Sequence record: NC_014662.1 | Length of the DNA stretch: 64,000 nucleotides | Source: Enterobacter phage CC31 | Reading direction: 5' to 3' (one strand) | In this document: positions 1 through 64,000 of the stretch, piece after piece | Numbering within the stretch: the first letter of the stretch is position 1 | Layout of the letters: the number at the start of each line of letters is the position of its first letter | The notes under the pieces: model-generated | Told to the model about the DNA's origin: nothing | The model's database searches: none | The model's input: only the letters and a program-made list of their open reading frames with translations | Translations under genes and position numbers: made by a program

Positions 1-2214
1 TTACTCATCTTCATCTTTACCTTTTAAGGAAGGAGCGCTTTCCAGCGCTCTCATAATACGGGAAATATCATCAGCATAATTAGCTACACGCCATTCGTTT
101 AGCATATGCTCGATGACAGGATATTCTTTCTCAAACTTTTTGAATGCAGCATCTACTTCAGCTGAAGCAGCATCCGTGAGTTTATTATAAATCCGAACAC
201 ATAAAGCTAAATCTTCACGAATCTGTGAAGAACCATCAGGACTTGCCGTGATATAAGTGTTCTTCAGATTGCGTCCGATTTCATTGATACGAGATACTCG
301 CTCACCGTTATCTTTGCCAGTAATGAACTTCAGAAGCCACTTTAACTCAGGAGTATTGATGATGTTACTTACAACACGGCGGTTAAAGAATGTTGATGGC
401 AAATATTCATCAGCATCCAGGTCGTCAATAATCTTGATGAATTCATCAACAATGAAACGGTCCAACGATTCAAGATTATCATTCAATTTAGCAACCTTGG
501 CTGAGTTTGGACGAATAACGTAGAACTCAGTTACGCCCAGTTCTTTAGCCAAAGTTCTGATAGTTTCAATATCAATTCCAGACCAGTACAGCTCTTCAGG
601 GAACGTACGAATCTCATCGCGTGAACGGAAAATTGCATAACCTTCAAGTTCCGCAATATCGTCCTTGTTCATAAATAAGTCTTCAGAAGTCCACCAACCA
701 CCTTTAGCATCTAACTTATGCAATTGGCCGTTCGGAGATTTTGGACGTGGTCCACCATCACCTTTAGATGAGTTTGAGTAATGCTCTTTTTCAAACTTAC
801 GGTATTCTTCCATCTCAGAAGACTTCAGAACAACAACTTCATCTTGGTCAAACAGTTTGATAATTTCATCTTTAATTTCAAGATGTTTAGGGTCTTCTGG
901 GTCAATCATGATAAAACGCTGATATCGGTGGAAGTCTTTCAAATACATTCCACGGAACATTGCTGCGCGGCGAGATGGCTTGTCATCAATCATGATATGA
1001 ACTTTATTCTGCTGAACATTAAGCAGATTTGAAACTGAAGTACGCTTTCTCGTTGACCAAGAACTCGTAAGACGCATACGCTCAGCATCCAGGTTCACAA
1101 GATAAGTGTAAACCATTGAAGACTCAATTTTCTTCTGAAGTTCATTGATGTTATAAGTTTCAACCCATTCGCCATAAGTCTTATCACCAAACATGATGTT
1201 CTGGCGATTCAGAATAGCACGTTGGTTTGAATCAAATTGAGACAGCTGACGAACTAGCTCACGCTTATTCTCAATAGACTGAAGATGTGCAATATCAGCT
1301 TCAAGAGTAGCTTTTTCTAAGCTGTTAACACGTTTCTTGATGTTCTCAATTGTAACATCGTCCAGTGAAAGTTCTTCACGAGATGGAGTGATATCCAATT
1401 CACCCAGAGGGAAATTGACGTAAACACATCCATAACGATTCAGAAGCCAAGAACATTCAAGACCCTGGAATTGGTCAATCGGATAAACAATCTTACCGTA
1501 AACCGCATACAGACCACGAGAATCTTTTCCAAATCCATTAGGAGAATGGAACCACTCTACATCTTGTGGGAAAGAGTCAATGTTAATGCTTGCGCCAGTA
1601 ATGATTGGTTTAACTGGCATTGGACGCATTACATAAGCAATTTCATGCGCAAATTTTTCTACATCTTCAAGACGAACAGGAACCGTAATTTCAATACCAG
1701 TCTGCTCACCTTCTTTCATTGGCTCAACAAACAGAGGACGAATATCAGGTTCACCATTGTTCATCACAGCCATGTAACCACGAGCTTCACCGTCATGATA
1801 AGAAACAATAGTGAAGGACTTAGTGTAGCTGAACGGAGATTTTGAACCAAGACCCAGAGCACCGATGAAATCGTTACTTTCAGCTTTTGTCGAAGCAAAG
1901 TAGCTATTGTACAGACCGGGTTCTTCGTCATTACCACGAATCTGGAAATCACTCATACCAGGACCAAAGTCACGAATAATGAAACGCGGGTCTAACTTAT
2001 TCGGACACTTGATTTCGCATGGAACATCTTGCTTTCCGTTCAGAATGTGAGCATCAAGCCAGTTAGTTGTAAGCTCACGAACAACAGCACGGATTTTGTT
2101 CTTATAGAGCTTATCAGACAAAATCATAAAGGCCTTGGGAGAGGCCTGAATGGTGAACTTAGTTTTCTTACCAGCAGAACCTAAAACTTCTTCATTATCA
2201 GCAATTAATTTCAT
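1..2214 (-). CDS. rIIA: rIIA protein (GHKL-type ATPase-like, membrane-associated)
   Basis: 737-aa ORF; N-terminus matches recalled T4 rIIA motifs (KIRAVVRELxxN, DFGPGMSDF, NSYFxSxKAESNDFIG, GLGSKSPF); ATG at 2212-2214, stop at window edge 1-3. Confidence 0.9.
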   Translation of the reverse strand: MKLIADNEEVLGSAGKKTKFTIQASPKAFMILSDKLYKNKIRAVVRELTTNWLDAHILNGKQDVPCEIKCPNKLDPRFIIRDFGPGMSDFQIRGNDEEPGLYNSYFASTKAESNDFIGALGLGSKSPFSYTKSFTIVSYHDGEARGYMAVMNNGEPDIRPLFVEPMKEGEQTGIEITVPVRLEDVEKFAHEIAYVMRPMPVKPIITGASINIDSFPQDVEWFHSPNGFGKDSRGLYAVYGKIVYPIDQFQGLECSWLLNRYGCVYVNFPLGELDITPSREELSLDDVTIENIKKRVNSLEKATLEADIAHLQSIENKRELVRQLSQFDSNQRAILNRQNIMFGDKTYGEWVETYNINELQKKIESSMVYTYLVNLDAERMRLTSSWSTRKRTSVSNLLNVQQNKVHIMIDDKPSRRAAMFRGMYLKDFHRYQRFIMIDPEDPKHLEIKDEIIKLFDQDEVVVLKSSEMEEYRKFEKEHYSNSSKGDGGPRPKSPNGQLHKLDAKGGWWTSEDLFMNKDDIAELEGYAIFRSRDEIRTFPEELYWSGIDIETIRTLAKELGVTEFYVIRPNSAKVAKLNDNLESLDRFIVDEFIKIIDDLDADEYLPSTFFNRRVVSNIINTPELKWLLKFITGKDNGERVSRINEIGRNLKNTYITASPDGSSQIREDLALCVRIYNKLTDAASAEVDAAFKKFEKEYPVIEHMLNEWRVANYADDISRIMRALESAPSLKGKDEDE

Positions 2215-2219
2215 ATCTC

Positions 2220-2426
2220 TCAGTCACAGTGTCGTTTTATAAGTTCAGCTACTTCAAGGAGTTCTTCCGCAGTAGCCGTATCGGTAGTAAAAATTTTATT
2301 ACGAATTTCTTTAAAGCGCTCTTTGAATTCTTCAGCCTCTCCGATGTCAAAGAAGCGTTGGATGATACGATACTCTTTGTAAACAGCATCGTCGAACAGT
2401 TCAGCAGAAGGTTTTAAAGTTAACAT
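2220..2426 (-). CDS. hypothetical protein at rIIA.1 position
   Basis: 68-aa charged ORF immediately upstream of rIIA, same strand. Confidence 0.55.
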   Translation of the reverse strand: MLTLKPSAELFDDAVYKEYRIIQRFFDIGEAEEFKERFKEIRNKIFTTDTATAEELLEVAELIKRHCD

Positions 2427-2704
2427 TTGATAGTTCCTATTGAGTTAAGGATTTTCGCCATTTGTTTTATTGTATACTTTTCTCGGCGATTGTAAACCAC
2501 CTTCAACGCGAACGTACGAAGGTTCATAGGAATGGTCTGGCGAGTTTCAATACAGTTGACAATATAATCTATTGCCTGTTTGAATTTAATGTGATAGGGG
2601 TCATCTGGCGAACCTCCATGCTCAGTGAGATGCCGTTCTCCGTTCTGTTTGATACATTCTGCCACGTTTTCAAGATTTACCAAAGTTCCATCATCAAGAA
2701 TCAT
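2420..2704 (-). CDS. hypothetical protein
   Basis: 94-aa ORF, minus strand, overlaps next gene by 7 nt. Confidence 0.5.
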   Translation of the reverse strand: MILDDGTLVNLENVAECIKQNGERHLTEHGGSPDDPYHIKFKQAIDYIVNCIETRQTIPMNLRTFALKVVYNRREKYTIKQMAKILNSIGTIKC

Positions 2705-2716
2705 CTGTTCACCTCA

Positions 2717-2743
2717 TAAAAATGGGACTCCCGAAGGAGTCCC
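2717..2743 (-). terminator. intrinsic terminator (GGGACTCC-UUCG-GGAGUCCC + U-run on minus strand)
   Basis: perfect 8-bp stem with 4-nt loop at 2724..2743, preceded on plus strand by an A-run (U-tail on minus transcript). Confidence 0.7.
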
Positions 2744-2749
2744 TAAGCA

Positions 2750-2905
2750 TTACCACGAAGCACGAGAAACAATGCCTGTGACTTTAGTATAAGAGCCGTT
2801 GGTATGTCTTACACGGATAGTGACAGTATCACCAGGGAGAGGCAGAGCATCTCCCCACATGTAGCCGTAACTTCCATCTACTAATGTTACCCAAATCTGC
2901 GACAT
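2750..2905 (-). CDS. small hypothetical protein (51 aa)
   Basis: ATG at 2903-2905 preceded by AGGAG; ends just before terminator hairpin; not in ORF track because under 60 aa. Confidence 0.35.
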   Translation of the reverse strand: MSQIWVTLVDGSYGYMWGDALPLPGDTVTIRVRHTNGSYTKVTGIVSRASW

Positions 2906-2944
2906 AATAGCTCCTTATTGTACCGGGCAAGACGCCCGATATAT

Positions 2945-4819
2945 TTATTCGCTCATCCACACTTTACGTGGAGCAGCGTCATCACCCATAACCATTTCGA
3001 AGAGTTCTTTCCAGTTTTCAGGAAGAGAAACTACATCATAATGAGGTTCTTGGATTACTCGCTCATATTCATCTTCTTCCAAAGAACCCAGTCCTTTGAT
3101 GTAACGAAGTTTCCAACCAGCAAGTTCATCTTTTTCCGCTTCATATTCAGCGGCGGTGTAATACCACTTCTGTTTGTCTCCTTTACTCATAATGATAACA
3201 GGAGTTTTGACGAAGCGAATTCGGCCTTCTTCAAACAGACGAGGCCAATTACTGAAGAATGCCAGAAGACTTGGATAGATTGAACCTGTTCCGTCAACAT
3301 CCGCATCTGTCATGATAGCGATGTTTTTGTAGTTCAGATTTTCATAATCTTCACCAATAGTCAATCCAGTGATTGCGCAGATGTCGAAGACCTCTTTGTT
3401 CTTCATTGCTTCTGCTGCGGTCATTCCCCACGTATTCAGGAACTTACCGCGAAGTGGATAACCACCATGAAGTTTACGGTCACGAGTAGTCAGAAGATAA
3501 CCAATTGCAGAATCACCTTCTGTTAAGAACAGAGTGGTTTCTTCTTTATCATTACCATAAAGTTCTGGCTTAATATGTTTAGCAACCTTAGCTTTTGAAG
3601 CAGCTTTTGCAGCTTTAGTTTCAGCAGCTTTTTCTGCCGCCAATTTACGAGCCAGCATAGCTTCAATAATTGGCATATGAATTGCTTCGGACTTCATAAC
3701 TTGTTGAGCAAGTTTTTTGTAGTCCAAGTTCAAATGAGCTTTAACTTCACCCCATGGAGATGTCAGACGTTCTTTAGTCTGAGAATCAAATCGCATGTTG
3801 CTCATATCACGAACGAACATCACGAAAGTAAAACACTCTTTGATACGAGCCTTGTTTACTTCCAGTTTGTACTTACGTTTGAGCATTGGGATGAGTTCAT
3901 TTGACAATTCGTCAACAACCAAATCCACATGAGAACCACCCTTAGAAGTATGGATGTTGTTCACATAAGTCAGTTGGCGGAAACCATCATCTGAACGACC
4001 AATTGCAATTGAACAATTATCTTCATCAGCTACAATAGCTTCTTCATCAAATTGCTTAGCGAATTTCTTGAATCCGCCATTGACTTTTTTGCCTTGGAAT
4101 TTGAATTCAATATCCGGGAATACTACCGCCAGAGTTTGAAGACGGTCCAAAACAATTGATTCATCTACTTCTGTAAGTCCTGAACTTTCAAAGTGACTGA
4201 AGTCAGGAATGAACGATACTCGAGTTCCGGTCTTGGTTTGAATGAACTCTTTTTCCTTTGCTGGCTTACTATCCCAAGAGATATTCTCAGCCCCATTAGA
4301 GCATCGGACGATAATTTCATTCTGGCCGTCACAAGTAGCTCCTGCAAAAGTCACAGAGAAAATATTAGTCAATGCAGAACCAACACCGTTCATACCACCA
4401 GTTTTACGTTCAGCATCATCACCAAAGTTACCACCAGCGCGTGGACGAGTCCAAGCAGCTACTGGTCCAGGAATTTCATCTCCTTCAGGAGTAACTACTG
4501 GAGCTTGTGGAAGACCACGACCATTATCTGTTACGATAACTTTATTGCCTTTAAGCTCAACAGAAATTTTATTTGCAAACTTGAAGTTGGTACGAATTGC
4601 TTCATCGACTGAGTTATCAATGATTTCGTCAATCAGCTTGATTACACCCGGAACGTAAGTTACACTTTGGAATTTACCAAACAGAAAACGTTCGTGAGCT
4701 TCCATAGCTGAAGAGCCGATGTACATACCAGAGCGCTTAATGATATGCTCTCGGTCTGACAGAATTTTAATTTCGTTCTTAATCATCATTTGTCCTCGTT
4801 TAGGTGAACATTCTATCAA
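2945..4819 (-). CDS. 39: DNA topoisomerase II large subunit (GyrB-like ATPase; gp39/gp60-type fused form)
   Basis: 624 aa; N-terminus MIKNEIKILSD...RSGMYIGS and motifs DNGRGLP, GGMNGVGS, EGDSAIGY, IMTDADVDG match recalled T4 gp39 and continue through the gp60-equivalent C-terminus without interruption. Confidence 0.92.
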   Translation of the reverse strand: MIECSPKRGQMMIKNEIKILSDREHIIKRSGMYIGSSAMEAHERFLFGKFQSVTYVPGVIKLIDEIIDNSVDEAIRTNFKFANKISVELKGNKVIVTDNGRGLPQAPVVTPEGDEIPGPVAAWTRPRAGGNFGDDAERKTGGMNGVGSALTNIFSVTFAGATCDGQNEIIVRCSNGAENISWDSKPAKEKEFIQTKTGTRVSFIPDFSHFESSGLTEVDESIVLDRLQTLAVVFPDIEFKFQGKKVNGGFKKFAKQFDEEAIVADEDNCSIAIGRSDDGFRQLTYVNNIHTSKGGSHVDLVVDELSNELIPMLKRKYKLEVNKARIKECFTFVMFVRDMSNMRFDSQTKERLTSPWGEVKAHLNLDYKKLAQQVMKSEAIHMPIIEAMLARKLAAEKAAETKAAKAASKAKVAKHIKPELYGNDKEETTLFLTEGDSAIGYLLTTRDRKLHGGYPLRGKFLNTWGMTAAEAMKNKEVFDICAITGLTIGEDYENLNYKNIAIMTDADVDGTGSIYPSLLAFFSNWPRLFEEGRIRFVKTPVIIMSKGDKQKWYYTAAEYEAEKDELAGWKLRYIKGLGSLEEDEYERVIQEPHYDVVSLPENWKELFEMVMGDDAAPRKVWMSE

Positions 4820-4834
4820 CAGATTCTTAAAGCA

Positions 4835-5221
4835 TTATATCTGCGACAATTTTTCTTCAAGTTCAGCTTTATACTGCAGTAAATGGGTTTTAGCTTCTTC
4901 ACCGAAAATAGGATTATAACTTGGATTGTATGCAGCCCAGCGGGCAGAACTGTAAACCTTTTTATAGAACTTATGGCGCACTTCACGAGAATTCGTATAT
5001 GCGTATATATCAATACCATAATATGCTTCGCACTCATAGCTTCCATCTTCATTTTGATGAACATGCTCATGACGAATCTCATAATACTTTTCAAGCCAAA
5101 TATAGCTTCCATCGACTATACGGGTAGGCCATAAAGCAAACTTCCAGCGCCCAAGTGCACTGTTCACAATTTTGAGTTGCTTGAGCAAATTTTTATGCTC
5201 TACTGTTAATCCAAATCTCAT
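4835..5221 (-). CDS. hypothetical protein
   Basis: ATG at 5219-5221 with GGAGA RBS; the longer track ORF (to 5302) reads through the terminator hairpin and is rejected. Confidence 0.55.
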   Translation of the reverse strand: MRFGLTVEHKNLLKQLKIVNSALGRWKFALWPTRIVDGSYIWLEKYYEIRHEHVHQNEDGSYECEAYYGIDIYAYTNSREVRHKFYKKVYSSARWAAYNPSYNPIFGEEAKTHLLQYKAELEEKLSQI

Positions 5222-5246
5222 AATGTTCTCCTCTTTTGGTAGAGCT

Positions 5247-5276
5247 ATTTTATCATACTTTGTAGAGAAAGTAAAC
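5247..5276 (-). promoter_or_regulatory. putative T4-type early promoter (GTTTAC -35, A/T-rich -10)
   Basis: minus strand GTTTAC (plus 5271-5276) about 18 nt upstream of TAAAAT, then RBS and ATG at 5221. Confidence 0.35.
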
Positions 5277-5280
5277 AACA

Positions 5281-5298
5281 AAGGGCCCGAAGGCCCTT
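5281..5298 (-). terminator. intrinsic terminator hairpin AAGGGCC-UUCG-GGCCCUU
   Basis: perfect 7-bp stem plus tetraloop directly after stop of the 5302..6837 gene; same 18-mer recurs at 34240 and nearly at 28043. Confidence 0.7.
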
Positions 5299-5301
5299 TC
5301 A

Positions 5302-6837
5302 TTATACTTTACCTTGCAGAACGTTAGTGAACTGCGAACCACGCCAGAAGTAACCTTGGTCATTCGGATGGACGTTATCATTTGAGGTGTACAGATTTGC
5401 GTTCTCTGCAGTAACCCAACCTTTAACATCTACGAACTCTAAGTTCAACTCAGTAGTAAGTTCAATCAGTGCATCACGAACTGCCGCGATTTGGTCAGTC
5501 ATTCCAAGAGGAGTTGCCGGTCCAAACACGATAATTTTAGCTGCAGGTTGATATTGCTTAATCAGAGCAATTGACTCTCTGAAGTTAGTTTTAAGCAAAT
5601 CAATTCTACCAGCCGGAGCATCGTTATAGCCTAAAGCTAAAGTGATGATATCCGGAGTGAAACTCAGAGTTGCAAGCTTAGCCGTGATACGAGCTTGAGG
5701 CTGAGTTGAGCTTGTTGAAGTCCAACCAGAACCACCGATGCCATCAGCTAATCCGACTAAACCAAGCTTATCACAATAGAAACGGAAATCGTTGAACGAT
5801 GCTTGAGTTGCCATTGTACCGAAGGTGTAAGAGTCACCAAGCTGCCAAATCATCTTAGCTGGACGAGTAATTGCAGTGATAGTTTTTCCAGTGTCTACAT
5901 AAATTCCGCCAAAGGCAGTATTCACGCCAACAAGAGAATATTCACGCATTTGCTCAACACCGTTCCAATCTATGCTATAGATGTAAACTGCACCAGACGA
6001 ATCAGTAGTGACTGAAGTTGCAGAAATACGTTGTCCATCTACATAAAGGTCATACTTGGAGTTATTCCCGGCGAGTTTGAAATCAATTTTGCTTGAATCA
6101 GTTTTGAAATTAACTCGACATTGAGTTCCGTTGCCAGTACCATTTCCTCTGAAACCAGAAACAGCGTCCTTGATGTCAGAACCCCAATAAGTGATTTTAG
6201 CATCAGTACGAGCAATTGTTACGCCAGCATAAATTGTTGAAGCTACACCAGCGTTGGTCGTTACAGTGAATTTAGCGCCTGTACCAGTACCACCTGTTGC
6301 TGAAATTTCACCAGTAGGAGCAGTTGCATATACACCAGGTTTACGAACTTGAGTAGTCGTAATTTCGCCATTACTACCAACAGCCGTTACACGGATTTGT
6401 CCATTAACATCACCAGTGGCTCCAGGAATATCCAAAATATCACCGAATGTATATCCAGTGCCACCTGAAACTAAAGTAGCATTTCCAGAAATACCTACGC
6501 CCTTAATAAGCTTTTGCGTTGGTGGATTTGACATTACTGCAACTGGTTGAAGCATTGGCCCTAATGGTGGTTGAGGGTCTGGACCATCTACTGTATATTC
6601 GCTTAAAGTATATTGATATCCATTTCTAGACTCAATGAAATTAACTTCACCGTAGTCTACATAAGCTTGTTTGAGAGTATCAATTTGAAGTGCATATTGA
6701 GGGTCAGCGTATTCACGCCAGTCTTTACCTTCTTCCTTGGCTTTAATAAGGATGTTGTGAATCCACCAAGGAAGGTAAAGGAAGCTTGTGTTACGCCACG
6801 GAATAGGATGTACCGTGGTCCAAATATCTGTAGCCAT
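5302..6837 (-). CDS. SGNH/GDSL-family hydrolase (esterase) with Gly/Thr-rich beta-type N-terminal domain
   Basis: 511 aa; C-terminal GDSYTFG (catalytic Ser block), LALGYNDA, DNVHPNDQGY (Asp-x-x-His block); N-terminal half rich in G/T/S repeats; strong AAGGAGA RBS before ATG at 6837. Confidence 0.7.
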   Translation of the reverse strand: MATDIWTTVHPIPWRNTSFLYLPWWIHNILIKAKEEGKDWREYADPQYALQIDTLKQAYVDYGEVNFIESRNGYQYTLSEYTVDGPDPQPPLGPMLQPVAVMSNPPTQKLIKGVGISGNATLVSGGTGYTFGDILDIPGATGDVNGQIRVTAVGSNGEITTTQVRKPGVYATAPTGEISATGGTGTGAKFTVTTNAGVASTIYAGVTIARTDAKITYWGSDIKDAVSGFRGNGTGNGTQCRVNFKTDSSKIDFKLAGNNSKYDLYVDGQRISATSVTTDSSGAVYIYSIDWNGVEQMREYSLVGVNTAFGGIYVDTGKTITAITRPAKMIWQLGDSYTFGTMATQASFNDFRFYCDKLGLVGLADGIGGSGWTSTSSTQPQARITAKLATLSFTPDIITLALGYNDAPAGRIDLLKTNFRESIALIKQYQPAAKIIVFGPATPLGMTDQIAAVRDALIELTTELNLEFVDVKGWVTAENANLYTSNDNVHPNDQGYFWRGSQFTNVLQGKV

Positions 6838-6869
6838 AATGTTCTCCTTATAGTCTACAGATATTTATT

Positions 6870-7130
6870 TTATTCAAACCTGATAGTTGAATTTTTGAAC
6901 AGAATACCAGAACAAACAGCGCCTTCTACTTTAACACCAGTAGGGCCTACTGCTTTAAATCCAGTAGATTGAGTATCTTTTTCTGAGCAGGAGAACCAAG
7001 AATAACCAGTGATTTCAATATTGCTGAAACCATTTGCTTCAAGAATACGAGTAGCATTATCTGCGTCAGTGCATCCAGCTACGCCAAAAGCAAATAAAGC
7101 GGCTACAATAGCACGATTGATATATTTCAT
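6870..7130 (-). CDS. putative lipoprotein
   Basis: 86 aa; N-terminal signal with lipobox FGVAGC. Confidence 0.55.
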   Translation of the reverse strand: MKYINRAIVAALFAFGVAGCTDADNATRILEANGFSNIEITGYSWFSCSEKDTQSTGFKAVGPTGVKVEGAVCSGILFKNSTIRFE

Positions 7131-7222
7131 TTCTTAGTCACCTTAATAATTTTGCCGCTATGAAGTTTAATAACCCGGCTTTCGCCGGATTTCATAAAAC
7201 GAATACGTGGACGAGTACCCAT
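7127..7222 (-). CDS. small basic hypothetical protein (31 aa)
   Basis: ATG overlaps stop of upstream Zn-ribbon gene (TAATG); translation MGTRPRIRFMKSGESRVIKLHSGKIIKVTKK. Confidence 0.3.
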   Translation of the reverse strand: MGTRPRIRFMKSGESRVIKLHSGKIIKVTKK

Positions 7223-7398
7223 TAATAATCACCACTCTTAAGTCCGTCATAATGAACCGCCGGAGCAGAAACTACTCGTTTCATTTCGCCTTCACAGTTC
7301 AAGAATTTGCACGGCTGTGGATTATCTCGCTCAGAAATTTTAACATTCTTTTCTGATTTTTCACCGCAAGCTTCACACTGATAATCATATAATGGCAT
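7222..7398 (-). CDS. FmdB-family-like zinc-ribbon protein (58 aa)
   Basis: hand translation MPLYDYQCEACGE...CKFLNCEGEMKRVVSAP; two CxxC pairs; GGAGG RBS 6 nt upstream of ATG at 7396-7398. Confidence 0.5.
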   Translation of the reverse strand: MPLYDYQCEACGEKSEKNVKISERDNPQPCKFLNCEGEMKRVVSAPAVHYDGLKSGDY

Positions 7399-7720
7399 TG
7401 ACAGCCTCCGACCACTTTTTAGTTTTAAGACGAAGTTGACGATTTAACTCTTCAGTAACTGCAAGAGCAACTTCTTCATGAGAAGCTCCGTCCATTTTAT
7501 CACGCATATGCAGCCAAAGAGCATCGATTACGCAATTAATTACATCTGCGCATTCGCCAGCGAAGATTTCTTTCTGACGATGAGGACGATTAATCCAATC
7601 GCACATTTCACCAGTTTCAGAAGAAAGCTGCAACATAACAGATGTGATGTTGCGCCATGGTTTATTTTCAGTGTATCTAGCAGATACTTGGAGTACTGGA
7701 GTGATATCTAATACTTGCAT
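7385..7720 (-). CDS. hypothetical protein (weak MazG-like resemblance)
   Basis: start placed at ATG 7718-7720 overlapping upstream stop (TAATG); motif EIFAGECADVINCVIDAL loosely resembles MazG/HisE helix. Confidence 0.5.
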   Translation of the reverse strand: MQVLDITPVLQVSARYTENKPWRNITSVMLQLSSETGEMCDWINRPHRQKEIFAGECADVINCVIDALWLHMRDKMDGASHEEVALAVTEELNRQLRLKTKKWSEAVNAII

Positions 7721-8409
7721 TATTTCTTCCATTTCATAGTTTGAAGAATTTCAATAGCTTTCTTGCGTTCAGCTTCGCTTTCGATTTTGAACACCATCAC
7801 GCCTTCAACTTCTGCATTCCACTCTTCTGGTTCTTCTGGTTCTTTGATAGCAGCAATCTGCTCATCCAAAGATTCCATACTGCAAATTGGACTATACTCT
7901 TCATAGTCATCTTCTGAAATTACTTTAAAGTAACGATATTCACCAGGAGTGAAAGTGATTTTCATCTTAGCTGTGTAGCCATCGTTGTGAATGTATTCAA
8001 TTTCTAAAGTGCGTTCACAGTCGTTCATCATCTTAGAAACTTTGAACACTTTAGTTCCAACTTCTCTGACAAAGCGAGAGTTAATTGAAGACGCTCCGAC
8101 AGCACTGAGATTAATGCATTTGTACACTACTCCTGCACGCCAGCTTCCGCCACCAGTTACATCTTCGAAGTATTCACGTTCATCTGCAGTGATATAGAAT
8201 CCGTCCCAAGATGTTTCACCAGTTCCTTCAAAACGGACCTTAACTGCTGAATCACCGTTACAATCTTCTTGTACTTCAAGAACGGTGAATTCAGGACCCT
8301 TAGATTTGATATCATCTAAAAGTCTTTCGTTATGAAAACTCTGAGATAAGAACCACTGCTCGTTTTCTTCCGGCAGACGATAAGTACGACCTTTAATGAA
8401 ATTAGGCAT
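7720..8409 (-). CDS. hypothetical acidic protein
   Basis: 229 aa from ATG 8407-8409, 3 nt after stop of upstream gene; longer track ORF rejected as 5-prime extension. Confidence 0.55.
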   Translation of the reverse strand: MPNFIKGRTYRLPEENEQWFLSQSFHNERLLDDIKSKGPEFTVLEVQEDCNGDSAVKVRFEGTGETSWDGFYITADEREYFEDVTGGGSWRAGVVYKCINLSAVGASSINSRFVREVGTKVFKVSKMMNDCERTLEIEYIHNDGYTAKMKITFTPGEYRYFKVISEDDYEEYSPICSMESLDEQIAAIKEPEEPEEWNAEVEGVMVFKIESEAERKKAIEILQTMKWKK

Positions 8410-8626
8410 TATAAGTTTCCTTCCAGTATTCTGTGCCATCATCAGAGATTTGACGGAACATACCATAGATTGGCAGAGTGTCACCAACATTTTCATAAAC
8501 ATAAGCGATTTGAGTATGCTCAAGGTGACCCGCAACATCTTTCTGAACTACTACTAAGTCCGGGTTGTACAGAGTATCTTCAAATTCGTCACGAGTGATA
8601 CCGGTAATGATAGGTTGGTTTTTCAT
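8402..8626 (-). CDS. hypothetical protein
   Basis: 74-aa ORF directly downstream of early promoter. Confidence 0.5.
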   Translation of the reverse strand: MKNQPIITGITRDEFEDTLYNPDLVVVQKDVAGHLEHTQIAYVYENVGDTLPIYGMFRQISDDGTEYWKETYNA

Positions 8627-8656
8627 GATTTTTTCCTCATTAGTTTTGATAGGGCT

Positions 8657-8686
8657 ATAGTATCATAGCCCTCAAAGAAAGTAAAC
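8657..8686 (-). promoter_or_regulatory. T4-type early promoter with embedded 8-bp inverted repeat
   Basis: minus strand GTTTAC (plus 8681-8686), about 18-nt spacer, TACTAT (plus 8657-8662); palindrome AGGGCTAT/ATAGCCCT at 8651..8672 spans the -10. Confidence 0.5.
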
Positions 8687-8692
8687 GGTTAA

Positions 8693-9130
8693 TTACGCTT
8701 TGCCTGGGCGATTGCCATAGCTCATCACGTAGTTAATGTTATCGGTAGGAACTACAGCGTACTCACCCATGAACACAACGTTGGCTACGATTTGGTCAGT
8801 ATCTTCGTCACGATAAACCAGAGATACCCAAGCACCCATGCCGTCGATGGTTTTACCACTGGAATTTTCAAGTGCGTTATGCAAATCTACAGAAACTGGT
8901 TTGCGTTCGAACTTAGATTTTGCTGTAACAAGCGCAGTGTCAATAGGGTCATTGACTTCAACGAAATGATACTTAGCAGAAATCTTAAAACCACTTGAAC
9001 CAAGAGTAGGACCTGCAACATTGATGATGTACTGACCGCGTGCTGCATTGTCAGAGATAATCCAACCGACCAGACCTTTGTTCTGACCACCAATAACTTT
9101 TACACTTTTACCAATCATTTTACTAGCCAT
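8693..9130 (-). CDS. hypothetical protein
   Basis: 145-aa ORF on minus strand. Confidence 0.55.
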   Translation of the reverse strand: MASKMIGKSVKVIGGQNKGLVGWIISDNAARGQYIINVAGPTLGSSGFKISAKYHFVEVNDPIDTALVTAKSKFERKPVSVDLHNALENSSGKTIDGMGAWVSLVYRDEDTDQIVANVVFMGEYAVVPTDNINYVMSYGNRPGKA

Positions 9131-9185
9131 CTTATCACCTTATCATTTAAGAGAATTCAATTCTAACACATTAAGTTAAAGCAGA

Positions 9186-9875
9186 TTAACCGCGGCCTTT
9201 TGGTAAAGACAGAGGGTCAATTTCATCACCTTCAGGTGCATCTTCTAAACCAAGGGCGTATCGTTGAGCGTATTTTAACATCAAAATATCTTTAGCACAA
9301 TCGTGAATAGAGTCATGAGCAATGAAACCATCCAGGACGCCCTTACGAAGAGGAGTTGTCGTTAAGTCACGAGTTAAAAGAAGAGCTTCAATCGCTGTAC
9401 GAACATCTCGTTGATTCCAGAACTTACAAGGCTCTAAGCCGAAAGTATCGATATCTTTTTCAGCAATACCTTTACGAGCTTCACCTTCACGGAGAATATC
9501 CACAAGAATTGGGAAGTCGAAAGATTGACCACGACACCAACCGAAAGATTTCCACGGGTCAACTCCATTATCTTTCAGGAATTGAAGCAGCTTGTACAGA
9601 CCTTCAACATGGTCAATATCTTCATCAGATGGAAGCAGGTTTTTACGAGCTTCTTCAGATTGAGATTTCCACCACTTCATAGTAGAAGCACCGAATAGAC
9701 GAACACCTTGTTGTGCTTTAAGGTTGAACTTCAGTTTCATACCGCGCTGAACGAGTTCATCAAATGTTTCAACTACTTCCGGGTTCGGGTCAAATACAAC
9801 AGCAGCCACATCAATAACAGCAGAGCGAGAGACGTTACCGAACGTCTCCCAGTCAATAATAAAGTCTTTAATCAT
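9186..9875 (-). CDS. dexA: exonuclease A
   Basis: 229 aa; N-terminus MIKDFIIDWETFG and position upstream of dda match T4 DexA. Confidence 0.85.
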   Translation of the reverse strand: MIKDFIIDWETFGNVSRSAVIDVAAVVFDPNPEVVETFDELVQRGMKLKFNLKAQQGVRLFGASTMKWWKSQSEEARKNLLPSDEDIDHVEGLYKLLQFLKDNGVDPWKSFGWCRGQSFDFPILVDILREGEARKGIAEKDIDTFGLEPCKFWNQRDVRTAIEALLLTRDLTTTPLRKGVLDGFIAHDSIHDCAKDILMLKYAQRYALGLEDAPEGDEIDPLSLPKGRG

Positions 9876-10123
9876 GTCATTTCCTTAAATTCACGGATAT
9901 TACCTGCAACAAATTCAGACAGAGCAATTTTTGGATAATATCCAGTATACCACGAAATAGCTTTAGCATCTCGGATAATGTCATTTAATTCTAACACAAT
10001 CTGACTGCCTTTGATGTTAATTCCACGCTCTGTTGTAGTAGATGGATTTGACACCATGTTATCTTTGACGCCGGCTACAATAGCCTCGGCGTCTTCAACG
10101 GTAATTGTGTACATAAGCCTCAC
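9872..10123 (-). CDS. hypothetical protein (dexA.x position)
   Basis: 83-aa ORF between dda and dexA, ATGA-coupled. Confidence 0.5.
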   Translation of the reverse strand: MRLMYTITVEDAEAIVAGVKDNMVSNPSTTTERGINIKGSQIVLELNDIIRDAKAISWYTGYYPKIALSEFVAGNIREFKEMT

Positions 10124-11451
10124 ACATAATAAACATTTTTACGAGCACGAGTCGTGCCGACATAAAGCAACTGTTGAGCTAATTCAGCATCTGCCATATG
10201 AATACACGGAGTGTAAACATAGCAGTTATCAACAGAAACACCCTGTGCTTTGTGGAAGGTTGAGCATGGAAGTGCTTTCACCTTATGATAACGACGTTTA
10301 GCAGCCCAGAAATCTTTCCAAGGTGCTTTACCACCTTTGTTCCAATTTTTGTAAGTATCAGCTGCTTTAGCCAAGAAGAACTGGAATTTGTTCTGTTCCT
10401 GCTCATCAGCAATTACTCTGATAGTCTCTCTGTAGTAATCGTCTTCATCGCCGTAAGTTTCAAGTTCTAAATCCCAATGACGAACCATGTACTCGCCTGG
10501 AACTCCTTTCGCCCCAATGAAATCTGAGGACTCTTTACACGAAAGAATACGAACATATTGACCGTTGTTGAAGATGACCTCAGAGAACTTCTTACCGTCA
10601 TATTCCAACTCTTTGATGAGTGGTTCCTGCATCACTACTACTTCACCAACGATAAATGGCTCTTCCGTCTGGAAAATCCGTCGACGAATAATAGAGTTCA
10701 ATTTATCAACGGATTTGTTGGTGAATGCTAACATTCGGTTCTCAAACATATCTTCCATGGTTTTGACATTTTCAAAGTATGTCATCATGAAATCGCGTAA
10801 AGCGGTCTGAGAAGTAAAGCCATGAACACCTTCGCCATCTACGAGATGCTCATAAATCCACTCACCATTACGAATGTCAGTAGCAACTTTTATGATTGGA
10901 GCATTACTTCGCATTACCTCAGTAAGATAAAGCTGCTCAAAATCTTTGTGAGTGAAGAACGGAGATAGAGCCGGAACAGTGCTTCCTGGTTCTACTGGAC
11001 GAATCTGAGATTTATCACCGATAGCGATAATCAGACACCAGCTTGGAACACTGGCCATGATAATTTGGAAAAGCTTACGGTCATACATTGAAGCTTCATC
11101 ACAAATTAGAACTCGGCATTTAGCCATGTCCGGAACTTCACTTTGTTCGAAGAGCATGTTCTCTTCGTAAGTGGTCGGGTTAATCTTCAGAATGCTGTGA
11201 ATAGTGTTTGCAGCCATACCTGCAAGCTTACTAAGTACTCGTTTAGCTCCGTGAGTAGGAGCAGCCAGCATTACACCCGATACTCCGGTTGAAATCAAAT
11301 AATTGATGATGAACTTTGTCATCGTGGTCTTACCTGTACCGGCAGGACCATTAATAGTGATGTGACCACCACGACCAGCTTTAATACGTTCAACTACACG
11401 ATTGAACGTAGCTTTCTGGCCTTCGTTGAGCATATCAAATGTAATATTCAA
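10120..11451 (-). CDS. dda: Dda DNA helicase (SF1)
   Basis: 443 aa; INGPAGTGKTT Walker A, ILAAPTH, VLICDE, C-terminal LLYVGTTR match recalled T4 Dda along full length. Confidence 0.92.
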   Translation of the reverse strand: MNITFDMLNEGQKATFNRVVERIKAGRGGHITINGPAGTGKTTMTKFIINYLISTGVSGVMLAAPTHGAKRVLSKLAGMAANTIHSILKINPTTYEENMLFEQSEVPDMAKCRVLICDEASMYDRKLFQIIMASVPSWCLIIAIGDKSQIRPVEPGSTVPALSPFFTHKDFEQLYLTEVMRSNAPIIKVATDIRNGEWIYEHLVDGEGVHGFTSQTALRDFMMTYFENVKTMEDMFENRMLAFTNKSVDKLNSIIRRRIFQTEEPFIVGEVVVMQEPLIKELEYDGKKFSEVIFNNGQYVRILSCKESSDFIGAKGVPGEYMVRHWDLELETYGDEDDYYRETIRVIADEQEQNKFQFFLAKAADTYKNWNKGGKAPWKDFWAAKRRYHKVKALPCSTFHKAQGVSVDNCYVYTPCIHMADAELAQQLLYVGTTRARKNVYYV

Positions 11452-11459
11452 AACTTCTC

Positions 11460-11777
11460 CTACGCGACTTTAACCTTTTTAACCTGTAATGTGTTAATCA
11501 TTTGTTGCACATTTCGGCGCTCTTGTTCAGTGAGCGGTATATGTTCAATAATATCACGTTTGAAGAAAAGCCATTTTGTTTCTTGGTACTCAATTTTACG
11601 TCCATACTTCATCAAATATTGAAGTTTTCCAAGTTGAGTTCCACAATAACGCTCAGCTGCATATTTACCTGTGAAGATAATACACATTCCAAGTGGGTCT
11701 TTGTCCCAAGACTCATAGAATGGAATCTCAAATCCATCTTTATCTTTTGTAATCAGCGCGTAGCCATAGTGCATCAC
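11460..11777 (-). CDS. hypothetical protein (dda.1 position)
   Basis: 105-aa ORF. Confidence 0.5.
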   Translation of the reverse strand: MMHYGYALITKDKDGFEIPFYESWDKDPLGMCIIFTGKYAAERYCGTQLGKLQYLMKYGRKIEYQETKWLFFKRDIIEHIPLTEQERRNVQQMINTLQVKKVKVA

Positions 11778-12526
11778 ATTTTACCTCGAATAAGTTGAAA
11801 CATTGAAGCAGATAATGGGAGACCTTTATTCAGCTTAGCTTTATCAATAAAAGATAAGTTCTGGAAGCGAGTTAATCCCTTAATTACTATATCATAATTA
11901 TGGACAGAATTTTCTGCTTTTGTAGCCTTTTTACTTGTAGTTGCGGCTTTTGAAGCCAACTTGTCAGTGTTCCCAGAAACTTTACGAAGACGCTTAAGTT
12001 CAGCTTTACCGCCAGTGATACGAGCCTGTAAAGACTTTTTCACTTCCGCCGTGACACCTTTTTGCTTCATATGTTGTTCACGTTTAGCGATATTATTCAG
12101 AATAGCCAAGTACTGCTTGTGGTACTTTTTGGCGATACCAGCCAGCGGGTCTTCAGATTCTGGTTCTTGTTGGTCGACAATGACGTGACCACCTGCATCT
12201 GCAGCACGAACAATACGAGAAGCTAACTCATCTCGTTTCTCAATCAGCTCCTCTAAGGAGAAGTTTCCACGAGCAGAGTTGTACTTCTTCTTAACTGGAA
12301 TGACATTACCTGGCACATATCCTTTGTCGTTGTCAAAACGCTCAAGAGTCATCATGTCATCGTTGACACCTTCACAGAATGGCTCACCTGAGTAAGCACA
12401 CACTTTCTGTTGAGCGATGTTGGCAAGATATGACATCGTTAATCCGAAATCTTTTTGACGTCTCGTAGCTGAAGCGTAAGTATTTACTAAACGAGTTGCA
12501 ACGACAATTTCCAATGGCTTGGCCAT
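11774..12526 (-). CDS. srd: Srd-like protein (anti-sigma/RpoD-similar family by position and size)
   Basis: 250 aa, position between dda.1 and modA as in T4; call is positional. Confidence 0.65.
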   Translation of the reverse strand: MAKPLEIVVATRLVNTYASATRRQKDFGLTMSYLANIAQQKVCAYSGEPFCEGVNDDMMTLERFDNDKGYVPGNVIPVKKKYNSARGNFSLEELIEKRDELASRIVRAADAGGHVIVDQQEPESEDPLAGIAKKYHKQYLAILNNIAKREQHMKQKGVTAEVKKSLQARITGGKAELKRLRKVSGNTDKLASKAATTSKKATKAENSVHNYDIVIKGLTRFQNLSFIDKAKLNKGLPLSASMFQLIRGKM

Positions 12527-12681
12527 ATGATATCCTTATATGCTTTTGCGAAAGTAGCGGTATAATGGTTTCAAGGAGTATTCTATAACATCTGATTCCG
12601 GTTGTAAACGGTCAGAATGAAATAAGTTCTACATCATAGATTGTATGCATTCCACCTGGATTGAAATCCACATCCTCAATG

Positions 12682-13290
12682 CTAGTTACTCGGAACTTCG
12701 TTCCGATTGGCAATCATCCATTCTTGTTCATCCTGGACCATGTTGATTTTATTTTTACGGTCAATTTTTGCTAAAGGGTCGTAAGGTGCTGCGCTGAACT
12801 CACAATTTGGAGCTGCGGCTAAAATCTTTAGCATATCTTCCTGGTAGTTATAAGCTATTGTAGGGTTAGACCAGCGAATGATGGTCTTGGTCCCATAGCA
12901 TCCAAAGCTAGCAAAACTTCTTGCTGTGTTAAAGTCGGTTGAAAAGCTTACAACTCTTTCAGATGTAAAAACCTCTCCAACTTCGACGTTTTGAAGAACA
13001 TTGAGCATTCGTCTGTTGACTCCACGATAAAGCATTTCAGGAGTAACGGTTGTCATACGACGGCGGATAACTTTATCCAACCCACGATTAACCCAGTCTT
13101 CCACTTTATCGTTCAAACACTTCCATAAAACTGCTTGTTCTTCATCAGTGAACATCGAGTTAACTTCAGACTCGAGCATTTTACGCTCGACTTCCTCTGA
13201 GCCTTCCCAATACTCATAGATTCCACCAGAAGGAACTGGTATTGATGGTGTGATTTCTACTTCAATGACAGGACTTTGATAGAATGCCAT
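12682..13290 (-). CDS. modA: ModA/ModB-like ADP-ribosyltransferase
   Basis: 202 aa from ATG 13288-13290 (GGAGG RBS); R-S-E ART signature: LYRGV (Arg), SFSTD (STS), DEQEW (Q/E-x-E); size matches T4 ModA. Confidence 0.7.
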   Translation of the reverse strand: MAFYQSPVIEVEITPSIPVPSGGIYEYWEGSEEVERKMLESEVNSMFTDEEQAVLWKCLNDKVEDWVNRGLDKVIRRRMTTVTPEMLYRGVNRRMLNVLQNVEVGEVFTSERVVSFSTDFNTARSFASFGCYGTKTIIRWSNPTIAYNYQEDMLKILAAAPNCEFSAAPYDPLAKIDRKNKINMVQDEQEWMIANRNEVPSN

Positions 13291-13318
13291 GATAACCTCC
13301 GTTTGTTTTACGGAAGCT

Positions 13319-13348
13319 ATCATAACACAGAAGAGAAGGGATGTAAAC
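13319..13348 (-). promoter_or_regulatory. T4-type early promoter
   Basis: minus GTTTAC (plus 13343-13348) and TATGAT (plus 13319-13324), about 18-nt spacer, upstream of modA start. Confidence 0.45.
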
Positions 13349-13350
13349 GG

Positions 13351-13560
13351 TTATTTTGCCCAGGGAGTCCAAGGCGGAGGGTCTGCCCACAATGAGGACA
13401 GTTCTTCACATAGAGCTTTTGTGCAATCTACCCCATGCTTTTTGAAGATTAGTTCTAACTCAGTAGCGATACTCTGGTCCACCTTCGGACCAGATTTCAT
13501 ATCAACTTCGACATATCCTTCAGGAATGTCTTCTTCAAACATATCGAAAATGTTACTCAA
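13351..13560 (-). CDS. hypothetical protein
   Basis: 69-aa acidic ORF. Confidence 0.45.
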   Translation of the reverse strand: MSNIFDMFEEDIPEGYVEVDMKSGPKVDQSIATELELIFKKHGVDCTKALCEELSSLWADPPPWTPWAK

Positions 13561-14069
13561 CGCGGAAGTGCCTCCGTTTTAGGAACACCCAATAGATGCC
13601 AAATACCTTTACGAAAAAGAATCATATCAAACTGGTCTGTGATTAACCAATTATTCACATGAGTAATTCCGTATCCATCAGTGTGCATCATATTCGGAAT
13701 TTTCACAGTATCGATACTTTTATCACCGAATTTAGGTTCTGGAATAATGTCAATCAGATTAGTTTGTGGAATTTTCCAGCCACCAATTAAGAAACTGTCT
13801 TGAGTATCAAATGGAGAGTTTTTGGTTTTAACATAAGTGTTGTATTCTTTGATGATAACGTCAACACCTTCAGGCCAACCATTTTTCAATTCACTTGGGT
13901 CAACATTGTCACGATAGCTAGTTCCATATTCTAAAAATGGATTATAGCAGATAGCTACCATGATTTCCCTTTTATGAAGAGGATGTCTTTTGTCAGTGAA
14001 CGATGGAAAATCTCGAGAAACAAATTCCAGACCGAATGTAGTAATTTTGTATTGTTTTTCGTCAGTCAC
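13557..14069 (-). CDS. hypothetical protein
   Basis: start placed at GTG 14067-14069 with GGAGG 8 nt upstream, 2 nt after upstream stop; track ORF uses a TTG further upstream without RBS. Confidence 0.5.
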   Translation of the reverse strand: MTDEKQYKITTFGLEFVSRDFPSFTDKRHPLHKREIMVAICYNPFLEYGTSYRDNVDPSELKNGWPEGVDVIIKEYNTYVKTKNSPFDTQDSFLIGGWKIPQTNLIDIIPEPKFGDKSIDTVKIPNMMHTDGYGITHVNNWLITDQFDMILFRKGIWHLLGVPKTEALPR

Positions 14070-14454
14070 AGGTGAAGCCTCCGCCAGTGTCACAGGATGT
14101 ATTTGAGGGACTGTCAATATAAGACGTTGTATGTATCATTGGACTATCATAAGAAGATACTCTGGATGAACTAGAGTGATTCTGGTGATTAACCGGAGTA
14201 TGAGTTACGCGTCCAGTATAAGTCTGTCCATTTCGTTGGACTTTCTCTTTCTTCACTATCACTTCTTCCATCATACCATCGCCCATGTAAATCCATTCAC
14301 GGTGTTCATTAGCGCCTTCTTCATAAGCTACGGCCATATCGTTGGCTCCGTACATATGCTCTTTAATGCTTTCATCAAGTCGGGTTTCTTCAGCTTTGAT
14401 TTGAGCATCTGGCCGAGGATTACCGAATAACCCTCTGACAAAATTCATAACCAT
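14062..14454 (-). CDS. hypothetical protein (Ser-rich C-terminus)
   Basis: start at ATG 14452-14454 overlapping upstream stop (TGATG). Confidence 0.5.
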   Translation of the reverse strand: MVMNFVRGLFGNPRPDAQIKAEETRLDESIKEHMYGANDMAVAYEEGANEHREWIYMGDGMMEEVIVKKEKVQRNGQTYTGRVTHTPVNHQNHSSSSRVSSYDSPMIHTTSYIDSPSNTSCDTGGGFTCD

Positions 14455-14705
14455 CAATAACTCCAATTCAAAAATTGAATGTTGAATACGTTTCTTTTGT
14501 AAACACCATCTACTTTAACCAAATCATAATACAGAACTTCGATAGCACATTCAATTGATGTACCAACTTCTCTGTATGCATGTAGCTTAACATCGACAAA
14601 GAAATCAGTATTAGTTTCTTTTTCTATGTATTTTAAGCGAACCAAGTCACTGATTCCGCCACAATCACCTACTGGTTTACGCCATGGAGTTGTTTTAACA
14701 TTCAT
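14454..14705 (-). CDS. hypothetical protein
   Basis: 83 aa from ATG 14703-14705 with GAGGA RBS. Confidence 0.5.
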   Translation of the reverse strand: MNVKTTPWRKPVGDCGGISDLVRLKYIEKETNTDFFVDVKLHAYREVGTSIECAIEVLYYDLVKVDGVYKRNVFNIQFLNWSY

Positions 14706-14730
14706 AGTATTTTCCTCATTTAGTGGAGTC

Positions 14731-14754
14731 ATTATACACTACTCTACAAAAGCA
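14731..14754 (-). promoter_or_regulatory. putative middle-type promoter (MotA-box-like + TATAAT)
   Basis: minus TTGCTTTTG then about 11 nt then TATAAT (plus 14731-14736). Confidence 0.3.
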
Positions 14755-14779
14755 AAAAAGGGACTCCAGAAGGAGTCCC
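14754..14779 (-). terminator. intrinsic terminator GGGACUCC-UUCU-GGAGUCCC + U6
   Basis: 8-bp stem 14760..14779 preceded on plus by AAAAAA; directly after soc stop. Confidence 0.75.
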
Positions 14780-14785
14780 TAAATT

Positions 14786-15025
14786 TTAGTCATCAGATGG
14801 CGCAGGCCCGTTGACCAGTTCTTCGTTGAAAGCTACCCAAGCATCACGCTGGTTGTACTCAAACTTAGTAGAGAACAGAGCAGTTTCTGTGGTTGAGATG
14901 ATGTACATTGTACCAGCAATCTTGTGAACGTCAGAGTACAGTTTGAAATCTACTGAAACTTCTTTCGCTGGAATTGAAGTACCTTTGAATGTACGAGCTT
15001 TGGTCTTAATATTAACGTATGGCAT
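14786..15025 (-). CDS. soc: small outer capsid protein Soc
   Basis: 79 aa; YVNIKT, E-x-SV-F-LYSDVHKI, NQR-W-A-NE match recalled T4 Soc. Confidence 0.85.
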   Translation of the reverse strand: MPYVNIKTKARTFKGTSIPAKEVSVDFKLYSDVHKIAGTMYIISTTETALFSTKFEYNQRDAWVAFNEELVNGPAPSDD

Positions 15026-15052
15026 AATAGCTCCTTTAGTGAATATGCAATA

Positions 15053-15256
15053 TTATTTATTCACTAAGAACTTATCGGTAACACTGAAATAACCACCACC
15101 GCGCACGAGAATTACCCAATCACCATCAATTAAAACAGCAGTGTATGCTTCAATCTCGTTAAATTTCCAATGAAGACGCAGGTCGTATGCATCTGAACCC
15201 TTATAAGGAGAGGCCGGACGCCCGGCCTTCTGCCATGCATAAAAATCAAATACCAT
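15053..15256 (-). CDS. hypothetical protein
   Basis: 67-aa ORF; contains GC-rich hairpin GGCCGG-ACGC-CCGGCC at 15212..15227. Confidence 0.45.
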   Translation of the reverse strand: MVFDFYAWQKAGRPASPYKGSDAYDLRLHWKFNEIEAYTAVLIDGDWVILVRGGGYFSVTDKFLVNK

Positions 15257-15774
15257 TAATAACCTCTTTCTTGACGAGCAAAGTTCTCTGCATTTTTCAG
15301 GTAATACAGTTTGAATACTTCTTCCGCTGTCATGCCAAGAGCCATGATTTTATTCAGGAAGAAGTGAAGCTGGTCAATAAGTTCAAATTTGATTTCGAGC
15401 TGGTCTTCTGGAGACAGGTCTTTAATTTTCTTAGCCTGCATTTCTACATGCTGAGCTTTCCATGGTTTCCACACAGCAGATGCTGCTTTTTCACCATTGC
15501 TCATGCCGCCCAGAGCAGTGTACAGCTCGCGAGTTTCATCTGCGATGTAGTCATCTTGTGCACGCAGCCAAGCAAGTACTTCACCAGCAGTTTCCAGAGA
15601 ATCTGGGTGACGGTTACTGAATGGCTTATCTTCAGCCAGTTTAATCTGCAGAGATTTCTGCATATCGAGCATTACTTGCAGAGGGTCTTGACGATTATCA
15701 ATTACTGCATTATACGCACCATTTGCTTGGTCAGCGCCTTCAATCAGATGTGAGCATTCATTAAAGTGAGCCAT
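15256..15774 (-). CDS. 56: dCTP pyrophosphatase (dCTPase/dUTPase, MazG-like)
   Basis: 172 aa; MAHFNEC..HLIEG, DPLQVMLDMQ, EDQLEIKFEL, FKLYYLKNAENFARQ match recalled T4 gp56 end to end. Confidence 0.92.
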   Translation of the reverse strand: MAHFNECSHLIEGADQANGAYNAVIDNRQDPLQVMLDMQKSLQIKLAEDKPFSNRHPDSLETAGEVLAWLRAQDDYIADETRELYTALGGMSNGEKAASAVWKPWKAQHVEMQAKKIKDLSPEDQLEIKFELIDQLHFFLNKIMALGMTAEEVFKLYYLKNAENFARQERGY

Positions 15775-15819
15775 TGTGTTTTCCTTTTATCAAATCAGAA
15801 ATAAATTATATCATTAACT

Positions 15820-16104
15820 TTATTTAGCAACGAATCCAAGATTTTCAGAAATCTTACGGAACTTTTCCATCTTTTCAAATTTCTTCCAAACTTCTTCTCT
15901 GTCTTCTACAAAATCAAAATCAGTGTGTACTCGCAAATTCAGAAGACACCCCATGATGTCATTCAATTCAGCAATTAATCTGGCGCGATTAGTTTTGCCT
16001 TCATATTCAGAATCAATTCCGAATTGAATAATTTTAGAGCAAAGCATTGCAACTTCAGTACATTCTTCACCTAACTTAAGAAAAGCATGTTGTTCTTGGT
16101 TCAT
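15820..16104 (-). CDS. hypothetical protein
   Basis: 94-aa ORF between 61 and 56. Confidence 0.5.
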   Translation of the reverse strand: MNQEQHAFLKLGEECTEVAMLCSKIIQFGIDSEYEGKTNRARLIAELNDIMGCLLNLRVHTDFDFVEDREEVWKKFEKMEKFRKISENLGFVAK

Positions 16105-17126
16105 ATTTTAGCATACCGAGTAAATCTCATCTTAGCCATTAAGCCTGATTCGATATTGTTGTTGATGTAATCCATGATTTGTTCAGGCGTAGCACCTTCT
16201 TTCATAATCATGTCGTTCACGTCTTTTGAAGACCAAGGTGACTTATCCCAAAAGACCACTCTTTCTCCAGCATCAATAAGCTTCTTCATACGCTTTATTG
16301 TATCTGGATGACGAGGTTCATGGTCCATAATCCAAGCACGATTACCTTCATATGGAACCATGCTCAACTCAATAGAACCACCAGTAATTGCAATAGCATT
16401 GTTGATGAACAAACTATCTAATGGACCTTCCATTACAAATACGAGCTTATTAGGGTCTACTGTATCTTGACCATAAATCTTCGTAGCAAGCTCATGAGCT
16501 TTAATTGTCATGTATTTTTGGGGAGCGTCTTTTGAGAGGGCTCGCCCTTGGAAGGATTCAATTTTGCCTTTTTCATTAAAGATTGGAATAACCAAGCGCG
16601 GTTCATTTTTCTCATGCGAATATGTACCTTCGTTTACTGAGTTAACGAGAGCCGGCCATTGTGTAGTAAACCACAGTCGGTTCCATTTATCTTTAGGAAT
16701 TTTACGTCCTGCAACGTATTTGCATATTGGATGAGCCGGTGAAAGCCTATCTAATCGCTCACAATAATCAAGCTTTTGAATGAACTTCTTTTCAACTGGA
16801 GGAAGTTTAACTTCTTTCTTAGGAGCTGCACGGGATTGACCTTGTTCTTTGCGAACTTCAAGAATGTACTCTCGATATAAGTCCGGTTCATTTTCTCGCA
16901 GATATTTAGCTAATCCTAAGTGTGCGTCACAGTTATAGCAATGGACTACAATTCCGCCAGTTGGTTGTTCATACGCCCATCCACGAGCTTTGAATTGGTC
17001 TTTTTGCGAGTCGCCACAAATTGGGCAACGAAAATTCAATTTAAAACGATGACCGTTTGTTACTTGTTTAAATCTTGGAAGGTGTGAAAATGCGCGATAC
17101 GCAAACTCGTTATCAACCCAACTCAC
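16101..17126 (-). CDS. 61: DNA primase
   Basis: 341 aa; zinc ribbon FRCPICGDS...HCYNC and C-terminal Toprim-like region match recalled T4 gp61. Confidence 0.92.
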   Translation of the reverse strand: MSWVDNEFAYRAFSHLPRFKQVTNGHRFKLNFRCPICGDSQKDQFKARGWAYEQPTGGIVVHCYNCDAHLGLAKYLRENEPDLYREYILEVRKEQGQSRAAPKKEVKLPPVEKKFIQKLDYCERLDRLSPAHPICKYVAGRKIPKDKWNRLWFTTQWPALVNSVNEGTYSHEKNEPRLVIPIFNEKGKIESFQGRALSKDAPQKYMTIKAHELATKIYGQDTVDPNKLVFVMEGPLDSLFINNAIAITGGSIELSMVPYEGNRAWIMDHEPRHPDTIKRMKKLIDAGERVVFWDKSPWSSKDVNDMIMKEGATPEQIMDYINNNIESGLMAKMRFTRYAKI

Positions 17127-17165
17127 TATATTCTCCTTAGTGGCCTTATTTCTAAGGCCATTATA

Positions 17166-17630
17166 TCACAGTTTATTGAGATTTACTTTGATGCGCTTAC
17201 GTTTCTTTGGTAGGGTCTCAGGACCTTTATTGACGATTGCTCCGGTTGTGGTACCAGAGGCGATATTCTGGACACTTCCACCGGAATCTCCGGCTACCAT
17301 GTCCTCGAACAAGGGAAGAGCCTCAAATATCTCTTTTTGTTCGGATTCAGTGATATTGTAACGTGAAGCTACTGCTGACCATGCACTCATCATGGATGCT
17401 ACTCCATTGAGTCCTGGGACAGTTGTTAACATTCTTTTGATTGAACGCACAGATGCGTGGAAAGCAGTATAAGATGCTTTCTCTTCTGGAGTAGTAGGTC
17501 GCTTCAGAACCGTACCCTTTTCATCGATTATCTTGGCTTCATATGCTTTCCATTCAGTGAATGGTTTTTGCATTAGCCTGATAAACTTATACGCATAAAC
17601 GGCGTCAATACCGCTTTTAATAGTTGACAT
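17166..17630 (-). CDS. hypothetical protein (61.1 position)
   Basis: 154-aa ORF. Confidence 0.55.
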   Translation of the reverse strand: MSTIKSGIDAVYAYKFIRLMQKPFTEWKAYEAKIIDEKGTVLKRPTTPEEKASYTAFHASVRSIKRMLTTVPGLNGVASMMSAWSAVASRYNITESEQKEIFEALPLFEDMVAGDSGGSVQNIASGTTTGAIVNKGPETLPKKRKRIKVNLNKL

Positions 17631-17645
17631 AGTCTCCTCTTCTAT

Positions 17646-17846
17646 TTATCGTTTAACACAGACGAATTTAGCAGAGGTTGAAAAATCGCGAGCAGAAGTG
17701 CGCCACTCTTCACCAGCTTGATTGCACAGTTCTTCAGCAGTTGGACCAGTTTGAGTAGGTTTAAACTCAATTTGGTTCATAGCGACTCCGCCATGTTCAC
17801 TAATAAGAGTCATGATTAAAATAAATGTGCTCATCGTTTCATCCAC
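17646..17846 (-). CDS. hypothetical protein
   Basis: 66-aa ORF with hydrophobic N-terminus. Confidence 0.4.
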   Translation of the reverse strand: MDETMSTFILIMTLISEHGGVAMNQIEFKPTQTGPTAEELCNQAGEEWRTSARDFSTSAKFVCVKR

Positions 17847-18166
17847 GCGTTAAAAATGTCATCATCACTACCGGTATAATCCAATCGCTCTTCAAAGGAT
17901 TCGCAATCAACACAGATTACTTCAATTCCTTCCCAGAGCAAATCATCGTCAATACCAGATTCCCAGGCAGAATCTTTAGCTAATTTTTCAATCAGCTGTT
18001 TTGTCAATTTTTGACCTTGATGAACGAAGCTAGACTCAAATGACAAATCTACTTTAAGTACTCTTTTAAAGATATCATAATGAACTGAACCGCATTCGCA
18101 CCCACACTCATCGATGAAACGAATTAACCCTTGGTGTTCATCACAAACAGCTTTCATTTTGTACAT
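17831..18166 (-). CDS. hypothetical Cys-rich protein (61.2 position)
   Basis: 111 aa; CDEH...CGCECGS and CVDCES motifs. Confidence 0.5.
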   Translation of the reverse strand: MYKMKAVCDEHQGLIRFIDECGCECGSVHYDIFKRVLKVDLSFESSFVHQGQKLTKQLIEKLAKDSAWESGIDDDLLWEGIEVICVDCESFEERLDYTGSDDDIFNAWMKR

Positions 18167-18357
18167 CGTCTTTCCTGCTCTATTTTAATTGCGACCAATA
18201 CTAAGCCTTTACGATAAGATTCGCGAGGGTCTGCTGGAAATCCCCAACGAGTAAGGCCAGTGTCAATTTCACGTTCAAAACGTAAACGAAGCTGAGCTAG
18301 TTCAGCATCATGATAATCTACAAGGTCTCTGCCTTCAAAAATCATAAGCCAATCCAC
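18154..18357 (-). CDS. hypothetical protein
   Basis: 67-aa ORF. Confidence 0.45.
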   Translation of the reverse strand: MDWLMIFEGRDLVDYHDAELAQLRLRFEREIDTGLTRWGFPADPRESYRKGLVLVAIKIEQERRCTK

Positions 18358-18623
18358 TCTAACACTTCTGGAACAGAAGCATTTTCACAATACAGATTTG
18401 TGCCAGCTACTACCAGGTCACTTTCACCTAGGTCTTCGATGAGCATCTTCTGATTCTTATCTGCACCAGCTTCAAGGTCATGAATCAGCTTAGGCTTAAC
18501 TTTGTCCCAGTCGCCTTCAACGAACTTGATGCATGGAATTGATGTGTAATCTGCTTTAGCCATAGCTGGAACAGCGGAGCAAGATGATATAGCAAAGATT
18601 AGTGCAAGTACAAGTTTTTTCAT
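18342..18623 (-). CDS. periplasmic protein, Spackle (Sp)-like by position and signal peptide
   Basis: 93 aa; signal peptide MKKLVLALIFAISSCSAVPAMA resembles N-terminus of T4 Sp; mature part diverged. Confidence 0.55.
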   Translation of the reverse strand: MKKLVLALIFAISSCSAVPAMAKADYTSIPCIKFVEGDWDKVKPKLIHDLEAGADKNQKMLIEDLGESDLVVAGTNLYCENASVPEVLEWIGL

Positions 18624-18632
18624 TTTGAAACC

Positions 18633-18914
18633 TTACGCATGCTTGACGTTAGTTAAACGAATGAGACGATAGTCATCGTTTTCTAAAGTTGTTACACCAA
18701 TTGTTACACCACCGTGTTTATCGTTAAATGGAGGAATAACTACAATAAGCGTTTTTCCAAGCTCAAGAGCTTCTCGGACAGGTCCTGTGCACTCTAGCTT
18801 AGCATCATCGGACTTAACCACTAAGGTTCCCGGAAGGCAATCCTTGATTTCAGCCTGTGGTTTAGTGTTATCGTAAGTGTTACGAACGACAAGAAGCATT
18901 TGATTCAATTTCAT
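18633..18914 (-). CDS. hypothetical protein at the dmd (61.5) position, not Dmd-like
   Basis: 93-aa ORF immediately upstream of gene 41 with its own early promoter; no similarity to recalled 60-aa T4 Dmd. Confidence 0.55.
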   Translation of the reverse strand: MKLNQMLLVVRNTYDNTKPQAEIKDCLPGTLVVKSDDAKLECTGPVREALELGKTLIVVIPPFNDKHGGVTIGVTTLENDDYRLIRLTNVKHA

Positions 18915-18943
18915 TTTATTTTCCTCATTTTGTTGATAGGGCT

Positions 18944-18973
18944 ACTATAACATAGCCCTACCAGAATGTAAAC
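18944..18973 (-). promoter_or_regulatory. T4-type early promoter with embedded inverted repeat
   Basis: minus GTTTAC (plus 18968-18973), TATAGT (plus 18944-18949); palindrome TAGGGCTA/TAGCCCTA at 18937..18960. Confidence 0.5.
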
Positions 18974-18975
18974 GG

Positions 18976-20418
18976 TTAGAATTTGAGGTCTTCAGCCAAT
19001 GCATCGAGTTTAGCTCTTGCACTAGCGTTTTGTTCAACACGAGTCATTCGGTTACCTTCTGCAACTCGTTGCTGAGCACCGGAAGTCTCTTTGACTGAAG
19101 TCGGTTGTTCACCATGTTCTTGAGCGATTTCAACCCAACGCTGATTGCCTTTACTTACACCAATCAAGAACTTATTGTTGATGTTCTTATCGCCGTAACG
19201 AGACTTAATCTGCTTAATGAGCTGTTGTCCTTGTTGAGCAAGTTCCTCAGTTTCAATTACCGCTAGCATAAAGTCTGCTGTTGCTGGTAGACCTGCGGAT
19301 TCTGCAACATCACCCATAGAAATATCAGAAGCATCCCAACCTGAACGAGTTGTCTGAGCTGCTGTCCACAGAACAGTTTCAGATTCAACAGCCAATGCAC
19401 GAAGTTCTTCTGCAATAGCTTTAACTAATGTGTAGCTGTTTTCGGTGTAAACTTTAATACGACAAGAAGCGCAGATACCCAGATAGTCAATAATGATGAC
19501 ATCAGGAACGAAGTTCTTCTTAAGTTTAAGTTCATTCAGTAATGCACGGAACGTATTTGCATGAGCTCCACCAGTTGGATATTGCTTGATAATCAGACGA
19601 CCAAGAGTATTCTTTGAGCGCCATTTTTCCATCTTGCCTTTGTATTCAGCATATGAAACGTGACCATCGTCAATATCATCCAGTGATACATCAAGTAAGT
19701 TAGCATCGATACGTTTTGCACAAACTTCTTCTGCCATTTCCATGGAGATATACAGAACGTTCTTACCCATCTGAAGATAGTCAGCAGCAAGAGAACACAG
19801 ACCTAATGACTTACCGACGTTTACACCTGCGAGTAATACGTTCAGAGTGCCGGTCTCTGCACCGCCTTTTGTGATTCTGTTCAGAATATTGAGTTTGAAT
19901 GCAACCTTACGAGCTTTGTTTTGATAAGCTAACCAACGAGCCTCATGGTCTTCCATCCAATCATGACCAATGTAACTATCAAATGAAATTGACAGAGCAG
20001 CTCGCATGATGTCCGGAATTGCACCTACATCAGGAAGTTTTTTGTTTCGCTTTTCTGGTGGAAGTTGGGCGTTAGTCTGAATTTCAATAATCTTTGATGT
20101 TGCATTGTACATCGCAGATTCTTGAACAAAGCGTTCAGTTTCAGCTACGAGCCAGTTTAAATCTTCTGGAGTATCTTGAAGCTTATTAATTAACTCACTT
20201 GCGCCCTGTACTTCAGTTTCAACTAATTGACTATTATCCAAAGCCACTGCCAATGCAGTTTTACTTGGAACAGCTTGATATTTTAATACGTGCTGATGAA
20301 TCAGTTTGAAAACATTTTTGGCTGGGCCATGTTCAAAATACTCATCTCCCATATAAGGCCAAACCTTCGAGAAGAAGGCTTGGTTATACAGCAAATGAGA
20401 TAAGATTGTTTCTACCAC
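18976..20418 (-). CDS. 41: replicative DNA helicase (DnaB-like)
   Basis: 480 aa; near-identity to recalled T4 gp41 over long stretches (LLAGVNVGKSLGLCSLAADYLQ, IDANLLDVSLDDIDDGH). Confidence 0.93.
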   Translation of the reverse strand: MVETILSHLLYNQAFFSKVWPYMGDEYFEHGPAKNVFKLIHQHVLKYQAVPSKTALAVALDNSQLVETEVQGASELINKLQDTPEDLNWLVAETERFVQESAMYNATSKIIEIQTNAQLPPEKRNKKLPDVGAIPDIMRAALSISFDSYIGHDWMEDHEARWLAYQNKARKVAFKLNILNRITKGGAETGTLNVLLAGVNVGKSLGLCSLAADYLQMGKNVLYISMEMAEEVCAKRIDANLLDVSLDDIDDGHVSYAEYKGKMEKWRSKNTLGRLIIKQYPTGGAHANTFRALLNELKLKKNFVPDVIIIDYLGICASCRIKVYTENSYTLVKAIAEELRALAVESETVLWTAAQTTRSGWDASDISMGDVAESAGLPATADFMLAVIETEELAQQGQQLIKQIKSRYGDKNINNKFLIGVSKGNQRWVEIAQEHGEQPTSVKETSGAQQRVAEGNRMTRVEQNASARAKLDALAEDLKF

Positions 20419-20428
20419 GGGAACCTCA

Positions 20429-20818
20429 TTAAAATAGTTTGAAACGTTTTTTCTTTCTCATAATATCGGCATGAGCCTGTTGAATTTGTATTTTAATACA
20501 TTTTTCAACATGTGGTGCAAGGTCGGCTTTTCGTGATTCGTCCAACGTAGAGAACTCTAGTGACACCTGGCCGCTTTCATCCAAGTGTAATGAGGTAACA
20601 TATACGATATGTTCTTCGCCGTCCTCTAGTGTTATCAGGATTTCCTGGACGACATTCTCCATAGCCTTTTGGATTATCTCAAGACTCTTTTTGAACATCC
20701 GTTCGGTTCTTTCAAATTCCCCCTCCGAAGAGGGGGTTTCATCTTGAACTTCAACATCAGTCAAATCGAGGTCTAAGTCCTCGAAATTATTCTTCATCTT
20801 CGTAATTTTCCAGTTCAT
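20429..20818 (-). CDS. hypothetical protein at gene 40 position
   Basis: 129-aa ORF between uvsX and 41; start uncertain (ATG 20818 or 20797). Confidence 0.5.
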   Translation of the reverse strand: MNWKITKMKNNFEDLDLDLTDVEVQDETPSSEGEFERTERMFKKSLEIIQKAMENVVQEILITLEDGEEHIVYVTSLHLDESGQVSLEFSTLDESRKADLAPHVEKCIKIQIQQAHADIMRKKKRFKLF

Positions 20819-21953
20819 CTTCGATTGAAGCTGGAGTTGCTCTTACTTCGCCTTCCGGAGCATGGAATTCTTCGGTCTTCGAATTAATCAGAGCATCAAC
20901 TTCTTCATCTACCACTGCGTTGGTTTCAATAGCACCCAACTGATAGCGGTTCTTAATTGCATCACGGAATGGCTGATGTTTAAACAGAGGACCCCAGAAT
21001 GCGGTGCTTGAAGTATCTTTTGCACGCCATGATTTCTCTTCGCGAACCATTTCACCGGTGTCTACGTCCAGATATTCACGAGCGTACCAGCCATTTTTAG
21101 GTTTAACTACAAAACCAAGTTCCAGCGCCATATCTAACAGACCAGAGTAAGGGTCAATACCACCATCGAATTTAACATCGATGAAGAACTTACTCTTCTC
21201 TTTAACAGTACGAGATTTCTCAGCGTTCAGAACAAACTGATAACCTTGAAGGTCTGTACCATCTTTAATTTGACGTTTACCGATGATGAACACAGTATCT
21301 GCTGAGTACATTGGGCCAGTACCACCAGTCATTACAGTCTTACTGAACATCTCAATTGTTTCGATTGTGTGGTTAACCGCAACGCATGGAATGTTTTTGA
21401 TAGAGAAGTAAGGTGTAACAATACGGAACAGAGACTTCAGTGATTTCGCACGAGTCATATCCGCAACTGATTTTTCGTTCAGAGCATCTTCTGTTTCTTT
21501 CTTAGAAGCCAGGTTACCGATGGAGTCGATGAATACGATAACTTTCTCACCGCGTTCAATTTCTTCCAGCTGATTTACCATGTCAATCTTAAGCTGTTCA
21601 ACAGATTGTACAGGAGTGTGTACTACACGGTCAGGGTCAACACCCATTGCACGAAGATATGCTGGAGTGATACCGAATTCTGAGTCGTAGAATAGACAAA
21701 TAGCATCCGGATATTTTGTCATATAAGCGGAAACCATAGTCAGACTCATATTTGACTTGAAGTGCTTTGACGGACCCGCAAAGATTGTTAAACCTGATTG
21801 CATGCCACCATCTAATGCACCTGAAATCGCGATATTAAGCATCGGAATCTTAGTACGAACTACATCCTTTTCATTGAAGAATTTGGATTTATCCAGAGAT
21901 GCGGTCATTTTAGAAGTGGATGCTTTAATCAGACGAGATTTTAAATCAGACAT
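20787..21953 (-). CDS. uvsX: UvsX recombinase (RecA-like)
   Basis: 388 aa; N-terminus MSDLKSRLIKASTSK and GPSKxFKSN Walker A region match recalled T4 UvsX. Confidence 0.93.
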   Translation of the reverse strand: MSDLKSRLIKASTSKMTASLDKSKFFNEKDVVRTKIPMLNIAISGALDGGMQSGLTIFAGPSKHFKSNMSLTMVSAYMTKYPDAICLFYDSEFGITPAYLRAMGVDPDRVVHTPVQSVEQLKIDMVNQLEEIERGEKVIVFIDSIGNLASKKETEDALNEKSVADMTRAKSLKSLFRIVTPYFSIKNIPCVAVNHTIETIEMFSKTVMTGGTGPMYSADTVFIIGKRQIKDGTDLQGYQFVLNAEKSRTVKEKSKFFIDVKFDGGIDPYSGLLDMALELGFVVKPKNGWYAREYLDVDTGEMVREEKSWRAKDTSSTAFWGPLFKHQPFRDAIKNRYQLGAIETNAVVDEEVDALINSKTEEFHAPEGEVRATPASIEDELENYEDEE

Positions 21954-22008
21954 TAATTATTTTCCATAAGTCTCCATAATATTTTTCTCACAGGTTTAAG
22001 ATAGAGTA

Positions 22009-22032
22009 ATTATATCAACTACGGTTTAAAGC
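22009..22032 (-). promoter_or_regulatory. putative MotA-dependent middle promoter upstream of uvsX
   Basis: minus strand CGCTTTA (MotA-box-like), 12-nt spacer, TATAAT (plus 22009-22014). Confidence 0.4.
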
Positions 22033-22116
22033 GGATTGCAATGCGGTGAATCATTTTGACAAGGTGTGTAACAACAAGCATTACAATGACCACCGACAAA
22101 GTCGGTGGTGTATTCT

Positions 22117-23193
22117 TTAGATTTCAATTGCTTTTTTGAATTCAGCTTGCCAAATTGGTTTTTCATCAAGATATTTTTGAAGAATTTTGTGCTGATATTC
22201 AAGAGTTTCAATTCTGAAGTCCTCATCGTTTTTAATTTTATTAATTTTATCAACAAGCTCTTGACGATTGCTCACATAGAAGAACTCATTGCCTTCCATG
22301 ATATTCATGTCAGGGTCAAATGTGCTATCGAAGAATGCTACTGCAGTAGATGCCAGAGCTTCCCATACACGTGGAGTGATTTGGTTATTATCGTAAGTCT
22401 TATCACCGAGCACGATAGTAGCATACGCGGTTGAGTTACGCTGAACCATTTCACGAGAATCTACCTTGCCAGGAAATACTGGTGGAGTAGTCCAAGGAAA
22501 TTCTGGGTTCTTGAATTGGTCTGCCTTAACTGAACCGAAGAACTCAACGTCCAGTCCAGTGTCAAACAGATATTCAACCATCTTTTGTTCGCGATTACCA
22601 GAACGGAAAGTTCCACCATAAATCAGGTCACGCATTTTGATGCCATCAGCAGCAATCTTGAAGACGCTGTGATACATCTTATGACGGTCCAGTGCAAAAT
22701 GAACAAATTCCATTCGGTCCTTAGAGACACCAACTAAACGGTCAGAGTGAATTCGTTTAGCTTGTTCCAGGTCACGGCCTTGAGAAATTACACGAATTGG
22801 AGAGCGAACAATGAACTGCTCTTCTGTGTATTTGCTGGACCATTTTTTCTTCGACATTCGACGCCAAGCTTGTTCCCATGGAAGACGAATATCAGTGAAC
22901 AGATAATAAATCTTTGACTTATATTTGTTCAAGAACATATAAGCCGCTTTATTCATCTTGTTCTCTTCACCGCCGTAGAAGTTCAGAGAAGCATTCACTA
23001 CCAGAACTCGGTCATATACATTCGGGTCTGGGACATCATCAAATGCGATGCCATAAATTGTCTGTTTCATTGAAATGAGGTCAACATCAAGCCCCATATC
23101 TTTTAAGCATTCGGACAGATAAATTGTCTCAGAAGCAGGGGTTGTTTTAAACCCCTGGATGTTGTTACCTAAGTTCAGGATAGCAATTTTCAT
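22117..23193 (-). CDS. bgt: DNA beta-glucosyltransferase
   Basis: 358 aa; MKIAILNLGNN, KYKSKIYYLFTDIRLP, GGTFRSGNREQKMVEYLFDTGL match recalled T4 beta-gt. Confidence 0.9.
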   Translation of the reverse strand: MKIAILNLGNNIQGFKTTPASETIYLSECLKDMGLDVDLISMKQTIYGIAFDDVPDPNVYDRVLVVNASLNFYGGEENKMNKAAYMFLNKYKSKIYYLFTDIRLPWEQAWRRMSKKKWSSKYTEEQFIVRSPIRVISQGRDLEQAKRIHSDRLVGVSKDRMEFVHFALDRHKMYHSVFKIAADGIKMRDLIYGGTFRSGNREQKMVEYLFDTGLDVEFFGSVKADQFKNPEFPWTTPPVFPGKVDSREMVQRNSTAYATIVLGDKTYDNNQITPRVWEALASTAVAFFDSTFDPDMNIMEGNEFFYVSNRQELVDKINKIKNDEDFRIETLEYQHKILQKYLDEKPIWQAEFKKAIEI

Positions 23194-24020
23194 AAAGTGG
23201 GCTCAATCTCACTGAATTTGTTGAAAGCGTCTGACTTTTGTTTCTTGGCTACGCACATACGAAGTACTTTCAGAGGTTCGTCAGTGCCAAACATAGTTTT
23301 GGTTGGGTCACCTTCTGATTTCCAACGAGCTTGAGTTGGGAAGTCAGCATGAATTTTTTCTAATGCGCGGTTTTGTTTAGCCGCATTACGCATAGATGAT
23401 ACGCCGCCAGGAGCTTGTCCTTTGCCAGATTTGACGAGATATTTGAAAATCGCCAGATGAGGATAACCCATATTAATGAGTTTAAGGAACGCGTATGTAT
23501 CTTCGGACAGGTCTACTATACCATATCCAATGTCATCAGCAGAAAGTTTGCTTAAATCGTAAAAAGTGTTAGTGAATCCGTAAGAGTTCTCACGGAAATG
23601 ACCCCACTTAGAATCAATCTTGAAGATAGGCAAACGAGCATGACCATGATAAAATCCACAGTCCATAGCTGCTTCAACATACTGAGTGAGTTTATTGAAT
23701 TCGTCCCATGTCATTCCAACATCGTGAAGAATACGACGGTCGTCTTTAGCACGAATCTCAGTAGTATGAATTGTAGTGTCATCGTCCAGCATCCAGATTC
23801 GTTGACCTTGATACATTTCAGTAATAAGACGACGAGTACCAGCAATACCATTTACATCATCTGGAATAGTTACGATTTTAGCCAACGCACCATAATGCAT
23901 CTCATATTCTTCTTTCTGAGACTCACGTACTACTAAATGAGGTACATAACCAGTAGGGAACATGTCCAGGGCAGTTACTGCCCCAGCACGATTGTAACTC
24001 GGAATTACAAATTGAATCAT
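23190..24020 (-). CDS. GT-A-fold glycosyltransferase-like protein (candidate DNA sugar transferase)
   Basis: about 276 aa; N-terminal QFVIPSYNR nucleotide-sugar-binding-like strand and LDDD (DxD) about 70 aa later; ATGA-coupled to gene 42 upstream and beta-gt downstream. Confidence 0.65.
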   Translation of the reverse strand: MIQFVIPSYNRAGAVTALDMFPTGYVPHLVVRESQKEEYEMHYGALAKIVTIPDDVNGIAGTRRLITEMYQGQRIWMLDDDTTIHTTEIRAKDDRRILHDVGMTWDEFNKLTQYVEAAMDCGFYHGHARLPIFKIDSKWGHFRENSYGFTNTFYDLSKLSADDIGYGIVDLSEDTYAFLKLINMGYPHLAIFKYLVKSGKGQAPGGVSSMRNAAKQNRALEKIHADFPTQARWKSEGDPTKTMFGTDEPLKVLRMCVAKKQKSDAFNKFSEIEPTL

Positions 24021-24754
24021 TTCCATTTGCCTTTGTAGTCAGATTTCTTAACATCAATCCGGCCGGTTTGACGATAATAGTCAACCAGATAGAAATGACG
24101 CTCATACACATGCAGAGACCCAGCGTTCCAAATAATGTCACCTGGAACATATTTTTCACCAGAACCTGCATTAACTGTTTCTACTAATGATTCTAATACA
24201 TATTTCTGCCAAGCATAATCATTGCGGAAACCAAATACAACATCATTGCTTCGCATATTAACGATAGCGTTTACACGACCATCACGAATAAGATATTGAA
24301 CTGTGTTAGTGCACATGAAATCACTCATACCATCACGTTCAAAATCAACTTGCATACTCGGACGAGTGTAAATCATAATTGCACGACGAGAATCTGGTTT
24401 TTCAATCAGCTCAGTTGCGCAGAATGAGAATTGATTATAATTTTCAGCAGACCAAATAGCCCAGCCATAGTTTGAGTTAATTTCGCCCTTTGAAGATGAA
24501 ACCTGTTCCCAGATAGCCGGAGTACCGCCTGGAATATCTTTCACGAACAGAGACTTGGATTTGTACCATGCAAGTTCACGTTCAACATATTCTTGGTTAA
24601 CTGTTCCGAAAATTGAATCTTCGGTTACTACAAAAGATGGACCAATTAACTCAATGGTCTTTGCGCCAGTTTTGTCAATTACAAACATTTCATTGAACAG
24701 AGCATGGCACAGTTCATCACGAATGTCTTCGTTAGTCAGTGGAGTTACAATCAT
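24017..24754 (-). CDS. 42: dCMP hydroxymethylase
   Basis: 245 aa from ATG 24752-24754; VIDKTGAKTIELIG, WYKSKSLFVKDIPG, MCTNTVQYLIRD match recalled T4 gp42. Confidence 0.9.
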   Translation of the reverse strand: MIVTPLTNEDIRDELCHALFNEMFVIDKTGAKTIELIGPSFVVTEDSIFGTVNQEYVERELAWYKSKSLFVKDIPGGTPAIWEQVSSSKGEINSNYGWAIWSAENYNQFSFCATELIEKPDSRRAIMIYTRPSMQVDFERDGMSDFMCTNTVQYLIRDGRVNAIVNMRSNDVVFGFRNDYAWQKYVLESLVETVNAGSGEKYVPGDIIWNAGSLHVYERHFYLVDYYRQTGRIDVKKSDYKGKWK

Positions 24755-25191
24755 TTTGCCTCTTCGTAGTTTTTCTTCATACAACGCTTAAATGCTTCAT
24801 ATTGGCCAGAAGACCTGAAGTTTTCAAATGCGTTGATATTTTTGCTGGTAGGATTATTATACATCGTTTGATATAAGCCTGCACCATGGAACTCAACGAT
24901 AGCTTGACACTTACGAGCAGCTACTTGCTTCTCATAGGTTGCGTCAAATTCGCGTTGTTTCTTCATGACACGTGCCTGGTCACGAGCGATAGGGTCATTA
25001 GCCTGCTGTTGAGCAAGATACTCTTCGCCTGCACGAACAGAAGACTGATTGATTTGAGGGGTTGAACGAGCATACACCAAACCGGTGCCGCCTACATACT
25101 TAACTTGCCCTACAGTACTAGCATGAACAGTGTCTCCTTGGTAAGCACAACCTGCCAGTAGCATAGCAGCAGCTACTGCTAAAAATTTCAT
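24751..25191 (-). CDS. putative lipoprotein (at imm position)
   Basis: 146 aa from ATG 25189-25191 (GAGGA RBS); signal MKFLAVAAAMLLAGC with lipobox; ATGA-coupled to gene 42. Confidence 0.55.
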   Translation of the reverse strand: MKFLAVAAAMLLAGCAYQGDTVHASTVGQVKYVGGTGLVYARSTPQINQSSVRAGEEYLAQQQANDPIARDQARVMKKQREFDATYEKQVAARKCQAIVEFHGAGLYQTMYNNPTSKNINAFENFRSSGQYEAFKRCMKKNYEEAK

Positions 25192-25254
25192 TTTCAATAT
25201 CCTCATTTGTGTATAGAAGAATTATACCACATCCGTGTGGTAATTTACAATGCT

Positions 25255-27963
25255 TTAGAAATCAAACATATTGTCTAAAGATGCTTTTTCTTCATAGTCA
25301 AGACCTGAAGCTTCTGACATACCAGCAAGCGGCTTAACGAAAGACTTTTGGAACAGAGTCGTGTAGTCTAACCAAGCCAGAACATCTTGACGAATTTCCT
25401 GTGGAAGTTCTGTACCTGATGGCCAAGCGATACATTTGTCACCGAATGGGTTACCCTGACGAAGTGGAAGAACCATCACCTTGTTACCCTCGAGAATCGG
25501 AGTGACAGAGAATCCGGCTGTTGCACGATTATAAGTCAGTGCACCACGAACGTGATATGGACATTTAAGACCAGGGAAACCATTATCGTCATATTTACCG
25601 ATGTCATTACAAGTTTTAACTTCTGCAATAACTTTGTAGTCCAGCTGACGATATTCTTTTTCAAACTGCTTGTAGTATTCTTGCAGCGATTCTTCACCTT
25701 CTTGAACCATGCGGCGAATACTTTCTTCCAATGCTTTCTGAACCGCTTTCGGAGTAGAAGACTGCTGAGTCTCCATGCCCATAATCTTCAGGTGTGGTTC
25801 AGCATAACGCTTATCTTCCATATCGTAAACGTTCAGTGCATAACGTTTCTTAGCTTTCCAGAATCCACCACAACCTTTTGAACCAAGCGGCGGACATGAA
25901 ATAGCTTCTCGGTCCATATGCATGAGGTGTTCACGGTTATTGAAGTACTCGCACAGTTCACGATAAGCGGTATCAATCATCGGTTCCATTTTCTTCTTAC
26001 CGAATTGGTTCATAAATTCAACCACTTCGTCAGTTGTTTTGAAACGTTCAAGACCTACTTTTTCAATAACTTTGTCAACTGAAACATAGATTGAGTCAGT
26101 ATCACCTGCTGCGATGAAATCAAATCCTTCGGTTCCACACACTTTATTCAGATACTCGTTAACTTTACGAGCAATCCAACGAATACCTACTTGACCAAAC
26201 AGTGTAATCGCAGATGCGTTACGAAGGTCATAATAACGGAAGTAAATGTTACCCAAAGCACCATAAAGACTGTTGATAAGAATCTTACGGTTCAGCTGGT
26301 TTGTGTTTGCCAGAATAGCAGCAGATTCACAACGAGCCAGCATAGTTTCCAGCACCAACTTAGTGTACTTATTTAGAGACGCTTTCTGTTCGTCAGTGTA
26401 CTGAGTGTAACGAGTTTCATCTGGAGTATCAATGTCACCGAATACGCCAGCAGCTAAAACTTTCTTAATTTCTTCTGCGTTACGTTCTTCTGCGAACATC
26501 TTTTTCTTCCAATCTTTACGCTGGAAGAACACCTTAGCGATTTCTACCGGGATGACACCCTCAATATCTTTACGATACATCCAACCGTTCGGTGAACATG
26601 AATATTCGTCACTTGGTCGTGGAGCAGTCTTATTGATATAAGCTTCGATATCATAAAGTTTGAATTGACCAACAATTGTTTCCGGAGAAATATTCACCTG
26701 ACGAATGATACTCGGATACAGAGATGTTAAGTCGAAACTCATGATGTACTTACGAGCACATGCTAATGGTTCAAATACATATGCACCTGGATAAGTCTGC
26801 TTGATGTGACGCTTACCTTGAGGAATTACTTTGTTCTGTTCTTTCAAGGAGTTAAAGATGATTGCGTCCCAAGTTTTAATTGGAGACATTACACCACCGA
26901 ACGGCATCTTAGCATAATAAGACATACTCAGCGCCAGGTCAATGAATCCACGAACTCGGTCAATACCACCCACAGACTCAACGTCCATGATGTTATAAGA
27001 AATATAACGTTGGTGATTTGTTTCACGAAGTTTGTTAATTGGACCGTCATATGGTAACTTACCACGTTTCGTCTCATACAGAGCGATGTAGTCCAAGTTA
27101 TAAGTTGGTTGGTTCGTGAATGAATACTTCTTGTACAAATCCATGTAATCCAGAATTGTTACACCATCAATACTGAATACTTCTTTTTCACCGTACATGT
27201 TCTGAATGAGTTTTGAATTCACTCGGTTAATTGGAGAGAATCGTTTCATTGTACGTTCACCCAACACATTCTTAACACGGTTCATGATGTACGGAATATC
27301 AAAGCCTTCAATGTTCCAGCCTGTGAAAATTGCTGGACGCTTTTGTTCCCAGAGATTGATGTATTCCAGAAGAAGTTCTTTCTCTGAATAGAACGGCATG
27401 TACACTACGCGGTCAAGAATATGCTGCGGAACTTCATCACCGCCTTCCTTATCGCTTCGTGCTGCTAGCTTCACGTCCCATTCTGAAACTGAGCCATACA
27501 GAGAATCCAGTAAGTCGAAAACGTAGAACTTATCATCGATTGAATCATAATGAGTGATTGCATCGATTTCATACATCGCTTTCATTGGGTCTGGGAATTT
27601 ATCACCTGTAACTTCGATGTCACAGTTAGCAACACGAATGAATTTCTTGTCATAAACAATCTCAGAACCATAAGTGTCGGAGATATAAGCAAGTTTGAAG
27701 TCATCCATACCCATGGCTTCAAGACCGATATCTTCCATACGACGAATCCAATCACGAGCATCTTTCATGGTCGGGAAAGTATTCTTGACACATGGCTTCC
27801 CATAGATATCAAAGAACTTTGTCTTCACACCTTGTTGAGCATGAGAAAACATAGTTGGAGAATATTCAATTCGTCGCTGACGTTCTACACCATTAGAGTC
27901 AATATAACGTTCAATGATGTCATTACCTGCGGTTTCAATAGAGATATAAAATTCTTGTGCCAT
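25255..27963 (-). CDS. 43: DNA polymerase (family B, with 3-5 exonuclease)
   Basis: 902 aa; long stretches match recalled T4 gp43 (FDIEV exo I, YGDTDS pol motif C, SLYPSII motif A). Confidence 0.95.
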   Translation of the reverse strand: MAQEFYISIETAGNDIIERYIDSNGVERQRRIEYSPTMFSHAQQGVKTKFFDIYGKPCVKNTFPTMKDARDWIRRMEDIGLEAMGMDDFKLAYISDTYGSEIVYDKKFIRVANCDIEVTGDKFPDPMKAMYEIDAITHYDSIDDKFYVFDLLDSLYGSVSEWDVKLAARSDKEGGDEVPQHILDRVVYMPFYSEKELLLEYINLWEQKRPAIFTGWNIEGFDIPYIMNRVKNVLGERTMKRFSPINRVNSKLIQNMYGEKEVFSIDGVTILDYMDLYKKYSFTNQPTYNLDYIALYETKRGKLPYDGPINKLRETNHQRYISYNIMDVESVGGIDRVRGFIDLALSMSYYAKMPFGGVMSPIKTWDAIIFNSLKEQNKVIPQGKRHIKQTYPGAYVFEPLACARKYIMSFDLTSLYPSIIRQVNISPETIVGQFKLYDIEAYINKTAPRPSDEYSCSPNGWMYRKDIEGVIPVEIAKVFFQRKDWKKKMFAEERNAEEIKKVLAAGVFGDIDTPDETRYTQYTDEQKASLNKYTKLVLETMLARCESAAILANTNQLNRKILINSLYGALGNIYFRYYDLRNASAITLFGQVGIRWIARKVNEYLNKVCGTEGFDFIAAGDTDSIYVSVDKVIEKVGLERFKTTDEVVEFMNQFGKKKMEPMIDTAYRELCEYFNNREHLMHMDREAISCPPLGSKGCGGFWKAKKRYALNVYDMEDKRYAEPHLKIMGMETQQSSTPKAVQKALEESIRRMVQEGEESLQEYYKQFEKEYRQLDYKVIAEVKTCNDIGKYDDNGFPGLKCPYHVRGALTYNRATAGFSVTPILEGNKVMVLPLRQGNPFGDKCIAWPSGTELPQEIRQDVLAWLDYTTLFQKSFVKPLAGMSEASGLDYEEKASLDNMFDF

Positions 27964-27985
27964 GAGTTTCCTTAGTTTTTCCTAT

Positions 27986-28003
27986 AGACCGAGTGATTGG
28001 TCT
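27986..28003 (-). promoter_or_regulatory. candidate gp43 translational operator hairpin
   Basis: minus-strand RNA AGACC-AAUCACUC-GGUCU (5-bp stem, 8-nt loop) about 20 nt upstream of gene 43 ATG, then AAGGAAA RBS; same architecture as recalled T4 operator. Confidence 0.4.
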
Positions 28004-28014
28004 TTGGTGTGTCT

Positions 28015-28039
28015 ATTATACTCCGCTCTGCCGATAGCA
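28015..28039 (-). promoter_or_regulatory. putative middle-type promoter upstream of gene 43
   Basis: minus TGCTATC (MotA-box variant), 12-nt spacer, TATAAT (plus 28015-28020). Confidence 0.3.
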
Positions 28040-28042
28040 GAA

Positions 28043-28058
28043 AGGGCCCGAAGGCCCT
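28043..28058 (-). terminator. terminator-like hairpin AGGGCC-UUCG-GGCCCU
   Basis: 6-bp GC stem with tetraloop, followed on minus by UUUCUGCU; between small ORF and gene 43. Confidence 0.5.
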
Positions 28059-28060
28059 CT

Positions 28061-28222
28061 TTAGATTTGTGCAGCTTCGTATTGAACTACGCCTTCTTCG
28101 TCTTTCCAATACGCCATGAAAGCGTAACCATCAGGATAAACTCGTTTTCCATCTGGAGTCATGGCAGCACGAAGTTGTTCTTTTTGACGTTCAATTTGTT
28201 CTTCTTTAGTACCTTCAAACAT
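28061..28222 (-). CDS. small hypothetical protein (53 aa)
   Basis: ATG at 28220-28222 overlaps regA stop (TAATG); AGGTG RBS; track ORF started further upstream. Confidence 0.4.
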   Translation of the reverse strand: MFEGTKEEQIERQKEQLRAAMTPDGKRVYPDGYAFMAYWKDEEGVVQYEAAQI

Positions 28223-28587
28223 TATGCACCTATCGTGTATTTTGATTTGAGAGTCCATTCAGATTTCTGCTGGAACGTAATAACGCGGAAGTTATTCTGC
28301 ATTTCAGCAAGATGAACATCCGGAGTCACGATATCAAGTAAGCCCCATCCTTGTAATAGTTGGGCAATTGAATCTCGACGGATGTAGTCTTCAGAATCAA
28401 TAGTAACAGGACGACCATCGAGTTTCAACATTTCTTTGAAGTGAACGATGTAGTACTTGCCCTGTTTCTGAAGAATGTGGCAACTTTGATATAGTACCTT
28501 ATCTTTGTTATTAGCAATACCCATACGAGTTAGGGTTTCTTTCACTTTCAGAAAATCTTCAGGTTGTTTCAGAGTAATTTCAATCAT
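28222..28587 (-). CDS. regA: RegA translational repressor
   Basis: 121 aa; MIEITLKxPEDFLKVKETLTRMGIANNKDKVLYQSCHILQK almost identical to recalled T4 RegA. Confidence 0.92.
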   Translation of the reverse strand: MIEITLKQPEDFLKVKETLTRMGIANNKDKVLYQSCHILQKQGKYYIVHFKEMLKLDGRPVTIDSEDYIRRDSIAQLLQGWGLLDIVTPDVHLAEMQNNFRVITFQQKSEWTLKSKYTIGA

Positions 28588-28588
28588 T

Positions 28589-29152
28589 TTACCATTCCAA
28601 TGCTAATTTTTTAAGTTGCTTTTGTTCTTTCACGTTTTTGGTAATGCTTTTGACCAGCTCATCAGTCACTGTACCTTTAAGACGTTTTAATGTCTCAGAC
28701 AGTTTATTTTTGTTGGCTAGAGTCACTCTATAACGCTCAGCGTCATTGATATTGATTGTATAATGATTCATCAATACTTTCAGAACAAGTGTCTCCTGGG
28801 CGCTCTCGTTTAACTTAGCCCACTTACCAAAACGACGTCCACGAGGAACAGCCGCTTTCAGATAATTGAAGTGAGCTTCATCTGACAAGCCAGAACCAAC
28901 TAAATTCATCACATAAACTGATGGCATACATTCTGGAAATTGAGATAGAGCATTTTCTACCATGAACTTCGAATAATCACGAGTTCCGATTGAGATATCT
29001 TTCTTCTCGTTAATTGCACCGATTATTGCGAAGAATTCATTTTCTGCTGTTTCTTTGAAAGTATCAGAGAGACGTTTAATCTCCGCCTCATCTTTACTAT
29101 ACCAAGCAATCTGGTGTTCGTTCAGCTGAACGTCATCTTCGAATAAACTCAT
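28589..29152 (-). CDS. 62: clamp loader small subunit
   Basis: 187 aa; MSLFxDDxQLNEHQxAWYSKD and C-terminal [14 protein letters not shown] match recalled T4 gp62. Confidence 0.9.
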
Positions 29153-30108
29153 TTGAATTGCATCTCTACAACAAGTTGCATGAACATATAAGTTATGTGC
29201 AGTTCCGTTGAAGCTGCTACACCATGATATTGATTGTTCTCACCGACAATCTCATACATCCGAATTATGCTGGCTTTATCAAGTTTAGTGTAAAGCTCGT
29301 TGGCAAGTTTCTCGATAAACCAAGAATAATTGACCGCATACTTAGGAGCCAGTGCACGAAGTTGTTTAACGTCTTTAGATTTCAGTGCATCAAGAACATC
29401 ACTGATATCACCAGAAGTTTTTGTCACCAAATCCAAAATTCCCGAGTCAATAACACCCTTGGAAGAATAATGGTCCAAATCACCAATCGTCTTACGAAAA
29501 TCTGGGAAGTTCTTGTTAACCAAAGCCGCAATGACTTTAAGGTCTTCAACCTTGATATTTTCATTTTTGCAGATTTCTACACAACGACGAATCATCTCTT
29601 TCATCATGTTGCGTTTATCGTCATCAGTTGCTTGACCGAATTTGATAACACGGCAACGAGATTGAAGTGGTTCAATAATACCGTCAATGTTGTTAGCAGT
29701 GATGATGATTGTACAGTTGCTTGAATAAGCTTCCATGAAAGAACGTAAGTGACGTTGAGATTCAGCAAGACCTGAACGGTCAAATTCGTCAATCACAATA
29801 ACTTTCTGCTTACCAGATAATGAAGCAGCAGTTGCAAAGTTTGTTAGTGGTCCGCGTACGAAATCAATCTTACAATCTGAACCGTTAACGAACATCATTT
29901 CAACACCGACGTCGTTACAAAGTGCTTTTGCTAAAGTAGTTTTGCCTGTACCTGGAGATGCAGATACTAGAATCATATGAGGGATAGTGCCTTTCTTGAT
30001 GATAGCATCAAATACTTGGCGGTCAAATTCCGGAAGAATACATTCCGAAATTGATTGTGGACGATATTTCTGCTCGAAGATGTGTTCTTTTTCGTTAATG
30101 CTTAACAT
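29149..30108 (-). CDS. 44: clamp loader large subunit (AAA+)
   Basis: 319 aa; NEKEHIxEQKYRP, SPGTGKTT Walker A, match recalled T4 gp44. Confidence 0.92.
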
Positions 30109-30167
30109 AATTTCCTCATATTGAATTAATCAAATCAGTGGATGGTCCGAAGACCATCCTATCACAA

Positions 30168-30854
30168 TTAGAAATCGTGAGTACTATCTGCTTCCATTGC
30201 TACTACATAACTTGCATGTTCGCCTTCGAACTTAGCAGCAGTTTTCTTACCCTGTGCCCAGAGCAGCAGTTTATAATCGGCAGGCTGCATCTTCATGTTA
30301 CCCATATTGATAACAAAGTTGAAGTTATTCGTGCCGTCATAATCACCGAGAGTCAGAGAATATTTGGTACGAACCAGAGCAGAATCTTCTACCTTATTGA
30401 AACCGTTCAGAACAATCTTACCATCTTTATTAGTGATGGTGATTGTGTCAATCTGCAGACCGCGAGATACTCGCATCAGCTGTTGCAAGTCTTCAGATTT
30501 GAAGTCAACGATAACAGAAGCAACCGGGAATGGAATTGGCTTGCTTGGGAATACGATAGTGCTTGGGTCAGCTGCTGGCCAGAAAATGGTTGAACGAGCA
30601 TCGGCAATTTTGATGTTACCGTCATCAGCCAGAGAAATTTCTGCATCTTCATTAACCAGAGACAGAATACCAAGGAAGCCGTTCAGTTCATAAATCGCAA
30701 CTTCAAAATCAATCTCGTCGGCGATAGTTGCTTCAGCGTAAGTTGTACCATTAACTGCACGAGTCATGATAAACTTACCAGGTTTCAGCATAATACCAGA
30801 GTTGATGGTAGAGAAGTTTTTCAGAATATTCAGAGTATCTTTAGACAGTTTCAT
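30168..30854 (-). CDS. 45: sliding clamp
   Basis: 228 aa; near-identical to recalled T4 gp45 (MKLSKDT, FIMTRAVNGTTYAEA, KFEGEHAxYVVAxEADSTHDF). Confidence 0.93.
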   Translation of the reverse strand: MKLSKDTLNILKNFSTINSGIMLKPGKFIMTRAVNGTTYAEATIADEIDFEVAIYELNGFLGILSLVNEDAEISLADDGNIKIADARSTIFWPAADPSTIVFPSKPIPFPVASVIVDFKSEDLQQLMRVSRGLQIDTITITNKDGKIVLNGFNKVEDSALVRTKYSLTLGDYDGTNNFNFVINMGNMKMQPADYKLLLWAQGKKTAAKFEGEHASYVVAMEADSTHDF

Positions 30855-30862
30855 GTTTTTCC

Positions 30863-31288
30863 TTAGTTCAATTCAATTTCAGTTTCAGATGATTCAGATT
30901 TTACAACAAATGGAGCGAAGCTATCATAAACTTCTTGAGCAACGATTTCAGCAGCTACCAACAGCTGTTCATCAGCGTTAGTACAGAATTCGTCTTCCAG
31001 ACGTTCACCACCGACCTTATCAAGAATAACTTTAGCACCGGCTTTAATTGAACGGTCGTAGTGCTTACGCATTACTTCAATCCACTTTTCAGAGACTGAA
31101 TTATCAACAGAAGAGTAATAAGCGAAGCGAACTTCTGCATCTGGCAGTTTACGTTTAATAGCTTCTTTAATTTCTTCAGGCAGCATCAGAACCCATGCAC
31201 GACGGATTTTATTCTGATTGTTCGGGTTGGAGTCAGTACGTACGTTTTTAGGTTGGATTTCTTTAACATCAGTAACGATATTCAGCAT
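30863..31288 (-). CDS. rpbA: RNA polymerase-binding protein RpbA (by position)
   Basis: 141-aa ORF immediately downstream of gene 45 as in T4. Confidence 0.65.
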   Translation of the reverse strand: MLNIVTDVKEIQPKNVRTDSNPNNQNKIRRAWVLMLPEEIKEAIKRKLPDAEVRFAYYSSVDNSVSEKWIEVMRKHYDRSIKAGAKVILDKVGGERLEDEFCTNADEQLLVAAEIVAQEVYDSFAPFVVKSESSETEIELN

Positions 31289-31299
31289 ATATTATTTTC

Positions 31300-31491
31300 T
31301 CATTCAAAAAATTCAGAAACTGTCCAAGCAGGATGCCTGTTGGAAGATATTTTATCATAGTCTTTACCGAAAGCATCTTTTAAATGCTGTTCAGTAACGA
31401 TATGTTCTTCACCAGAAAAATTATTGATGAGAACATATCTTTTAAGTTCAGGGAACGTTAGTAACTCGTTCCCGGTTGCGTATTGTTTCAT
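31300..31491 (-). CDS. hypothetical protein (45.x position)
   Basis: 63-aa ORF, ATGA-coupled to gene 46. Confidence 0.45.
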   Translation of the reverse strand: MKQYATGNELLTFPELKRYVLINNFSGEEHIVTEQHLKDAFGKDYDKISSNRHPAWTVSEFFE

Positions 31492-33176
31492 TCCAGTACC
31501 GTAAAGCGACCAACTTTCTTCATTTGAAGATGTTGACCGTATGCTTGAGGGTCATGGTCACGATGGCTGATGATGAAGATATTTGAATCTTGCATCTTGT
31601 TGAGTATTTGTGTGATAGATTTTACACCATCAACGTCCGTAGCAGAATCGAATACTTCGTCTAAGAACAAACAGTTAATCTTAACACCAGATACTAATTC
31701 AGCTATATCACGCCAAGTGAATAACAGCGCAATATCAATACGTGCCTTTTCACCCTGACTAAAAGAGTTGTAACTAAATTCTTCGCGTCCGCGAGATTTG
31801 ATAGTTTCATTGAACTCTTCGTTCAAAGTAAAGACATAATCAGCATCCATCACTTTCAAATAAGAATTAATTTGCTTATTGAACAACGGAATGTACTTCT
31901 TAATTATTAAGCCTTTAATACCAGAATCCTTGAACATCTCCGTAAGAATACCACGAAGATATTTTTCCATGACTGAATTGGATTTGGTATCAACTATTTT
32001 ATTCAATTCTTCATTAAGCGTTTTGATTTCATCTGAATAATCAATGAACTCTTCAGCTGCTTTATCAATAGCTGCTTTAATCTTGCGAATACGCTCAACA
32101 GCTGCTTTCAACTCTTCAGTTTTGGCTGCTACCTGTCCTCGGATGTCTCTGGCTCGGCGTTTAACCGCTTCATATTCCATCTGGGACGCCTGAAGATTCT
32201 CTAGATGCGTTTTTAACTCAGCATGTTTGATATTACATTCATCAACTTTCGAGTTAATCTGGCCGATTAGAGTGTCACTGGAGTGCAAATCCTGCAAACA
32301 TGTTGGACAATGACCACCTTTATCATACAATGACAGAACTTTTGTGTATGACTCGATGCGGTTCAGGATAGTAATCCCAGCCATTTGAGTCTTTTGAATT
32401 CCTTCAGACACATCGTCTTCTTCACCGATTACGATATTGGCCAGGTTCTTGTTCAACTCATCAATAGCAGAACGAATATTACGAGCATCCGCCATAGACT
32501 CTTCGTACATGTTCTGCCAACGAGCAACGTTTTCACCAGAAAGTTTCTTTTGCTTCTCTATGTTTTCTTCATAGATTTTGATTTGTTGCTGAATTCCGTC
32601 TTTCTTGGCATCTAGAACTTGAACTTGAGAATTCAGTTCTCGAACCAAAGACTTATTCAGTTTATCCATTTCAGCAATGATTGAAACTTCGAGCAGGTCT
32701 TCTACTAACTTTCTTCTAGCGGGTGTACTAAGACCCATAAACGGAGTGTAGCCTGCTGTTCCGAGTACCACGACTTGTTTGAAACTCGTGTATGACATTC
32801 CAATGAGTTCTTCGAAATAACTTTGGAAGTCTTTAACTGAAGCCGCTTCATCAAGCTTAGCACCATCGCGTTCAATTTCAAAGACATTTGGTTTCTGCCC
32901 ACGTTTGATGTAATACGAATGACCATCATATTCCATCCACAATTCACACAGCAATCCTTTCTTGTTTGTGGAATTGATTAATTGGCCTTTCTTGAAATCA
33001 CGGAACGGTTTGCCAAACAATGCGAATGTAATTGCTTCAAGCATTGTACTTTTACCGGCACCATTCTTACCAGTGATTAGTGTTTTGTGGACCTTATCAA
33101 GTTGAATATCAATGGGCTGTCCGCCCACTGACATAATATTCTGATACTTGACTCGGTTCAATTTGAAAATCTTCAT
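31488..33176 (-). CDS. 46: recombination/repair nuclease subunit (SbcC/Rad50-like ATPase)
   Basis: 562 aa; Walker A GKNGAGKST, coiled coil with CPTC hook, C-terminal signature; matches recalled T4 gp46. Confidence 0.92.
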   Translation of the reverse strand: MKIFKLNRVKYQNIMSVGGQPIDIQLDKVHKTLITGKNGAGKSTMLEAITFALFGKPFRDFKKGQLINSTNKKGLLCELWMEYDGHSYYIKRGQKPNVFEIERDGAKLDEAASVKDFQSYFEELIGMSYTSFKQVVVLGTAGYTPFMGLSTPARRKLVEDLLEVSIIAEMDKLNKSLVRELNSQVQVLDAKKDGIQQQIKIYEENIEKQKKLSGENVARWQNMYEESMADARNIRSAIDELNKNLANIVIGEEDDVSEGIQKTQMAGITILNRIESYTKVLSLYDKGGHCPTCLQDLHSSDTLIGQINSKVDECNIKHAELKTHLENLQASQMEYEAVKRRARDIRGQVAAKTEELKAAVERIRKIKAAIDKAAEEFIDYSDEIKTLNEELNKIVDTKSNSVMEKYLRGILTEMFKDSGIKGLIIKKYIPLFNKQINSYLKVMDADYVFTLNEEFNETIKSRGREEFSYNSFSQGEKARIDIALLFTWRDIAELVSGVKINCLFLDEVFDSATDVDGVKSITQILNKMQDSNIFIISHRDHDPQAYGQHLQMKKVGRFTVLE

Positions 33177-34195
33177 TGATTCTGAGCCTCAACATAAAGA
33201 GCTTGTGCAAATTTTTTCAATGCAGCGTTATCAGTTGGAGATAAGTCTTCCAATGCATCAATATATTCTGACATCAAATCTAATAAGCTTTTAACTTCAA
33301 TGTCTTCTTCATCGTCAGATTCAACTGAATTGTCAATCTTAGAAACCATGCGTAGTTCATGAACTACTTTTTCAAGTTCGGTTTCAAACTTAGTGATATC
33401 TTTATCAACATCAGTGACAATTACTCGGACTGAAAGATTTTTGTAGTCGTTGTAATCAATCTTACCAGTGAATGGATATTGAAGTCTTACATGCCAGGTA
33501 GTTTCGTTTGGCACAAAATCCATACTTTCCGTTGCGGTATCGAAAATCCAGAATCCGCGAGGGTCGTTCTCGTCACCTGCTGTAAGGGTCCAGGGAGTGC
33601 CGATATACTTAACATTGGCAGCAGAGGATATAGTATGGAAATGCCCTGACCACACTTGCTTATATGACTTAAGGAAATCTGGCTCGAGACCATGAGATTT
33701 TAAACCTTTGTAGTAATAGAAGCCATTAAGCTCCCAGTGCCCAATACAATACTCTGCAGATGATTCTTTAACATGCTTCATAATAGAAGCTACGTTTTCA
33801 TCGCAAAGCCATGGAATTAGGTCAATTAAGCATCCGTCAAAATCAACAGTAGTAGGCACATCATAAATTTTGATGTGGTCATGTTTGCCTAATACTTCTG
33901 TGATAGCATTGGGATGAATTTTATTCTTATAATGCATGTCGTGGTTTCCGATGATTGTATGCATCGTAATCCCAGCTTCTGCTAGCATATCAGCGATTTC
34001 ACGAGCGAATTCCATCGTCTTGTGAGTGATAGCTTTACGTACGTCAAAAATATCTCCGTACTGAATCCACACAGTAATTCCGTGCTTCTTCGAATACTCA
34101 ATTTTTTGACGAATACCATTACGTTGAATTTCTTGAAGCCAAGGGTCATCACCCTTTACGCCCAGATGCCAGTCACCTGTGTGTAATATTTTCAT
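33173..34195 (-). CDS. 47: recombination/repair nuclease subunit (SbcD/Mre11-like phosphoesterase)
   Basis: 340 aa; MKILHTGDWHLG and GNHD phosphoesterase motifs. Confidence 0.92.
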   Translation of the reverse strand: MKILHTGDWHLGVKGDDPWLQEIQRNGIRQKIEYSKKHGITVWIQYGDIFDVRKAITHKTMEFAREIADMLAEAGITMHTIIGNHDMHYKNKIHPNAITEVLGKHDHIKIYDVPTTVDFDGCLIDLIPWLCDENVASIMKHVKESSAEYCIGHWELNGFYYYKGLKSHGLEPDFLKSYKQVWSGHFHTISSAANVKYIGTPWTLTAGDENDPRGFWIFDTATESMDFVPNETTWHVRLQYPFTGKIDYNDYKNLSVRVIVTDVDKDITKFETELEKVVHELRMVSKIDNSVESDDEEDIEVKSLLDLMSEYIDALEDLSPTDNAALKKFAQALYVEAQNQ

Positions 34196-34212
34196 GTTTT
34201 CACCTCAAAGAG

Positions 34213-34237
34213 ATTATATTCCATACTCCAGAAAGCA
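34213..34237 (-). promoter_or_regulatory. putative MotA-dependent middle promoter upstream of gene 47
   Basis: minus TGCTTTC, 12-nt spacer, TATAAT (plus 34213-34218), about 18 nt before ATG. Confidence 0.4.
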
Positions 34238-34239
34238 GA

Positions 34240-34257
34240 AAGGGCCCGAAGGCCCTT
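34240..34257 (-). terminator. intrinsic terminator hairpin AAGGGCC-UUCG-GGCCCUU
   Basis: identical 18-mer to the 5281 hairpin. Confidence 0.65.
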
Positions 34258-34302
34258 AATTAAAATCCGTCGAATTCATCAAAGACATCGACATCTTCTG
34301 CA

Positions 34303-34566
34303 TCAAATTTTCTTAACGAGAACATAACCCAATTCCTCGGCTAATTTCTTAGCTTCATTGAATTTTTTCCACATTTCAATTTTTGAATTATGAATAGCTT
34401 CATAATCAATTTTTGGTTCTGGTCTTTCAGATGTGTTGCAGATATTGCAAAATATAGAACGCTTTGGACCAATATAATTGATACCACAGTGTCTACATGT
34501 GCACATATAATCGCCAGAAGGCCAATCTTCAGGCATACTACGAGGTAGCATTAAAGTTTCCACCAT
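34303..34566 (-). CDS. zinc-ribbon hypothetical protein
   Basis: 87 aa; CTCRHC...CNIC Cys pairs. Confidence 0.5.
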   Translation of the reverse strand: MVETLMLPRSMPEDWPSGDYMCTCRHCGINYIGPKRSIFCNICNTSERPEPKIDYEAIHNSKIEMWKKFNEAKKLAEELGYVLVKKI

Positions 34567-34725
34567 GGTTTAACTTGGAGAGTATCAACCCATACAACTT
34601 CTTTTGGAGAAGCTTTTACTGCCGGGCCTGTGCTTCCAAGAACACGATAATGAGTTTCGGATAGTTTTACTGCCATGACTCCGTTGGAAACTGACAGAGT
34701 AAAACCTGCATTAACTTTTAAACGC

Positions 34726-35052
34726 TTAAACGGTTTCTGTACCAGCATTGATGATTTCCCATACTTGTTGGCGTGTAGTCTGCCAGTTAACACGGATGAT
34801 TTCGTCATTATAAGGTTGTTTGTAAATGTCACGCAGTTTACAGAGAGCGTACTTATATGCTTCGAAATTATTTTCGAGGACTGCGCCAGCGGCATGGTCA
34901 TTCAGTCGCTTAATTTCACGACGATTCTTTTTGAAGATTTTAGTTGCCATAGCATTTGCACGTCTCTGGCTTTCTTCTTCAATTAAACGCTTAATACGTT
35001 CTTCTTCGTTATCGTCGATTTGTTCTACGCTGTCAATATTACGTTCGTTCAT
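34726..35052 (-). CDS. hypothetical protein
   Basis: 108-aa charged ORF; overlapping alternative-frame ORF 34551..34901 rejected. Confidence 0.5.
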   Translation of the reverse strand: MNERNIDSVEQIDDNEEERIKRLIEEESQRRANAMATKIFKKNRREIKRLNDHAAGAVLENNFEAYKYALCKLRDIYKQPYNDEIIRVNWQTTRQQVWEIINAGTETV

Positions 35053-35057
35053 TTGAC

Positions 35058-35312
35058 CTACTTACTTTTGTAATCAATTGTTATGCTAAAATCATTTTCT
35101 CCTAGATTATAACTGTGAGTTATCTCAGCATTATCAGAAGTGAATTCAGCGTCATGTGGGTTCTTGGGGTCGATGCGAATGTCCAAATCCAATACCTCCC
35201 TCATATACATTTTAAGCAAATAAGGGATAGCATCATAATCGGGCACTTCTTCCAGGAAACCTGCGAGGTTAATCGTCAGCCTCATATAAAAAATCCAAGT
35301 TCGGACCTTCAT
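35058..35312 (-). CDS. hypothetical protein
   Basis: 84-aa ORF, start uncertain (ATG 35312 or 35285). Confidence 0.45.
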
Positions 35313-35802
35313 CTACAACATCGCTCTTTTTGTCAGACCCTGGCTGTTTGTAGGTGGAGGTTTCGTAATGCGTCATTTTATCGTAGATGTCTTGAATAAA
35401 AGTTTCATCTACTAACGCAACCATATCATCGTCACGAGCGTCATAGACGTTGTGAACAAAATAGCTATACTTTTTAGCAACTTCCTTACGTTCTTTCTTG
35501 ATACGTTGGACGAATGCGTTAAAGCAAGCACGGGTTATATACGCATGCGGGTTGTCGTACTTTGTTTCATCGAAGTTGTGTAGACCTTTAATAGAAGCCT
35601 CTACACCGTCTGAAATCATTTCATCTTTCCAAGAGCGGGTGTACCCCGAAAAGTTAAAACGCTTACTCAGACCCTCAGATATCAACATAATTGCTCTGCC
35701 GATAGTATCATTCTGACGAACGGGTTTACCAGCTTCGCGACATTGCTGTTTCCACTCAGTGATGGCTTTCAGCAACTCCTTATTATTTACATAGTTAGCC
35801 AT
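35269..35802 (-). CDS. 55: late-transcription sigma factor
   Basis: 177 aa; YVNNKELL, [28 protein letters not shown], [30 protein letters not shown] match recalled T4 gp55. Confidence 0.93.
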
Positions 35803-35868
35803 ATTACCTCTTCCGCTTCATTTAATAAGAATATTATAACACGTTTGGAGGAAGGGTATTTTAAGCAT

Positions 35869-36165
35869 CTATTTAAGGAGTTCGTAAAGCGAAAAGCACT
35901 TAATCATGAGTTTGCGGAAAGTAACAAAATCGAGTTCTGGCTCAAAAGCATTTTCATTACAGAATCTGAGCCATGATTTCCAAAGTTCGATGTAGCCGTT
36001 TTCATTCAGCTTAGATACATGGCCTCGCCAGACGTATTCTAAACTCGGGCCAGGTTCATTTGAGTCTGAGAATGTAATTCCCATCCACTTATCTACGAAA
36101 AATTCACCTAATCCAGTAACACGGAATGATGTGATTTCAATATTATCTAAAGTAATTCTGCTCAT
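35869..36165 (-). CDS. hypothetical protein
   Basis: 98-aa ORF in 55-nrdG small-gene array. Confidence 0.5.
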   Translation of the reverse strand: MSRITLDNIEITSFRVTGLGEFFVDKWMGITFSDSNEPGPSLEYVWRGHVSKLNENGYIELWKSWLRFCNENAFEPELDFVTFRKLMIKCFSLYELLK

Positions 36166-36413
36166 AGGTCAAATATCCTAAAAGTATCTTCGATTAAAGT
36201 CTTGAACGTATTGAAATGCATAGGTTCAAGGTCTTCACATGTTTCTTCACAGAATTCACGATAAAGAATATCTGGAGTGTAATCACGGAAGATAGCAATA
36301 TCAGATTCCCAGTAAGCACCAGTTTCTTCATCAGAGAAATAAACGGTACCATCACGACGAATAACCCAGTCGCCGTAGTTCAATACTGTGATAGTGAATT
36401 GATTATATTTCAT
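36162..36413 (-). CDS. hypothetical protein
   Basis: 83-aa ORF, ATGA-coupled. Confidence 0.5.
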   Translation of the reverse strand: MKYNQFTITVLNYGDWVIRRDGTVYFSDEETGAYWESDIAIFRDYTPDILYREFCEETCEDLEPMHFNTFKTLIEDTFRIFDL

Positions 36414-36637
36414 AGGATAAGTTCCTTAGCACATTCAATAGCTTCATCCATACTTCCGAATGCATCTACTGAGTGATAATCTTTCCCAGTGTATTCATAA
36501 ACCCACCAGGCGTCAAAATCTTCTTCAATAACGAAATCAACATCGTTCTTTGAAGTACCTTCAATCATTAGGCGGCCGTCTTCAGTACGCTTTGTTTGAA
36601 ATCCGGCTAACTGTAAATCACTTTCAATTTTATTCAT
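36410..36637 (-). CDS. hypothetical protein
   Basis: 75-aa ORF, ATGA-coupled. Confidence 0.5.
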   Translation of the reverse strand: MNKIESDLQLAGFQTKRTEDGRLMIEGTSKNDVDFVIEEDFDAWWVYEYTGKDYHSVDAFGSMDEAIECAKELIL

Positions 36638-36899
36638 CGAGGTACTCCTTCAGTTCTTCCTCTGTCATTCCTTCTTCCCACATATGATAAAAAGGATAAT
36701 CCACACTTCTATCTTGAACTGGGAAATATCTAACTTGGAAATTTTTGTTTATCATTTCGCATGCTTTGAGATAATCAACAGCATTATTGATATCTTCCCA
36801 ATTGGTTCCAAAGACGAATCTAGCGTGCAGTTTAGCATGCCAAACGTCTATTTTATGAGATATCAATATGATAACACTTATGCCTTCGTTCATAACCAC
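36630..36899 (-). CDS. hypothetical protein
   Basis: 89-aa ORF. Confidence 0.5.
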   Translation of the reverse strand: MVMNEGISVIILISHKIDVWHAKLHARFVFGTNWEDINNAVDYLKACEMINKNFQVRYFPVQDRSVDYPFYHMWEEGMTEEELKEYLDE

Positions 36900-37204
36900 T
36901 CCTCTTTATAACCAGGCACAGTCAAATGGATTTCATAACGTGAACGATGACCGTGATGAAGATGAAATTCCATATGAGCCTTAGCACCCATAAAGAAACC
37001 AATAAACATTTCAAGGTCCATTCTTGTTTCAATCATATCTGGCAAAGGCCAGATGAGTTGATTGCTACCTTTAAGCTTAATTGCTTTAAGACTTGGACCA
37101 AATTCCCGGCATAATTTCACCGGAACATAACGCTTATTTGAAGTAAAATCAGCATAAGGCTTGAATCCAGGGTCACATTTGAAGTAGACCTTGACATTTA
37201 TCAT
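36890..37204 (-). CDS. hypothetical protein
   Basis: 104-aa ORF. Confidence 0.5.
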   Translation of the reverse strand: MINVKVYFKCDPGFKPYADFTSNKRYVPVKLCREFGPSLKAIKLKGSNQLIWPLPDMIETRMDLEMFIGFFMGAKAHMEFHLHHGHRSRYEIHLTVPGYKEEWL

Positions 37205-37539
37205 TTGGCGGCCTTGACAATTTTAAGGTCAACGAATCCTTTCTTACGCTGGTTCTTCATCTTACGGATAGTGCTATCAGAGATTTCTTTACGCTTTATA
37301 GTTGGAATACCGAAAGCATCAAGATTAAATTCAGACAGAATGTAAGCAACAACCAGTTCACGGATACGAGCTTTACCAATTTTCTGGTCATTTTCTTTCA
37401 TCGTACCGTGCAGTTCAACTTCCCACTTATCCAGCAACTTAGGAGTCACGATAACGTCTTTGAACTCACCATCAACTTTCATTGCTTCCACCTTCGGGAA
37501 TACGAAAGCGTTCAGTACGTTTTTGATAGCCTGTGACAT
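37201..37539 (-). CDS. hypothetical protein
   Basis: 112-aa ORF, ATGA-coupled. Confidence 0.5.
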   Translation of the reverse strand: MSQAIKNVLNAFVFPKVEAMKVDGEFKDVIVTPKLLDKWEVELHGTMKENDQKIGKARIRELVVAYILSEFNLDAFGIPTIKRKEISDSTIRKMKNQRKKGFVDLKIVKAAK

Positions 37540-37604
37540 ATTGATTTCCTCATTTTAACTAAGTTTGACATAAGAGATTCTATTCCGAATCTCTTATAGC
37601 AAAA

Positions 37605-37871
37605 TTAGCAGTTTTTGACGTATTCGTAGATAGCACGAGTCAGTTCAGCCGCTTCATCTTTTTCAATATCTGAAATCAGAGCATAGATAGCATTAGTGAT
37701 TGAGCTTGGGCGATGACGAGCAGCACTAATTGAAACTTCTGTCATACACGAACGACCACGAAGAACAACTTCAACGTTGTTGATTTCAATGTTCATACGT
37801 TCTTGACCACGGCTTTCAGAACGAATGAAAACTCCTAACTCGACAGTTACTTTCTTTTTCAGTGTAATCAT
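37605..37871 (-). CDS. hypothetical protein
   Basis: 88-aa ORF with AAGGAGAG RBS, downstream of early promoter. Confidence 0.5.
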   Translation of the reverse strand: MITLKKKVTVELGVFIRSESRGQERMNIEINNVEVVLRGRSCMTEVSISAARHRPSSITNAIYALISDIEKDEAAELTRAIYEYVKNC

Positions 37872-37898
37872 GTTACTCTCCTTGGTTGGTGTAAGAGT

Positions 37899-37928
37899 AT
37901 AGTAACACCTTCCGCAACGGATGTAAAC
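37899..37928 (-). promoter_or_regulatory. T4-type early promoter
   Basis: minus GTTTAC (plus 37923-37928), 18-nt spacer, TACTAT (plus 37899-37904). Confidence 0.45.
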
Positions 37929-37941
37929 GGTTGGTAGAAAT

Positions 37942-37966
37942 AAAAATGGGGACCGCTAGGGTCCCC
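37942..37966 (-). terminator. intrinsic terminator GGGGACC-loop-GGUCCCC + U-run
   Basis: 7-bp stem 37948..37966 with plus-strand A-run (minus U-tail) 37942..37947. Confidence 0.65.
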
Positions 37967-38017
37967 GAAGATGTGAGCCATATGTTTATATGGACTTCAA
38001 AAGAAAGTGTCTTAGAG

Positions 38018-38332
38018 TTAATCCAGCGAATCGAGGTCGTAACCTAGTTCACCGAGTCTTTCTTTTATTGTTCTTAGATTTGGGTAATATACACCACCGA
38101 GGATGACGACCGGGTAATTGACGCGCTTGCTTGGGAAAACTCCTGAGGCTTTAGCGGCTTCTTCAATCGCCTTGTAGTTGTATTGGACGTCACCGGCCAT
38201 GTAGATAACGTCGATGAACTCATACGGAATTTTGAATTCGTCAAAAATTTCTTTGACTGCTGCGCAACCAGCGCAGCGATAGACGTCTTCCGGAATTCCA
38301 TAAATTTTAGCTCTTAGTTGTGAGTTTTCCAT
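38018..38332 (-). CDS. glutaredoxin-like (thioredoxin-fold) protein, NrdH-like
   Basis: CAGC active-site CxxC after KIYGIP strand; C-terminal VVILGGVYY like Grx GG motif; start at ATG 38330-38332 with GAGGT RBS. Confidence 0.6.
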   Translation of the reverse strand: MENSQLRAKIYGIPEDVYRCAGCAAVKEIFDEFKIPYEFIDVIYMAGDVQYNYKAIEEAAKASGVFPSKRVNYPVVILGGVYYPNLRTIKERLGELGYDLDSLD

Positions 38333-38582
38333 TGACTGTAACCTCAAGCTTATCATCTAAACCAATATCCTTAAGCGCATCAGTCATTCGACGAATACGA
38401 GCAGTAACTTCTTCAGGAGAAAGTTTAGGCTTATCATCAGTCTTCGGAGCGATAATCACTGCCATTCCGAATACCAAGAGTGCAGGTACAGCAACAATAA
38501 TTCCGTAAGCAATAACAATATAAGCCAGAAGCTTAGATAAAGCAGTTCGAGTTCCGTTGAAGAAAGATTTGATATGTTTCAT
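38307..38582 (-). CDS. small membrane protein
   Basis: 91 aa with one long hydrophobic helix (LLAYIVIAYGIIVAVPALLVFGMAVII). Confidence 0.5.
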   Translation of the reverse strand: MKHIKSFFNGTRTALSKLLAYIVIAYGIIVAVPALLVFGMAVIIAPKTDDKPKLSPEEVTARIRRMTDALKDIGLDDKLEVTVNGKLTTKS

Positions 38583-38681
38583 ATTTTTCCTTAGGAGAAA
38601 GTTACGATACCGGCGAAAACATACAGAGCTGGAAATTCTTCACCCCAACTTTGAATGATGAAGTTTGCGTTTAATGCGAGT

Positions 38682-39167
38682 TTATTCAGGATGTTCATTG
38701 TGTTCCTCATTCCAAGTTCCGCTGTTAATCCACAGCCTTTGATTATCACTGCCTCTCCAAAGCTTTTTAGTTGGTAGAGACTGTTCATATTTACCATCGA
38801 TAATAACATCAACATAATTTAGCAGTTCCAAGTCCTTGATATCTTCGAACTTGTATCCCGTCCACATCCAAACATCTTTGTGAGGGTGACTATTATGTAA
38901 GCACTTGAGTAGTGCTTCTATAGTTTCTCTATTGTCTGGATAAAGAGGGTCTCCACCTGTAAGAGTGATTCCTTGAATGTAATCTTTGCTTAAAAGCTCT
39001 CTGATTTCTTCAATGGTTTCACCGGTGAACTCTGTTCCATTACGTGGATTCCATGTGGATTTATTATAACATCCTTCACATTTATGCAAACACCCGGTGA
39101 CGAAAAGAACGACCCTGCAACCAGGGCCATTCACAAAATCACAAGGATAGATTCTGTCATACTTCAC
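38682..39167 (-). CDS. nrdG: anaerobic ribonucleotide reductase activating protein (radical SAM)
   Basis: 161 aa; YPCDFVNGPGCRVVLFVTGCLHKCEGCYN almost identical to recalled T4 NrdG. Confidence 0.93.
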   Translation of the reverse strand: MKYDRIYPCDFVNGPGCRVVLFVTGCLHKCEGCYNKSTWNPRNGTEFTGETIEEIRELLSKDYIQGITLTGGDPLYPDNRETIEALLKCLHNSHPHKDVWMWTGYKFEDIKDLELLNYVDVIIDGKYEQSLPTKKLWRGSDNQRLWINSGTWNEEHNEHPE

Positions 39168-40986
39168 AGTGTTTCGTCCTGTGCATTATTTCTTTGTTCT
39201 TACCAAGATTAAATCCGCGTTCAGACGGATTACCAAGATATCCACAAGTGCGTCTGATTGTGTTCATCTTTTTAGGGTCTGATTCACCGCATTCATGACA
39301 GATAAATCCATCTTCCGTTGGAGTCATTTCATGAGTTGAACCGCATGTAAAGCACTTATCAACTGGCATGTTCACACCGAAGTAATCAAGATGCTCAACA
39401 GCATAATCCCATACAGCTTCAAGGCCTTTGAGATTGTTCTTCATATCAGGAAGTTCTACATAACTGATATGACCACCTTTGGCAATAAAGTGGAAAATAG
39501 ATTCACGGTCAATTTTACCGAACGGAGAAATCTTTTCTTCTACTGAAACATGGAAGCTGTTAGTGTACCACCCTTTATCGGTGACGCCTTTAATGTCACC
39601 ATGGACTTCAGCATCAATCTTACAGAAGCGATAGCACAAGTTCTCTGCTGGAGTTGAATAAAGACTAAAAGCAAAGCCAGTCTCTTTAGTCCATTCAGCA
39701 AGATAATCGTTCAGGCATTTCAGAAGAAGCTTACCGATATCAGCACCCAATAGAGTTTGAACTTCATGGATTCCGATGTACCCTAACGAAATTGAAGAAC
39801 GACCATTTCGGAAGATGTCGAGAATCTCATCGTTTGGCTTAAGACGAACACCAAAAGCACCTTCTTGGTAAAGAATAGGAGCTACCGAAGCTGTTACACC
39901 ACGAAGCGATTCAATACGAGCTAAAAGAGCTTCTTTACAAATCTTCAAACGGTCATCAAGAATATGGAAGAACTTGGTCAAATCTGGACGACCATCAACC
40001 ATACAATCGAGTGCTACTCGTGGAAGGTTAATTGTCACTACGCCAAGATTATTACGTCCGTCAAGAATTTCTTCACCGTCTTTGTTCTTCCATACGCCAA
40101 GGAATGAACGACATCCCATTGGAGAAACTGGAACAGAAGAACCAGTGATTAGACGGTTATTCTTTGAACTAATGATGTCAGGATACATTCGTTTACTTGC
40201 ACATTCCAATGCAAGTTGTTTGATGTCATAATTCACATCAGTTGGATGAAGGTTAATTCCTTCTTCAACAAACATAACGAGCTTAGGAAAAATTGGAGTG
40301 ATTCCGTCTCGTCCAAGGCCTTTGATTCTATTTTTGAGAATAGCTTTTTGAATCATACGTTCATAATCGCTTGTGCCAGTACCAAAGGTAATTGTCACGA
40401 ATGGAGTTTGACCATTTGAGCTGAACAGAGTATTGACTTCATATTCATAAGCCTGGAATGCATCATATACGTCTTTTTCTGTTTTCTCAATCGCGTATAC
40501 GTAGTCATTGACGTGCTCAATACCGTATCTTTCTGCATCACGTAAATGCTTAAAGAAAGTCTTCTCTACAAAAGGAGCAAGCACAACATCAACATTAGCA
40601 AATGTCGTTCCACCGTATTGATGAGAAGCTACTTGAGCAGTGATTTGAGCCATGATAGCAGTTGCTACACCAATTGACTTTGGAGTCTCAATTTGAGCAT
40701 TACCAAGTTTAAATCCATTGCTGAGCATACCCTTCAAATCGACTAAGCAACAGTTAGTGAATGGAAGAGCTGGAGAATAGTCTAAGTCGTGAAAATGAAT
40801 AAGACCTTTATCATGAGCATTTAGAACAGTAGGAGAGATAACCTGACGAGCAATGTGTTTTGAAACAATTCCTGCCATCAGGTCTCGTTGAGTTGGAAAA
40901 ACACGAGAATCTTTATTAGCATTCTCATTAAGTAAGTCTTTGTTGGTACGGTTGATTAAACCCTGGATTTCTGATTCAATTGTCAT
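39157..40986 (-). CDS. nrdD: anaerobic ribonucleoside-triphosphate reductase (glycyl radical)
   Basis: 609 aa uninterrupted; N-terminus and C-terminal zinc ribbon/glycyl radical region (RTCGYLGNP) match recalled T4 NrdD; no intron-sized interruption. Confidence 0.93.
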   Translation of the reverse strand: MTIESEIQGLINRTNKDLLNENANKDSRVFPTQRDLMAGIVSKHIARQVISPTVLNAHDKGLIHFHDLDYSPALPFTNCCLVDLKGMLSNGFKLGNAQIETPKSIGVATAIMAQITAQVASHQYGGTTFANVDVVLAPFVEKTFFKHLRDAERYGIEHVNDYVYAIEKTEKDVYDAFQAYEYEVNTLFSSNGQTPFVTITFGTGTSDYERMIQKAILKNRIKGLGRDGITPIFPKLVMFVEEGINLHPTDVNYDIKQLALECASKRMYPDIISSKNNRLITGSSVPVSPMGCRSFLGVWKNKDGEEILDGRNNLGVVTINLPRVALDCMVDGRPDLTKFFHILDDRLKICKEALLARIESLRGVTASVAPILYQEGAFGVRLKPNDEILDIFRNGRSSISLGYIGIHEVQTLLGADIGKLLLKCLNDYLAEWTKETGFAFSLYSTPAENLCYRFCKIDAEVHGDIKGVTDKGWYTNSFHVSVEEKISPFGKIDRESIFHFIAKGGHISYVELPDMKNNLKGLEAVWDYAVEHLDYFGVNMPVDKCFTCGSTHEMTPTEDGFICHECGESDPKKMNTIRRTCGYLGNPSERGFNLGKNKEIMHRTKHCEV

Positions 40987-41456
40987 TTTAAACTCTTACG
41001 AAGTTGCTTTTTGAATGAAGCAACAAGCTTTGGTTTGGAATCATCTTCAGAATAGGTAAACCCGTAAGCATTCATTTCAGCTATCATCTCGGGTTTACCA
41101 AGTCGACTGAATTCTTTTGACTTATCGCCAATGAAATTAGGATGAATGTTATTTTTAGTATAGTCATTCTTCAGATAGGTCAGCAAACTCTCAAGCCACT
41201 CGAGGTAGTCGACTTCACGACCTTTTAAACCAGAGCGGTTGAACTTATGCTTCATTTGACCTTCTGCTGCGTTACACAGATTACATAGTAAACCACGAAC
41301 TTTACCGGCTTTTGGTCCGTTCAATTCATGGTCGTGGTCAAGGTGGTTACTTTGAACATCGCCGTCTAATTCGCGTTTACAAATCGGACAGATACCATGC
41401 TGTGCATCAAATAGTCTTTGTTTTTCTTCTTTGTAGAGTTTGCTGGTCAATAACAT
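40983..41456 (-). CDS. 49: endonuclease VII (Holliday junction resolvase)
   Basis: 157 aa; nearly identical to recalled T4 gp49 (HLDHDHELNGPKAGKVRGLLCNLCNAAEGQMKHKFNRSGLKG). Confidence 0.93.
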   Translation of the reverse strand: MLLTSKLYKEEKQRLFDAQHGICPICKRELDGDVQSNHLDHDHELNGPKAGKVRGLLCNLCNAAEGQMKHKFNRSGLKGREVDYLEWLESLLTYLKNDYTKNNIHPNFIGDKSKEFSRLGKPEMIAEMNAYGFTYSEDDSKPKLVASFKKQLRKSLK

Positions 41457-41480
41457 AGTTCACCTCAATATTAGATGAAC

Positions 41481-41488
41481 TATTTATA
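41481..41488 (-). promoter_or_regulatory. late promoter TATAAATA upstream of gene 49
   Basis: plus-strand TATTTATA = minus TATAAATA about 25 nt upstream of gene 49 ATG; T4 gene 49 is known to have a late promoter. Confidence 0.5.
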
Positions 41489-41490
41489 GT

Positions 41491-41964
41491 TTAGAACTTC
41501 CTTGAGTTAAATTCAAGTTGAGCTTCAAGCCAACGAATATAATCTGCAGCAGCTTGCATCAAATCGTATTCTTCAGAATCACAATTTTCTTGACCAGCCA
41601 TTTTATAGAGCTGTGCAGTGATATCTTTTCCGTTAAAAAGGTTACGAGGGATATCTCCAGAAGAGCCGTATTGGTCAGAAGAAAGTTCTTCAAGTTCTTC
41701 AAGTTCTTCTAAATGATCAATCTCATCAGAGTAGAAGCACCAGAACCATGAATCTTGTCCGCTGATTTCTGGATGAGTAGCAGTTTTAACATGAACATAA
41801 GGGCCGTTCTTAAATTGAACAGAAGTCATGCCAGTTGATTCGCCTACTTTACTGATGCTCAGAACTTTAAATTCTGCGCCCTTAACAAATTCAGGGAATT
41901 GAGAAAGCAGCTCTTCATCTTCTGCAATGACACGAAAAACTTTATTCAGGAAACTCATATCCAA
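41491..41964 (-). CDS. hypothetical protein (pin/49.x position)
   Basis: 157-aa acidic ORF with EELEELEEL run. Confidence 0.5.
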   Translation of the reverse strand: MDMSFLNKVFRVIAEDEELLSQFPEFVKGAEFKVLSISKVGESTGMTSVQFKNGPYVHVKTATHPEISGQDSWFWCFYSDEIDHLEELEELEELSSDQYGSSGDIPRNLFNGKDITAQLYKMAGQENCDSEEYDLMQAAADYIRWLEAQLEFNSRKF

Positions 41965-42072
41965 ACTCCATATCGATTAATTCATTGTTGGTAGGTTCAT
42001 TATAATCATCTTCAGGAAAGCGTTCTTCTTCCTCTGGCTCGAGGGTTTCCCATCGAGCCGCATACCAAGGTT

Positions 42073-42384
42073 TTAGAGCGTAACCCATTCTGTGATAGTC
42101 TTAGTTACTTCACGTTCGCGTTTTTCAACCAACGATACGTCAGGTTCCATGTAGTACCAGTCAGTATGATACGAACCAGAACGAGTTTCATTTACGGCAA
42201 CGTGTACATCATGCTTCTTGCTGTAGTAAACTACTTGACGATATTGATACTTGTGATTCTGAGTCCATTCATCATGGTCTACTTCTTCAAGATAATCGGA
42301 ATCTTCAAAGTCATAATACTCTGAATGCCCATCATGGTCTTCCATGATTTCTTTCAGAATCTTTTCTTTCATTTCAGAAATCAT
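42073..42384 (-). CDS. hypothetical protein
   Basis: 103-aa ORF. Confidence 0.5.
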   Translation of the reverse strand: MISEMKEKILKEIMEDHDGHSEYYDFEDSDYLEEVDHDEWTQNHKYQYRQVVYYSKKHDVHVAVNETRSGSYHTDWYYMEPDVSLVEKREREVTKTITEWVTL

Positions 42385-42553
42385 TATTCACCTCGTAAAG
42401 TTTCAAGAACTTCATCATCAACCCAAGACTCTAAACCACTTGGAAGAGAACGTTCAACTTCCCAAAGCAAAGCTTCACATTCACGAAGACGATTGAGCTC
42501 AGCAGAGCAAATTACTTCTTCTTTCTTTGGGTCAATCAATACAGAGTTCAGAC

Positions 42554-42835
42554 TCATTTCAAATATTCCTTCAATTCAGTGAATCCACCGATAGGCGAAC
42601 CTTTTTCGTCAAAAATCTGGGGCATTGTCAGACCAACACGAGATGGTCTATTCAGACGCACCAGAAGCTCAGAGATAACTTCTTCATTAAAGATTGGTGT
42701 ACCATCAGCTTCATTACCTGAAGTCACAGAGATGAATTCGTAATCTTTACGTTTAGCATCTAACAGACGCTTAGAATTAATGCATGGAACACATTTAAAA
42801 TGCTTGCTGTCGTAACCGAAAACCTTGAATGTCAC
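42554..42835 (-). CDS. nrdC: thioredoxin (NrdC-like)
   Basis: FKVFGYDSKHFKCVPC (CxxC) and GLTMPQIFDEKGSPIGGF match recalled T4 NrdC; start placed at GTG 42833-42835 with GAGGA RBS. Confidence 0.8.
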   Translation of the reverse strand: MTFKVFGYDSKHFKCVPCINSKRLLDAKRKDYEFISVTSGNEADGTPIFNEEVISELLVRLNRPSRVGLTMPQIFDEKGSPIGGFTELKEYLK

Positions 42836-43088
42836 TAGAGATGTCCTCAATAACGGATGAGACTACTTTATCATAGTCGGGATGATTTTGTGTGCGATGG
42901 TCCCATTTAACACCAAGTCGTTTTGCAACTTCACGGTTAATTGAACCAAACGCAAATGAATGAGCACGGGTTAAAGCACTCTTCAAGACTGAATAAGAAT
43001 CCGGCATTTTACCATGGTCTTTATGATAAGCTACCATCATTCGGAGGAGGCTGTCTTCGGCCTCCATCATATATTCTTTACGGCTCAT
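42795..43088 (-). CDS. hypothetical protein
   Basis: 97-aa ORF. Confidence 0.5.
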   Translation of the reverse strand: MSRKEYMMEAEDSLLRMMVAYHKDHGKMPDSYSVLKSALTRAHSFAFGSINREVAKRLGVKWDHRTQNHPDYDKVVSSVIEDISSDIQGFRLRQQAF

Positions 43089-43378
43089 AGTTCTTTTAAT
43101 CTCTTATACGATTCGTGAGCTGCAATAGCAATCTTTTCACTCATTGGAAGAGAAGTGTTAGGTTGACTATTCAATTGATGGTATGCATATGTTTTGAACA
43201 TTATAACATCAAAATCAATTGAAGCGTGAAGAGAACGGTGGACGTGGTCCATGTTAAGATTTTCACCTTTTTCTTCAGCGTATTGAAGACAAATACGCCC
43301 GGCAACTTCGCGAAGCTCTTTAAACAGAGATTTCATCTCTTCAGTTTCGGAAATAGCACTGCTTTGAAATGGATTCAT
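43085..43378 (-). CDS. hypothetical protein
   Basis: 97-aa ORF, ATGA-coupled. Confidence 0.5.
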   Translation of the reverse strand: MNPFQSSAISETEEMKSLFKELREVAGRICLQYAEEKGENLNMDHVHRSLHASIDFDVIMFKTYAYHQLNSQPNTSLPMSEKIAIAAHESYKRLKEL

Positions 43379-43710
43379 TTGACCGCCTTAACACCAGGAA
43401 TTTTAGAGATAGTTTCGAATACTTCGTCAAAATCGTCTTTATTGATTGTGACTACAATAGTACGAGTTGTTTGCTTCTTTTTCCAACGCTTAAAGAAAGT
43501 TTCTAAACGAAGGTCATGAGCTGCAAAACTATCTTCATTATGCTTATAAACATACCCAGATTCGATTGTAACTACTGCGTCTGGAGCTGGGTTTTCATAT
43601 TCTTCAACTTCTACATCATCGAATAGGACTAATGTGTCGTCATGATAATAGCCTTCCCAGAAGGCTTCATCGTTATAGAATTCTTTCCAAAGTGCGCCAG
43701 TAGTTTTCAT
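43375..43710 (-). CDS. hypothetical protein
   Basis: 111-aa ORF, ATGA-coupled. Confidence 0.5.
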   Translation of the reverse strand: MKTTGALWKEFYNDEAFWEGYYHDDTLVLFDDVEVEEYENPAPDAVVTIESGYVYKHNEDSFAAHDLRLETFFKRWKKKQTTRTIVVTINKDDFDEVFETISKIPGVKAVK

Positions 43711-44222
43711 TTCTTCACCTCAGGGAAAGCTGCAGCGATACGTTCAGCAATTGCTTTATCGAGCATATTACCAAAGTGATTATTGATACGAGAAACAATC
43801 ATTTGTTCCCAGCGATGTTCAGTCATTCGAAGAGTATCTTCAATGCGGTTTTCTAATTTTTTGGCGGCTTCTTCAATGCATTTAGCGATTTTGTTTTGAA
43901 TGATATTTTGAGCAACTTCAATAGCCTCTTTACGCATTGCTTGGTCTAACTCAAATGTCGAGTCATAGTTATTCCAACCGCGCTTAGTGAAGAACGTTTT
44001 GAGTTCAGTTTCAACAGCAGCCTTCACTGAAGGAACACGAGCGCCAAGTAATTCAATTTCCTGCGAAACTGCTTTACGAATTTTGTTATCAGAGTCTTTA
44101 AGCACCATCTCTTTGACGATGTTCTGAATAACTGACTGTTGCAAGGCGGCACGAATTTCTGTTCCTTCTGGGAACAACTGACGAATTGTGTTGGTGTCTA
44201 ATTTTAAATCAATGAGTGACAT
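43707..44222 (-). CDS. hypothetical protein
   Basis: 171-aa helical-looking ORF. Confidence 0.55.
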   Translation of the reverse strand: MSLIDLKLDTNTIRQLFPEGTEIRAALQQSVIQNIVKEMVLKDSDNKIRKAVSQEIELLGARVPSVKAAVETELKTFFTKRGWNNYDSTFELDQAMRKEAIEVAQNIIQNKIAKCIEEAAKKLENRIEDTLRMTEHRWEQMIVSRINNHFGNMLDKAIAERIAAAFPEVKK

Positions 44223-44234
44223 AATATTTTCCTC

Positions 44235-44663
44235 TTAAATAATATCCGAATTCATCCAATCAATTACTGATTTAGGTAAACATACTATCACAGAAAAGAA
44301 GAAAGCAAGTATATAAGTGATAATATAAAGGAACGCTGAACCAAATGACCAAGCAACGTTCCATCCTTGGCGATATTCAGAATAGATTAGTTCTGGTCGT
44401 ATTTCTAAATCGTATGTTGAACCAACTTGCGCCATGCTATAAAAGGCAGGTGAAATTTCTCGGTCAAATCTTCGTCCGTTTTGGTCTTCATATACAGCGA
44501 TGAATTCAAGATGAGAATACTTACCGGATGAAGTTCCGGAATAAAGTTGAACTAATTCTGCTTTAATGAGCTGGTCTTTTGAAAAGTCAGGACGCACATC
44601 AGTGAAAATAGAGAAGCACCAAAAGCAAATTGCTGCTATGAGAAATTTCATACGAGTTGTCAT
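44235..44663 (-). CDS. membrane protein (N- and C-terminal hydrophobic segments)
   Basis: 142 aa; MKFLIAAICFWCFSIF and ITYILAFFFSVIVCL helices. Confidence 0.55.
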   Translation of the reverse strand: MTTRMKFLIAAICFWCFSIFTDVRPDFSKDQLIKAELVQLYSGTSSGKYSHLEFIAVYEDQNGRRFDREISPAFYSMAQVGSTYDLEIRPELIYSEYRQGWNVAWSFGSAFLYIITYILAFFFSVIVCLPKSVIDWMNSDII

Positions 44664-44917
44664 TTTAATTCCTTCACAAATTTATGAAAACAGATTCGGC
44701 ATTTCATCTGAAGTTGAGGAGTTTGCCAGTTAACTAATTGTACTTGAATACTATCACATTTTGGACAAGGCGTAACTTGTTTAGCTGCTGCTTCACGGCG
44801 TTCAACCATTTCCATCATCGCTTCCCAGCGAGTAGCGGCCAGAAGCCGCTCCATTCCTTCAGGGTCATCTAAAATTTCTTGACTTAAATCAACGTCTTCT
44901 GCTAATTGCTTTTTCAT
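44660..44917 (-). CDS. zinc-finger hypothetical protein
   Basis: 85 aa; CPKC...CRIC. Confidence 0.5.
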   Translation of the reverse strand: MKKQLAEDVDLSQEILDDPEGMERLLAATRWEAMMEMVERREAAAKQVTPCPKCDSIQVQLVNWQTPQLQMKCRICFHKFVKELK

Positions 44918-45912
44918 ACGCCAGCCTTAGGTTCAGAAATAACTTCTAATGAGATTCGCAATGTTTCCATTTGGCGTTTCAGCTGAATAGTACGTGAACT
45001 GATTCGTGAAACTTCGTCATTAAGATTACGTTTTTTCGTTTCAAGTTCATTGAACTCTTTTTCAAGCTCGTTAATTTTCGCTTTAATAACTTTGCCTGCA
45101 TCTACAGGAGTTTCAACAATTTCTTTGACTGTGTTAGGAGTCACAATTGGCTCTTCTGGAGCAACAAAATCTTCGCTTTTCTTGATATTCAAGTTCACCA
45201 TAATTTGATGCTGACGCGGTGTTTCCACAACAAGATTATGAAAACGAACGATATTCATTCGCTTAAGAGCTGAGATAATCTGCTTTGAGATTCGTTCCAT
45301 ATCACCGTTTTCACGCCCGGCACGAATGGTGATAGTCATTACATCTTCACTTTCTTCAATAAATGAAACCGTCGGAATGGTCCATTTACTAGTTGAAAGC
45401 ATGAAGTTAGTTTTAGCTTTGTCGTTTTCAGTCAGAAAAGCTGCACCCAGACGTAACAGACGAGGAAACTCAAAAGAAAACTGATTAATGATGAAATTAA
45501 CAGCGCTTTGATTATGCATTTTATTCGTGTGCACATTAGTTTTATCACCATCAGCGTTATAATAAAGAGCATTGTATTCGTCAGGAGCTTGCATTAAGTA
45601 ATGACGAAGACGGTTATTTGCTTTAACACGACGGAGAATTCCACTGGTGCGCAGTACATCAATCCAGGCGTCGGGTTTATTAGCATCTCCAGTAGCTATT
45701 CGCGTAGCGTTGATGCGAGCATCAATTCCCATTTTACCAAATTCAGTGTTTAAAATGGTTGAAATCCACTGACGAATACATCCAAGTTTTTCAATTCGGT
45801 CAGCTCGTAATCCTTCGCCTGGGACGAAGTTGAAAGATGCTTCAGCATTAGCAATAAGTTCTTTGATGTAAGTATTGAAATTGTTGTTGGTCAACACATT
45901 TACTAATTTCAT
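44914..45912 (-). CDS. hypothetical protein with C-terminal coiled coil
   Basis: 332-aa ORF; heptad-like charged C-terminus. Confidence 0.6.
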   Translation of the reverse strand: MKLVNVLTNNNFNTYIKELIANAEASFNFVPGEGLRADRIEKLGCIRQWISTILNTEFGKMGIDARINATRIATGDANKPDAWIDVLRTSGILRRVKANNRLRHYLMQAPDEYNALYYNADGDKTNVHTNKMHNQSAVNFIINQFSFEFPRLLRLGAAFLTENDKAKTNFMLSTSKWTIPTVSFIEESEDVMTITIRAGRENGDMERISKQIISALKRMNIVRFHNLVVETPRQHQIMVNLNIKKSEDFVAPEEPIVTPNTVKEIVETPVDAGKVIKAKINELEKEFNELETKKRNLNDEVSRISSRTIQLKRQMETLRISLEVISEPKAGV

Positions 45913-45962
45913 ATCTATTCCTTCATTGTCAGGCGTAAATTTGATTGAGAATCCGTGAAACC

Positions 45963-45988
45963 ATTATACATCACGGATTTTAAAGCAT
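45963..45988 (-). promoter_or_regulatory. putative MotA-dependent middle promoter with 9-bp inverted repeat across -10
   Basis: minus TGCTTTA (plus 45982-45988), 12-nt spacer, TATAAT (plus 45963-45968); inverted repeat AATCCGTGA/TCACGGATT at 45950..45979. Confidence 0.45.
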
Positions 45989-46194
45989 TAATCGAAGATG
46001 ATTGCGCAAATCCAAAACAGTGGCCAAGTTGCTACTTTAAAGATAAAAATCACCCAAACGATTGGCCAAGTCATGATAATCCATGCAGCAGTATCACCAT
46101 CGATGTCGATGAACCAGTCTTCTACAAGCTTAAAGAATCCAGTTGATACTGCGCCGATGGCTAAGTAAACCAGAATAGCTCCTATGATTTCCAT
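45988..46194 (-). CDS. small membrane protein
   Basis: 68 aa, two predicted TM helices; preferred over overlapping plus-strand ORF. Confidence 0.45.
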   Translation of the reverse strand: MEIIGAILVYLAIGAVSTGFFKLVEDWFIDIDGDTAAWIIMTWPIVWVIFIFKVATWPLFWICAIIFD

Positions 46195-46619
46195 AATATC
46201 TCTCTCGCTTCAATGATACAAAGTTGTGCTTGCTTGTAAGTATACACTGCTTCTTTTAGTTGAGCATTTGAAACTTGAAGATGGTCTTTATACCACTTGT
46301 TCAAGTCCTGATGCTTTTTAAAAGTTTCAACAAGTTTGTTATTTGCTTCAATTAAAGCTTCTTGAAGTTTATCAAAAGTCTTTTCAATAACTTCGCGCTT
46401 TACTGAACCATCATAGTTCAATTTACAGAGAATGTTAGCATGACGCCAAATTTCTCTGAGTTCTCCAAGGACGTTTTTCTTATCACCCCAAGTGAACTTA
46501 TAAAGCTCTTCACATATAGCTTCTGCTTGCTTTTCAGCTTTACCTTTAGCCATTCCAGCGTAGATATAAGCAGGAGGATAAAGGGCCGTGTTATCGACCC
46601 AGTTAGAAAGAATCAGCAT
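46182..46619 (-). CDS. hypothetical protein
   Basis: 145-aa ORF. Confidence 0.55.
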   Translation of the reverse strand: MLILSNWVDNTALYPPAYIYAGMAKGKAEKQAEAICEELYKFTWGDKKNVLGELREIWRHANILCKLNYDGSVKREVIEKTFDKLQEALIEANNKLVETFKKHQDLNKWYKDHLQVSNAQLKEAVYTYKQAQLCIIEAREILWKS

Positions 46620-47389
46620 ATAACCACCTTAGTTGGGCGCTTAAAGAACGAATGAGTGCTATCGTCTTTAGCATGTTCAAAAGTTGCAGAGAATTCAATG
46701 ACTCCACGATAATCCATCGGAACTGCTTTTGGCAGAGAGCCGTAGACCGTTGCACCGTTTTCAAGACGGACAGTCATTTTGACTTGCATCCCGTAATAAT
46801 CTTCCCAGCACTTAACTGAGACGACTTTACCTTTAACTATTTGCTTGCCAGTAGGTGCTTCGCCTTTGTTCTTTTTGAACGATTCATACAGTTCATCAAA
46901 GAACTTCTTAGAAGCTTCTTGAATAGCCGCAAGAATGTTCTTATGAGCTCTGACTTCAACCATCATAACAGTGGTGAAATCTTCAAGTTCCCAACGTTTG
47001 TAAGGTTCACGGACCTCGATAGGATGTCCGTAAAGTTTAAGTTCAACATACATTGCTGCAGTTAAACGAAGTTTCCACCATCCATGGTCTCCTGTATACT
47101 CTGGTTTATCAAAGTAATCAAGTTCCGTGACGTATGGAAGATAACTACCAGCGTGATATGCTTCCACTTCGCCTAAATCATTTTCCCAGAGATAACCATC
47201 GAACGGAGCATGTGGACGATCATCAATTCCCCAGGTTGGAGCAACCACCTTATCAAATCCTTCACGACCGTAGCGGGTCTTCGCCCATCCAGCATTCAAC
47301 TCCAAAGCGCGTTCTTCAACTTTCGCTCGGCGTGCAGCATGTGCTTTACGATTTTCATCTAAGATTGAATCGATGATTTCAGTTAACAT
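46613..47389 (-). CDS. hypothetical protein
   Basis: 258 aa from ATG 47387-47389 (GGAGA RBS) downstream of early promoter; track ORF start overlaps the promoter. Confidence 0.55.
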   Translation of the reverse strand: MLTEIIDSILDENRKAHAARRAKVEERALELNAGWAKTRYGREGFDKVVAPTWGIDDRPHAPFDGYLWENDLGEVEAYHAGSYLPYVTELDYFDKPEYTGDHGWWKLRLTAAMYVELKLYGHPIEVREPYKRWELEDFTTVMMVEVRAHKNILAAIQEASKKFFDELYESFKKNKGEAPTGKQIVKGKVVSVKCWEDYYGMQVKMTVRLENGATVYGSLPKAVPMDYRGVIEFSATFEHAKDDSTHSFFKRPTKVVIC

Positions 47390-47419
47390 TTTGTTTCTCC
47401 ATTGGTTGATTACGAGACT

Positions 47420-47449
47420 ATCATATACTAGCTTTTCAAGGATGTAAAC
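47420..47449 (-). promoter_or_regulatory. T4-type early promoter
   Basis: minus GTTTAC (plus 47444-47449), 18-nt spacer, TATGAT (plus 47420-47425). Confidence 0.45.
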
Positions 47450-47521
47450 GGTTGAATGCGGATTCACCAGAACGGTTGAGAGGAACTTTCTTGGGAAGGA
47501 TGATAAATCATATTACGAGGA

Positions 47522-47549
47522 TACAAAAATGCCCCAGCGAAGCCGGGGC
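47522..47549 (-). terminator. intrinsic terminator (GC stem with G-U wobble + U-run)
   Basis: hairpin 47531..47549; plus-strand A-run gives minus U-tail; after stop at 47555. Confidence 0.6.
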
Positions 47550-47554
47550 GAACT

Positions 47555-47986
47555 TTAGTGATAAGCTGGAGTATTAGGGTCGCCAGAAAACCACACAGAC
47601 TTTTCTATAACAGCTGTTTGCAATTGATTGTTATAAAGAGTCTCATTAATAATTTTTTCCATCTCAAACAAATGTGCAGCTTGCAACTGCTCACGGTCCA
47701 TTGAGATTAGAGCTTTACAGCGTTTCTTATGATATAGACGCTTACCTGTATTGTTATCGGGAGTGTCATCACAAGCTGTTGCATTACGAATCCAATCGTC
47801 TGATGCTTCATCAATAGCATTTTTGTATTCTACTATAGAATCAGTCATGCGGTTATAAAAGTCTAGTTTAGCTTCTTTATTGTTCTTTTGAAACATTTCC
47901 AAAGCAATTGATTTTAAACTCACTGCTTCCACTCCTCTGTTCGACCTATTCGGTCGGGGTGACAATTCCAGAAATAGTCCTTGCAC
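47555..47986 (-). CDS. hypothetical protein
   Basis: 143-aa track ORF; real start may be GTG near 47923 (GAGGAG RBS). Confidence 0.45.
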   Translation of the reverse strand: MQGLFLELSPRPNRSNRGVEAVSLKSIALEMFQKNNKEAKLDFYNRMTDSIVEYKNAIDEASDDWIRNATACDDTPDNNTGKRLYHKKRCKALISMDREQLQAAHLFEMEKIINETLYNNQLQTAVIEKSVWFSGDPNTPAYH

Positions 47987-48336
47987 TTATTTCCATTAGT
48001 GCGGCAGAACTTTTGCTGGTACGATTTCTTTTTAAACGGCTCACCACAGCTTGGACACACAAGTGTAGAACCAACTTTCATTAATGCATTATTCCGGTAG
48101 ATAGGTTCCATAATATCGTACCGGGTTGTTGGCTTCTGCCCTTTAGCACTTTTACTACTATGCTTTCCTTTTCCATCTTTGTTGTGTCGCTGAGCATCAC
48201 TAAGAAGTCTGAGGACTTCAATTCGCTCGCCATGCAAGTTGATGGGTCGAGGTTCATATCCATATTCTTCATTTTCATAGTCCTCGTCTTCATAATCATC
48301 ATACCAATCGTTGAGTTCATCTAATCCGTAGCCCAT
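47920..48336 (-). CDS. zinc-ribbon hypothetical protein with acidic N-terminus
   Basis: 138 aa; CPSCGEP...C...C...C Cys cluster. Confidence 0.55.
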   Translation of the reverse strand: MGYGLDELNDWYDDYEDEDYENEEYGYEPRPINLHGERIEVLRLLSDAQRHNKDGKGKHSSKSAKGQKPTTRYDIMEPIYRNNALMKVGSTLVCPSCGEPFKKKSYQQKFCRTNGNKCKDYFWNCHPDRIGRTEEWKQ

Positions 48337-48551
48337 TATTTACCTGCAATTAAAACGACAACCATGAAAATAATCCAGAATGGATAAAACAAAACCATAG
48401 ACCATTCTGCTAAACATTTAACCACTTTCTGTTTAGCGGTGTGACAACTTGATGCTGGCATTCCAAGACACCAAGCGAAAGTGCTGGCAAAGAAAACTCC
48501 GCCAAGTAAATAAACCGCAATAGCTATTGCAATAAGAATTGGAGTTACCAT
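48336..48551 (-). CDS. small membrane protein
   Basis: 71 aa, two hydrophobic helices. Confidence 0.5.
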   Translation of the reverse strand: MVTPILIAIAIAVYLLGGVFFASTFAWCLGMPASSCHTAKQKVVKCLAEWSMVLFYPFWIIFMVVVLIAGK

Positions 48552-48730
48552 AAGTCTTTCCTTAGTAGATTTTCAACATCGCTTCTGTAAATGGATGAAG
48601 AAGTTATAAGTTCATCGTCAAATTTCACTTCAACCTCTAACGTTCCAAATAATGAATCATTGCGAACTTCTATTGTTAAGTTCTCTTTAAGCATTTCTTT
48701 TAATAATGCTCGAATCTCTTCAGGGCTCAT
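48545..48730 (-). CDS. hypothetical protein
   Basis: 61-aa ORF. Confidence 0.45.
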   Translation of the reverse strand: MSPEEIRALLKEMLKENLTIEVRNDSLFGTLEVEVKFDDELITSSSIYRSDVENLLRKDLW

Positions 48731-49230
48731 AATTTCATCTCAATCCGTTCTTTACTTTTAACACCCTTTCCGTTATCTGAATATTTACGTTCCATAATAA
48801 AATCATATGGGTCATCAATATCCATACGCATCCAGAAGACGCCAAGTTGAATATTACACGGGTCATTAGATTTAGAACCTGTGCAACGTCCTAAGTCACG
48901 GCGAGAATAACGATGATGACCATTTTCGTCCATGATAGTTTCATAACCAGTGCGACGGTCAAGACCAAGGTCTTTGAATTTTGTCATCAAGACTTTATCA
49001 CCAGACAGAGTTTCATAAGTCCAGCCTTCTTCAAAGTGACTTGGATTTCCGTCTTTTGATTGAACCATCACAATAACATCTTCAATGTTCTGGTCATCAT
49101 TATAAGTGCCAAGATGCCATACTGCTTGATATTGGTTCTCAGCTTTTACTGTTGCTACTCGGAACTTTTCGTCCCAAATTCCATTAACAAAACGTTTAAA
49201 CTTGATTTCATAAGTGATTAATTTGCTCAT
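48727..49230 (-). CDS. hypothetical protein
   Basis: 167-aa ORF. Confidence 0.55.
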   Translation of the reverse strand: MSKLITYEIKFKRFVNGIWDEKFRVATVKAENQYQAVWHLGTYNDDQNIEDVIVMVQSKDGNPSHFEEGWTYETLSGDKVLMTKFKDLGLDRRTGYETIMDENGHHRYSRRDLGRCTGSKSNDPCNIQLGVFWMRMDIDDPYDFIMERKYSDNGKGVKSKERIEMKL

Positions 49231-49240
49231 TATAATTTCC

Positions 49241-49582
49241 TCAGATTAAGCCTAATGCACGTTTTTCTTCAGGGTTCAATTTAGACAAAGCATTTTGTTT
49301 TACTTTTTCTAAACGAGCAACTCGTTCTGCTTCAGTTTCGGTACGAATTTCAAAAGCACTTGTTCTTAAGAAAGAAAGTTTGCTTCCATCTTCAAAAGTT
49401 AAAGTGATTGCCTTTTGAGGCTGATGGTCAACAGTACCGTTTGAACCATAGAAGGATTTACCAGCGACACTCTCTTCAGCTTTAAAGTAAGAGTCATAGT
49501 AACCATAAACTTCTGAGCGCCGGTCGTCTGGTGAAATTCTGGCGACATATACATCCGATTCTTTTACATTGACTACTTTCAT
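49241..49582 (-). CDS. hypothetical protein
   Basis: 113-aa ORF with GAGGA RBS; stem-loop GGGGC-UUUC-GCCCC just upstream (49598..49611). Confidence 0.55.
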   Translation of the reverse strand: MKVVNVKESDVYVARISPDDRRSEVYGYYDSYFKAEESVAGKSFYGSNGTVDHQPQKAITLTFEDGSKLSFLRTSAFEIRTETEAERVARLEKVKQNALSKLNPEEKRALGLI

Positions 49583-49620
49583 TTTATTTCCTCAGTTGGG
49601 GCTTTCGCCCCGTGGTTGAA

Positions 49621-50598
49621 TTATTTCAGCATAGTTACTTCAGCAATTTCAGTCCAGTTTTTCTCGTCGGTAGCGACGAAATCTGCCAGGTAAAGAGCTG
49701 TGCGGAGAGATACATTACGAAGGCGATTAACGTTGTTTTGCATAAATGCCAGAACGTCAAGTACTTGGTAGTGTTTTAAGCCGCGGTTCTGCAACATGTC
49801 GGTTGTCATAATAACATCTTCAACGCGAGACATGATTTCTTCGTTTGTGTGAACACCGAGGTCCAGATAAACAGAACGAGATACCAAAGCAGAAAGATGA
49901 GGAGCTAATTTGCTACCACGTTCTAATTCTTTATCAATATCAACGTTTGTGATGAAGACGACAGTACCTTCAAATTCAAATTCGTTTGGAATATCTTTTT
50001 CTTCCAGGAAAGCAGAAGCAGTTGACCAGCAAACTTTACGTTTTTCGCCAGAATCAAGAGCAGCTTTCAGAAGGTTCAGGATGTCCATATCAGAAAATAC
50101 GTCCACATCATCAATAAGCAGAACAGAATTTGAATGACGAGATTCCCAGAGACGGCAGTAAAGACCGATGCCAGAAATCTTACCGTTAACCATTTTGTAT
50201 TCAATATCACCGCGAGCATCTGCTTTAGTTAATGCTTTATCTAAGGAGAAAGTTTTACCGATACCAGCAGCACCTGAGATAATCAGTGAACGAATGTTTC
50301 CGTTAACCAGACCAGCAGTCATTAACCCCATAACGTTGAAGCGTTTAGCGATACGTGCTTTCATTTCTTCAACAGATTCGGTCAGAACTTCTTTAGTTAC
50401 TTGACCTTCAATTTTGTAATCACCGTGGAAAACCCATACTCCACGTTTCTTACCATCAATCATTACGAATACTTTACCATCACCCTGAGCAGCGTCAGCT
50501 TCAGATAAATCTTTTGGGAACCACTGATCAATGAATTCAAAAGTACCAGAAATTTCTTTACCGAAGTTAGTACCTTTGGTGATAGTGATGGTTTTCAT
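49621..50598 (-). CDS. P-loop NTPase (AAA-like) hypothetical protein
   Basis: 325 aa from ATG 50596-50598 (GGAGA RBS); Walker A GAAGIGKT, Walker B VLLIDDVD. Confidence 0.65.
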   Translation of the reverse strand: MKTITITKGTNFGKEISGTFEFIDQWFPKDLSEADAAQGDGKVFVMIDGKKRGVWVFHGDYKIEGQVTKEVLTESVEEMKARIAKRFNVMGLMTAGLVNGNIRSLIISGAAGIGKTFSLDKALTKADARGDIEYKMVNGKISGIGLYCRLWESRHSNSVLLIDDVDVFSDMDILNLLKAALDSGEKRKVCWSTASAFLEEKDIPNEFEFEGTVVFITNVDIDKELERGSKLAPHLSALVSRSVYLDLGVHTNEEIMSRVEDVIMTTDMLQNRGLKHYQVLDVLAFMQNNVNRLRNVSLRTALYLADFVATDEKNWTEIAEVTMLK

Positions 50599-50669
50599 TT
50601 TTGTTCTCCGAGTTTCTATTTGTTTGGTATGAGGTAATAGTATCATCATCTCATACCGTTGTAAACAAT

Positions 50670-50933
50670 TTATTTTAATGTCCGCCAAATTTTTACTGCT
50701 TCTCGTCTAGAAACTTCTACAGCTCCAAGCTCTACAGCTTTTTGACGACGGTCTGCACGCAAGTCATAGTGCTTAATGCGTTTGTCCTGGAACCAAGAAC
50801 GTTTCATTCCGATTGCTTCTGCTACTTTATGTAGCTCTTCGATATCTCCATCAGTGAACATATGACAATTTTTAGTTGGATGACCACGAAGCTTCCAACC
50901 ATGATTCATTAGAACATCTACGTAAACTGTCAT
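50670..50933 (-). CDS. DUF4031-like protein
   Basis: 87 aa; MTVYVD...CHM..D...ELH..A..IG.KR.WFQ...HYDL pattern recalled for the DUF4031 family. Confidence 0.55.
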   Translation of the reverse strand: MTVYVDVLMNHGWKLRGHPTKNCHMFTDGDIEELHKVAEAIGMKRSWFQDKRIKHYDLRADRRQKAVELGAVEVSRREAVKIWRTLK

Positions 50934-51079
50934 TGGTTTTTATCCAAATAAGTTTCGATAATTTTCTGGGCGAGATAAACTGCGTTATCTTCGGTTGCAT
51001 CTTCTAAGAAGCTTTCAAAACATGCTGAAATTTCTTCTGTGTCAATCAACTTCTTTACTTCAATCGGTGTAGTTTTCAT
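50930..51079 (-). CDS. small acidic hypothetical protein (49 aa)
   Basis: hand translation MKTTPIEVKKLIDTEE...; ATG overlaps upstream stop (TAATG) and its stop overlaps the DUF4031 ATG (ATGA). Confidence 0.35.
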   Translation of the reverse strand: MKTTPIEVKKLIDTEEISACFESFLEDATEDNAVYLAQKIIETYLDKNQ

Positions 51080-51291
51080 TAGCTTTCCAAAATTTCGTTG
51101 ATGTAGTAAGGACGAACTGAAGAATTCAGGAAGAATTCATCTACGAAGTCAATCAGAGCATCTGAAGTACCTTCCAAAACGATGTAATACTTTTCTGAAA
51201 TTTGCTTTTCAGAAGTGATTTCAACTTTATACTCCTGTGCTACTGCTTTAGCTTGAGCGATATTTTTAACTACGATTTCTAAAGTTTTCAT
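51079..51291 (-). CDS. hypothetical protein
   Basis: 70 aa from ATG 51289-51291 (AGGAG RBS); track ORF extension overlaps promoter. Confidence 0.5.
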   Translation of the reverse strand: MKTLEIVVKNIAQAKAVAQEYKVEITSEKQISEKYYIVLEGTSDALIDFVDEFFLNSSVRPYYINEILES

Positions 51292-51319
51292 TTTGTTCTC
51301 CTTTGGTTTTGATAGTGCT

Positions 51320-51350
51320 ATAATACCATATGCTATAGCGCTTGTAAACA
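51320..51350 (-). promoter_or_regulatory. T4-type early promoter
   Basis: minus GTTTACA (plus 51344-51350), about 18-nt spacer, TATTAT (plus 51320-51325). Confidence 0.4.
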
Positions 51351-51356
51351 TTATTT

Positions 51357-51641
51357 TTAAGCAATGTATGGAGTTGCTGAACCGTCTGAGTAACGCGCCC
51401 ATACTTCATTGCCAACGTTGAAAAGTTTTGCTTTACGACCATTAGGCATCTGAACCATTTTGCTTTTAACCGGAGTTACAGCTTCAATCAACGTTCCAGC
51501 AGCTTTTGCATTTTCTTTAGTTTTAAGAATTTTTTCCATGTATTCAACGTATTCGATGATAGCAGGTGCCATATGCTGTTTGTGGCCCATACCGCCAAAA
51601 TCGAATTCAGTTACTGCGTAGAAAATTTTTGAAGTAGCCAT
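51357..51641 (-). CDS. hypothetical protein
   Basis: 94 aa from ATG 51639-51641; upstream TTG-start extension overlaps the promoter -10. Confidence 0.5.
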   Translation of the reverse strand: MATSKIFYAVTEFDFGGMGHKQHMAPAIIEYVEYMEKILKTKENAKAAGTLIEAVTPVKSKMVQMPNGRKAKLFNVGNEVWARYSDGSATPYIA

Positions 51642-51682
51642 TTTATTATCCTTGATTTTGTTACCGTTTAGTTGATAGAGAT

Positions 51683-51712
51683 ATAGTATCAAAACTTAAA
51701 GCATCTGTAAAC
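51683..51712 (-). promoter_or_regulatory. T4-type early promoter
   Basis: minus GTTTAC (plus 51707-51712), 18-nt spacer, TACTAT (plus 51683-51688). Confidence 0.45.
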
Positions 51713-51734
51713 ACTTTTTGAAAACTTTCTTCAA

Positions 51735-51760
51735 AAACAACAAAACCTCCCGAAGGAGGT
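51735..51760 (-). terminator. intrinsic terminator ACCUCC-UUCG-GGAGGU + U-run
   Basis: 6-bp stem with tetraloop 51745..51760, plus-strand A-rich run upstream; abuts stop of 51760..52020. Confidence 0.65.
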
Positions 51761-52020
51761 TATTTTGAGTGTTTTTCTAGCTGGCGTTCAGCAAACAGTT
51801 TAGGTTGATACAACAACCAACTTAAGATATGCCAGATGACTTTTATGACACCGACAGGCAGCCATAATATAATACTAAACAAGTAATTAAAAGGTGTCTC
51901 TATGTACCCTCGTTTAACGAGAGCATTTGTGATGAGCCACCCGGCGGCTAGATAAACCAATGCAATAAAGACAGGCATAATCCACCATAGTTGAGCCAAA
52001 AGTAAAGTAACCATAATCAC
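51760..52020 (-). CDS. small membrane protein
   Basis: 86 aa, three hydrophobic segments. Confidence 0.55.
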   Translation of the reverse strand: MIMVTLLLAQLWWIMPVFIALVYLAAGWLITNALVKRGYIETPFNYLFSIILWLPVGVIKVIWHILSWLLYQPKLFAERQLEKHSK

Positions 52021-53027
52021 CTGTAGTAAGAGTTGTGGTTCGCCAGATAAACCTCTTCAAGGAACTCGTCCCAGAATGTCATGTCAACTTTATCAGGCAT
52101 ACCGTTTTTAGAAGCGATGATGCTTTGACGTTCAACTTCATCTACACAGTTTTCTAACCATTCTTGAACTTCTTTGAATGGAATAGTGCCAGCTTTAACT
52201 TTCTTGATGAACTCAGCATCTTTAAGCGGATAAACCAAATCACCTGTGGTGTAGATTTCCTGGAGCTGAAGACCACCACGAAGAGCATGAGATAGAGCTT
52301 TCCAGTCTACGCCTTCGTTAGCTTCTGCTTTACGAGCACGTTCACCATATTCATTCCACAGCTTAGTGAGACTGTATTTCATTTCGGCAACAGTGATTGT
52401 TGTCTGGAATTTACGGCCAAGCACATTATAGAACTTCTGAACACCAGATTTGTGGTCAACAAAATCAGTCCACTCAAGGAACTCTGAAGTTGGAAGCAGA
52501 TGAGCAATATCAGCAACTTTCCAACGAACATTATGAGCTTTATCTTTTGGACGGTCTTCGTATTTCCATTCTGGATAAGGCTCTAATACTTCAAGAACTT
52601 TACGAAGTTCAGCTAAACGAGAACCTTTGACACCATACTTAGCTGCTTGCTTACGAACATAACCAAGATAAGCTTTCATATCGGTGGTGTAGAAGCGCCA
52701 GCGGTTATCTTGAATGAATTTCCATACTTCAGGAAGTTCAGACTTAACAACCATATTTGCAGGAGTATGAAGCATATCAAGCGCGACAGTTTCACCTGTA
52801 GCTGCTAATTGCAGGAAGTACTTCAAAGAATAGAGTTCATGGTCAACATCATCATGGGAGTTCTTTGTTGATGTGTTGTTTGTATTCAAATTGGTGTGAT
52901 TCATTGCACGGCCAAGAAGAATTTCCTTCGGATGAGGAACGAAGATTTCTTTGAAGTCCGTGTCACTTTCTGGTGTTGACGTACCATAAAGATGGCTACC
53001 GAAGTAGCCTTTCATAATTGTTTTCAT
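52017..53027 (-). CDS. Pol-beta-superfamily nucleotidyltransferase-like protein
   Basis: 336 aa; N-terminal YFGSHLYGTSTPESDTDF fits the G[SG]-x(9-13)-DhD nucleotidyltransferase signature. Confidence 0.6.
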   Translation of the reverse strand: MKTIMKGYFGSHLYGTSTPESDTDFKEIFVPHPKEILLGRAMNHTNLNTNNTSTKNSHDDVDHELYSLKYFLQLAATGETVALDMLHTPANMVVKSELPEVWKFIQDNRWRFYTTDMKAYLGYVRKQAAKYGVKGSRLAELRKVLEVLEPYPEWKYEDRPKDKAHNVRWKVADIAHLLPTSEFLEWTDFVDHKSGVQKFYNVLGRKFQTTITVAEMKYSLTKLWNEYGERARKAEANEGVDWKALSHALRGGLQLQEIYTTGDLVYPLKDAEFIKKVKAGTIPFKEVQEWLENCVDEVERQSIIASKNGMPDKVDMTFWDEFLEEVYLANHNSYYR

Positions 53028-53449
53028 AGATAAATGTGTTGTCCTTTGGCAAATTTTACTAGCTCATTGGTAATTTTAACACATTGTTCAACGTGTTCTT
53101 TATCTTCGCTTTTCTTTGAAGTTCTATTAATATTTCCAACTTTCTGCTGAGAATAATAGTATTTCACTTCATGCGTATGATATTCTTGGCCATCTGGATG
53201 TTGTTCCCGCTGAACATGTTCTTTTAAAACAGTTTCATAGAGTGGAACTAATGCCCAATCACTTCCGATATTAATGATTGCTACTTGAATGTCAATCTTA
53301 TTCCACTTAAAAGCATTAACATATCCAAGTACCCTTTGAGAAGGGTCCATCATAGCAAATTTTATTCCGGAAATAGAAGCCATTGGCATTTGTTTTAGTA
53401 ATGACATACTAAGTTTTTTCTTAGTAGTTACAACTTCTATTTCAATCAT
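53024..53449 (-). CDS. hypothetical protein
   Basis: 141-aa ORF, ATGA-coupled to nucleotidyltransferase gene. Confidence 0.5.
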   Translation of the reverse strand: MIEIEVVTTKKKLSMSLLKQMPMASISGIKFAMMDPSQRVLGYVNAFKWNKIDIQVAIINIGSDWALVPLYETVLKEHVQREQHPDGQEYHTHEVKYYYSQQKVGNINRTSKKSEDKEHVEQCVKITNELVKFAKGQHIYL

Positions 53450-54000
53450 TTAGTAGGTTGACCCCATGTGAATTGACCACCAAATGCCGAAATCAGAGAA
53501 GTGTCATTCAGATTCACTGGCAGACCGTCACCGCTTTCAGATTCGAGGAACATTGTACCACCATTTTTAGTGATAGCAATTACAGTGAATTCTTTAGAAC
53601 CTTTTTGGAATACATCACCAACAACTACTGGAATATTTTTGAAACCGGAAGCTTCAGCTTCATATGTTTCTGTGTATCGGCCTTCTTTTGGTCTGAAATT
53701 AGTAAAATCAACTAAATACTTGTTACGGTTTGAAGTTACATACACATTAGTAACGCCATATGATGTAATTTTATCTTCGCTATAAACGAAGAGTTCAATC
53801 ATAATACGAGTTGAATATACTTTTAAAACAGCTCGTTGATTTTTATTAATTTTAAGGAAAATATGAGTTGTTCCTTGACACCGGCTAATAAAATCAATTT
53901 CACCATCAAATTCTGTAGTTCCAGATTGAACTGTAATTGAGCGTCCAACTTCAAGTTCTTTCTTTACCAGACCTTTAGCTTTTACTTGACGAATAAACAT
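53446..54000 (-). CDS. hypothetical protein
   Basis: 184-aa ORF. Confidence 0.55.
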   Translation of the reverse strand: MFIRQVKAKGLVKKELEVGRSITVQSGTTEFDGEIDFISRCQGTTHIFLKINKNQRAVLKVYSTRIMIELFVYSEDKITSYGVTNVYVTSNRNKYLVDFTNFRPKEGRYTETYEAEASGFKNIPVVVGDVFQKGSKEFTVIAITKNGGTMFLESESGDGLPVNLNDTSLISAFGGQFTWGQPTK

Positions 54001-54009
54001 AATATTTTC

Positions 54010-54231
54010 CTATACGAAGCGCCATGAACCATTACGATAAGCAATTGCACGGTCCATCAAGTCAGAAGCAGTTGATGTACCTTTCAGGTTGTTATGAACA
54101 ACTCGAATAATTTTGCCATCAGGGAAAGTGAATTCTGCTACCGGGAAGAGGCCCATAAGGCCTCGTTCAACCGTTGCATTAAACTTTGCAGATTCACCAT
54201 TAATTACATAATTGTGGTCTTGTTTAAGCAT
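54010..54231 (-). CDS. hypothetical protein
   Basis: 73-aa ORF. Confidence 0.5.
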   Translation of the reverse strand: MLKQDHNYVINGESAKFNATVERGLMGLFPVAEFTFPDGKIIRVVHNNLKGTSTASDLMDRAIAYRNGSWRFV

Positions 54232-54683
54232 TATTTAAATTCCAGAGTTGGGCAGAACTTCTCTTTACGAGCCTTAATGAAAGCGATAATGATATTAGGC
54301 TGCGGTGGAACGTAAGTGCCATTTTTACGAGCTTCCCATTCGGCAGCTTCTTTCTTTTCTTTTCGACGAGAGATTACTTTATAAATTCCGTAACCAATAC
54401 AGAAAATTGTACCAAAGACCGCGGCCAGAATAAGCCAACCAACAATCAACCCAGGAATAATTGCTGCCGCAGAAGACAGAACTACACCGCATTTAGCGAA
54501 CAGCCAAGTTGCTAAATCAACACCAGAACCCCAACCAGCGAAACATACAGCGAACGCGGCGAAAGCCAGAAGGAATGTATGCCATACGCCTTTCCAAAAG
54601 TATGGGCACAGAGAACGTGGGGCGCTTTCAGCACCATTCATAGTAACGAGTTTGTAGTGCCAAGAGTTAGTATTGATTTGCAT
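54231..54683 (-). CDS. membrane protein
   Basis: 150 aa, multiple TM-like segments, basic C-terminal tail. Confidence 0.55.
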   Translation of the reverse strand: MQINTNSWHYKLVTMNGAESAPRSLCPYFWKGVWHTFLLAFAAFAVCFAGWGSGVDLATWLFAKCGVVLSSAAAIIPGLIVGWLILAAVFGTIFCIGYGIYKVISRRKEKKEAAEWEARKNGTYVPPQPNIIIAFIKARKEKFCPTLEFK

Positions 54684-54704
54684 TATAATTTCCTTTCAGT
54701 TCAG

Positions 54705-54950
54705 TTATTTAAAGTTTTTGGAATTGGTCATATGAGGTATTGTAACCTGCAACCATGAAAGCAATTTCTCAGCTTCTTCTTTAAGAAGCTCAACTTCTTC
54801 ACCCTGAGAAATGATGGTGAGTACATCTTTCTCATCATTGACAAGGAGAAGAGTTTTAATATTAGCGTGTCCACCATGAACTGATTCAGCTTCATAGCTG
54901 ATAGTAGCATCTAAACCTGGGACTTTCCAATCTAACGTACACTTAGCCAT
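54705..54950 (-). CDS. hypothetical protein
   Basis: 81-aa ORF. Confidence 0.5.
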   Translation of the reverse strand: MAKCTLDWKVPGLDATISYEAESVHGGHANIKTLLLVNDEKDVLTIISQGEEVELLKEEAEKLLSWLQVTIPHMTNSKNFK

Positions 54951-55233
54951 TTGCTTGTTCCTTGCGAGCTCGTTCTTTAAGTTGCTCTTGAATTTTGAGC
55001 ATTGTTTCTGTGTATTCTTCTGAATTAGCTCTTACAATTCTAGAAGAATACGGAAGCGATTCATGATATTTCAAAAATCTCTCAAGACGCGGTTTGTATT
55101 GAGTAGAGAAATTGTACATCAAAAATCCTGTAGCACTTACGTGAGTACAAATTTCATATTGAATTCCGTCGTATTGACGAGTAACAATAATGTCTTTTAG
55201 CTCAAGACTTAGGCTCATTGACTTCTCCTGCAT
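54943..55233 (-). CDS. hypothetical protein
   Basis: 96-aa ORF. Confidence 0.5.
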   Translation of the reverse strand: MQEKSMSLSLELKDIIVTRQYDGIQYEICTHVSATGFLMYNFSTQYKPRLERFLKYHESLPYSSRIVRANSEEYTETMLKIQEQLKERARKEQANG

Positions 55234-55408
55234 AAAGTTTAAGAATGAAAAACGCTACCTTTAAAGCCTCTTCTTTACTTAAACGAAGAGGAGAGCCGGC
55301 ATAACATGCTCCTTCAGGGACGGCATGCTCCAAAACAATTTCATCTTCTTTAGTGCGAATGTCTAAACTTCCTAGATGAAATTGTTCATATCCCCAAGGG
55401 TCTTTCAT
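55202..55408 (-). CDS. hypothetical protein
   Basis: 68-aa ORF. Confidence 0.45.
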   Translation of the reverse strand: MKDPWGYEQFHLGSLDIRTKEDEIVLEHAVPEGACYAGSPLRLSKEEALKVAFFILKLYAGEVNEPKS

Positions 55409-55698
55409 TGCATTTCCTTAATAGCTTTTAAGAAGTTATCAAGATTCTTTTTACTGCAAAAAGATACGCAGCCATAGCTTCCATCTTTTGCTTCAAAAGT
55501 AAATGAATCATCACCATAATCAGTGTAATCAATATTAGGACATTGATTACATTCAATCAGATGTGCTTTGTCCAGACGAAAATGGATTTTGAACAAATCT
55601 TCATCATCTACATGACCAAGTTTGCAAAAGTTTCCACGTACTTCAAGAACCAGAGGACCATGTACTGAACCGCTTTCAAATGTATGTTTCATAATCAC
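55405..55698 (-). CDS. hypothetical protein
   Basis: 97-aa ORF, ATGA-coupled. Confidence 0.5.
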   Translation of the reverse strand: MIMKHTFESGSVHGPLVLEVRGNFCKLGHVDDEDLFKIHFRLDKAHLIECNQCPNIDYTDYGDDSFTFEAKDGSYGCVSFCSKKNLDNFLKAIKEMQ

Positions 55699-55964
55699 CT
55701 CAGCTGTGAATCTTTTGAACCGCGTCTGTTGTAAGACGCTTTAATAATAGTGTCATGTGAGCTTTGGCAAGCTACGCATCGGGTGCATCCTTTTTGAGCT
55801 TTGCGTCTAGCTTCCGGAATTTCTCCGTCACAATCTTCACAGTATTTTTCGCTCTCACGATTTTGAGATTTGATGAGCTCTAAACGAGCCCATTCAATTC
55901 CATCACTTACTGTAGCTTCAATAGCTGCAAATCCGTCGTCACTTGGACCCCATCCACTTGCCAT
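55695..55964 (-). CDS. DksA/TraR-family C4 zinc-finger protein
   Basis: 89 aa; CEDCDGEIP-x17-CTRCVAC spacing typical of TraR/DksA zinc finger. Confidence 0.6.
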   Translation of the reverse strand: MASGWGPSDDGFAAIEATVSDGIEWARLELIKSQNRESEKYCEDCDGEIPEARRKAQKGCTRCVACQSSHDTIIKASYNRRGSKDSQLR

Positions 55965-56098
55965 TACAAACTCCTTTGAACGAGGTCCATTATACCATTA
56001 ACCAAGTTGTATGTAAACAACGGATTGTGGTATTGAACAAACAGATAAAGCAGTACAAATACCGTTCTCATTACCAGCCTGCCGTATCAAATTCACCA

Positions 56099-56530
56099 TC
56101 ATCGTAGATGTCCCAAGCCATTCTTTCTTCCAGAACTCGGACTGGTGTCCCAATAGTCCGCATATTCTTGGTCTTCCGGAGAAGAGAATTTATTTGCTTT
56201 AAGTTCAGCCATAAATTCCAAAGCAGATTCAACATCACCGAACAGCCGGTTCAAGTTGTGAGGTTTACGTTTATGGTCTTCAAATACTGCGTTATCACCC
56301 GGGCAAATTTGAGTACGATAAGAACGCTTTGTTTCGCCGTTGATGTCAGTATACTCGCAGATGATATCAACCATCAAGATATCTGATGTTGGGCTACGAT
56401 ATGGTTTACTGAGGATAATGTACTTGCTAACTTCATCCAGCGACACTGTGGTTTCAGTACGAGATACACCGTACACGTGATACATGATACGACCTGGAAC
56501 GAAATCAGATAATTTAGTAATGCGATTCAT
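56099..56530 (-). CDS. hypothetical protein
   Basis: 143 aa from ATG 56528-56530 with GAGGAGA RBS; track ORF extension reads through terminator. Confidence 0.55.
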   Translation of the reverse strand: MNRITKLSDFVPGRIMYHVYGVSRTETTVSLDEVSKYIILSKPYRSPTSDILMVDIICEYTDINGETKRSYRTQICPGDNAVFEDHKRKPHNLNRLFGDVESALEFMAELKANKFSSPEDQEYADYWDTSPSSGRKNGLGHLR

Positions 56531-56558
56531 GATGTTCTCCTCTTGTTTGTGTAAGGTC

Positions 56559-56588
56559 ATAGTATCACCTTTTGAAGAGGATGTAAAC
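56559..56588 (-). promoter_or_regulatory. T4-type early promoter
   Basis: minus GTTTAC (plus 56583-56588), 18-nt spacer, TACTAT (plus 56559-56564). Confidence 0.45.
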
Positions 56589-56600
56589 GGTTCATTTAAA

Positions 56601-56631
56601 AACAACAAAAGCCCTGACCAAAAGTCAGGGC
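56601..56631 (-). terminator. intrinsic terminator GCCCUGAC-loop-GUCAGGGC + U-run
   Basis: 8-bp stem 56611..56631, plus-strand A-rich run upstream. Confidence 0.7.
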
Positions 56632-56636
56632 TCAAA

Positions 56637-57029
56637 TTATTCCAAAGACAGCAAGTATTTGGTTTGAAACACTATGCCATTGATTTCATCAATTGTGTTT
56701 CTGATTGCTCCGGGCATCTTCTCATAGATGCTTTCAGCTTTTGCTGTGATGCTATCGAGCATCTCAATTGTGTCAGTAGGCAAATCCTGTTGCGAAGGTA
56801 TAGATGGAGTGTACTTTTTACCAGACCATCCAAGCCATTGCTCTCCGAACTTGTCGGTTAACTCAGGGATTGCATCAAAGAAGAAATTGTATGCTTTGTG
56901 ACGAGCATAACTTTTAGTTTCAAAATGAGCTGAATGGAAGTATGACGCAGAAGCCATCAAAAGACCAATGAACTCATCCTCTGGAAGTTTCTTTCCGGTT
57001 GTTATGAAATCTTCAAATTTCGTTTTCAA
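56637..57029 (-). CDS. hypothetical protein (rI.1 position)
   Basis: 130-aa ORF. Confidence 0.5.
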   Translation of the reverse strand: MKTKFEDFITTGKKLPEDEFIGLLMASASYFHSAHFETKSYARHKAYNFFFDAIPELTDKFGEQWLGWSGKKYTPSIPSQQDLPTDTIEMLDSITAKAESIYEKMPGAIRNTIDEINGIVFQTKYLLSLE

Positions 57030-57288
57030 GTTTAACCTTCGTTAGAGAAACGTACTGCTTACCGGCGTGAACTCCTTCTTCAGTGCACTGGGTAGTACAA
57101 CTTGAAGCTGCCCATCTCTGCTTAATGAAAGAAAAGAAACGTTCGGATTCTTCTTTAGAAGGTTCTTTGAACTTGCTATATACTGCCATAGCACCATCAG
57201 CGTATTGTTCAAAATTTGCTTCTTCTGCCGATACGGGCGAGATTAAAGTGGCTGCAAATAAAATCGCAGCCAATGCGCGTAGAGTCAT
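57013..57288 (-). CDS. rI: lysis-inhibition regulator rI-like periplasmic protein
   Basis: 91 aa from ATG 57286-57288; signal-anchor MTLRALAAILFAATLISPVSA; FFSF...C...G...KVKLENE resembles recalled T4 RI. Confidence 0.65.
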   Translation of the reverse strand: MTLRALAAILFAATLISPVSAEEANFEQYADGAMAVYSKFKEPSKEESERFFSFIKQRWAASSCTTQCTEEGVHAGKQYVSLTKVKLENEI

Positions 57289-57295
57289 AAAAGCC

Positions 57296-57508
57296 TCAGC
57301 GTTGTCCTGTATTAAGTTTGTGCTGAAGAACAGCCTTAACTTTATCGAGGTATTTTTGCAGCTGGCGTTTACGCAAATAGTCTGGGCGTGCACCATGCTG
57401 GCGAAACTCTTCGTTTAGACTTGAGATAGCGTGGCCAATCTCGCACTTAATTTCTTCCAGTTGAGATACACCAAGATTACGAAGTTGCTTATCGTTCAAA
57501 TGCTTCAT
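57296..57508 (-). CDS. hypothetical protein (rI.-1 position)
   Basis: 70-aa ORF downstream of late promoter. Confidence 0.5.
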   Translation of the reverse strand: MKHLNDKQLRNLGVSQLEEIKCEIGHAISSLNEEFRQHGARPDYLRKRQLQKYLDKVKAVLQHKLNTGQR

Positions 57509-57532
57509 ACATACCTCATTAGTTAGTAATAG

Positions 57533-57540
57533 TATTTATA
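57533..57540 (-). promoter_or_regulatory. late promoter TATAAATA
   Basis: plus TATTTATA = minus TATAAATA, about 25 nt upstream of ATG 57508. Confidence 0.45.
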
Positions 57541-57542
57541 AA

Positions 57543-57558
57543 GGGGAGCATGCTCCCC
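57543..57558 (-). terminator. terminator hairpin GGGGAG-CAUG-CUCCCC
   Basis: perfect 16-nt palindrome followed on minus by UUUAUAAAUA; after stop at 57568. Confidence 0.55.
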
Positions 57559-57567
57559 AATTTAACT

Positions 57568-57951
57568 TTAGTCCCACAACATTTGGCACAGACCTTTCTC
57601 ATACTTACGAGCAGCCTTTTCGTCCCAGTTATAGTCTGTATCGTTTCTCAACGAGTGTTTGATTTCCATCTTGTGAAATACACGAGGAATCGGTGAAGCA
57701 TAGCGCATCCAGCGCAGAGTCTTCCAGAATGAATCACGATGACGTTCTTTCATCATAGAAGCAAGCTCTAATGGTCTTTCCATGTTTTCTTTAATTTGCT
57801 TATCAACATATTTCTGCTGATATTCTTCGTCTTTCTTTGTTTTAACGTATTCGGTATATCGTTTGATATAAGCGAATTTGTTATTCTTCTGGGCGTGCCA
57901 TTTAGAAGAAGTGGTTACGTGCCAGCCTTTACGACGAATAGTTCTTGACAT
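57568..57951 (-). CDS. hypothetical basic protein
   Basis: 127-aa ORF. Confidence 0.55.
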   Translation of the reverse strand: MSRTIRRKGWHVTTSSKWHAQKNNKFAYIKRYTEYVKTKKDEEYQQKYVDKQIKENMERPLELASMMKERHRDSFWKTLRWMRYASPIPRVFHKMEIKHSLRNDTDYNWDEKAARKYEKGLCQMLWD

Positions 57952-58007
57952 ATCTACCTCTTGAGTTAAAGTACCTCAATGGTAGTAAAATCCTGCTTTA
58001 AAATATT

Positions 58008-58118
58008 TCATGGTGATACCTTTCCTTCAATTAAAATCTTTAAGAACCCAAGCAAAGCAGCTATAACAAATCCTGCTGTTGGAAAAGCGAATAACCAAAA
58101 TAATACATCAATAGTCAT
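58008..58118 (-). CDS. small membrane peptide (36 aa)
   Basis: hand translation MTIDVLFWLFAFPTAGFVIAALLGFLKILIEGKVSP; ATGA-coupled. Confidence 0.3.
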   Translation of the reverse strand: MTIDVLFWLFAFPTAGFVIAALLGFLKILIEGKVSP

Positions 58119-58246
58119 CCTAATGTTACCTTACATTTGCATTTTGGACATTCAACTTCTTTTACACGAAGACGCTTTGTCTTCGTACGAGTAGCGGTAT
58201 CATGGTCGTAAACATGAAGACAACGATAGCAAATGACTAATTTCAT
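58115..58246 (-). CDS. small zinc-ribbon protein (43 aa)
   Basis: hand translation MKLVICYRCLHVYDHD...VECPKCKCKVTLG (CxxC...CxxC); ATGA-coupled on both sides. Confidence 0.35.
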   Translation of the reverse strand: MKLVICYRCLHVYDHDTATRTKTKRLRVKEVECPKCKCKVTLG

Positions 58247-58407
58247 CGGTCGATAACCTCGAAGATTTCATCTATGATTTCATCACCTTGACGAGCACGA
58301 ATTAACTCTTCAAATGTAACGGGCTTTTCAGACCAGCCAAGAACAACAGTGTTGCGTTGTAGCATATCACGAAGTTCTTCTAAAGCTTCTTGTTTAGTTG
58401 AAATCAT
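58243..58407 (-). CDS. small hypothetical protein (54 aa)
   Basis: hand translation MISTKQEALEELRDMLQ...; ATG overlaps stop of 58404..58616 (ATGA); AAGAAGG RBS. Confidence 0.35.
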   Translation of the reverse strand: MISTKQEALEELRDMLQRNTVVLGWSEKPVTFEELIRARQGDEIIDEIFEVIDR

Positions 58408-58616
58408 AGAACCTTCTTATAACATTCGAAATTACCTGAATAATATGCTTCAGAAACGTAATCACCTTCAACAACTAGTTGGCAAACTTTATCTGCGAGC
58501 AATTTATTAGCTTCAATTTGTTTACTAATTGCATGACCTTTTATACCTAAGAAAACGAATGCAACCAAAGTGATAGCAAGAAGAACCGTGTTGAAGATTT
58601 TTACATTCTTATTCAT
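58404..58616 (-). CDS. small membrane protein
   Basis: 70 aa with one TM helix. Confidence 0.5.
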   Translation of the reverse strand: MNKNVKIFNTVLLAITLVAFVFLGIKGHAISKQIEANKLLADKVCQLVVEGDYVSEAYYSGNFECYKKVL

Positions 58617-59193
58617 AAATACCAGTCATTTCACACCAATGTTTTCGACAGAGTGAGACGTATTTGTCTTCACCACCTAATTCAATAGTATCACCTTCTA
58701 CAATAGCATTTCCTTCTTGGTCAACACGAGCAACCATAGTTGCTTTACGACCGCAATGACAAACACCCTTCAGTTCACAGAGTTTATCTGCCGTAGCCAG
58801 AAGAGCAGCTGAACCCTTAAATAGGTTACCACGGAAATCTGTGCGAAGTCCATAGGCCATCACTGGAGTATTATAGAGGTCAACAATTTGACATAACTGA
58901 AGAACATGAGATTGAGTCAAGAACTGTGCTTCATCAACAAATACACAGTGAATGTCTTTTTGAGTCTGTGCCCATTTGAAGAACTCAAGAATGTCCATGT
59001 CTTCAGTAATAGTATTTGCTTCAGCATGTAGACCAACACGAGATACAACTTCATTTGCTGAATCTCGAGTATCAATAGCCGGCTTAAGAATGAGTGTTCC
59101 CATTCCACGCTCTTTATAGTTATGAGCTGCTGTAAGTAGAGATGCTGATTTACCAGCGTTCATTGAAGCATAGTTAAAATAAAGTTGTGCCAT
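58609..59193 (-). CDS. tk: thymidine kinase
   Basis: 194 aa from ATG 59191-59193; SMNAGKSASLL Walker A, VFVDEAQF, YGLRTDF, CHCGxKA zinc site match recalled T4 Tk. Confidence 0.9.
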   Translation of the reverse strand: MAQLYFNYASMNAGKSASLLTAAHNYKERGMGTLILKPAIDTRDSANEVVSRVGLHAEANTITEDMDILEFFKWAQTQKDIHCVFVDEAQFLTQSHVLQLCQIVDLYNTPVMAYGLRTDFRGNLFKGSAALLATADKLCELKGVCHCGRKATMVARVDQEGNAIVEGDTIELGGEDKYVSLCRKHWCEMTGIYE

Positions 59194-59648
59194 TATTCGC
59201 CGTCCCAATCAACAACTACAATATCAACATTCGGTGTAAACATATTAATTAGTGCTTCAATTTTTTCCCAATCGCCGCCAGCAATACCTGCTCCAATACG
59301 AGGAATATGAACTTCCATTTTAAACAGAGAACCAGATAAAAATTTATCCATTTTCTGGAAAGCATTAACTAATGCGCCGTAATCAAGATTAGGACCTGGC
59401 TCATATTGAGTATAAAGATTAAAGCAAGCTCCACCTTTTGCTGCTAATGCTAAACTAAATGTTCCAAGCTTTTCGCGGGCGGCATAATCCGTAGCTGCTT
59501 TATCTGTTGATAAAATAACTGGAAATTTTGATGCAAGCTGTCCTGCTACACCCGCACCCATTGTATGAAAACAATTACATCCGTGAGCAATTACTTTTCC
59601 TTCAGAATACAGCTTAACAATATCGCCTTTAATGTATTTTACAATCAT
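59193..59648 (-). CDS. macro-domain (ADP-ribose-binding/processing) protein
   Basis: 151 aa; KGDIVK...VIAHGCNC...MGAGVAGQL parallels macro-domain GDIT...AIVNAAN...GGGVDGAI block. Confidence 0.6.
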   Translation of the reverse strand: MIVKYIKGDIVKLYSEGKVIAHGCNCFHTMGAGVAGQLASKFPVILSTDKAATDYAAREKLGTFSLALAAKGGACFNLYTQYEPGPNLDYGALVNAFQKMDKFLSGSLFKMEVHIPRIGAGIAGGDWEKIEALINMFTPNVDIVVVDWDGE

Positions 59649-60064
59649 CTTTTCCTCAACTCGGGTATGCTTTTAAATTGGTAAGTAGCGTAGTTTTCGA
59701 ATTCATCGTAAACTCGCACATAAATTTCTTCGCCACATGTTAAATTCTTAAAAGACTTCAAATCTCTTTCAGAAAAATCTATCGATACTCCATCAATAGT
59801 TCCGGAGGATTTGGCTCCGCAACCTCGAAAATGAATTGAACCACCCGGAATAATAGCTTGGTCTTCTTTGTTGGAGTAATTGTAAAATGATACACCAAAA
59901 GCTTTCTTTTTCGGATAGTAAGAAACTTCAATATTCTTTTTAAACGAACCAGTTGTTTCAACTAGCCTACCATTAATAGCATAGATGTTATCAGGATAGC
60001 CTGGGAGTTTTTCCCAGGCATTTACTGATAATGGTAGAGCTAGCAGAAATGCTGCTATTTTCAC
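59645..60064 (-). CDS. secreted hypothetical protein
   Basis: 139 aa; signal peptide MKIAAFLLALPLSVNA. Confidence 0.55.
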   Translation of the reverse strand: MKIAAFLLALPLSVNAWEKLPGYPDNIYAINGRLVETTGSFKKNIEVSYYPKKKAFGVSFYNYSNKEDQAIIPGGSIHFRGCGAKSSGTIDGVSIDFSERDLKSFKNLTCGEEIYVRVYDEFENYATYQFKSIPELRKR

Positions 60065-60387
60065 TTAGATAATCCCGCTATATACACCCTCAATAATGTG
60101 TCACGATATTCTTCGCATACATTCATATCAGGCGCATTATCACATAACGACTCAAGGTCTTTAGCCTTACGAGCCACCAAGGTAGACCATTTAAAGCGGC
60201 TACCAGAATCAGTTTGTCCTTCAGCGTAAGTTTTGTCAAAGTCAAATGACAAAATGTTCAAACACTCCGTATTAGTCTTTGTGCAGAATTGCTTTGCTAA
60301 TGTCAAAGAATCATCTTGTTCAGTAGAAAAATCAACTTTACACCCAGATAGAGCAAAAACTACTAGAAGTACAAACAACTTTTTCAT
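60061..60387 (-). CDS. putative lipoprotein
   Basis: 108 aa; MKKLFVLLVVFALSGC lipobox. Confidence 0.55.
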   Translation of the reverse strand: MKKLFVLLVVFALSGCKVDFSTEQDDSLTLAKQFCTKTNTECLNILSFDFDKTYAEGQTDSGSRFKWSTLVARKAKDLESLCDNAPDMNVCEEYRDTLLRVYIAGLSK

Positions 60388-60935
60388 TATTCCACCGTAT
60401 AATGAAGCATTTTACGAGATTTCAAGTAATTCGCCTTTGCTAATACTTCAGAGGCGTACTTGTTACCGGCTTTCCACTTGTTTCCTGCGTTGTATGACGC
60501 TATGGCTTTTCTCATATCACCGTTATGACGGTCCAGCCAATAACTTAACTCAATATACGCCCAAGCGGCGGAGTGCTTCCGGTTCTTTGCCATGCGGATG
60601 ATTTCTGCGTCTGTCATTGACCATCCGGCTTGTTTAACTCTTTCCCTGAGTGTAGGAAGATAATTTTGAAATATCCCGTAAGCGTGATGCCCGTGTTTAC
60701 CAGTTGTACGTAAGCCTGCAGAACTTTCCTGCCAGACTAGTGCAGCCATAATGTAACCAAGTCCATTGTTGTCATACCGCTTACTATGGTCTTTATACTT
60801 CCCATTCTTCTGAAATTGTTCACCAAACGAATATGCATATTGCAAATTGTCGAGTTGGACATTACTGAAGGTGTGTTCGGACGCAAATCCTAAAGACGAA
60901 ACTAGGAGTAACGCCGCGCATAGAGCTTTTTTCAT
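60387..60935 (-). CDS. secreted lytic-transglycosylase-like (SLT/lysozyme-like) protein
   Basis: 182 aa; signal peptide; WQESSAG...HAYGIFQ resembles SLT catalytic Glu-Ser and downstream Gly-h-h-Gln block. Confidence 0.55.
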   Translation of the reverse strand: MKKALCAALLLVSSLGFASEHTFSNVQLDNLQYAYSFGEQFQKNGKYKDHSKRYDNNGLGYIMAALVWQESSAGLRTTGKHGHHAYGIFQNYLPTLRERVKQAGWSMTDAEIIRMAKNRKHSAAWAYIELSYWLDRHNGDMRKAIASYNAGNKWKAGNKYASEVLAKANYLKSRKMLHYTVE

Positions 60936-60957
60936 GCTTGCCTCAATTGAAACTAAA

Positions 60958-61428
60958 TTATAACTTGATAATCTTTGTGCTGATTTTACCTTTCAAGCGT
61001 TTATCATTTACGAATGCCATGCGACATTGCATGGAGTGACCGCGGAACGGGTGTTCTGGGTTTGGTAGAGAGACAGTCATTCCAAGCCATAGAGTACCAT
61101 CAGTGATTTCCAAACGCTGAGGCCTGTATTCTACTTCTGGGTCAATTTCCGATGGGTCAATAGGAAGCATCGGCATTTCTAAGAACTCGTGAATTTCTGT
61201 TACGTGATTGTGTACTTTGTGGAACAGAGCGAACACATACTCTTCATCAATCTCCCGTTGGATAGCACGGTCCAAGAGATGATTAGAATATTTAATAAAG
61301 AAAGCTGGGATACCAGCAGATGCGCAAGCACTACGTATAGAATCGTTTACACTCTTGAACTCAGTCTCAAAGCGACGACGTAGCTTGTTTCGGCGGATGA
61401 ATACTTCTGGATTAGTTGTCATTTTCAA
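60958..61428 (-). CDS. regB: RegB site-specific endoribonuclease
   Basis: 156 aa; EVFIRRNKLRR, KYSxHLLDRAIQREIDE, EYRPxRLEITDG-LWLG, LQCRMA match recalled T4 RegB. Confidence 0.88.
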   Translation of the reverse strand: MKMTTNPEVFIRRNKLRRRFETEFKSVNDSIRSACASAGIPAFFIKYSNHLLDRAIQREIDEEYVFALFHKVHNHVTEIHEFLEMPMLPIDPSEIDPEVEYRPQRLEITDGTLWLGMTVSLPNPEHPFRGHSMQCRMAFVNDKRLKGKISTKIIKL

Positions 61429-61448
61429 TCTCCTTTGTTGATAGGGCT

Positions 61449-61478
61449 ATAGTATCATAGCCCTTGGAGAAAGTAAAC
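61449..61478 (-). promoter_or_regulatory. T4-type early promoter with embedded 8-bp inverted repeat
   Basis: minus GTTTAC (plus 61473-61478), TACTAT (plus 61449-61454); palindrome at 61443..61464 identical to the 8651..8672 copy. Confidence 0.5.
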
Positions 61479-61708
61479 TAGTAGTTTTGGTCGTCATAGA
61501 ACACTTGAAGCAGAACGTTGTTACGTAACCGCTTTGTGTCAGCTAAACGTTGTCTAAGCTTGGAGATTTTGTCCTGTACCCGGTTAAACTCTTCTGAGGT
61601 TGACGGGTCATGAATCTTCATAGCCTCATCCACAAGCTGCTCCATCTTTTCTTCCATAGCATTAATAGCTTCAGAGAAAGATTCGGAGACTTTGTTGCGG
61701 ATAGACAT
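61478..61708 (-). CDS. hypothetical protein (vs.3 position)
   Basis: 76 aa from ATG 61706-61708 overlapping upstream stop (TAATG). Confidence 0.5.
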   Translation of the reverse strand: MSIRNKVSESFSEAINAMEEKMEQLVDEAMKIHDPSTSEEFNRVQDKISKLRQRLADTKRLRNNVLLQVFYDDQNY

Positions 61709-61989
61709 TAGTACTTTTCTTCTGGTTGAAACACTGAACGGCATGCCCACATAGATGCTTCTTTAAGGTGCTGAATAGCATTACGAATTTGAGTGATACG
61801 CTCATGAGCCAAATCAAACTCTTCGTCACTAATTTTATCAACATCTAAATCCATGTATACTTTTACATGTTCTTCTTCAAGAGCTTTAAAAATCAGGCCA
61901 AGACGAAGTTCAGCATCTTTAATAGCATTCACTTTACCGATTTTATCTTCAGTATGTGGTTTATAGCCTTTGATATCTTCAATTGACAT
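61708..61989 (-). CDS. hypothetical protein at vs.4 position (possible Acb2-like cyclic-oligonucleotide sponge)
   Basis: 93 aa, second gene after regB as T4 vs.4; size matches; sequence-level homology not verifiable here. Confidence 0.5.
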   Translation of the reverse strand: MSIEDIKGYKPHTEDKIGKVNAIKDAELRLGLIFKALEEEHVKVYMDLDVDKISDEEFDLAHERITQIRNAIQHLKEASMWACRSVFQPEEKY

Positions 61990-62351
61990 TACATTTCCTT
62001 GGTGAAAGTACGTGCAATAACGTCACGCTGCTGTTCTGACGTCAGAGAATTAAATCGGACAGCATAACCAGAAACACGAATAGTCAGCTGAGGATATTTT
62101 TCTGGATGTTGAACTGCATCTTCTAAAGTTTCTTTAGTCAGAACATTCACGTTCAGATGTTGGCCACCTTCAACTTTAACTACAGGTTGACTTTCAATTC
62201 CAACTTCTCGAGATTCAAGTCCAAAGAAAGTTTCTACATCAACAATAGAATCTTCTGCCAAAGTTTTAGATACAATCACACGGGCTTTATCACCATCTTC
62301 AAGATAAATTGTGCCTTTATGAGTGCCATTCAAAATTTGATATGCGTTCAT
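61989..62351 (-). CDS. grcA: autonomous glycyl radical cofactor (GrcA/YfiD-like)
   Basis: 120 aa; C-terminal [58 protein letters not shown] almost identical to recalled E. coli GrcA, includes RVSGY glycyl radical motif. Confidence 0.85.
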
Positions 62352-62360
62352 AGTAGTTCC

Positions 62361-62597
62361 TTATGGGTATTGAATTTCTTCGTCAGTCTCTTTATCATAC
62401 TCACGAATTTTGATTGGTTCATTAATTCCGTAACCACTTATAAGAAGTCCAGTTTTAGCATCTTCCCACTGTTTAGTTTCTTCATTCCACACACCATTAG
62501 CGTGTGCTTCCATTAAATCTTGTTCGCCTTGGTTTGAAAACCAGTCGCAGAAAGATTTAACCAAGTGGTCGGGGACGTCGATAATAATTTGCGCCAT
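62361..62597 (-). CDS. hypothetical protein
   Basis: 78-aa ORF. Confidence 0.45.
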   Translation of the reverse strand: MAQIIIDVPDHLVKSFCDWFSNQGEQDLMEAHANGVWNEETKQWEDAKTGLLISGYGINEPIKIREYDKETDEEIQYP

Positions 62598-62932
62598 GTT
62601 GGCTCCAGAGAAATGACCCTGCGGTCGTAAGTAATTAAGCTTGAAGTTTTGATGCCTTTACATGGGCCAGAGATAAACTCTACTTCAAACCATGGATGCT
62701 CATTCATCAGACCTACATCCGGTGAAGTGCAGAGAAATAATGAACCTTTAAAAGGCCCATCTAAAAATCTATACAGCTTAGGTTCAAGAACTGCACCATC
62801 TGAAAACTTAATATGCAAAATATTAATCAAAGATTCTATATCACATTTTCCGGTAGAGCGCAAGAACCTGATATATTCACTTGTAGTCATTCCAAGAGCC
62901 CGAAGGCCCTTATTAAAATTTTCTTTCATCAT
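62513..62932 (-). CDS. hypothetical protein
   Basis: 139-aa ORF ATGA-coupled to upstream gene; N-terminus is encoded by a degenerate copy of the terminator hairpin, so the start could instead be ATG 62888-62890. Confidence 0.45.
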   Translation of the reverse strand: MMKENFNKGLRALGMTTSEYIRFLRSTGKCDIESLINILHIKFSDGAVLEPKLYRFLDGPFKGSLFLCTSPDVGLMNEHPWFEVEFISGPCKGIKTSSLITYDRRVISLEPTWRKLLSTSPTTWLNLSATGFQTKANKI

Positions 62933-63528
62933 TGCATTCCTATCACAAAGAATAATGGCATCATCTCTTCACCGCTAATGTGTGATTGATGAACACATGC
63001 ATAAAAAGGACCTTTGAAATGAGCTTCGTAGAACTTTTCCATTTCAGGGAGTTTCATTGGTTCTTCTATAATATACAAGATTCTGTTAAGCGTTCGGCCA
63101 CGGGCTTTTGAACCACCATTACTCAAGAAACTTCGCACAGTGTCCATGATAATCATGCGTTTAGCTTCATCTGGATTTGCTTGATGAATGAGTTCTTTCT
63201 CATAACAAGCTCGTATTCTTCTTGCTGTTTCTTCGGAGTTTCGTTGATGGGTGCTAATAATCCAGACAGTTCCACCGTCATGTAACCAGTCCGCTGCAAA
63301 TTCAGCAATAGCTTTAGTTTTACCTGACTGACGCCCGCCGTCGATTTTTAGCGTAGCATATTCGCGTAGAATATCTATAGGAGTGTAATGACTTTCTTTG
63401 AGGATTTCTATACAATCATCTGCGCGGATTTTAAATGCGTGCATCAGGGATAGATATGGAGCAAATAGAGATTTCGTTTTCATAAAGTTACCGTTAGTGA
63501 GGGCCTTCCATGGCTCAAGGATTTCCAT
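62929..63528 (-). CDS. P-loop NTPase-like hypothetical protein
   Basis: 199 aa; Walker A-like GGRQSGKT and hydrophobic-D block IIMDTV; at the position where T4 has denV but unlike DenV. Confidence 0.5.
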   Translation of the reverse strand: MEILEPWKALTNGNFMKTKSLFAPYLSLMHAFKIRADDCIEILKESHYTPIDILREYATLKIDGGRQSGKTKAIAEFAADWLHDGGTVWIISTHQRNSEETARRIRACYEKELIHQANPDEAKRMIIMDTVRSFLSNGGSKARGRTLNRILYIIEEPMKLPEMEKFYEAHFKGPFYACVHQSHISGEEMMPLFFVIGMQ

Positions 63529-63670
63529 CAGCTAGCGGGAGTGCTAGGACCCTGATTGTAACTGGCTTTACCGCACTTGGGCTCGACCTTTTTACAGGTA
63601 CCAGAAGCTACTTCACTCAGAGGACACGACGTTCATGAGGAGAGGTCCAGGTTGGCTTTTTGATTGAAGA

Positions 63671-63967
63671 TTAACTAAACGGGTCGTGGAGCTTATTACC
63701 GACACGACGGAACACTTTAGCTGCAAATTTATTGGAAGGGTTATCAACCATGACTTTGCGCATGTGACCGGTCGCAACTGTTCGAGCAGCCTTATAACCA
63801 GCAATATTATCTTTCAAAGTAATTCGACCTTTTCCTTTAGGGTCATCAATGGTCACTTTGTAAGTTCCCATATCTTCGCCAGGCTTAATTTCTTCAATCC
63901 AGATATAACCACCTGGGACTCGCTTTTGTTCAGCGGCTTCAGTAATAAATTCGTTGTAGGTTTTCAT
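63671..63967 (-). CDS. internal protein (capsid-targeted, IP family)
   Basis: 98 aa; N-terminal MKTYNEFITEA matches T4 internal-protein capsid targeting sequence consensus MKTYQEFIAEA; basic body. Confidence 0.7.
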   Translation of the reverse strand: MKTYNEFITEAAEQKRVPGGYIWIEEIKPGEDMGTYKVTIDDPKGKGRITLKDNIAGYKAARTVATGHMRKVMVDNPSNKFAAKVFRRVGNKLHDPFS

Positions 63968-64000
63968 TTTAATCCTTAGTTGTAAATAGCCTTACCATAA

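Follow-up and report, generated by a model that had tools for sequence, protein, structure and literature searches.

What occupies the interval between gene 43 (DNA polymerase) and gene 42 (dCMP hydroxymethylase) in a T4-like phage without Imm at this locus, and does it stand in for Imm? The question is raised by a 146-aa open reading frame (ORF) in a 64,000-nucleotide stretch of Enterobacter phage CC31 (NC_014662.1), referred to here as the window. The initial annotation rested on the premise that T4 has Imm between genes 43 and 42, and took the ORF to be a lipoprotein that fills the imm slot as part of a different exclusion strategy. The premise is correct in that imm is present in the T4 interval, but incomplete, since the T4 interval holds a second gene, imm.1, in addition to imm. 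The results presented below indicate that the window lipoprotein is very likely the counterpart of imm.1, left next to gene 42 by a deletion of imm.

The stretch at 24000..25400 is 99% identical to vB_EhoP_ZX13 (hereafter ZX13) and 95-98% identical to many PG7-like phages, and the window belongs to a T4-like Enterobacter phage of the PG7-like Karamvirus group. The order on the minus strand is gene 43, the 146-aa ORF and gene 42, with the following features:

25255..27963, minus strand: gene 43, DNA polymerase, 902 aa (ORF; DNA polymerase annotation in relatives).
25221..25250, minus strand: candidate sigma-70-type (T4 early-like) promoter, TTGTAA-18-TATAAT with a TG extension (consensus scan, 10/12 matches; consensus match only).
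25206..25211, minus strand: CACAAA junction of a 231-bp deletion (comparison with ZX13, PG7 and VPA32).
25200..25204, minus strand: Shine-Dalgarno GAGGA of the lipoprotein gene, 8 nt upstream of the ATG at 25191 (sequence).
24751..25191, minus strand: lipoprotein gene assigned to the Imm.1 / phrog_1754 family, 146 aa plus stop (ORF, translation, full-length phrog_1754 match at E 3e-43, dN/dS ~0.13).
25147..25191, minus strand: predicted signal peptide, 15 residues, ending in the lipobox LAGC at 25147..25158 (PROSITE-type pattern test).
24781..24909, minus strand: segment bounded by the codons of Cys95 (24907..24909) and Cys137 (24781..24783) (invariance in 26 sequences; AlphaFold helices).
24751..24762, minus strand: GAGGCAAAATGA, comprising the last three codons of the lipoprotein gene (E-A-K-stop), the gene 42 Shine-Dalgarno and the ATGA overlap (junction alignment).
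24017..24754, minus strand: gene 42, dCMP hydroxymethylase, 245 aa (Pfam Thymidylat_synt 9e-15; gp42 annotation in PG7; 68% identity to T4 gp42).

The Shine-Dalgarno region of the lipoprotein gene, GAGGATATTGAAATG, is identical in PG7, ZX13 and myPSH1140. A longer ORF reading from an in-frame ATG at 25206 was considered and set aside as an unlikely start, because this codon overlaps the GAGGA, relatives annotate the 146-aa start, and the PHROG profile starts at MKF. At the other end of the gene, the ATGA at 24751..24754 overlaps the lipoprotein stop with the gene 42 start, and the gene 42 Shine-Dalgarno (GAGG, 6 nt upstream of the ATG) lies inside the lipoprotein ORF, bearing out the coupling to gene 42 proposed in the initial annotation. 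Upstream, the candidate promoter overlaps a hairpin with a 7-bp stem (25225..25242) just past the gene 43 stop, and its match to consensus is consistent with early transcription of the lipoprotein gene from a sigma-70-type promoter. The 231-bp deletion took out a 74-aa ORF located between gene 43 and the lipoprotein gene in ZX13, PG7 and VPA32; in ZX13, CACAAA direct repeats flank the extra segment.

Homologs of the lipoprotein were found in Karamvirus, Moonvirus and Gelderlandvirus. Within Karamvirus its dN/dS is ~0.13, with 24.7 synonymous versus 13.3 non-synonymous differences to PG7, and the gene is real and under purifying selection. Judged by identity between genera (35-41% for the lipoprotein versus 72-76% for gp42 and 81-87% for gp43), it is nonetheless evolving much faster than the products of the flanking genes. 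The C-terminal 500 aa of the gene 43 product retain 79% identity to T4 gp43.

The protein begins MKFLAVAAAMLLAGC, with a predicted signal peptide, MKFLAVAAAMLLAG, followed by the lipid cysteine. It matches the PROSITE-type lipobox pattern (Lys2, Cys15, Ala at +2), as do T4 Imm.1 and the Merlin, S16 and CkP1 proteins. Cys15 is invariant in 26 homologs, and so, or nearly so, are Leu12 and Gly14. The lipoprotein originally read from this ORF is thus upheld, with Cys15 as the predicted lipidated residue. The signal peptide is the only hydrophobic segment of the protein. In E. coli, the +2 rule predicts sorting to the outer membrane for lipoproteins lacking Asp at that position; the window protein has Ala there, and it is predicted to be sorted to the outer membrane and anchored facing the periplasm. 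Asp is found at +2 in none of the homologs examined. The mature region had been described as Gln-rich. It does contain 13 Gln in 131 residues (9.9%), but the enrichment is mild, Ala being more frequent (16), and the trait is not conserved among homologs.

AlphaFold2 runs with 12 and then 26 homologs produced the same architecture (pLDDT 72 and 77). In the model, the signal helix is followed by a tether predicted with low confidence (residues 16-27), a β-hairpin (29-41) that holds KYVGGTGLVY, the most conserved motif of the family, a helix (49-64) and an antiparallel helical hairpin (helices 67-112 and 116-145, pLDDT 88-98). All 26 sequences compared share, besides the lipobox cysteine, Cys95 and Cys137, and the model places these two on opposite arms of the helical hairpin at similar distances from its turn, from which we infer that they probably form a disulfide, as would be expected in the periplasm. 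Structural and sequence searches with the lipoprotein returned no informative neighbor, the fold being a generic helical hairpin, and PADLOC yielded no match for it. In Pfam, the window protein had no match at E <= 0.1, DUF5481 and Imm_superinfect included, the latter profile detecting T4 Imm (7e-16) and CkP1 Imm (1e-17) as positive controls. A PHROG scan at E <= 0.1 returned phrog_1754 and weak matches to families of unknown function, a virion-protein family and the Rz-like spanin family phrog_1275 (E 0.043), the last covering only residues 1-26, the signal peptide.

The match to phrog_1754 connects the window protein with T4 Imm.1 (NP_049661), which is encoded between gene 43 and imm and is itself a lipoprotein (LAGC), starting MKIAILVIALGLAGC. 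Both proteins match this PHROG over its full length, with E 3.2e-43 for the window protein (residues 5-147 on profile positions 1-147 of 148) and 6.1e-43 for T4 Imm.1 (profile positions 2-146 of 148). They share the lipoprotein signal (LAGC, Cys15), a QGxxV..S.VG motif after the lipid cysteine, a C-terminal xxNxC(M/V)KN motif with a conserved cysteine framework, and a place in the 43-42 interval immediately after gene 43. T4 Imm.1 differs in its length and number of mature cysteines (125 aa and four, versus 146 aa and two in the window protein), in lacking the GGTGLVY hairpin motif, and in being followed by imm, whereas gene 42 comes next in the window. Clear full-length homologs (33-41% identity, E 1e-11 to 5e-23) with the β-hairpin motif, two mature cysteines and the same place after gene 43 are the proteins annotated as 'lipoprotein' or 'putative conserved lipoprotein' in Merlin and KM16 (Moonvirus), S16 and Melville (Gelderlandvirus) and Citrobacter phage CkP1. 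In these phages, however, imm separates the lipoprotein gene from gene 42, and the protein C-terminus is NANK or NAK and lacks the YEEAK tail of the window protein. Most family genes are annotated as 'hypothetical protein', and T4 RefSeq labels its member 'iduronate sulfatase'.

Outside the signal peptide, homology to T4 Imm.1 is remote. Pairwise BLAST between the window protein and T4 Imm.1 aligned the first 30 residues only. The Pfam family DUF5481 (PF17578), built on T4 Imm.1, scores that protein at 5e-72 but does not detect the window protein, and the members found for it are near-identical T4-group proteins only. Comparison of the whole family with T4 Imm.1 by hhalign gave 95.9% probability (E 6e-9); with mature T4 Imm.1, the whole-family profile aligned only 18 residues at 16% probability. 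A profile of the window subgroup, searched against 1.84 billion representative proteins, retrieved only 21 relatives, all of them lipoproteins of 138-192 aa, including a subgroup with four mature cysteines (4-Cys). With signal peptides removed, the 4-Cys subgroup aligned with T4 Imm.1 over 107 columns (hhalign 76% probability, E 2e-5), and three of the four T4 Imm.1 cysteines aligned with family cysteines. The score of 34.3 against mature T4 Imm.1 lies ~10 sd above that of 80 shuffles (11.1 ± 2.3, maximum 20.1). This alignment points to T4 Imm.1 as a divergent, shortened member of the same family; since mature T4 Imm.1 is matched through the 4-Cys subgroup, the link to the two-cysteine subgroup of the window is transitive. 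By family and position, the window lipoprotein would then be the counterpart of T4 imm.1, with a remote, profile-based homology in the mature region.

The arrangement of the locus varies among T-even phages:

43 - lipoprotein - imm - 42: T4, S16 (Gelderlandvirus), Merlin and KM16 (Moonvirus), CkP1.
43 - imm - small Y02C ORF - lipoprotein: SP18 (Gaprivervirus), JS10 (Dhakavirus), one metagenomic contig.
43 - lipoprotein, with no imm nearby: CIP9 (Kanagawavirus).
Neither lipoprotein nor imm at this locus: RB69.

The lipoprotein gene is immediately followed by gene 42 in all PG7-like phages and in metagenomic relatives whose lipoproteins are as little as 52% identical. Tequatrovirus, Gelderlandvirus, Moonvirus, Gaprivervirus, Dhakavirus and CkP1 have both the lipoprotein and Imm, and the presence of the two side by side in S16, Merlin, KM16, CkP1, SP18 and JS10 argues that the lipoprotein is not an Imm replacement. 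Across these genomes, the lipoprotein normally accompanies Imm, though the two genes can occur independently. T4 Imm (PF14373) resembles the lipoprotein in being encoded by its neighbor gene in most T-even genera, in early expression and in envelope location (both predicted for the lipoprotein), but it is a small polytopic inner-membrane protein without a lipobox and has no sequence relationship to the window lipoprotein.

The junction with gene 42 suggests how the window arrangement arose. CkP1, Merlin, KM16 and S16 have the identical 12 nt, GAGGCAAAATGA, at the 3' end of imm, where they encode the Imm C-terminus ...EAK, and the Karamvirus lipoproteins carry an extra tail, ...NYEEAK, that is absent from the Moonvirus and Gelderlandvirus proteins. 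This identity marks the sequence as a probable scar of an imm deletion. In the simplest reading, a deletion would have taken out nearly the whole of imm together with the spacer and the original stop codon of the lipoprotein gene. The lipoprotein ORF would then have continued into what had been the last three imm codons, thereby taking over the imm Shine-Dalgarno and the ATGA coupling of imm to gene 42. The absence of Imm at the locus, as first annotated, extends further: no Imm homolog was found in the window, and none in the complete 172.9-kb ZX13 genome by tblastn with four Imm queries or with an Imm HMM. One match in ZX13 at E = 0.1 was out of frame and was discarded. With no Imm in the whole ZX13 genome, Imm appears to have been lost rather than moved. 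That the window lipoprotein is the imm.1 counterpart and that imm was deleted in the PG7-like Karamvirus lineage, with the lipoprotein kept, is, taken jointly, very likely. The proposal that the lipoprotein fills the imm slot in place of Imm is therefore not sustained, as the arrangement very likely arose through deletion of imm, and not through its replacement.

A copy of the gene also occurs outside phages. The chromosome of Enterobacter kobei (GCA_032579055.1; contig ABNQQD010000001.1, at ~242.3 kb) encodes an intact 149-aa homolog (P0004), 74% identical and ending in ...NYKEAK. Only ~576 bp resemble Karamvirus DNA (76-84% identity), comprising the lipoprotein gene and the first ~37 codons of gene 42, which then gives way to an unrelated reading frame. 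The segment is part of an island of ~9 kb, which has type II secretion genes on one side and an ABC transporter on the other. A large serine recombinase and an IS transposase mark the limits of the island, which also holds a resolvase and, next to the lipoprotein gene, a type II DNA methyltransferase (PADLOC MTase_II 7e-140). The copy was found on no known plasmid, and species-representative bacterial genomes otherwise lack the family. An intact lipoprotein gene beside a truncated gene 42 suggests that the lipoprotein alone is useful to the bacterium, and protection against T4-like phages is the simplest use that this single case suggests.

Based on sequence and model, the window protein would be exported by Sec, lipidated at Cys15 and cleaved by signal peptidase II. 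The mature protein would then comprise a ~12-residue flexible tether, the conserved KYVGGTGLVY β-hairpin and a long helical hairpin, probably stapled by the Cys95-Cys137 disulfide. Tentatively, the most likely of the roles considered is that of an accessory factor in the envelope, belonging to the superinfection-exclusion set of T-even phages; it would work independently of Imm and, in this phage, alongside Spackle. The Sp-like periplasmic protein of the initial annotation is indeed Spackle:

18342..18623, minus strand: Spackle (sp), 93 aa (Pfam T4_Spackle 5e-30; phrog_1586 5e-33; sp annotation in PG7).

Spackle inhibits the gp5 tail lysozyme of the incoming phage. T4 Spackle (gp61.3) is made early, resides in the periplasm and belongs to the exclusion set of T-even phages, and its homolog is encoded in the same window as the lipoprotein. 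The two are unrelated, Spackle being soluble with a cleavable, non-lipoprotein signal peptide. The hints toward an exclusion role are circumstantial, and comprise the linkage to imm in both gene orders, the early-type promoter, the predicted envelope location, the fast divergence and the island capture. On the other side, the linkage between lipoprotein and imm may only mirror a common hyperplastic region, CIP9 and the PG7-like phages carry the lipoprotein without imm and RB69 has neither at the locus, and the bacterial capture is one case. To our knowledge, classical T4 genetics credits exclusion to imm and sp alone. In the literature, we found no experiment or paper on Imm.1 function, and an exclusion role for Imm.1 has been described as one that 'remains to be proven' (PMC5885020). 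The explanation as a whole, an Imm.1-type lipoprotein next to a deleted imm with a putative accessory role in exclusion, is assigned a probability of about 0.6.

Other roles can be envisaged for an outer-membrane lipoprotein of this kind. The outer-membrane lipoproteins Llp of T5 and Cor of T1 and phi80 provide a working analogy for phage exclusion. As a receptor-jamming protein of the T5 Llp / T1 Cor type, the window lipoprotein would bind the phage's protein receptor from the periplasmic side of the outer membrane and alter its surface loops, such that further virions could not adsorb and progeny would not be lost on cell debris. The window protein is predicted to be a small lipoprotein that is made early and sorted to the outer membrane, and it probably has an intramolecular disulfide, as in Llp, and its strong divergence between phages of different host genera and its capture by a bacterial island would both fit such receptor jamming. 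Llp has a Cys11-Cys58 disulfide, and llp adjoins the pb5 gene on its downstream side (PMC9586334). The window gene, in contrast to those of Llp and Cor, sits in a replication cluster (DNA polymerase / dCMP hydroxymethylase) away from receptor-binding genes, its product is twice the size of Llp with a different predicted fold, and no Llp- or Cor-annotated PHROG family was matched at E <= 0.1. In addition, superinfecting phage still adsorb to T4-infected cells, as lysis inhibition depends on, and this argues against receptor masking by the T4 member. We regard receptor jamming as quite unlikely. An unlikely role, too, is one in envelope maintenance or lysis timing, by which the lipoprotein would stabilize the infected envelope, for instance against lysis from without, or modulate lysis inhibition or the holin-spanin pathway. 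A predicted periplasmic, outer-membrane-anchored location is compatible with this role, as is the retention of the lipoprotein in a lineage that lacks Imm but retains Sp, rI and rIII. Its weak PHROG similarity to Rz-like spanins (E 0.043) also speaks for it, but is restricted to the signal peptide. No i-spanin partner was found near the lipoprotein gene, and the genome already has its own Rz/Rz1 pair, with a separate Rz1 gene at 141084..141386 in ZX13. The location of the gene in an early cluster with an early-type promoter, rather than among lysis genes, also counts against such a role, and capture by a bacterial island would be hard to account for.

That same capture bears on a role as a host-takeover or counter-defense effector that would bind and neutralize a component of the host envelope, for example a protease of the outer membrane, a sensor of envelope stress or an abortive-infection system associated with the membrane, as a bacterial island is not expected to keep an inhibitor of its own host's defenses. 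Fast, lineage-specific evolution with purifying selection, likely early expression and the status of an accessory gene in a hyperplastic region would suit an effector of this type, but no similarity to known anti-defense proteins and no PADLOC or Pfam match was found, and we consider this role improbable. Finally, the ATGA overlap and the location of the gene 42 Shine-Dalgarno within the ORF could indicate a dispensable passenger, kept mainly to deliver ribosomes to gene 42. A dN/dS of 0.13, a lipobox and two mature cysteines that are invariant across genera, conservation of the family in genera where gene 42 is not adjacent, and the intact copy beside a truncated gene 42 in E. kobei make translational coupling as the sole function very hard to maintain.

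Compared with these alternatives, we favor the reading of the window gene as an imm.1-type lipoprotein gene with a putative accessory role in exclusion. A bolder version can be formulated, in which the Imm.1-family lipoprotein would be a third, self-sufficient T-even exclusion factor beside Imm and Spackle, acting at the inner leaflet of the outer membrane, strong enough for PG7-like Karamvirus to dispense with Imm, and domesticated by the E. kobei island as a defense gene against T4-like phages; this version is speculative and we hold it to be doubtful. As it stands, the window gene belongs to a known family and is, as an accessory gene, unremarkable; its modest interest lies in the unification of the family with T4 imm.1, the imm-deletion scar and the island capture.

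The textbook account of T4 superinfection exclusion comprises two genes, imm and sp, while imm.1, the neighbor of imm, has no known function. The analysis places imm.1 in a lipoprotein family that very likely extends across many T-even genera, usually linked to imm, kept where imm has been lost and captured at least once by a bacterial island. Unifying this family corrects the annotation of imm.1-type genes and makes their putative role in exclusion directly testable.

Searches across the whole genome of ZX13 (L010, L012, L013 and L014) revealed no gene encoding a PF14373-type Imm, and the annotation of this genome, despite the absence of Imm, contains homologues of Spackle, rI and rIII. Imm-dependent immunity appears to have been lost in the PG7-like Karamvirus lineage. 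In SP18, JS10 and one metagenomic contig, imm is followed by an ORF of 36-47 aa and then by the lipoprotein gene, an order inverted with respect to T4, and in the metagenomic contig the small ORF corresponds to Pfam Phage_T4_Y02C. The imm and lipoprotein genes remain linked in either gene order.

Loci carrying imm, the small ORF and the lipoprotein gene
L017 1608..2504, SP18
L018 2123..3001, JS10
L015 2480..3292, metagenomic contig

The T4 imm.1 gene (L009 4637..5014, corresponding to T4 NC_000866 26636..27013) is labelled 'iduronate sulfatase' in RefSeq. Since its product is a 125-aa lipoprotein of the DUF5481 / phrog_1754 family, the RefSeq label seems to be erroneous.

Several further features of the window lie in the spacer that separates gene 43 from the lipoprotein gene, downstream of gene 42 and next to Spackle.

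Additional features of the window
25225..25242, minus strand, hairpin with a 7-bp stem, TACCACACGGATGTGGTA, directly past the gene 43 stop codon
25206..25211, minus strand, site of a missing 231-bp segment, as compared with L001 2703..2927 and L002 2703..2927
22117..24026 (within), minus strand, β-glucosyl-HMC-α-glucosyltransferase gene (phrog_842, 1e-82)
22117..24026 (within), minus strand, β-glucosyltransferase gene (Pfam T4-Gluco-transf, 2e-59)
18633..18914, minus strand, 93-aa ORF adjoining Spackle, with gene 41 on its other side

Most PG7-like phages, including the 99% identical ZX13, carry the 231-bp segment after gene 43 and ahead of the lipoprotein gene, and it is absent from the window, myPSH1140 and Pet-CM3-4. 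It codes for a 74-aa soluble protein without matches in Pfam or PHROG. In ZX13 the segment is flanked on both sides by CACAAA direct repeats, which suggests that its loss is the result of a recent microhomology-mediated deletion. The hairpin falls within the spacer of the promoter-like site, is conserved in PG7 and ZX13 with one change in the loop, and could serve the gene 43 transcript as a terminator or as an RNA-stability element.

The presence of the two glycosyltransferase genes after gene 42 implies that the phage DNA carries doubly glucosylated hydroxymethylcytosine, unlike the T4 pattern. The 93-aa ORF matches phrog_27384 (unknown function; 2e-44) and yielded no match in a Pfam search.

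Among bacterial species-representative genomes, the lipoprotein motif returned a sole, marginal match (L023 5001..5198; 32% identity over 54 residues) on a 9.5-kb contig of an Anaerolineae MAG; this contig (JBNGCW010000066.1) may be a mis-binned phage fragment. An intact lipoprotein homologue with 74% identity was identified in a chromosomal island of Enterobacter kobei (L022 3486..4061 and L028; GCA_032579055.1, contig ABNQQD010000001.1, ~232-253 kb), together with a truncated 5' fragment of the phage's gene 42. Genes for a large serine recombinase and an IS transposase delimit the island, which also encodes a type II methyltransferase and a resolvase; the locus is phage DNA that a mobile or defence island of the host has captured. 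Foldseek searches of BFVD identified 'lipoproteins' of ~146-153 aa in further T4-like genera, namely A0A4Y5TQS5 (Klebsiella phage Marfa) and A0A0B5A293 (Yersinia phage vB_YenM_TG1), with probabilities of 0.97 and 0.80 at only 15-22% identity; the lipoprotein family may be wider than sequence searches reveal.

Follow-up and report, generated by a model that had tools for sequence, protein, structure and literature searches.

NrdC.11 of Enterobacter phage CC31: an RlaP-family nucleotidyltransferase with a clade-specific insertion and a probable role in RNA 3′-end addition

Enterobacter phage CC31 encodes a 336-aa nucleotidyltransferase (NTase) that is, judged by its sequence, the orthologue of T4 NrdC.11. 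The gene is an ordinary and already catalogued member of the RlaP family. The protein probably extends RNA 3′ ends by template-independent nucleotide addition and aids the repair of tRNA by the phage, replacing nucleotides excised by RloC between healing by Pnkp and sealing by Rnl1. What is new from this analysis is a conserved insertion of 100 residues and a limit on the evidence that can be drawn from the gene neighborhood. The window analyzed is a stretch of 64,000 nucleotides from the sequence record NC_014662.1. It represents a Karamvirus-like relative of T4, with 95% nucleotide identity to the Enterobacter phages EcL8g and KaAlpha.

The open reading frame (ORF) of the NTase, reported by the initial annotation, is real and resides on the minus strand (Table 1). 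As the genes are on this strand, the gene order proposed in that annotation is reversed. Transcription runs from the 184-aa gene through the 141-aa gene and the NTase gene to the gene of the small membrane protein. The ATGA overlaps described earlier are present and read “tcat” on the plus strand, at positions 53024-53027 and 53446-53449; the 141-aa and 184-aa genes that they link to the NTase gene lie upstream of it and not downstream. Likewise, the membrane protein gene, which was said to precede the NTase gene, follows it, with an alternative ATG start at 52014. A terminator-like hairpin located right after this gene closes what is predicted to be a four-gene unit. There are 14 promoter-like sites in the region compared to 10.6 ± 3.1 in shuffled sequences. 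This is no excess, and a dedicated promoter is therefore not claimed. A perfect UUCG hairpin within the 5′ end of the NTase ORF was rejected as an element, as it is not conserved.

Table 1. Features at and around the nrdC.11 locus of phage CC31, with positions given for the window
Feature	Position	Strand	Remarks
nrdC.11 orthologue: RlaP-family (PF10127) Pol-beta nucleotidyltransferase	52017..53027	-	336 aa + stop; ORF list, PF10127, phrog_388, T4 identity, AF2 model
N-terminal minimal NTase domain, residues 1-132	52632..53027	-	G10-S11 at 53000..52995; D22-x-D24 at 52964..52956; D62 at 52844..52842
Clade-specific insertion, residues ~133-237	52317..52631	-	A long helix, a short one, a three-stranded beta-meander and a second long helix
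C-terminal helical domain, residues 238-336	52020..52316	-	Common to canonical RlaP; motif D241-W-K243-x3-H247-A-x-R250 at 52307..52278
184-aa gene (phrog_10164), function not assigned	53446..54000	-	Upstream; ATGA-coupled to the 141-aa gene
141-aa gene (phrog_7981), function not assigned	53024..53449	-	Upstream; TGA stop overlaps the NTase ATG (ATGA)
Small membrane protein, 86 aa (phrog_6166)	51760..52020	-	Downstream; GTG start overlaps the NTase stop (GTGA)
Intrinsic-terminator-like hairpin, AACCUCC-UUCG-GGAGGUU then UUGUUGUUUU	51744..51761	-	Consensus scan and sequence
nrdC.10 orthologue, AAA+ ATPase (phrog_1250)	49621..50598	-	Conserved syntenic downstream neighbor in T4-like phages

The placement of the gene in the nrdC-tk region was correct. 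It sits between the rI/tk block and nrdC.10, the same place as T4 nrdC.11. In the CC31 window, five small genes separate nrdC.11 from nrdC.10, including those of the membrane protein and a DUF4031 protein. The PHROG match of nrdC.10 begins at residue 31 of the listed ORF and the AAA matches are weak; the true start of this gene is probably the ATG at 50598 rather than the TTG at 50688.

The Pfam family PF10127 (RlaP, “RNA repair pathway DNA polymerase beta family”) matches the protein with 52.8 bits (gathering cutoff 23 bits; E = 5.9e-14), and phrog_388, “nucleotidyltransferase”, matches at E = 5e-129. All members of the clade (117 of 117) match PF10127 above its curated gathering threshold. 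Searches of the protein against PADLOC gave no match, and NCBIfam gave nothing credible; a weak NCBIfam match to the GatB C-terminal region (E = 0.01) was dropped, as it had no structural match in support. The suggestion that the gene is the counterpart of a T4 nrdC.x gene holds, and that gene is nrdC.11. The T4 protein (NP_049709.1, a “nucleotidyltransferase” in RefSeq) and the CC31 protein are both 336 aa in length and align with 67% identity and zero gaps. The two share their catalytic residues, strand, and position in the tk-rI-...-nrdC.11-nrdC.10 block. The upstream neighbor in T4 is the homing endonuclease gene mobD, whereas in CC31 it is the pair of 184-aa and 141-aa genes. The 184-aa protein has no similarity to T4 MobD.1 and is not a homologue of it.

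The family is widespread. By tblastn, the protein is present in 1,522 phage records, and an exhaustive search for relatives gave 3,270 clusters at 50% identity, with the best 150 of the 3,270 being nearly all full-length. The longer homologues (359-402 aa) were checked for fusions and none has an extra Pfam domain. A 270-aa homologue (P0238) has a partial VWA match. A nucleotidyltransferase match for nrdC.11 had already been noted in 2006 (PMC1524935). In many records, the nrdC.11-type gene is labeled “thioredoxin”.

The nucleotidyltransferase signature recognized by the initial annotation is genuine. The product begins MKTIMKGYFGSHLYGTSTPESDTDF, with the peptide quoted earlier as its start beginning at residue 8. 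G10-S11 and D22-x-D24 fit the hG[GS]-x(9-13)-DhD pattern of Pol-beta-superfamily nucleotidyltransferases, and a third carboxylate, D62, is on the neighboring strand of the AF2 model. D22, D24 and D62 are the predicted metal-binding triad expected of such enzymes. The short motif alone is weak, as it has 4 matches when the window is read in six frames (37,001 residues in stop-free stretches); the family-level evidence for a Pol-beta NTase (PF10127, phrog_388 and conservation) is far beyond chance. Conservation was assessed in an alignment of 117 homologues with identities down to 25%. Residues G10, G15, S21, D22, D62, G78, G228, K243, H247, A248 and R250 are invariant, while S11, D24 and others are conserved in at least 90% of the homologues.

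The Pfam HMM alignment spans only residues 6-136, because an insertion of approximately 100 aa breaks the alignment. The relation to canonical RlaP over the full length was examined by hhalign, using two PF10127 proteins of canonical length, both plasmid-encoded. The clade profile aligns with the Bacillus protein (256 aa) over template residues 19-251 (probability 99.7%, E = 3.8e-26) and with the Curtobacterium protein (252 aa) over template residues 18-249 (probability 99.3%, E = 9e-21). By these profile alignments, the NrdC.11 clade is related end-to-end to the canonical RlaPs of approximately 250 aa, through both domains and apart from the insertion. The D-x-K-x3-H-x2-R motif of the helical domain is common to both groups. 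The insertion carries conserved motifs of its own, namely K134-G135-S-R137, R205-K206 and Y227-G228-x-R230-A-x2-A234, and no recognizable fold relative of it was found. As it is missing from the canonical RlaPs, it could alter the substrate. There is a very slight chance that this insertion, with its invariant basic motifs, gives NrdC.11-type enzymes another job in counter-defense. Such enzymes could make or extend a nucleic-acid signal or decoy, e.g., an effector-silencing oligonucleotide like that of HalB.

Structure prediction had been proposed as a check on the initial annotation, and the outcome agrees with it. The AlphaFold (AF2) model (pLDDT 90.8) consists of a minimal NTase and a helical domain, and the predicted fold is that of a Pol-beta NTase with a cleft between the two domains. 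The closest structures among the matches listed are HalB, 3c18, kanamycin NTase (KNTase) and LinB. DrrA, GlnE and MNT-HEPN complexes are further neighbors among these matches, and HEPN-like helical bundles match the C-terminal half. The comparison had been proposed with CD-NTases, OAS, MNT and CCA-adding enzymes; MNT-HEPN complexes did appear, and CD-NTases, cGAS, OAS and CCA-adding enzymes were not among the matches listed. Identities in the matches listed are all 8-15%, and a search of the PDB sequences with the clade profile found no match at E ≤ 10, HalB chains included. The structural neighbors are therefore likenesses at the level of fold only. A single-sequence search of the PDB sequences returned nothing meaningful. 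ANT(4′) kanamycin NTase, the lincosamide NTase LinB and the structural-genomics protein 3c18 have 8-12% identity to the CC31 protein and no relation to it at the sequence level; their substrates are small molecules.

Published work provides the biochemical frame for the family. The name RlaP is derived from the association of the protein with RNA ligases (PMC7824862). Among the NTases of jumbo phages, RlaP is reported to be the most prevalent; its distribution follows that of RNA ligases, and it is predicted to restore nucleotides lost to nucleases such as RloC ahead of ligation (PMC7824862). Carruthers, Fatma and Huang characterized two Pseudomonas RlaPs in a preprint of December 2025 (PMC12776372). 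These enzymes prefer Mn2+ and add 1-2 NMPs, or dAMP, to the 3′-OH ends of RNA; they label RNA only, and neither DNA nor E. coli proteins (PMC12776372). On a mimic of cleaved tRNA, the 3′ end in the anticodon loop is preferred over the acceptor 3′ end, and the aminoacylation of a tRNA that is one nucleotide short is partly rescued (PMC12776372). The molecules that they label in total RNA include species of rRNA and tRNA size as well as full-length tRNAs (PMC12776372). They have little NTP specificity and, as the addition is non-templated, the preprint considers that the correct nucleotide is added in a minority of events (PMC12776372), a point that weighs against the tRNA-repair reading. The crystal structure of PfRlaP reveals an NTase domain and a helical domain with a closing C-terminal helix (PMC12776372). 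T4 NrdC.11 is named in this work as a PF10127 member in SSN cluster 5, the assays being on the Pseudomonas RlaPs (PMC12776372).

The bacterial RlaPs of Pseudomonas fluorescens and P. aeruginosa, from the rtcB-rlaP-rtcA operon, belong to the same Pfam family as the CC31 protein. They have the same arrangement of an N-terminal NTase and a C-terminal helical domain with a terminal helix, and the three conserved acidic residues are common to both. The NrdC.11 clade differs in that it is phage-borne and carries the insertion between the domains, and in T4-like phages the gene is located outside of an RNA-ligase operon. It is from these bacterial relatives that RNA 3′-end addition by the CC31 NTase is inferred, and a nuclease-damaged tRNA would be its likely target in vivo.

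Gene neighborhoods were counted in 93 loci that encode an NrdC.11 homologue. The family of the 141-aa protein is present in nine, that of the 184-aa protein in 16 and that of the membrane protein in 23 of these. As the three neighbors are lineage-restricted, they are not considered partners of the NTase. The functional coupling to the ATGA-linked genes that the initial annotation implied was thus rejected. The nrdC.10 gene is more frequent (36 of 93), with all of its occurrences in T4-like phages and none in the diverged lineages. A point against the tRNA-repair reading is that no RNA ligase or Pnkp gene adjoins the NTase gene in the CC31 window or in any T4-like phage. In PG7, the reference genome of Karamvirus, rnlB, pseT and rnlA are found 60-90 kb from the NTase gene, and the healing and sealing enzymes would therefore be available in trans.

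The diverged set comprises 32 viral lineages, some of which have clear cassettes; the partners were verified by Pfam and PHROGs. In one lineage (L081), the NTase gene is followed by overlapping genes for an HD protein and a Rnl2-type ligase. In two others (L077 and L084), it is followed by an ATP-ligase and RtcB. A further lineage (L075) has Rnl1 and a metallophosphoesterase ahead of the NTase, while in the marine contigs L006-L009, a PF09414 ligase is encoded 0.6 kb upstream. The homologue on a Deferribacter plasmid has RtcB 2.6 kb upstream. Against a rough random-placement null, the occurrence of a ligase or RtcB within 3.5 kb or 10 kb is not above expectation (P = 0.24 and 0.36, respectively). 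It is therefore not used as primary evidence. Tight adjacency to an HD gene is found at P ~4e-4, but this is due to a single subclade, the members of which are 48-58% identical to one another. The gene context is consistent with the published RNA-ligase association and is not independent proof of it.

With its Pnkp/Rnl1 pathway, T4 provides the textbook example of a virus that overcomes a host anticodon nuclease, PrrC, by repairing RNA. RloC-type nucleases also excise the wobble nucleotide, so that joining the ends again should not be enough. In the proposed scheme, a host RloC-type anticodon nuclease would cut the tRNA and take out this nucleotide, and the phage Pnkp would heal the ends. NrdC.11 would then return a nucleotide to the 5′ half, with Rnl1 (or Rnl2) sealing the break. 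Some functional tRNA would be rescued in this way, allowing translation to continue. Within the enzyme, Asp22, Asp24 and Asp62 would hold two metal ions, while K243, H247 and R250 of the helical domain and the 100-residue insertion may line the cleft where the NTP meets the RNA. The RlaP reading is supported here by the ORF, the family membership, the intact signature, the fold, the orthology to T4 NrdC.11 and the pseT, rnlA and rnlB genes that the lineage carries. Of the activities that the initial annotation had listed, the modification of RNA 3′ ends appears to be the right choice. On a laboratory host, T4 survives without nrdC.11-mobD.3 (PMC9825161). This fits an accessory role and is silent on which one.

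It is unlikely that the enzyme instead repairs or completes the 3′-terminal CCA of phage or host tRNAs, standing in, in simplified form, for a CCA-adding enzyme once exonucleases or toxins have damaged the acceptor end. The class II CCA-adding enzyme is likewise of the Pol-beta superfamily and carries out the same chemistry, untemplated addition to the 3′-OH end of RNA. The labeling of full-length tRNAs by bacterial RlaPs would also suit such a role. An HD gene lies directly downstream of the NTase gene in five of the diverged viral lineages, and its best PHROG match is the HD part of a phage tRNA nucleotidyltransferase. However, the non-catalytic domains of the CCA-adding enzyme differ from those of the CC31 protein, which has no PolyA_pol-head match in Pfam, NCBIfam or PHROG and, as noted, no such enzyme among the structural matches listed. 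The preference of bacterial RlaPs for the anticodon-loop end over the acceptor end also argues against it, as does their little NTP specificity; owing to this biochemistry, no specificity for C, C and A is expected of NrdC.11. In addition, no tRNA genes reside within the window.

Host takeover by tailing is very unlikely. The addition of nucleotides to the 3′ ends of host tRNA or mRNA would inactivate these molecules or mark them for decay, in the manner of the MenT-type NTase toxins that act on tRNA. The chemistry is again the same and the low NTP specificity would be suitable, as would the labeling of rRNA- and tRNA-sized species in total RNA and the location of the gene within an accessory gene block. 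Against this, the recurrent partners of the family are repair enzymes and not nucleases or toxins, there is no immunity- or antitoxin-like partner, and addition is capped at 1-2 nt.

There is similarly little probability that a protein or small molecule is nucleotidylylated in place of RNA. The models for such a role are the MNT antitoxins, which AMPylate HEPN toxins; DrrA and GlnE, which AMPylate proteins; and the ANT and Lnu enzymes, which modify antibiotics. The idea draws on the structural neighbors KNTase, LinB, DrrA, GlnE and MNT-HEPN and on the HEPN-like C-terminal half. These matches are at the level of fold, and the bacterial RlaPs labeled RNA but neither E. coli proteins nor DNA (PMC12776372). 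The CC31 protein is not a HEPN-MNT antitoxin, which would be a small minimal NTase (NTP_transf_2) with an adjoining HEPN toxin gene; neither a PF01909 match nor a partner gene for a HEPN toxin was found.

The initial annotation had also raised the synthesis or capping of a nucleotide signal and opposition to a signaling defense. HalB, the enzyme of Hailong, makes oligodeoxyadenylate and is not known to extend RNA. It is highly improbable that NrdC.11 acts in counter-defense by making or altering a nucleotide or oligonucleotide signal, whether a HalB-like oligodeoxyadenylate that holds a Hailong-type effector shut or the product of a CD-NTase/OAS-like synthesis or capping, since the likeness to HalB (217 aa, without the insertion; PDB 9dbh, 9dbi and 9dbj) is at the level of fold only, with 12% identity over 137 aligned residues of the 336, the homology to RlaP is unambiguous over both domains, and the protein does not belong to the CD-NTase/cGAS/OAS enzymes by sequence, profile, CBASS models or fold, with no CD-NTase or OAS match in Pfam or among the structural matches listed. 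HalB works with the effector HalA, whereas NrdC.11 has no equivalent conserved effector-like partner among the 93 loci, the 86-aa membrane gene included. All of these alternatives share chemistry or fold with tRNA repair by nucleotide addition; specific support for them is missing.

For the CC31 window, the NTase is a routine orthologue, and the value of the analysis lies in the corrected annotation and the documented insertion. The correction is of practical use because so many records give the label “thioredoxin”. Approximately 1,500 sequenced phages carry the gene, T4 among them, and laboratory growth does not require it, which makes the idea of a role in tRNA repair directly testable. If the idea is true, NrdC.11 would complete the phage repair pathway as its missing third enzyme and mark a further step in the arms race between phage and host.

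The region around nrdC.11, the nucleotidyltransferase gene, had been described as hyperplastic in the initial annotation, and two observations fit that description. Several Karamvirus genomes, otherwise 92–95% identical, lack 10–14% of the 3-kb stretch 51300..54300, so that their matches to it (database matches H10–H25) are split into two pieces. The small genes immediately downstream of the membrane gene that follows nrdC.11 are found in only 3–8 of the 93 loci encoding an NrdC.11 homologue.

Between nrdC.11 and nrdC.10 lies a gene for a DUF4031 protein, a family present in just 10 of the 93 loci. The mechanically called ORF of nrdC.10 has a TTG start and overlaps this gene. The PHROG alignment and the way in which relatives are annotated both favor the ATG at 50598, 30 codons downstream of the TTG, as the probable start codon. 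The counterpart of the gene at 55695..55964, whose product has a C4 zinc-finger pattern, is annotated in relatives as a DksA-like zinc-finger protein.

Features of the region and examples from related loci (positions are those of the window unless a locus is named)
Feature	Position	Strand	Basis
nrdC.10 orthologue, AAA+/STAND-like ATPase	ORF 49621..50688	minus	phrog_1250
DUF4031 protein, 87 aa	50670..50933	minus	Pfam DUF4031, E=8e-21
89-aa protein, C4 zinc-finger pattern CEDCDGE...CTRCVAC	55695..55964	minus	sequence pattern
Example NAD+ salvage neighbourhoods	L065:12450-13946, L053:7084-8157, L082:13314-14153		

Many GenBank and UniRef entries name NrdC.11 homologues “thioredoxin”, apparently through a mix-up with the gene name nrdC. 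Other entries are labelled “HNH homing endonuclease” or “ArsR family regulator”. All three names conflict with the PF10127 match; they are annotation errors that spread between records (examples of the records concerned are proteins P0016, P0058 and P0107, and matches H35, H36 and H49).

Within the nucleotidyltransferase ORF, a hairpin with a perfectly paired 6-bp stem and a UUCG tetraloop (GGCUAC-UUCG-GUAGCC; 52994..53009, minus strand; −7.7 kcal/mol) begins 18 nt past the start codon and covers codons 7–12. It is present in some relatives and absent from others with the identical G-Y-F-G-S peptide. As it is so variably kept, the hairpin appears to be a side effect of codon choice as opposed to a conserved element.

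In Aeromonas/Vibrio-type and metagenomic relatives (loci L059–L086), an NAD+ salvage set is often encoded within a few kb of the NrdC.11 gene, with NAMPT in nine lineages, NMNAT-Nudix in seven and PRPP synthetase in four. This proximity may merely reflect a common accessory-gene region.

A stand-alone HD-domain protein of approximately 170 aa, similar to the HD region of tRNA nucleotidyltransferases from phages, is also encoded downstream of NrdC.11-like genes. Its gene lies 0–708 bp downstream in five loci of one subclade (L078, L079, L081, L089 and L092), overlapping the NrdC.11-like gene in three lineages and following 0.3–0.7 kb behind it in the other two. It is possible that the NrdC.11-like nucleotidyltransferase and the HD protein constitute a split pair of a nucleotidyltransferase and a 3′-end-healing phosphohydrolase.

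Follow-up and report, generated by a model that had tools for sequence, protein, structure and literature searches.

A Tk.4/AdfM-type macrodomain in the regB-vs-tk cluster of Enterobacter phage CC31, a candidate factor against DarTG2

The vs-tk locus

The DNA analysed here, called the window below, is a stretch of 64,000 nucleotides of Enterobacter phage CC31 (NC_014662.1). On its minus strand, at 59193..59648, an ATG-start ORF encodes a protein of 151 aa. An earlier note, made from the sequence alone, had placed a macrodomain gene there, directly upstream of thymidine kinase, and the ORF listing and a Pfam search bear out that placement. The thymidine kinase gene tk lies directly downstream at 58609..59193 on the same strand (Pfam TK, E 1.5e-54), and its start at MAQLYF matches the annotation of Enterobacter phage EnA02 (585 nt).

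The genes at this locus are tightly packed. In the sequence, the TAA of the macrodomain gene and the ATG of tk share the pentanucleotide TAATG (59191..59195, minus strand). At the other end, the ORF coordinates and the sequence reveal an ATGA overlap (59645..59648, minus strand) between the stop codon of a 139-aa ORF and the start codon of the macrodomain gene, which suggests that translation of the two may be coupled. A Shine-Dalgarno sequence, GAGG, can be read directly 5 nt 5' of the ATG (59654..59657, minus strand; ...TTGAGGAAAAGATG). The 139-aa ORF itself (59645..60064, minus strand) has a signal-peptide-like N-terminus and belongs to phrog_4957, a family of unknown function (1.1e-52). 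Further upstream, three minus-strand genes serve as anchors of synteny. They are an ortholog of vs (60061..60387; phrog_1256, 1.5e-31; 32% identity to T4 Vs), an ortholog of vs.1 encoding an SLT-domain protein (60387..60935; Pfam SLT, 8.7e-6; phrog_600, 4.6e-63) and a regB-type endoribonuclease gene (60958..61428; phrog_1323, 6.6e-72).

From the overlaps of stop and start codons, the macrodomain gene would seem to be co-transcribed with the genes flanking it. When 58000..62500 was scanned for promoter and terminator consensus sequences, nothing rose above the shuffled background (10 promoter-like sites compared to 12.9 expected), so that the gene is best read as one cistron of a tight minus-strand cluster. 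The corresponding regB-vs-tk cluster is an early-gene region in T4. The region is 99.2% identical to that of phage EnA02 (Karamvirus, Tevenvirinae), where the macrodomain gene is annotated as 'hypothetical protein'.

An ortholog of T4 tk.4

The earlier note did not recall a macrodomain at this position in T4. There is one. The 151-aa protein aligns with T4 Tk.4 (NP_049723; 155 aa) over residues 1-149 with 51% identity, 71% positives and an E value of 5e-61, and the RefSeq label of the T4 gene is 'phosphatase; Tk.4; contains A1pp phosphatase motif'. In T4 and AR1 the gene order is regB, vs.1, vs, tk.4, tk.3, tk.2, tk.1, tk. In the window it is regB, vs.1, vs, the 139-aa ORF, the macrodomain gene and tk, all on the minus strand. 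The macrodomain gene thus abuts tk because the small ORFs tk.1-tk.3, present in T4, are missing here, and compared with the T4 order the 139-aa ORF is an insertion between vs and tk.4. The two proteins belong to the same PHROG and are encoded in the same vs-tk early-gene cluster, and they have in common the N-terminal motif KGDIV...IAHGCNCFHTMG.GVAGQL and the motif YTQ..PGPN. They differ in the SB loop, which is GAGIGKGNW in T4 but GAGIAGGDW, the form found in the majority of the family, in the phage studied here. The surroundings differ as well, since in the window the predicted secreted 139-aa ORF stands between vs and the macrodomain gene, and so do the hosts: the host genus is Enterobacter here, whereas the DarTG2 phenotype discussed below is known from T4 on E. 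coli.

The family is widespread. By tblastn, relatives of Tk.4 occur in 2,825 phage records, among them T4-like, rV5-like, phi92-like and FelixO1-like phages and some phages of Pseudomonas, Vibrio and Acinetobacter, and BFVD holds many models named 'tk.4' or 'Macro domain-containing protein'. A fusion of a macrodomain with a NUDIX domain is present among the relatives. More generally, a survey found macrodomains in 41% of myoviruses (PMC9503650).

A macrodomain of the ALC1-like class

Searches by sequence, by profile and by structure converge on the same assignment. The protein matches PHROG 335 (phrog_335) with an E value of 1.9e-64, and a sequence search of the PDB returns Poa1p, BT1257, SCO6735, DarG and TARG1. 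A profile built from 72 homologues finds BT1257 (3.8e-18), TARG1 (5.8e-16), Poa1p (2.3e-14), SCO6735 (3.5e-14), M. tuberculosis DarG (3.9e-11) and T. aquaticus DarG (2.2e-9), and the PADLOC model of DarG matches the protein at E 1.7e-5. An AlphaFold2 model (mean pLDDT 95.5, pTM 0.90) has the three-layer alpha/beta/alpha fold with the central mixed beta-sheet that is typical of macrodomains. Foldseek, which the earlier note had proposed as a check, returns with this model the same set of structures as the PDB sequence search, and its best match is human TARG1/OARD1 (PDB 4J5R; E 4.3e-10, TM 0.78-0.84). With the single sequence, the Pfam Macro model (PF01661) scores 20.0 bits (E 6.8e-4), under its gathering score of 22. 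Many homologues at 40-77% identity have a precomputed PF01661 match, so that the low score reflects the limit of sensitivity and is not evidence against membership.

The elements that hold ADP-ribose in macrodomains can be located. The glycine-rich loops for the diphosphate and the distal ribose are M30-G31-A32-G33 and I118-G119-A120-G121, the second lying within the loop P116-R-I-G-A-G-I-A-G-G-D-W127, and the conserved asparagine after beta-2 is the invariant N25. All of these align with their equivalents in TARG1, DarG and SCO6735. The motifs by which the domain had been recognized in the earlier note (GDI, AHGCNC and MGAGVAGQL) are present, and H22, N25, C26, M30 and G33 do not vary in the family. 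The protein is a macrodomain of the ALC1-like class, to which TARG1, DarG, SCO6735 and Poa1p belong, and we regard it as virtually certain that it is the macrodomain orthologous to Tk.4.

A glutamine at the position of the catalytic lysine

Besides the five residues just named, G23, A35, D49, G62, N77, Y79, T80, Q81, G85, P116, I118, G119, G121 and W127 are invariant in the alignment of 72 sequences. Profile-HMM alignments put the segment NLYTQ81 opposite YLITK84 of TARG1, FNFPTK of T. aquaticus DarG and INFPTK of M. tuberculosis DarG, and A123 opposite D125 of TARG1. By these alignments, the Tk.4 family has neither the catalytic lysine of DarG and TARG1 nor the aspartate of TARG1. An alignment of eight sequences made with MAFFT put Y82 opposite the lysine of DarG and TARG1. 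We rejected this one-residue shift as an artefact because three independent profile-HMM alignments and BLASTP agree on Q81; neither register supplies a lysine.

In SCO6735 the residue aligned with Q81 is also a glutamine, Q85 (BLASTP 27% identity, E 1e-13, and profile HMM), and the same is true of BT1257. Four residues named in the literature, V25, K34, K89 and G126, confirm the numbering used here for SCO6735 (PMC9411070). The second glycine-rich loop agrees as well: PRIGAGIAGGDW of the phage protein matches PRIGCGLAGGTW of SCO6735 and PRIGCGLAGGKW of BT1257, and PRIGxGxAGGxW is common to all three. The roles given to individual residues below rest on sequence alignment.

SCO6735 has been characterised by others. 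This protein has neither the lysine nor the aspartate, but cleaves ADP-ribosylated thymidine (dT-ADPr) in DNA faster than DarG or TARG1 does; it rescues E. coli from DarT, and substitution Q85A or Q85E inactivates it (PMC9411070). Its proposed mechanism relies on an ordered water, and Gln85 is assigned the task of positioning the substrate (PMC9411070). SCO6735 and BT1257 also have a 'mobile loop' that exceeds that of DarG and TARG1 by about 5 residues and contains Lys89, and the authors link this extended loop and Lys89 to the high activity on DNA (PMC9411070). Compared to the Tk.4 profile, the two cellular proteins carry insertions of 5-6 residues after the glutamine (QHGMKTGSKGAP versus QYEPGPN).

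Relation to known macrodomains

Several relatives can now be compared with the phage protein. SCO6735 (Streptomyces coelicolor, PDB 5E3B) and BT1257 (PDB 2FG1/2AFC) resemble it in being ALC1-like macrodomains without the lysine and with glutamine in its place, but they are cellular rather than phage-encoded, and the longer mobile loop with Lys89 is theirs only. TARG1 is likewise a stand-alone macrodomain of about 150 aa and is itself able to remove dT-ADPr; its catalytic dyad K84/D125 is replaced by Q81/A123 here, and in the absence of the Lys84/Asp125 dyad membership of the TARG1 subgroup is ruled out. In DarG (T. aquaticus, 5M31/5M3E; M. tuberculosis, 5M3I) the catalytic lysine (PTKKHWR, K80 of the T. 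aquaticus protein) stands where the phage protein has Gln81. DarG also has a C-terminal domain that interacts with DarT and is absent here, the phage protein spanning positions 2-140 of the 329-position PADLOC model. No darT is adjacent to the phage gene, its neighbours being the predicted secreted ORF and tk. The missing lysine rules out membership of the DarG family too.

Yeast Poa1p (PDB 6LFQ), a phosphatase of ADP-ribose-1''-phosphate, acts on a small molecule, and its similarity to the phage protein is concentrated in the first 44 residues. Of its residues H23, S30 and F152, a choice of positions that follows only the names of the mutants in deposited PDB entries, the first is kept (H22), the second is conservatively replaced (T29) and the third is lost (A123).

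One more comparison concerns a name. The macrodomain gp104 of phage PhiKZ, also called AdfM, removes ADP-ribose placed by DarT2 from single-stranded DNA in vitro (PMC13309987). It is of the DarG type and has the lysine (PTKDNWR) where the protein studied here has glutamine. The two are barely alike in sequence, matching at E 0.006 in BLASTP and at 1.8e-11 with the family profile. As judged from their sequences, PhiKZ gp104 and the Tk.4-type AdfM are not orthologous; they represent different lineages of the same macrodomain class under the same name.

Presentation of the hypothesis

A role for Tk.4 in T4 was put forward recently. In a preprint of November 2025, a transposon library of T4 was screened on a host expressing DarTG2, and tk.4 was the sole significant hit; a clean knockout made T4 sensitive to DarTG2, and the gene was renamed adfM, for anti-DarT factor Macrodomain (bioRxiv 10.1101/2025.11.20.689424). 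Its authors propose, by analogy with DarG and from the similarity of fold only, that AdfM strips ADP-ribose from DNA (bioRxiv 10.1101/2025.11.20.689424). Earlier it had been found that T4 without adfA and adfN is still resistant to DarTG2 (PMC11825919). A further factor against DarTG2 was thus to be expected. By tblastn at E < 1e-3 no homologue of T4 gp61.2/AdfA is found in the 64,000-nt window, and adfN (30.3), from its position in T4, presumably lies outside it. A six-frame scan with the profile of the Tk.4 macrodomains detects the family in T4 (1.5e-61) and in the window (3.5e-66) but not in T5 (best E 0.26), a phage reported to be sensitive to DarTG2. The absence from T5 fits a role against DarTG2, although a single phage is weak evidence. 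Homologues of DarT (DUF4433) were found on plasmids of Escherichia, Citrobacter and Klebsiella.

We think it probable, though with some reserve, that the protein is a counter-defence enzyme that removes ADP-ribose placed by DarT2 from phage DNA, and that it does so by a mechanism of the glutamine type. Here the earlier note came close: of its suggestion that host ADP-ribosylation is removed from phage DNA or proteins, the DNA half corresponds to the apparent role of the T4 ortholog, for which the deletion test on DarTG hosts proposed in the note has meanwhile been carried out, the knockout being sensitive to DarTG2 (bioRxiv 10.1101/2025.11.20.689424). Without the catalytic lysine, the protein is unlikely to use the chemistry of DarG and TARG1. 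The alignments make a route of the SCO6735 type, lysine-independent and glutamine-dependent, more likely.

If correct, the sequence of events would be as follows. The protein would be expressed along with the other genes of the regB-vs-tk cluster and would bind the ADP-ribose that host DarT2 has put on thymidine, at N3, within TNTC motifs of the phage's single-stranded DNA. N25 and the two glycine-rich loops would keep distal ribose and diphosphate in place, with H22-G23 as the equivalent of H24-V25 of SCO6735. The task of Gln81 would be to set the substrate and an ordered water in position, and the N-glycosidic bond between ribose and base would be hydrolysed by a lysine-independent, Gln81-dependent route. 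ADP-ribose would be released and replicable DNA restored. Our analysis supplies the fold, the class, the orthology, the synteny and the identity and conservation of the active-site residues; catalysis, substrate and the role of Q81 we infer for the phage protein from chemistry described for SCO6735 and from a DarTG2 phenotype described for T4 only. Some observations count against the proposal. The phenotype comes from one preprint, for T4 on E. coli and for a protein with 51% identity to the one studied here. The Tk.4 family has neither the mobile loop nor Lys89, and the SB loop of the T4 protein differs.

Alternative explanations

Several other functions can be imagined for a protein of this kind. 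DarT2 might be neutralised without any catalysis if the macrodomain were a binder, either of the toxin itself ('interaction-inhibition') or of the ADP-ribosylated DNA, which it would shield. That such inhibition can occur is known in vitro from the inactive variants SCO6735 Q85A, DarG K80A and TARG1 K84A, all of which inhibit DarT, SCO6735 most strongly (PMC9411070), and the absence of the classical catalytic lysine and aspartate from the Tk.4 family also speaks for a binder. We nevertheless consider this explanation unlikely. The residues on which hydrolysis by SCO6735 depends (the glutamine, the asparagine and the glycine-rich loops) are invariant even in distant homologues, a hint that the active site is conserved; the protein does not have the domain by which DarG binds DarT; and an inhibitor acting by stoichiometric binding would need to keep pace with DarT2 toxins of diverse sequence, whereas the family spans many phage groups and hosts. 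The main substrates could instead be small derivatives of ADP-ribose, such as ADP-ribose-1''-phosphate or O-acetyl-ADP-ribose (compare Poa1p), or immune signals or toxins derived from ADP-ribose. An argument to this effect has been made (PMC9503650); the historical label 'phosphatase' is based on this reading, Poa1p is the nearest solved enzyme in a single-sequence search, and the macro-NUDIX fusion noted among the relatives would suit such chemistry. The match to Poa1p, however, comes mostly from residues 3-44, and the residue corresponding to F152, which is mutated in deposited structures, is Ala123 here. The family profile, moreover, ranks BT1257 and TARG1 above Poa1p and SCO6735 about equal to it. 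Nothing in our results points to a role against Thoeris signals. With sensitivity to DarTG2 as the sole phenotype known for the family, small molecules are in our opinion improbable as the main substrates.

A third possibility differs from the proposed role mainly in breadth. The protein could be a general eraser of ADP-ribose on nucleic acids and proteins, clearing DarT2 adducts together with uracil-ADPr RNA, Glu/Asp-ADPr proteins and products of other host ADP-ribosyltransferases. SCO6735 and TARG1 both cleave ADP-ribose from thymidine in DNA and from Glu/Asp of proteins (PMC9411070), as well as from N3 of uracil in RNA (PMC13036486), and a glutamine site of the SCO6735 type is common to the Tk.4 family. 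In T4, on the other side, DarTG2 alone has been examined with a positive result, and we rate the broad activity as quite unlikely; it extends the preferred explanation and does not contradict it. Finally, the protein could reverse or tune the phage's own modification of host proteins, be it ADP-ribosylation of the Alt/ModA/ModB type or RNAylation. This was the leading idea of the earlier note, and a ModA/ModB-like transferase gene is indeed present in the window (phrog_832, 'RNA polymerase ADP-ribosylase', 2.5e-38), at 12682..13323 on the minus strand rather than ending at 13290 as the note had it. T4 Alt, ModA and ModB modify arginine, and ADP-ribosylated arginine is normally cleared by enzymes of the ARH/DraG type; the TARG1/DarG/SCO6735 class is not known to cleave the arginine linkage. 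What has been reported for this class is activity on Glu/Asp esters and on thymine or uracil bases (PMC9411070, PMC13036486). The transferase gene, besides, is about 46 kb away from the macrodomain gene, and the Tk.4 family occurs also in phages that are not T4-like (rV5-, phi92- and FelixO1-like). Reversal of ModA-type arginine modification was therefore rejected, the linkage being of the wrong chemistry for this macrodomain class, and a tuning role of any such kind appears very improbable to us.

Implications of the hypothesis

T4 annotation has listed this domain for years, and a likely role followed in 2025. Neither the domain nor its place in T4-like genomes nor what it probably does is new, and in the ORF we have the tk.4/adfM of a Karamvirus. 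Two points are absent from the literature that we searched: the Tk.4 family carries the glutamine of SCO6735 and not the lysine of DarG and TARG1, and the PhiKZ protein that bears the same name is no ortholog of it. Both are modest, testable points and do not amount to a new kind of system.

A more speculative suggestion can be added. The Tk.4-type AdfM might represent a third subtype of thymidine ADP-ribosylglycohydrolase, one that is lysine-less, Gln81-dependent and water-mediated, yet has loops as short as those of DarG and TARG1, and whose members are not orthologs of the DarG-type AdfM of PhiKZ-like phages. We offer this tentatively, as something that may well turn out otherwise. If it is true, phages have recruited macrodomains that counter DarT2 on two or more occasions, and those of the Tk.4 type may act broadly, erasing ADP-ribose from uracil in RNA or from Glu/Asp of proteins as well.

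Many matching phage records, that of the 99%-identical EnA02 among them, call the gene 'hypothetical protein' or 'phosphatase'. It could be relabelled as a Tk.4/AdfM-type macrodomain and candidate anti-DarTG2 factor. This would be relevant to the prediction of the host range of therapeutic Karamvirus, Tequatrovirus and related phages on strains carrying DarTG2. The replacement of the catalytic lysine by glutamine, in turn, bears on whether chemistry of the SCO6735 type works in phage counter-defence.

Two phage macrodomains that are not orthologous, T4 Tk.4 and PhiKZ gp104, independently received the name AdfM. The similarity between the Tk.4 type and gp104 (the latter sequence was taken from PMC13309987) is only marginal, with a BLASTP E-value of 0.006. 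The catalytic position is occupied by Gln in T4 Tk.4, whereas gp104 has Lys there, in a DarG-like context (PTKDNWR).

Gene neighbourhood

The order of genes around the CC31 macrodomain gene differs from that in T4. The small ORFs tk.1-tk.3 of T4 are absent, while the interval between vs and the macrodomain gene, which contains no gene in T4, is occupied by a 139-aa ORF (59645..60064, minus strand). This ORF matches phrog_4957 (E 1.1e-52), a family whose function is listed as unknown, and its N-terminus resembles a Sec signal, MKIAAFLLALPLSVNA|WE. The ortholog of vs, the 'valyl-tRNA synthetase modifier' (60061..60387, minus strand), starts with a lipoprotein-type signal, MKKLFVLLVVFALSGC, and weakly matches Cor superinfection-exclusion proteins (phrog_1119, E 1.3e-3). 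The N-terminus of T4 Vs (gene at 5390..5734 of the T4 sequence L002) is likewise hydrophobic and signal-like. Vs is said to modify a cytoplasmic synthetase, and such an N-terminus is unexpected in a protein with that substrate. The vs.1 ortholog (60387..60935, minus strand; phrog_600, 'unknown function') combines a signal peptide with an SLT lytic-transglycosylase domain (Pfam SLT, E 8.7e-6).

An earlier note had placed a ModA-like ADP-ribosyltransferase at 12682..13290. The gene is indeed there (phrog_832, 'RNA polymerase ADP-ribosylase', E 2.5e-38), but its ORF, on the minus strand, runs to 13323 and encodes 213 aa; this ModA/ModB-like product has no Pfam match. The adjoining 186-aa ORF (13557..14117, minus strand) weakly resembles the T4 MRH-like family PF24070, its score of 21.5 bits (E 2.3e-4) being below the 24.4-bit cut-off.

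Macrodomains in other genomes

A six-frame profile scan of phage T5 (NC_005859, sequences L005-L007), which is reported to be DarTG2-sensitive, yielded no Tk.4-family macrodomain (best E 0.26). Two genes in the T5 record, T5.102 and T5.105, are annotated as Sir2-like.

A0A481YV05, a 'SNF2 subfamily protein' of the giant virus Marseillevirus LCMAC103, has a macrodomain 37% identical to the CC31 ORF (Foldseek E 6.8e-15, BFVD), and its combination of SNF2 and macro domains recalls the architecture of human ALC1/CHD1L. The metagenome relative P0076 (247 aa) has a NUDIX domain at its C-terminus (E 3.8e-13 to Pfam NUDIX), fused to a macrodomain that is Tk.4-like (46% identity). Such a fusion hints that release of ADP-ribose and its degradation may be coupled in some relatives.

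Follow-up and report, generated by a model that had tools for sequence, protein, structure and literature searches.

A vs.4/acb2 gene for a probable anti-CBASS cyclic-dinucleotide sponge in a Karamvirus-type T4-like phage

T4 Vs.4 (Acb2) forms a hexamer that holds three ligands, with a Kd of about 30-84 nM for 3',3'-cGAMP (Jenson 2023, PMC10097602; Cao 2023). The cGAMP is stacked on Y8 and F82, while Y8, H11, K23, and R79 make hydrogen bonds or salt bridges to it and S74 is also counted among the contacts; T12 is a helix cap, and the hexamer interface includes L29, A66, A73, A77, and, more mildly, F33. Mutation of these contact, cap, and interface residues abolishes function, and S74N, T12I, and A77I are loss-of-function alleles (Jenson 2023, PMC10097602).

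T4 and CHI14 Acb2 bind cyclic dinucleotides only. The Acb2 proteins of PaMx33 and JBD67 also bind cyclic trinucleotides, via R67 and T74 in PaMx33 (Huiting 2023, Cao 2023/2024). T4 Acb2, which has D61 and T68, does not bind cA3 even as a D61R variant, and this has been ascribed to an unkinked helix together with crowding by Y37, A57, L60, D61, and T64, the residues of its closed trimeric pocket (Cao 2023). The ligand of Acb2_43 is 3'cADPR, and this protein fails to inhibit CBASS (Hadary 2025).

Here, we describe a 93-codon ORF in the window, i.e., the whole 64,000-nucleotide stretch of DNA that was analysed. This ORF is very probably the vs.4/acb2 gene of a Karamvirus-type T4-like phage related to Enterobacter phage PG7, and its product would be a hexameric cyclic-dinucleotide sponge that acts against CBASS. 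It is an ordinary gene of an already known, well-studied family. An earlier note, made from the DNA letters alone, had listed the ORF as a 93-aa protein at the vs.4 position, and the ORF is indeed a real gene: its frame fills the interval in Table 1 exactly, from an ATG start to a TAA stop on the minus strand, and 1,230 phage records contain a tblastn match to the protein. Compared with five relatives from four genera of T4-like phages, dN/dS is 0.03-0.08 at dS 0.3-2.4 (Nei-Gojobori), and the nucleotide differences are mostly synonymous; the ORF is therefore under strong purifying selection. Both of its junctions, on the start side and on the stop side, read TAATG. The vs.4 ATG (61987-61989) shares a nucleotide with the TAA (61989-61991) that ends the GrcA-like gene upstream, and the vs.4 TAA (61708-61710) shares one with the ATG (61706-61708) that opens the 76-aa ORF downstream. 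These overlaps and the tight packing of the genes suggest one operon with coupled translation. A scan near vs.4 for sigma-70 promoters, a class distinct from T4 middle and late promoters, and for terminators gave none above shuffled expectation, and an Rfam search of 60000-64000 gave no match at E <= 1.

Table 1. Features of the vs.4/acb2 locus, in window coordinates
Feature	Position	Strand	Evidence
regB endoribonuclease	60958..61428	minus	Pfam REGB_T4, 233.8 bits
76-aa ORF at the vs.3 position; start overlaps vs.4 stop	61478..61708	minus	PHROG 24679
vs.4/acb2 coding sequence, 93 aa + TAA	61708..61989	minus	ORF list; Vs.4/Pfam matches; dN/dS
Codons 71-93, conserved C-terminal helix and tail (A...LKEASMWACRSVFQPEEKY), with A71, A78, A82 and S79, R84, F87	61711..61779	minus	mean entropy 0.34 bits
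Codons 35-70, hypervariable helical-hairpin tip, with E38, H62, I65, T66, R69	61780..61887	minus	mean column entropy 2.22 bits
Codons 1-34, conserved N-terminal segment, with Y9, H12, T13, K24, L30, F34	61888..61989	minus	mean column entropy 0.43 bits
GrcA-like gene (T4 vs.6 equivalent); stop overlaps vs.4 start	61989..62351	minus	Pfam Gly_radical E = 1.6e-17; PG7 and T4 annotations
Shine-Dalgarno-like AAGGAA, 5 nt 5' of vs.4 ATG, within the last GrcA-like codons	61995..62000	minus	sequence read directly

The 93-aa protein is homologous to T4 Vs.4/Acb2, which the earlier note had raised as a possibility based on size and position. That note had also proposed a pairwise alignment with T4 Vs.4, and this alignment gives 63% identity (BLASTP E = 6e-37; T4 protein translated from NC_000866). 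In a phmmer search of all PDB chains, the one strong match is 7UQ2 "Vs.4" (E = 6.9e-28, residues 3-93). The protein scores 59.8 bits with Pfam PF24729 (Acb2_Tad1_hairpin), for which the gathering cut-off is 27, and it matches PHROG 717 at E = 8.3e-28, the group by which Jenson et al. 2023 (PMC10097602) defined Vs.4 homologues. A profile built from 48 homologues reaches 7UQ2 Vs.4 at E = 1.2e-40 and, over the full length, the PaMx33 Acb2 structures 8H2J and 8IXZ at E = 5.6e-5; in the latter match, the ligand-binding residues Y11 and K26 of PaMx33 line up with Y9 and K24 of the 93-aa protein. NCBIfam has no model for the protein. No Tad1-named chain occurs among the PDB sequence matches at E <= 1, whether the single sequence or the profile is used.

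Structure prediction gives the same picture. The AlphaFold2 model, based on the alignment of the 48 homologues (pLDDT 88.1), has two long helices (14-46 and 55-86). In Foldseek, the top three PDB matches are 7UQ2 chains A, D, and B with TM 0.68-0.78 (best E = 1.7e-6, TM 0.75/0.78), followed by PaMx33 Acb2 8H2J (TM 0.73). The predicted fold thus contains the hairpin of two antiparallel helices, about 90 aa in all, that is found in the Acb2 family. Across the single-sequence, profile, and Foldseek searches of the PDB, the matches below E = 0.001 are solely Vs.4 and PaMx33 Acb2 (p26) chains.

The residues on which T4 Vs.4 depends are conserved. We verified the T4 residue numbering on the translated T4 gene and scored conservation over 117 homologues. 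The cGAMP-contact residues Y9, H12, K24, S79, R84, and F87 correspond to T4 Y8, H11, K23, S74, R79, and F82; all are identical, and all six are invariant among these homologues. T13 is identical to the T4 helix cap T12, and L30, F34, A71, A78, and A82 are identical to the five hexamer-interface residues L29, F33, A66, A73, and A77 of T4. Apart from F33, the cap and interface positions are invariant or nearly so among the homologues; the F33 position holds F in 79 and L in 36 of the 117.

By transfer from T4 Vs.4 and PaMx33 Acb2, we infer hexamer formation, ligand binding, ligand range, and CBASS inhibition for the 93-aa protein. It would fold as a two-helix hairpin and assemble into a hexamer, in which paired N-terminal segments would grip three ligands, 3',3'-cGAMP or related cyclic dinucleotides that serve as CBASS signals. 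In such a complex, Y9 and F87 would provide the stacking surfaces for the purine bases, and H12, K24, S79, and R84 would hold the phosphates and riboses of the ligand. The signal would be sequestered without cleavage, so that CBASS effectors such as the phospholipase CapV would be kept inactive and the phage could replicate.

The genes around vs.4 place the locus among T4-like phages of the Karamvirus type. The surrounding 1.8 kb shares 90-92% nucleotide identity with Karamvirus phages (Enterobacter phages fGh-Ecl01 and PG7, and Cronobacter phage Pet-CM3-4). The gene order in the window is tk, tk.4, an extra ORF, vs, vs.1, regB, the 76-aa ORF, the 93-aa ORF, the GrcA-like gene, vs.7-like ORFs, and vs.8. 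This order, and with it the position of vs.4, agrees with PG7, fGh-Ecl01, EnC07, and T4. The gene for Acb1 (T4 gene 57B) is expected past the end of the window. The earlier note had read regB, 76-aa, 93-aa, and GrcA-like as a mirror of the T4 arrangement. The order itself was read correctly, but the parallel with T4 (regB, vs.3, vs.4, vs.5, vs.6[GrcA]) is incomplete: vs.5 is missing at its T4 place, and the 76-aa ORF has no detectable homology to T4 Vs.3. It belongs to PHROG 24679 instead of PHROG 2037, the group of T4 Vs.3, and BLASTP against T4 Vs.3 gives E = 0.086; we rejected this assignment. The 76-aa neighbour is thus a stand-in for Vs.3 by position only. It is listed among the ORFs as a 90-aa, GTG-started version, and the ATG that overlaps the vs.4 stop agrees with the PG7 annotation.

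Further upstream, a 78-aa ORF at 62361-62597 (minus) matches PHROG 1986, the same group that is matched by the N-terminus of T4 Vs.5. A Vs.5-like gene therefore lies upstream of the GrcA-like gene, not between the GrcA-like gene and vs.4. The 78-aa ORF overlaps the 3' end of a 139-aa vs.7-like ORF (62513-62932, minus) by 85 nt. The stretch corresponding to 62361-62932 is one 156-aa ORF in PG7, and 139 and 50 aa in fGh-Ecl01.

Several annotations of this region carry names that do not belong to the gene. In GenBank records related to 60387-61989, names have passed wrongly from one gene to its neighbour; for example, fGh-Ecl01 lists the SLT-domain gene vs.1 as "site-specific RNA endonuclease." In a Vs.4 cluster, one JGI member is named "NAD-dependent DNA ligase," and we rejected both this name and "RegB-like endonuclease" for the homologue clusters that carry them, as neither has Pfam or fold support. 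No identical sequence to the 93-aa protein is present in a collection of 5.8 billion proteins, in which the best match is 97-98%. Proteins at 97-98% identity are named "Acb2/Tad1 hairpin domain-containing protein" in UniRef, and the orthologue in at least one T4-like record is annotated as "anti-CBASS protein 2."

Variation among the homologues is concentrated in the hairpin tip. Mean column entropy is 2.22 bits in aa 35-70 vs. 0.43 bits in the N-terminal and 0.34 bits in the C-terminal segment, the homologues are 81 to 98 aa long, and alignment gaps fall in the tip. The 37% of positions that differ from T4 Vs.4 likewise cluster in residues 35-70. Since the tip is hypervariable across homologues, the mosaic appearance of the comparison with T4 is a property of the whole family and not peculiar to this protein. 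All five residues that close the trimeric pocket in T4 are replaced (E38, H62, I65, T66, and R69). Residues 35-70 are weakly similar to T4 and include an insertion of 4-5 residues, so details of the hexamer geometry could differ.

The tip bears on the one rival reading that concerns function within the family, namely that the protein is an Acb2-family sponge whose ligand range is broader than, or other than, that of T4 Vs.4, extending to cyclic trinucleotides in the central trimeric pocket or to Thoeris or other signals. We regard this as unlikely. In its favour, none of the T4 pocket-filling side chains is retained, the T4 combination of tip residues is rare among the 117 homologues while that of the 93-aa protein is among the commonest, and some Acb2 homologues bind cA3 or 3'cADPR. 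In a hexamer, three R69 arginines could face the central trimeric pocket. However, the residues that are essential for cA3 in PaMx33, R67 and T74, correspond to T66 and Q73, so neither is kept and the known trinucleotide site is not present. T4 D61R gained no cA3 binding, which indicates that helix geometry counts besides side chains, and the extra N- and C-terminal beta-strands of the 3'cADPR-binding Acb2_43 are not in the AlphaFold2 model, which shows single bridge residues at 9 and 92. Shifts in specificity such as that of Acb2_43 mean that family membership alone does not fix the ligand; the 93-aa protein retains all T4 contact residues. By default, we expect it to bind cyclic dinucleotides only, as T4 and CHI14 Acb2 do. 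It is quite unlikely that the common, non-T4 tip variant has a second ligand site that T4 Vs.4 lacks, or some other ligand range; if it did have such a site, the negative cA3 result for T4 would be unrepresentative of most T4-like Acb2 proteins.

Two further readings would deny the protein a place in the Acb2 family or a function at all, and both fare poorly against the same data. The name "RegB-like RNA endonuclease" stands on a few GenBank orthologue records: it is used for a protein of Yersinia phage vB_YenM_P8, and in the fGh-Ecl01 record, a Klebsiella phage protein of that name is cited with 90% identity. The Pfam model REGB_T4, which gives 233.8 bits for the genuine regB two genes further down, does not match the 93-aa ORF, and the predicted fold is a bare helical hairpin. 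The chance that the name describes the function is close to nil, and most likely it spread from the neighbouring gene. It is also very improbable that the ORF is decayed or functionless and retained by position. Its small size and the "hypothetical protein" annotations are all that speak for this, against the low dN/dS where dS is 0.3-2.4, functional residues that are invariant across 117 homologues, and junctions that appear to be translationally coupled. We therefore keep to the reading as an Acb2-family sponge, for which vs.4/acb2 (anti-CBASS sponge) is the proper label, instead of "hypothetical protein" or "RegB-like endonuclease."

Beyond correct annotation, the importance of this assignment is small. 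Based on published work on T4 Acb2, the phage is predicted to be resistant to cGAMP-type CBASS without signal overproduction. The same work predicts that it is sensitive to Panoptes-type guard systems, which fire when a T4 Acb2-type sponge removes their 2',3'-c-di-AMP decoy.

Some observations concern the vs.8 end of the region. The vs.8 ORF is listed at 62929-63528 on the minus strand (199 aa); by comparison with PG7 and other genera, translation probably begins further in, at the ATG at 63483 (MKTKSLFAPYLSLM). Vs.8 resembles terminase ATPases, with weak Terminase_6N and AAA matches, and according to a 2026 preprint, its co-expression with the immune sensor EcAvs2 is toxic. The window lacks denV (endonuclease V). 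Colinearity with PG7 breaks off at 63661 and resumes at 63671; in between, about 9 bp stand in place of the approximately 470 bp that carry denV in PG7 (L001 5764-6235).

The gap upstream of vs.8 (63484-63670) contains an element of about 50 nt at 63558-63607 (minus). Its core of about 30 nt is nearly invariant and reads ACCUGUAAAAAGGUCGAGCCCAAGUGCGGUAA in the window, with the loop GUAAUA in most other copies. A covariance model of the 50-nt alignment finds one copy in the window, at these coordinates (67 bits). The core is present in several hundred T4-like records, and the copy in T4 itself falls within the 5' end of vs.8 as annotated. The annotated T4 vs.8 ORF (L002 6754-7413) runs through this conserved non-coding element, and the annotation may be over-extended. 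Unrelated phages carry the core as well: in rV5-like phages it precedes their tRNA cluster by about 600 bp, and in Pseudomonas phage PsgM04F it sits within a tRNA gene cluster, on the tRNA strand; there are Campylobacter phage copies, too. Searches for it in 5,426 complete E. coli genomes, in Rfam 15, and in the searchable literature gave no match. In some Karamvirus-like and PEi20-like contigs, the element is followed about 115 nt downstream by a second, diverged tandem copy, which model R1 scores at 36-51 bits (L019 9134-9181, L049 476-523, and L028 5091-5138); the window has a single copy.

The element has hardly changed even in comparisons in which the adjacent genes have reached synonymous saturation, and it is a candidate structured RNA. 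In the helix that closes the core, one pair is AU, UA, UG, or CG in all 23 distinct sequences, and a second pair switches between CG and GC; the diverged second copy has an AU-to-GC double change in an inner hairpin. The covariation score is 0.175 vs. 0.059 +/- 0.018 in shuffles, for a structure that was picked by eye from the same sequences as were scored. Single-sequence MFE z-scores are about 0 on both strands, and the single-sequence MFE folds disagree among themselves. RNAalifold, run on a plain MAFFT alignment, gave no more than two hairpins, both invariant, and a cross-clade permutation test of duplex energy was not significant (p = 0.064).

Compared with known relatives, the 93-aa protein is closest to the Vs.4 orthologues of Karamvirus, Jiaodavirus, and Gaprivervirus (e.g., fGh-Ecl01, PG7, Pet-CM3-4, and Klebsiella phage phiKp_22), with which it shares 81-98% aa identity, the same tip variant, and the same neighbours, and from which it differs by few substitutions. 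With T4 Vs.4 (7UQ2), it shares the position on the regB side, and the two proteins are almost the same towards both ends (aa 3-34 and aa 75-93), whereas their tips (aa 35-70) have little sequence in common, and that of the 93-aa protein exceeds the T4 one by 4-5 residues. In T4, vs.5 separates vs.4 from the GrcA-like gene, while the two genes abut in the window. PaMx33 Acb2 belongs to the same Pfam family and has the same hairpin fold (TM 0.73), with Y11 and K26 equivalent to Y9 and K24; however, it is reachable by profile only (E = 5.6e-5), shares about 18% identity in the structural alignment, and binds cyclic trinucleotides via R67 and T74, where the 93-aa protein has T66 and Q73.
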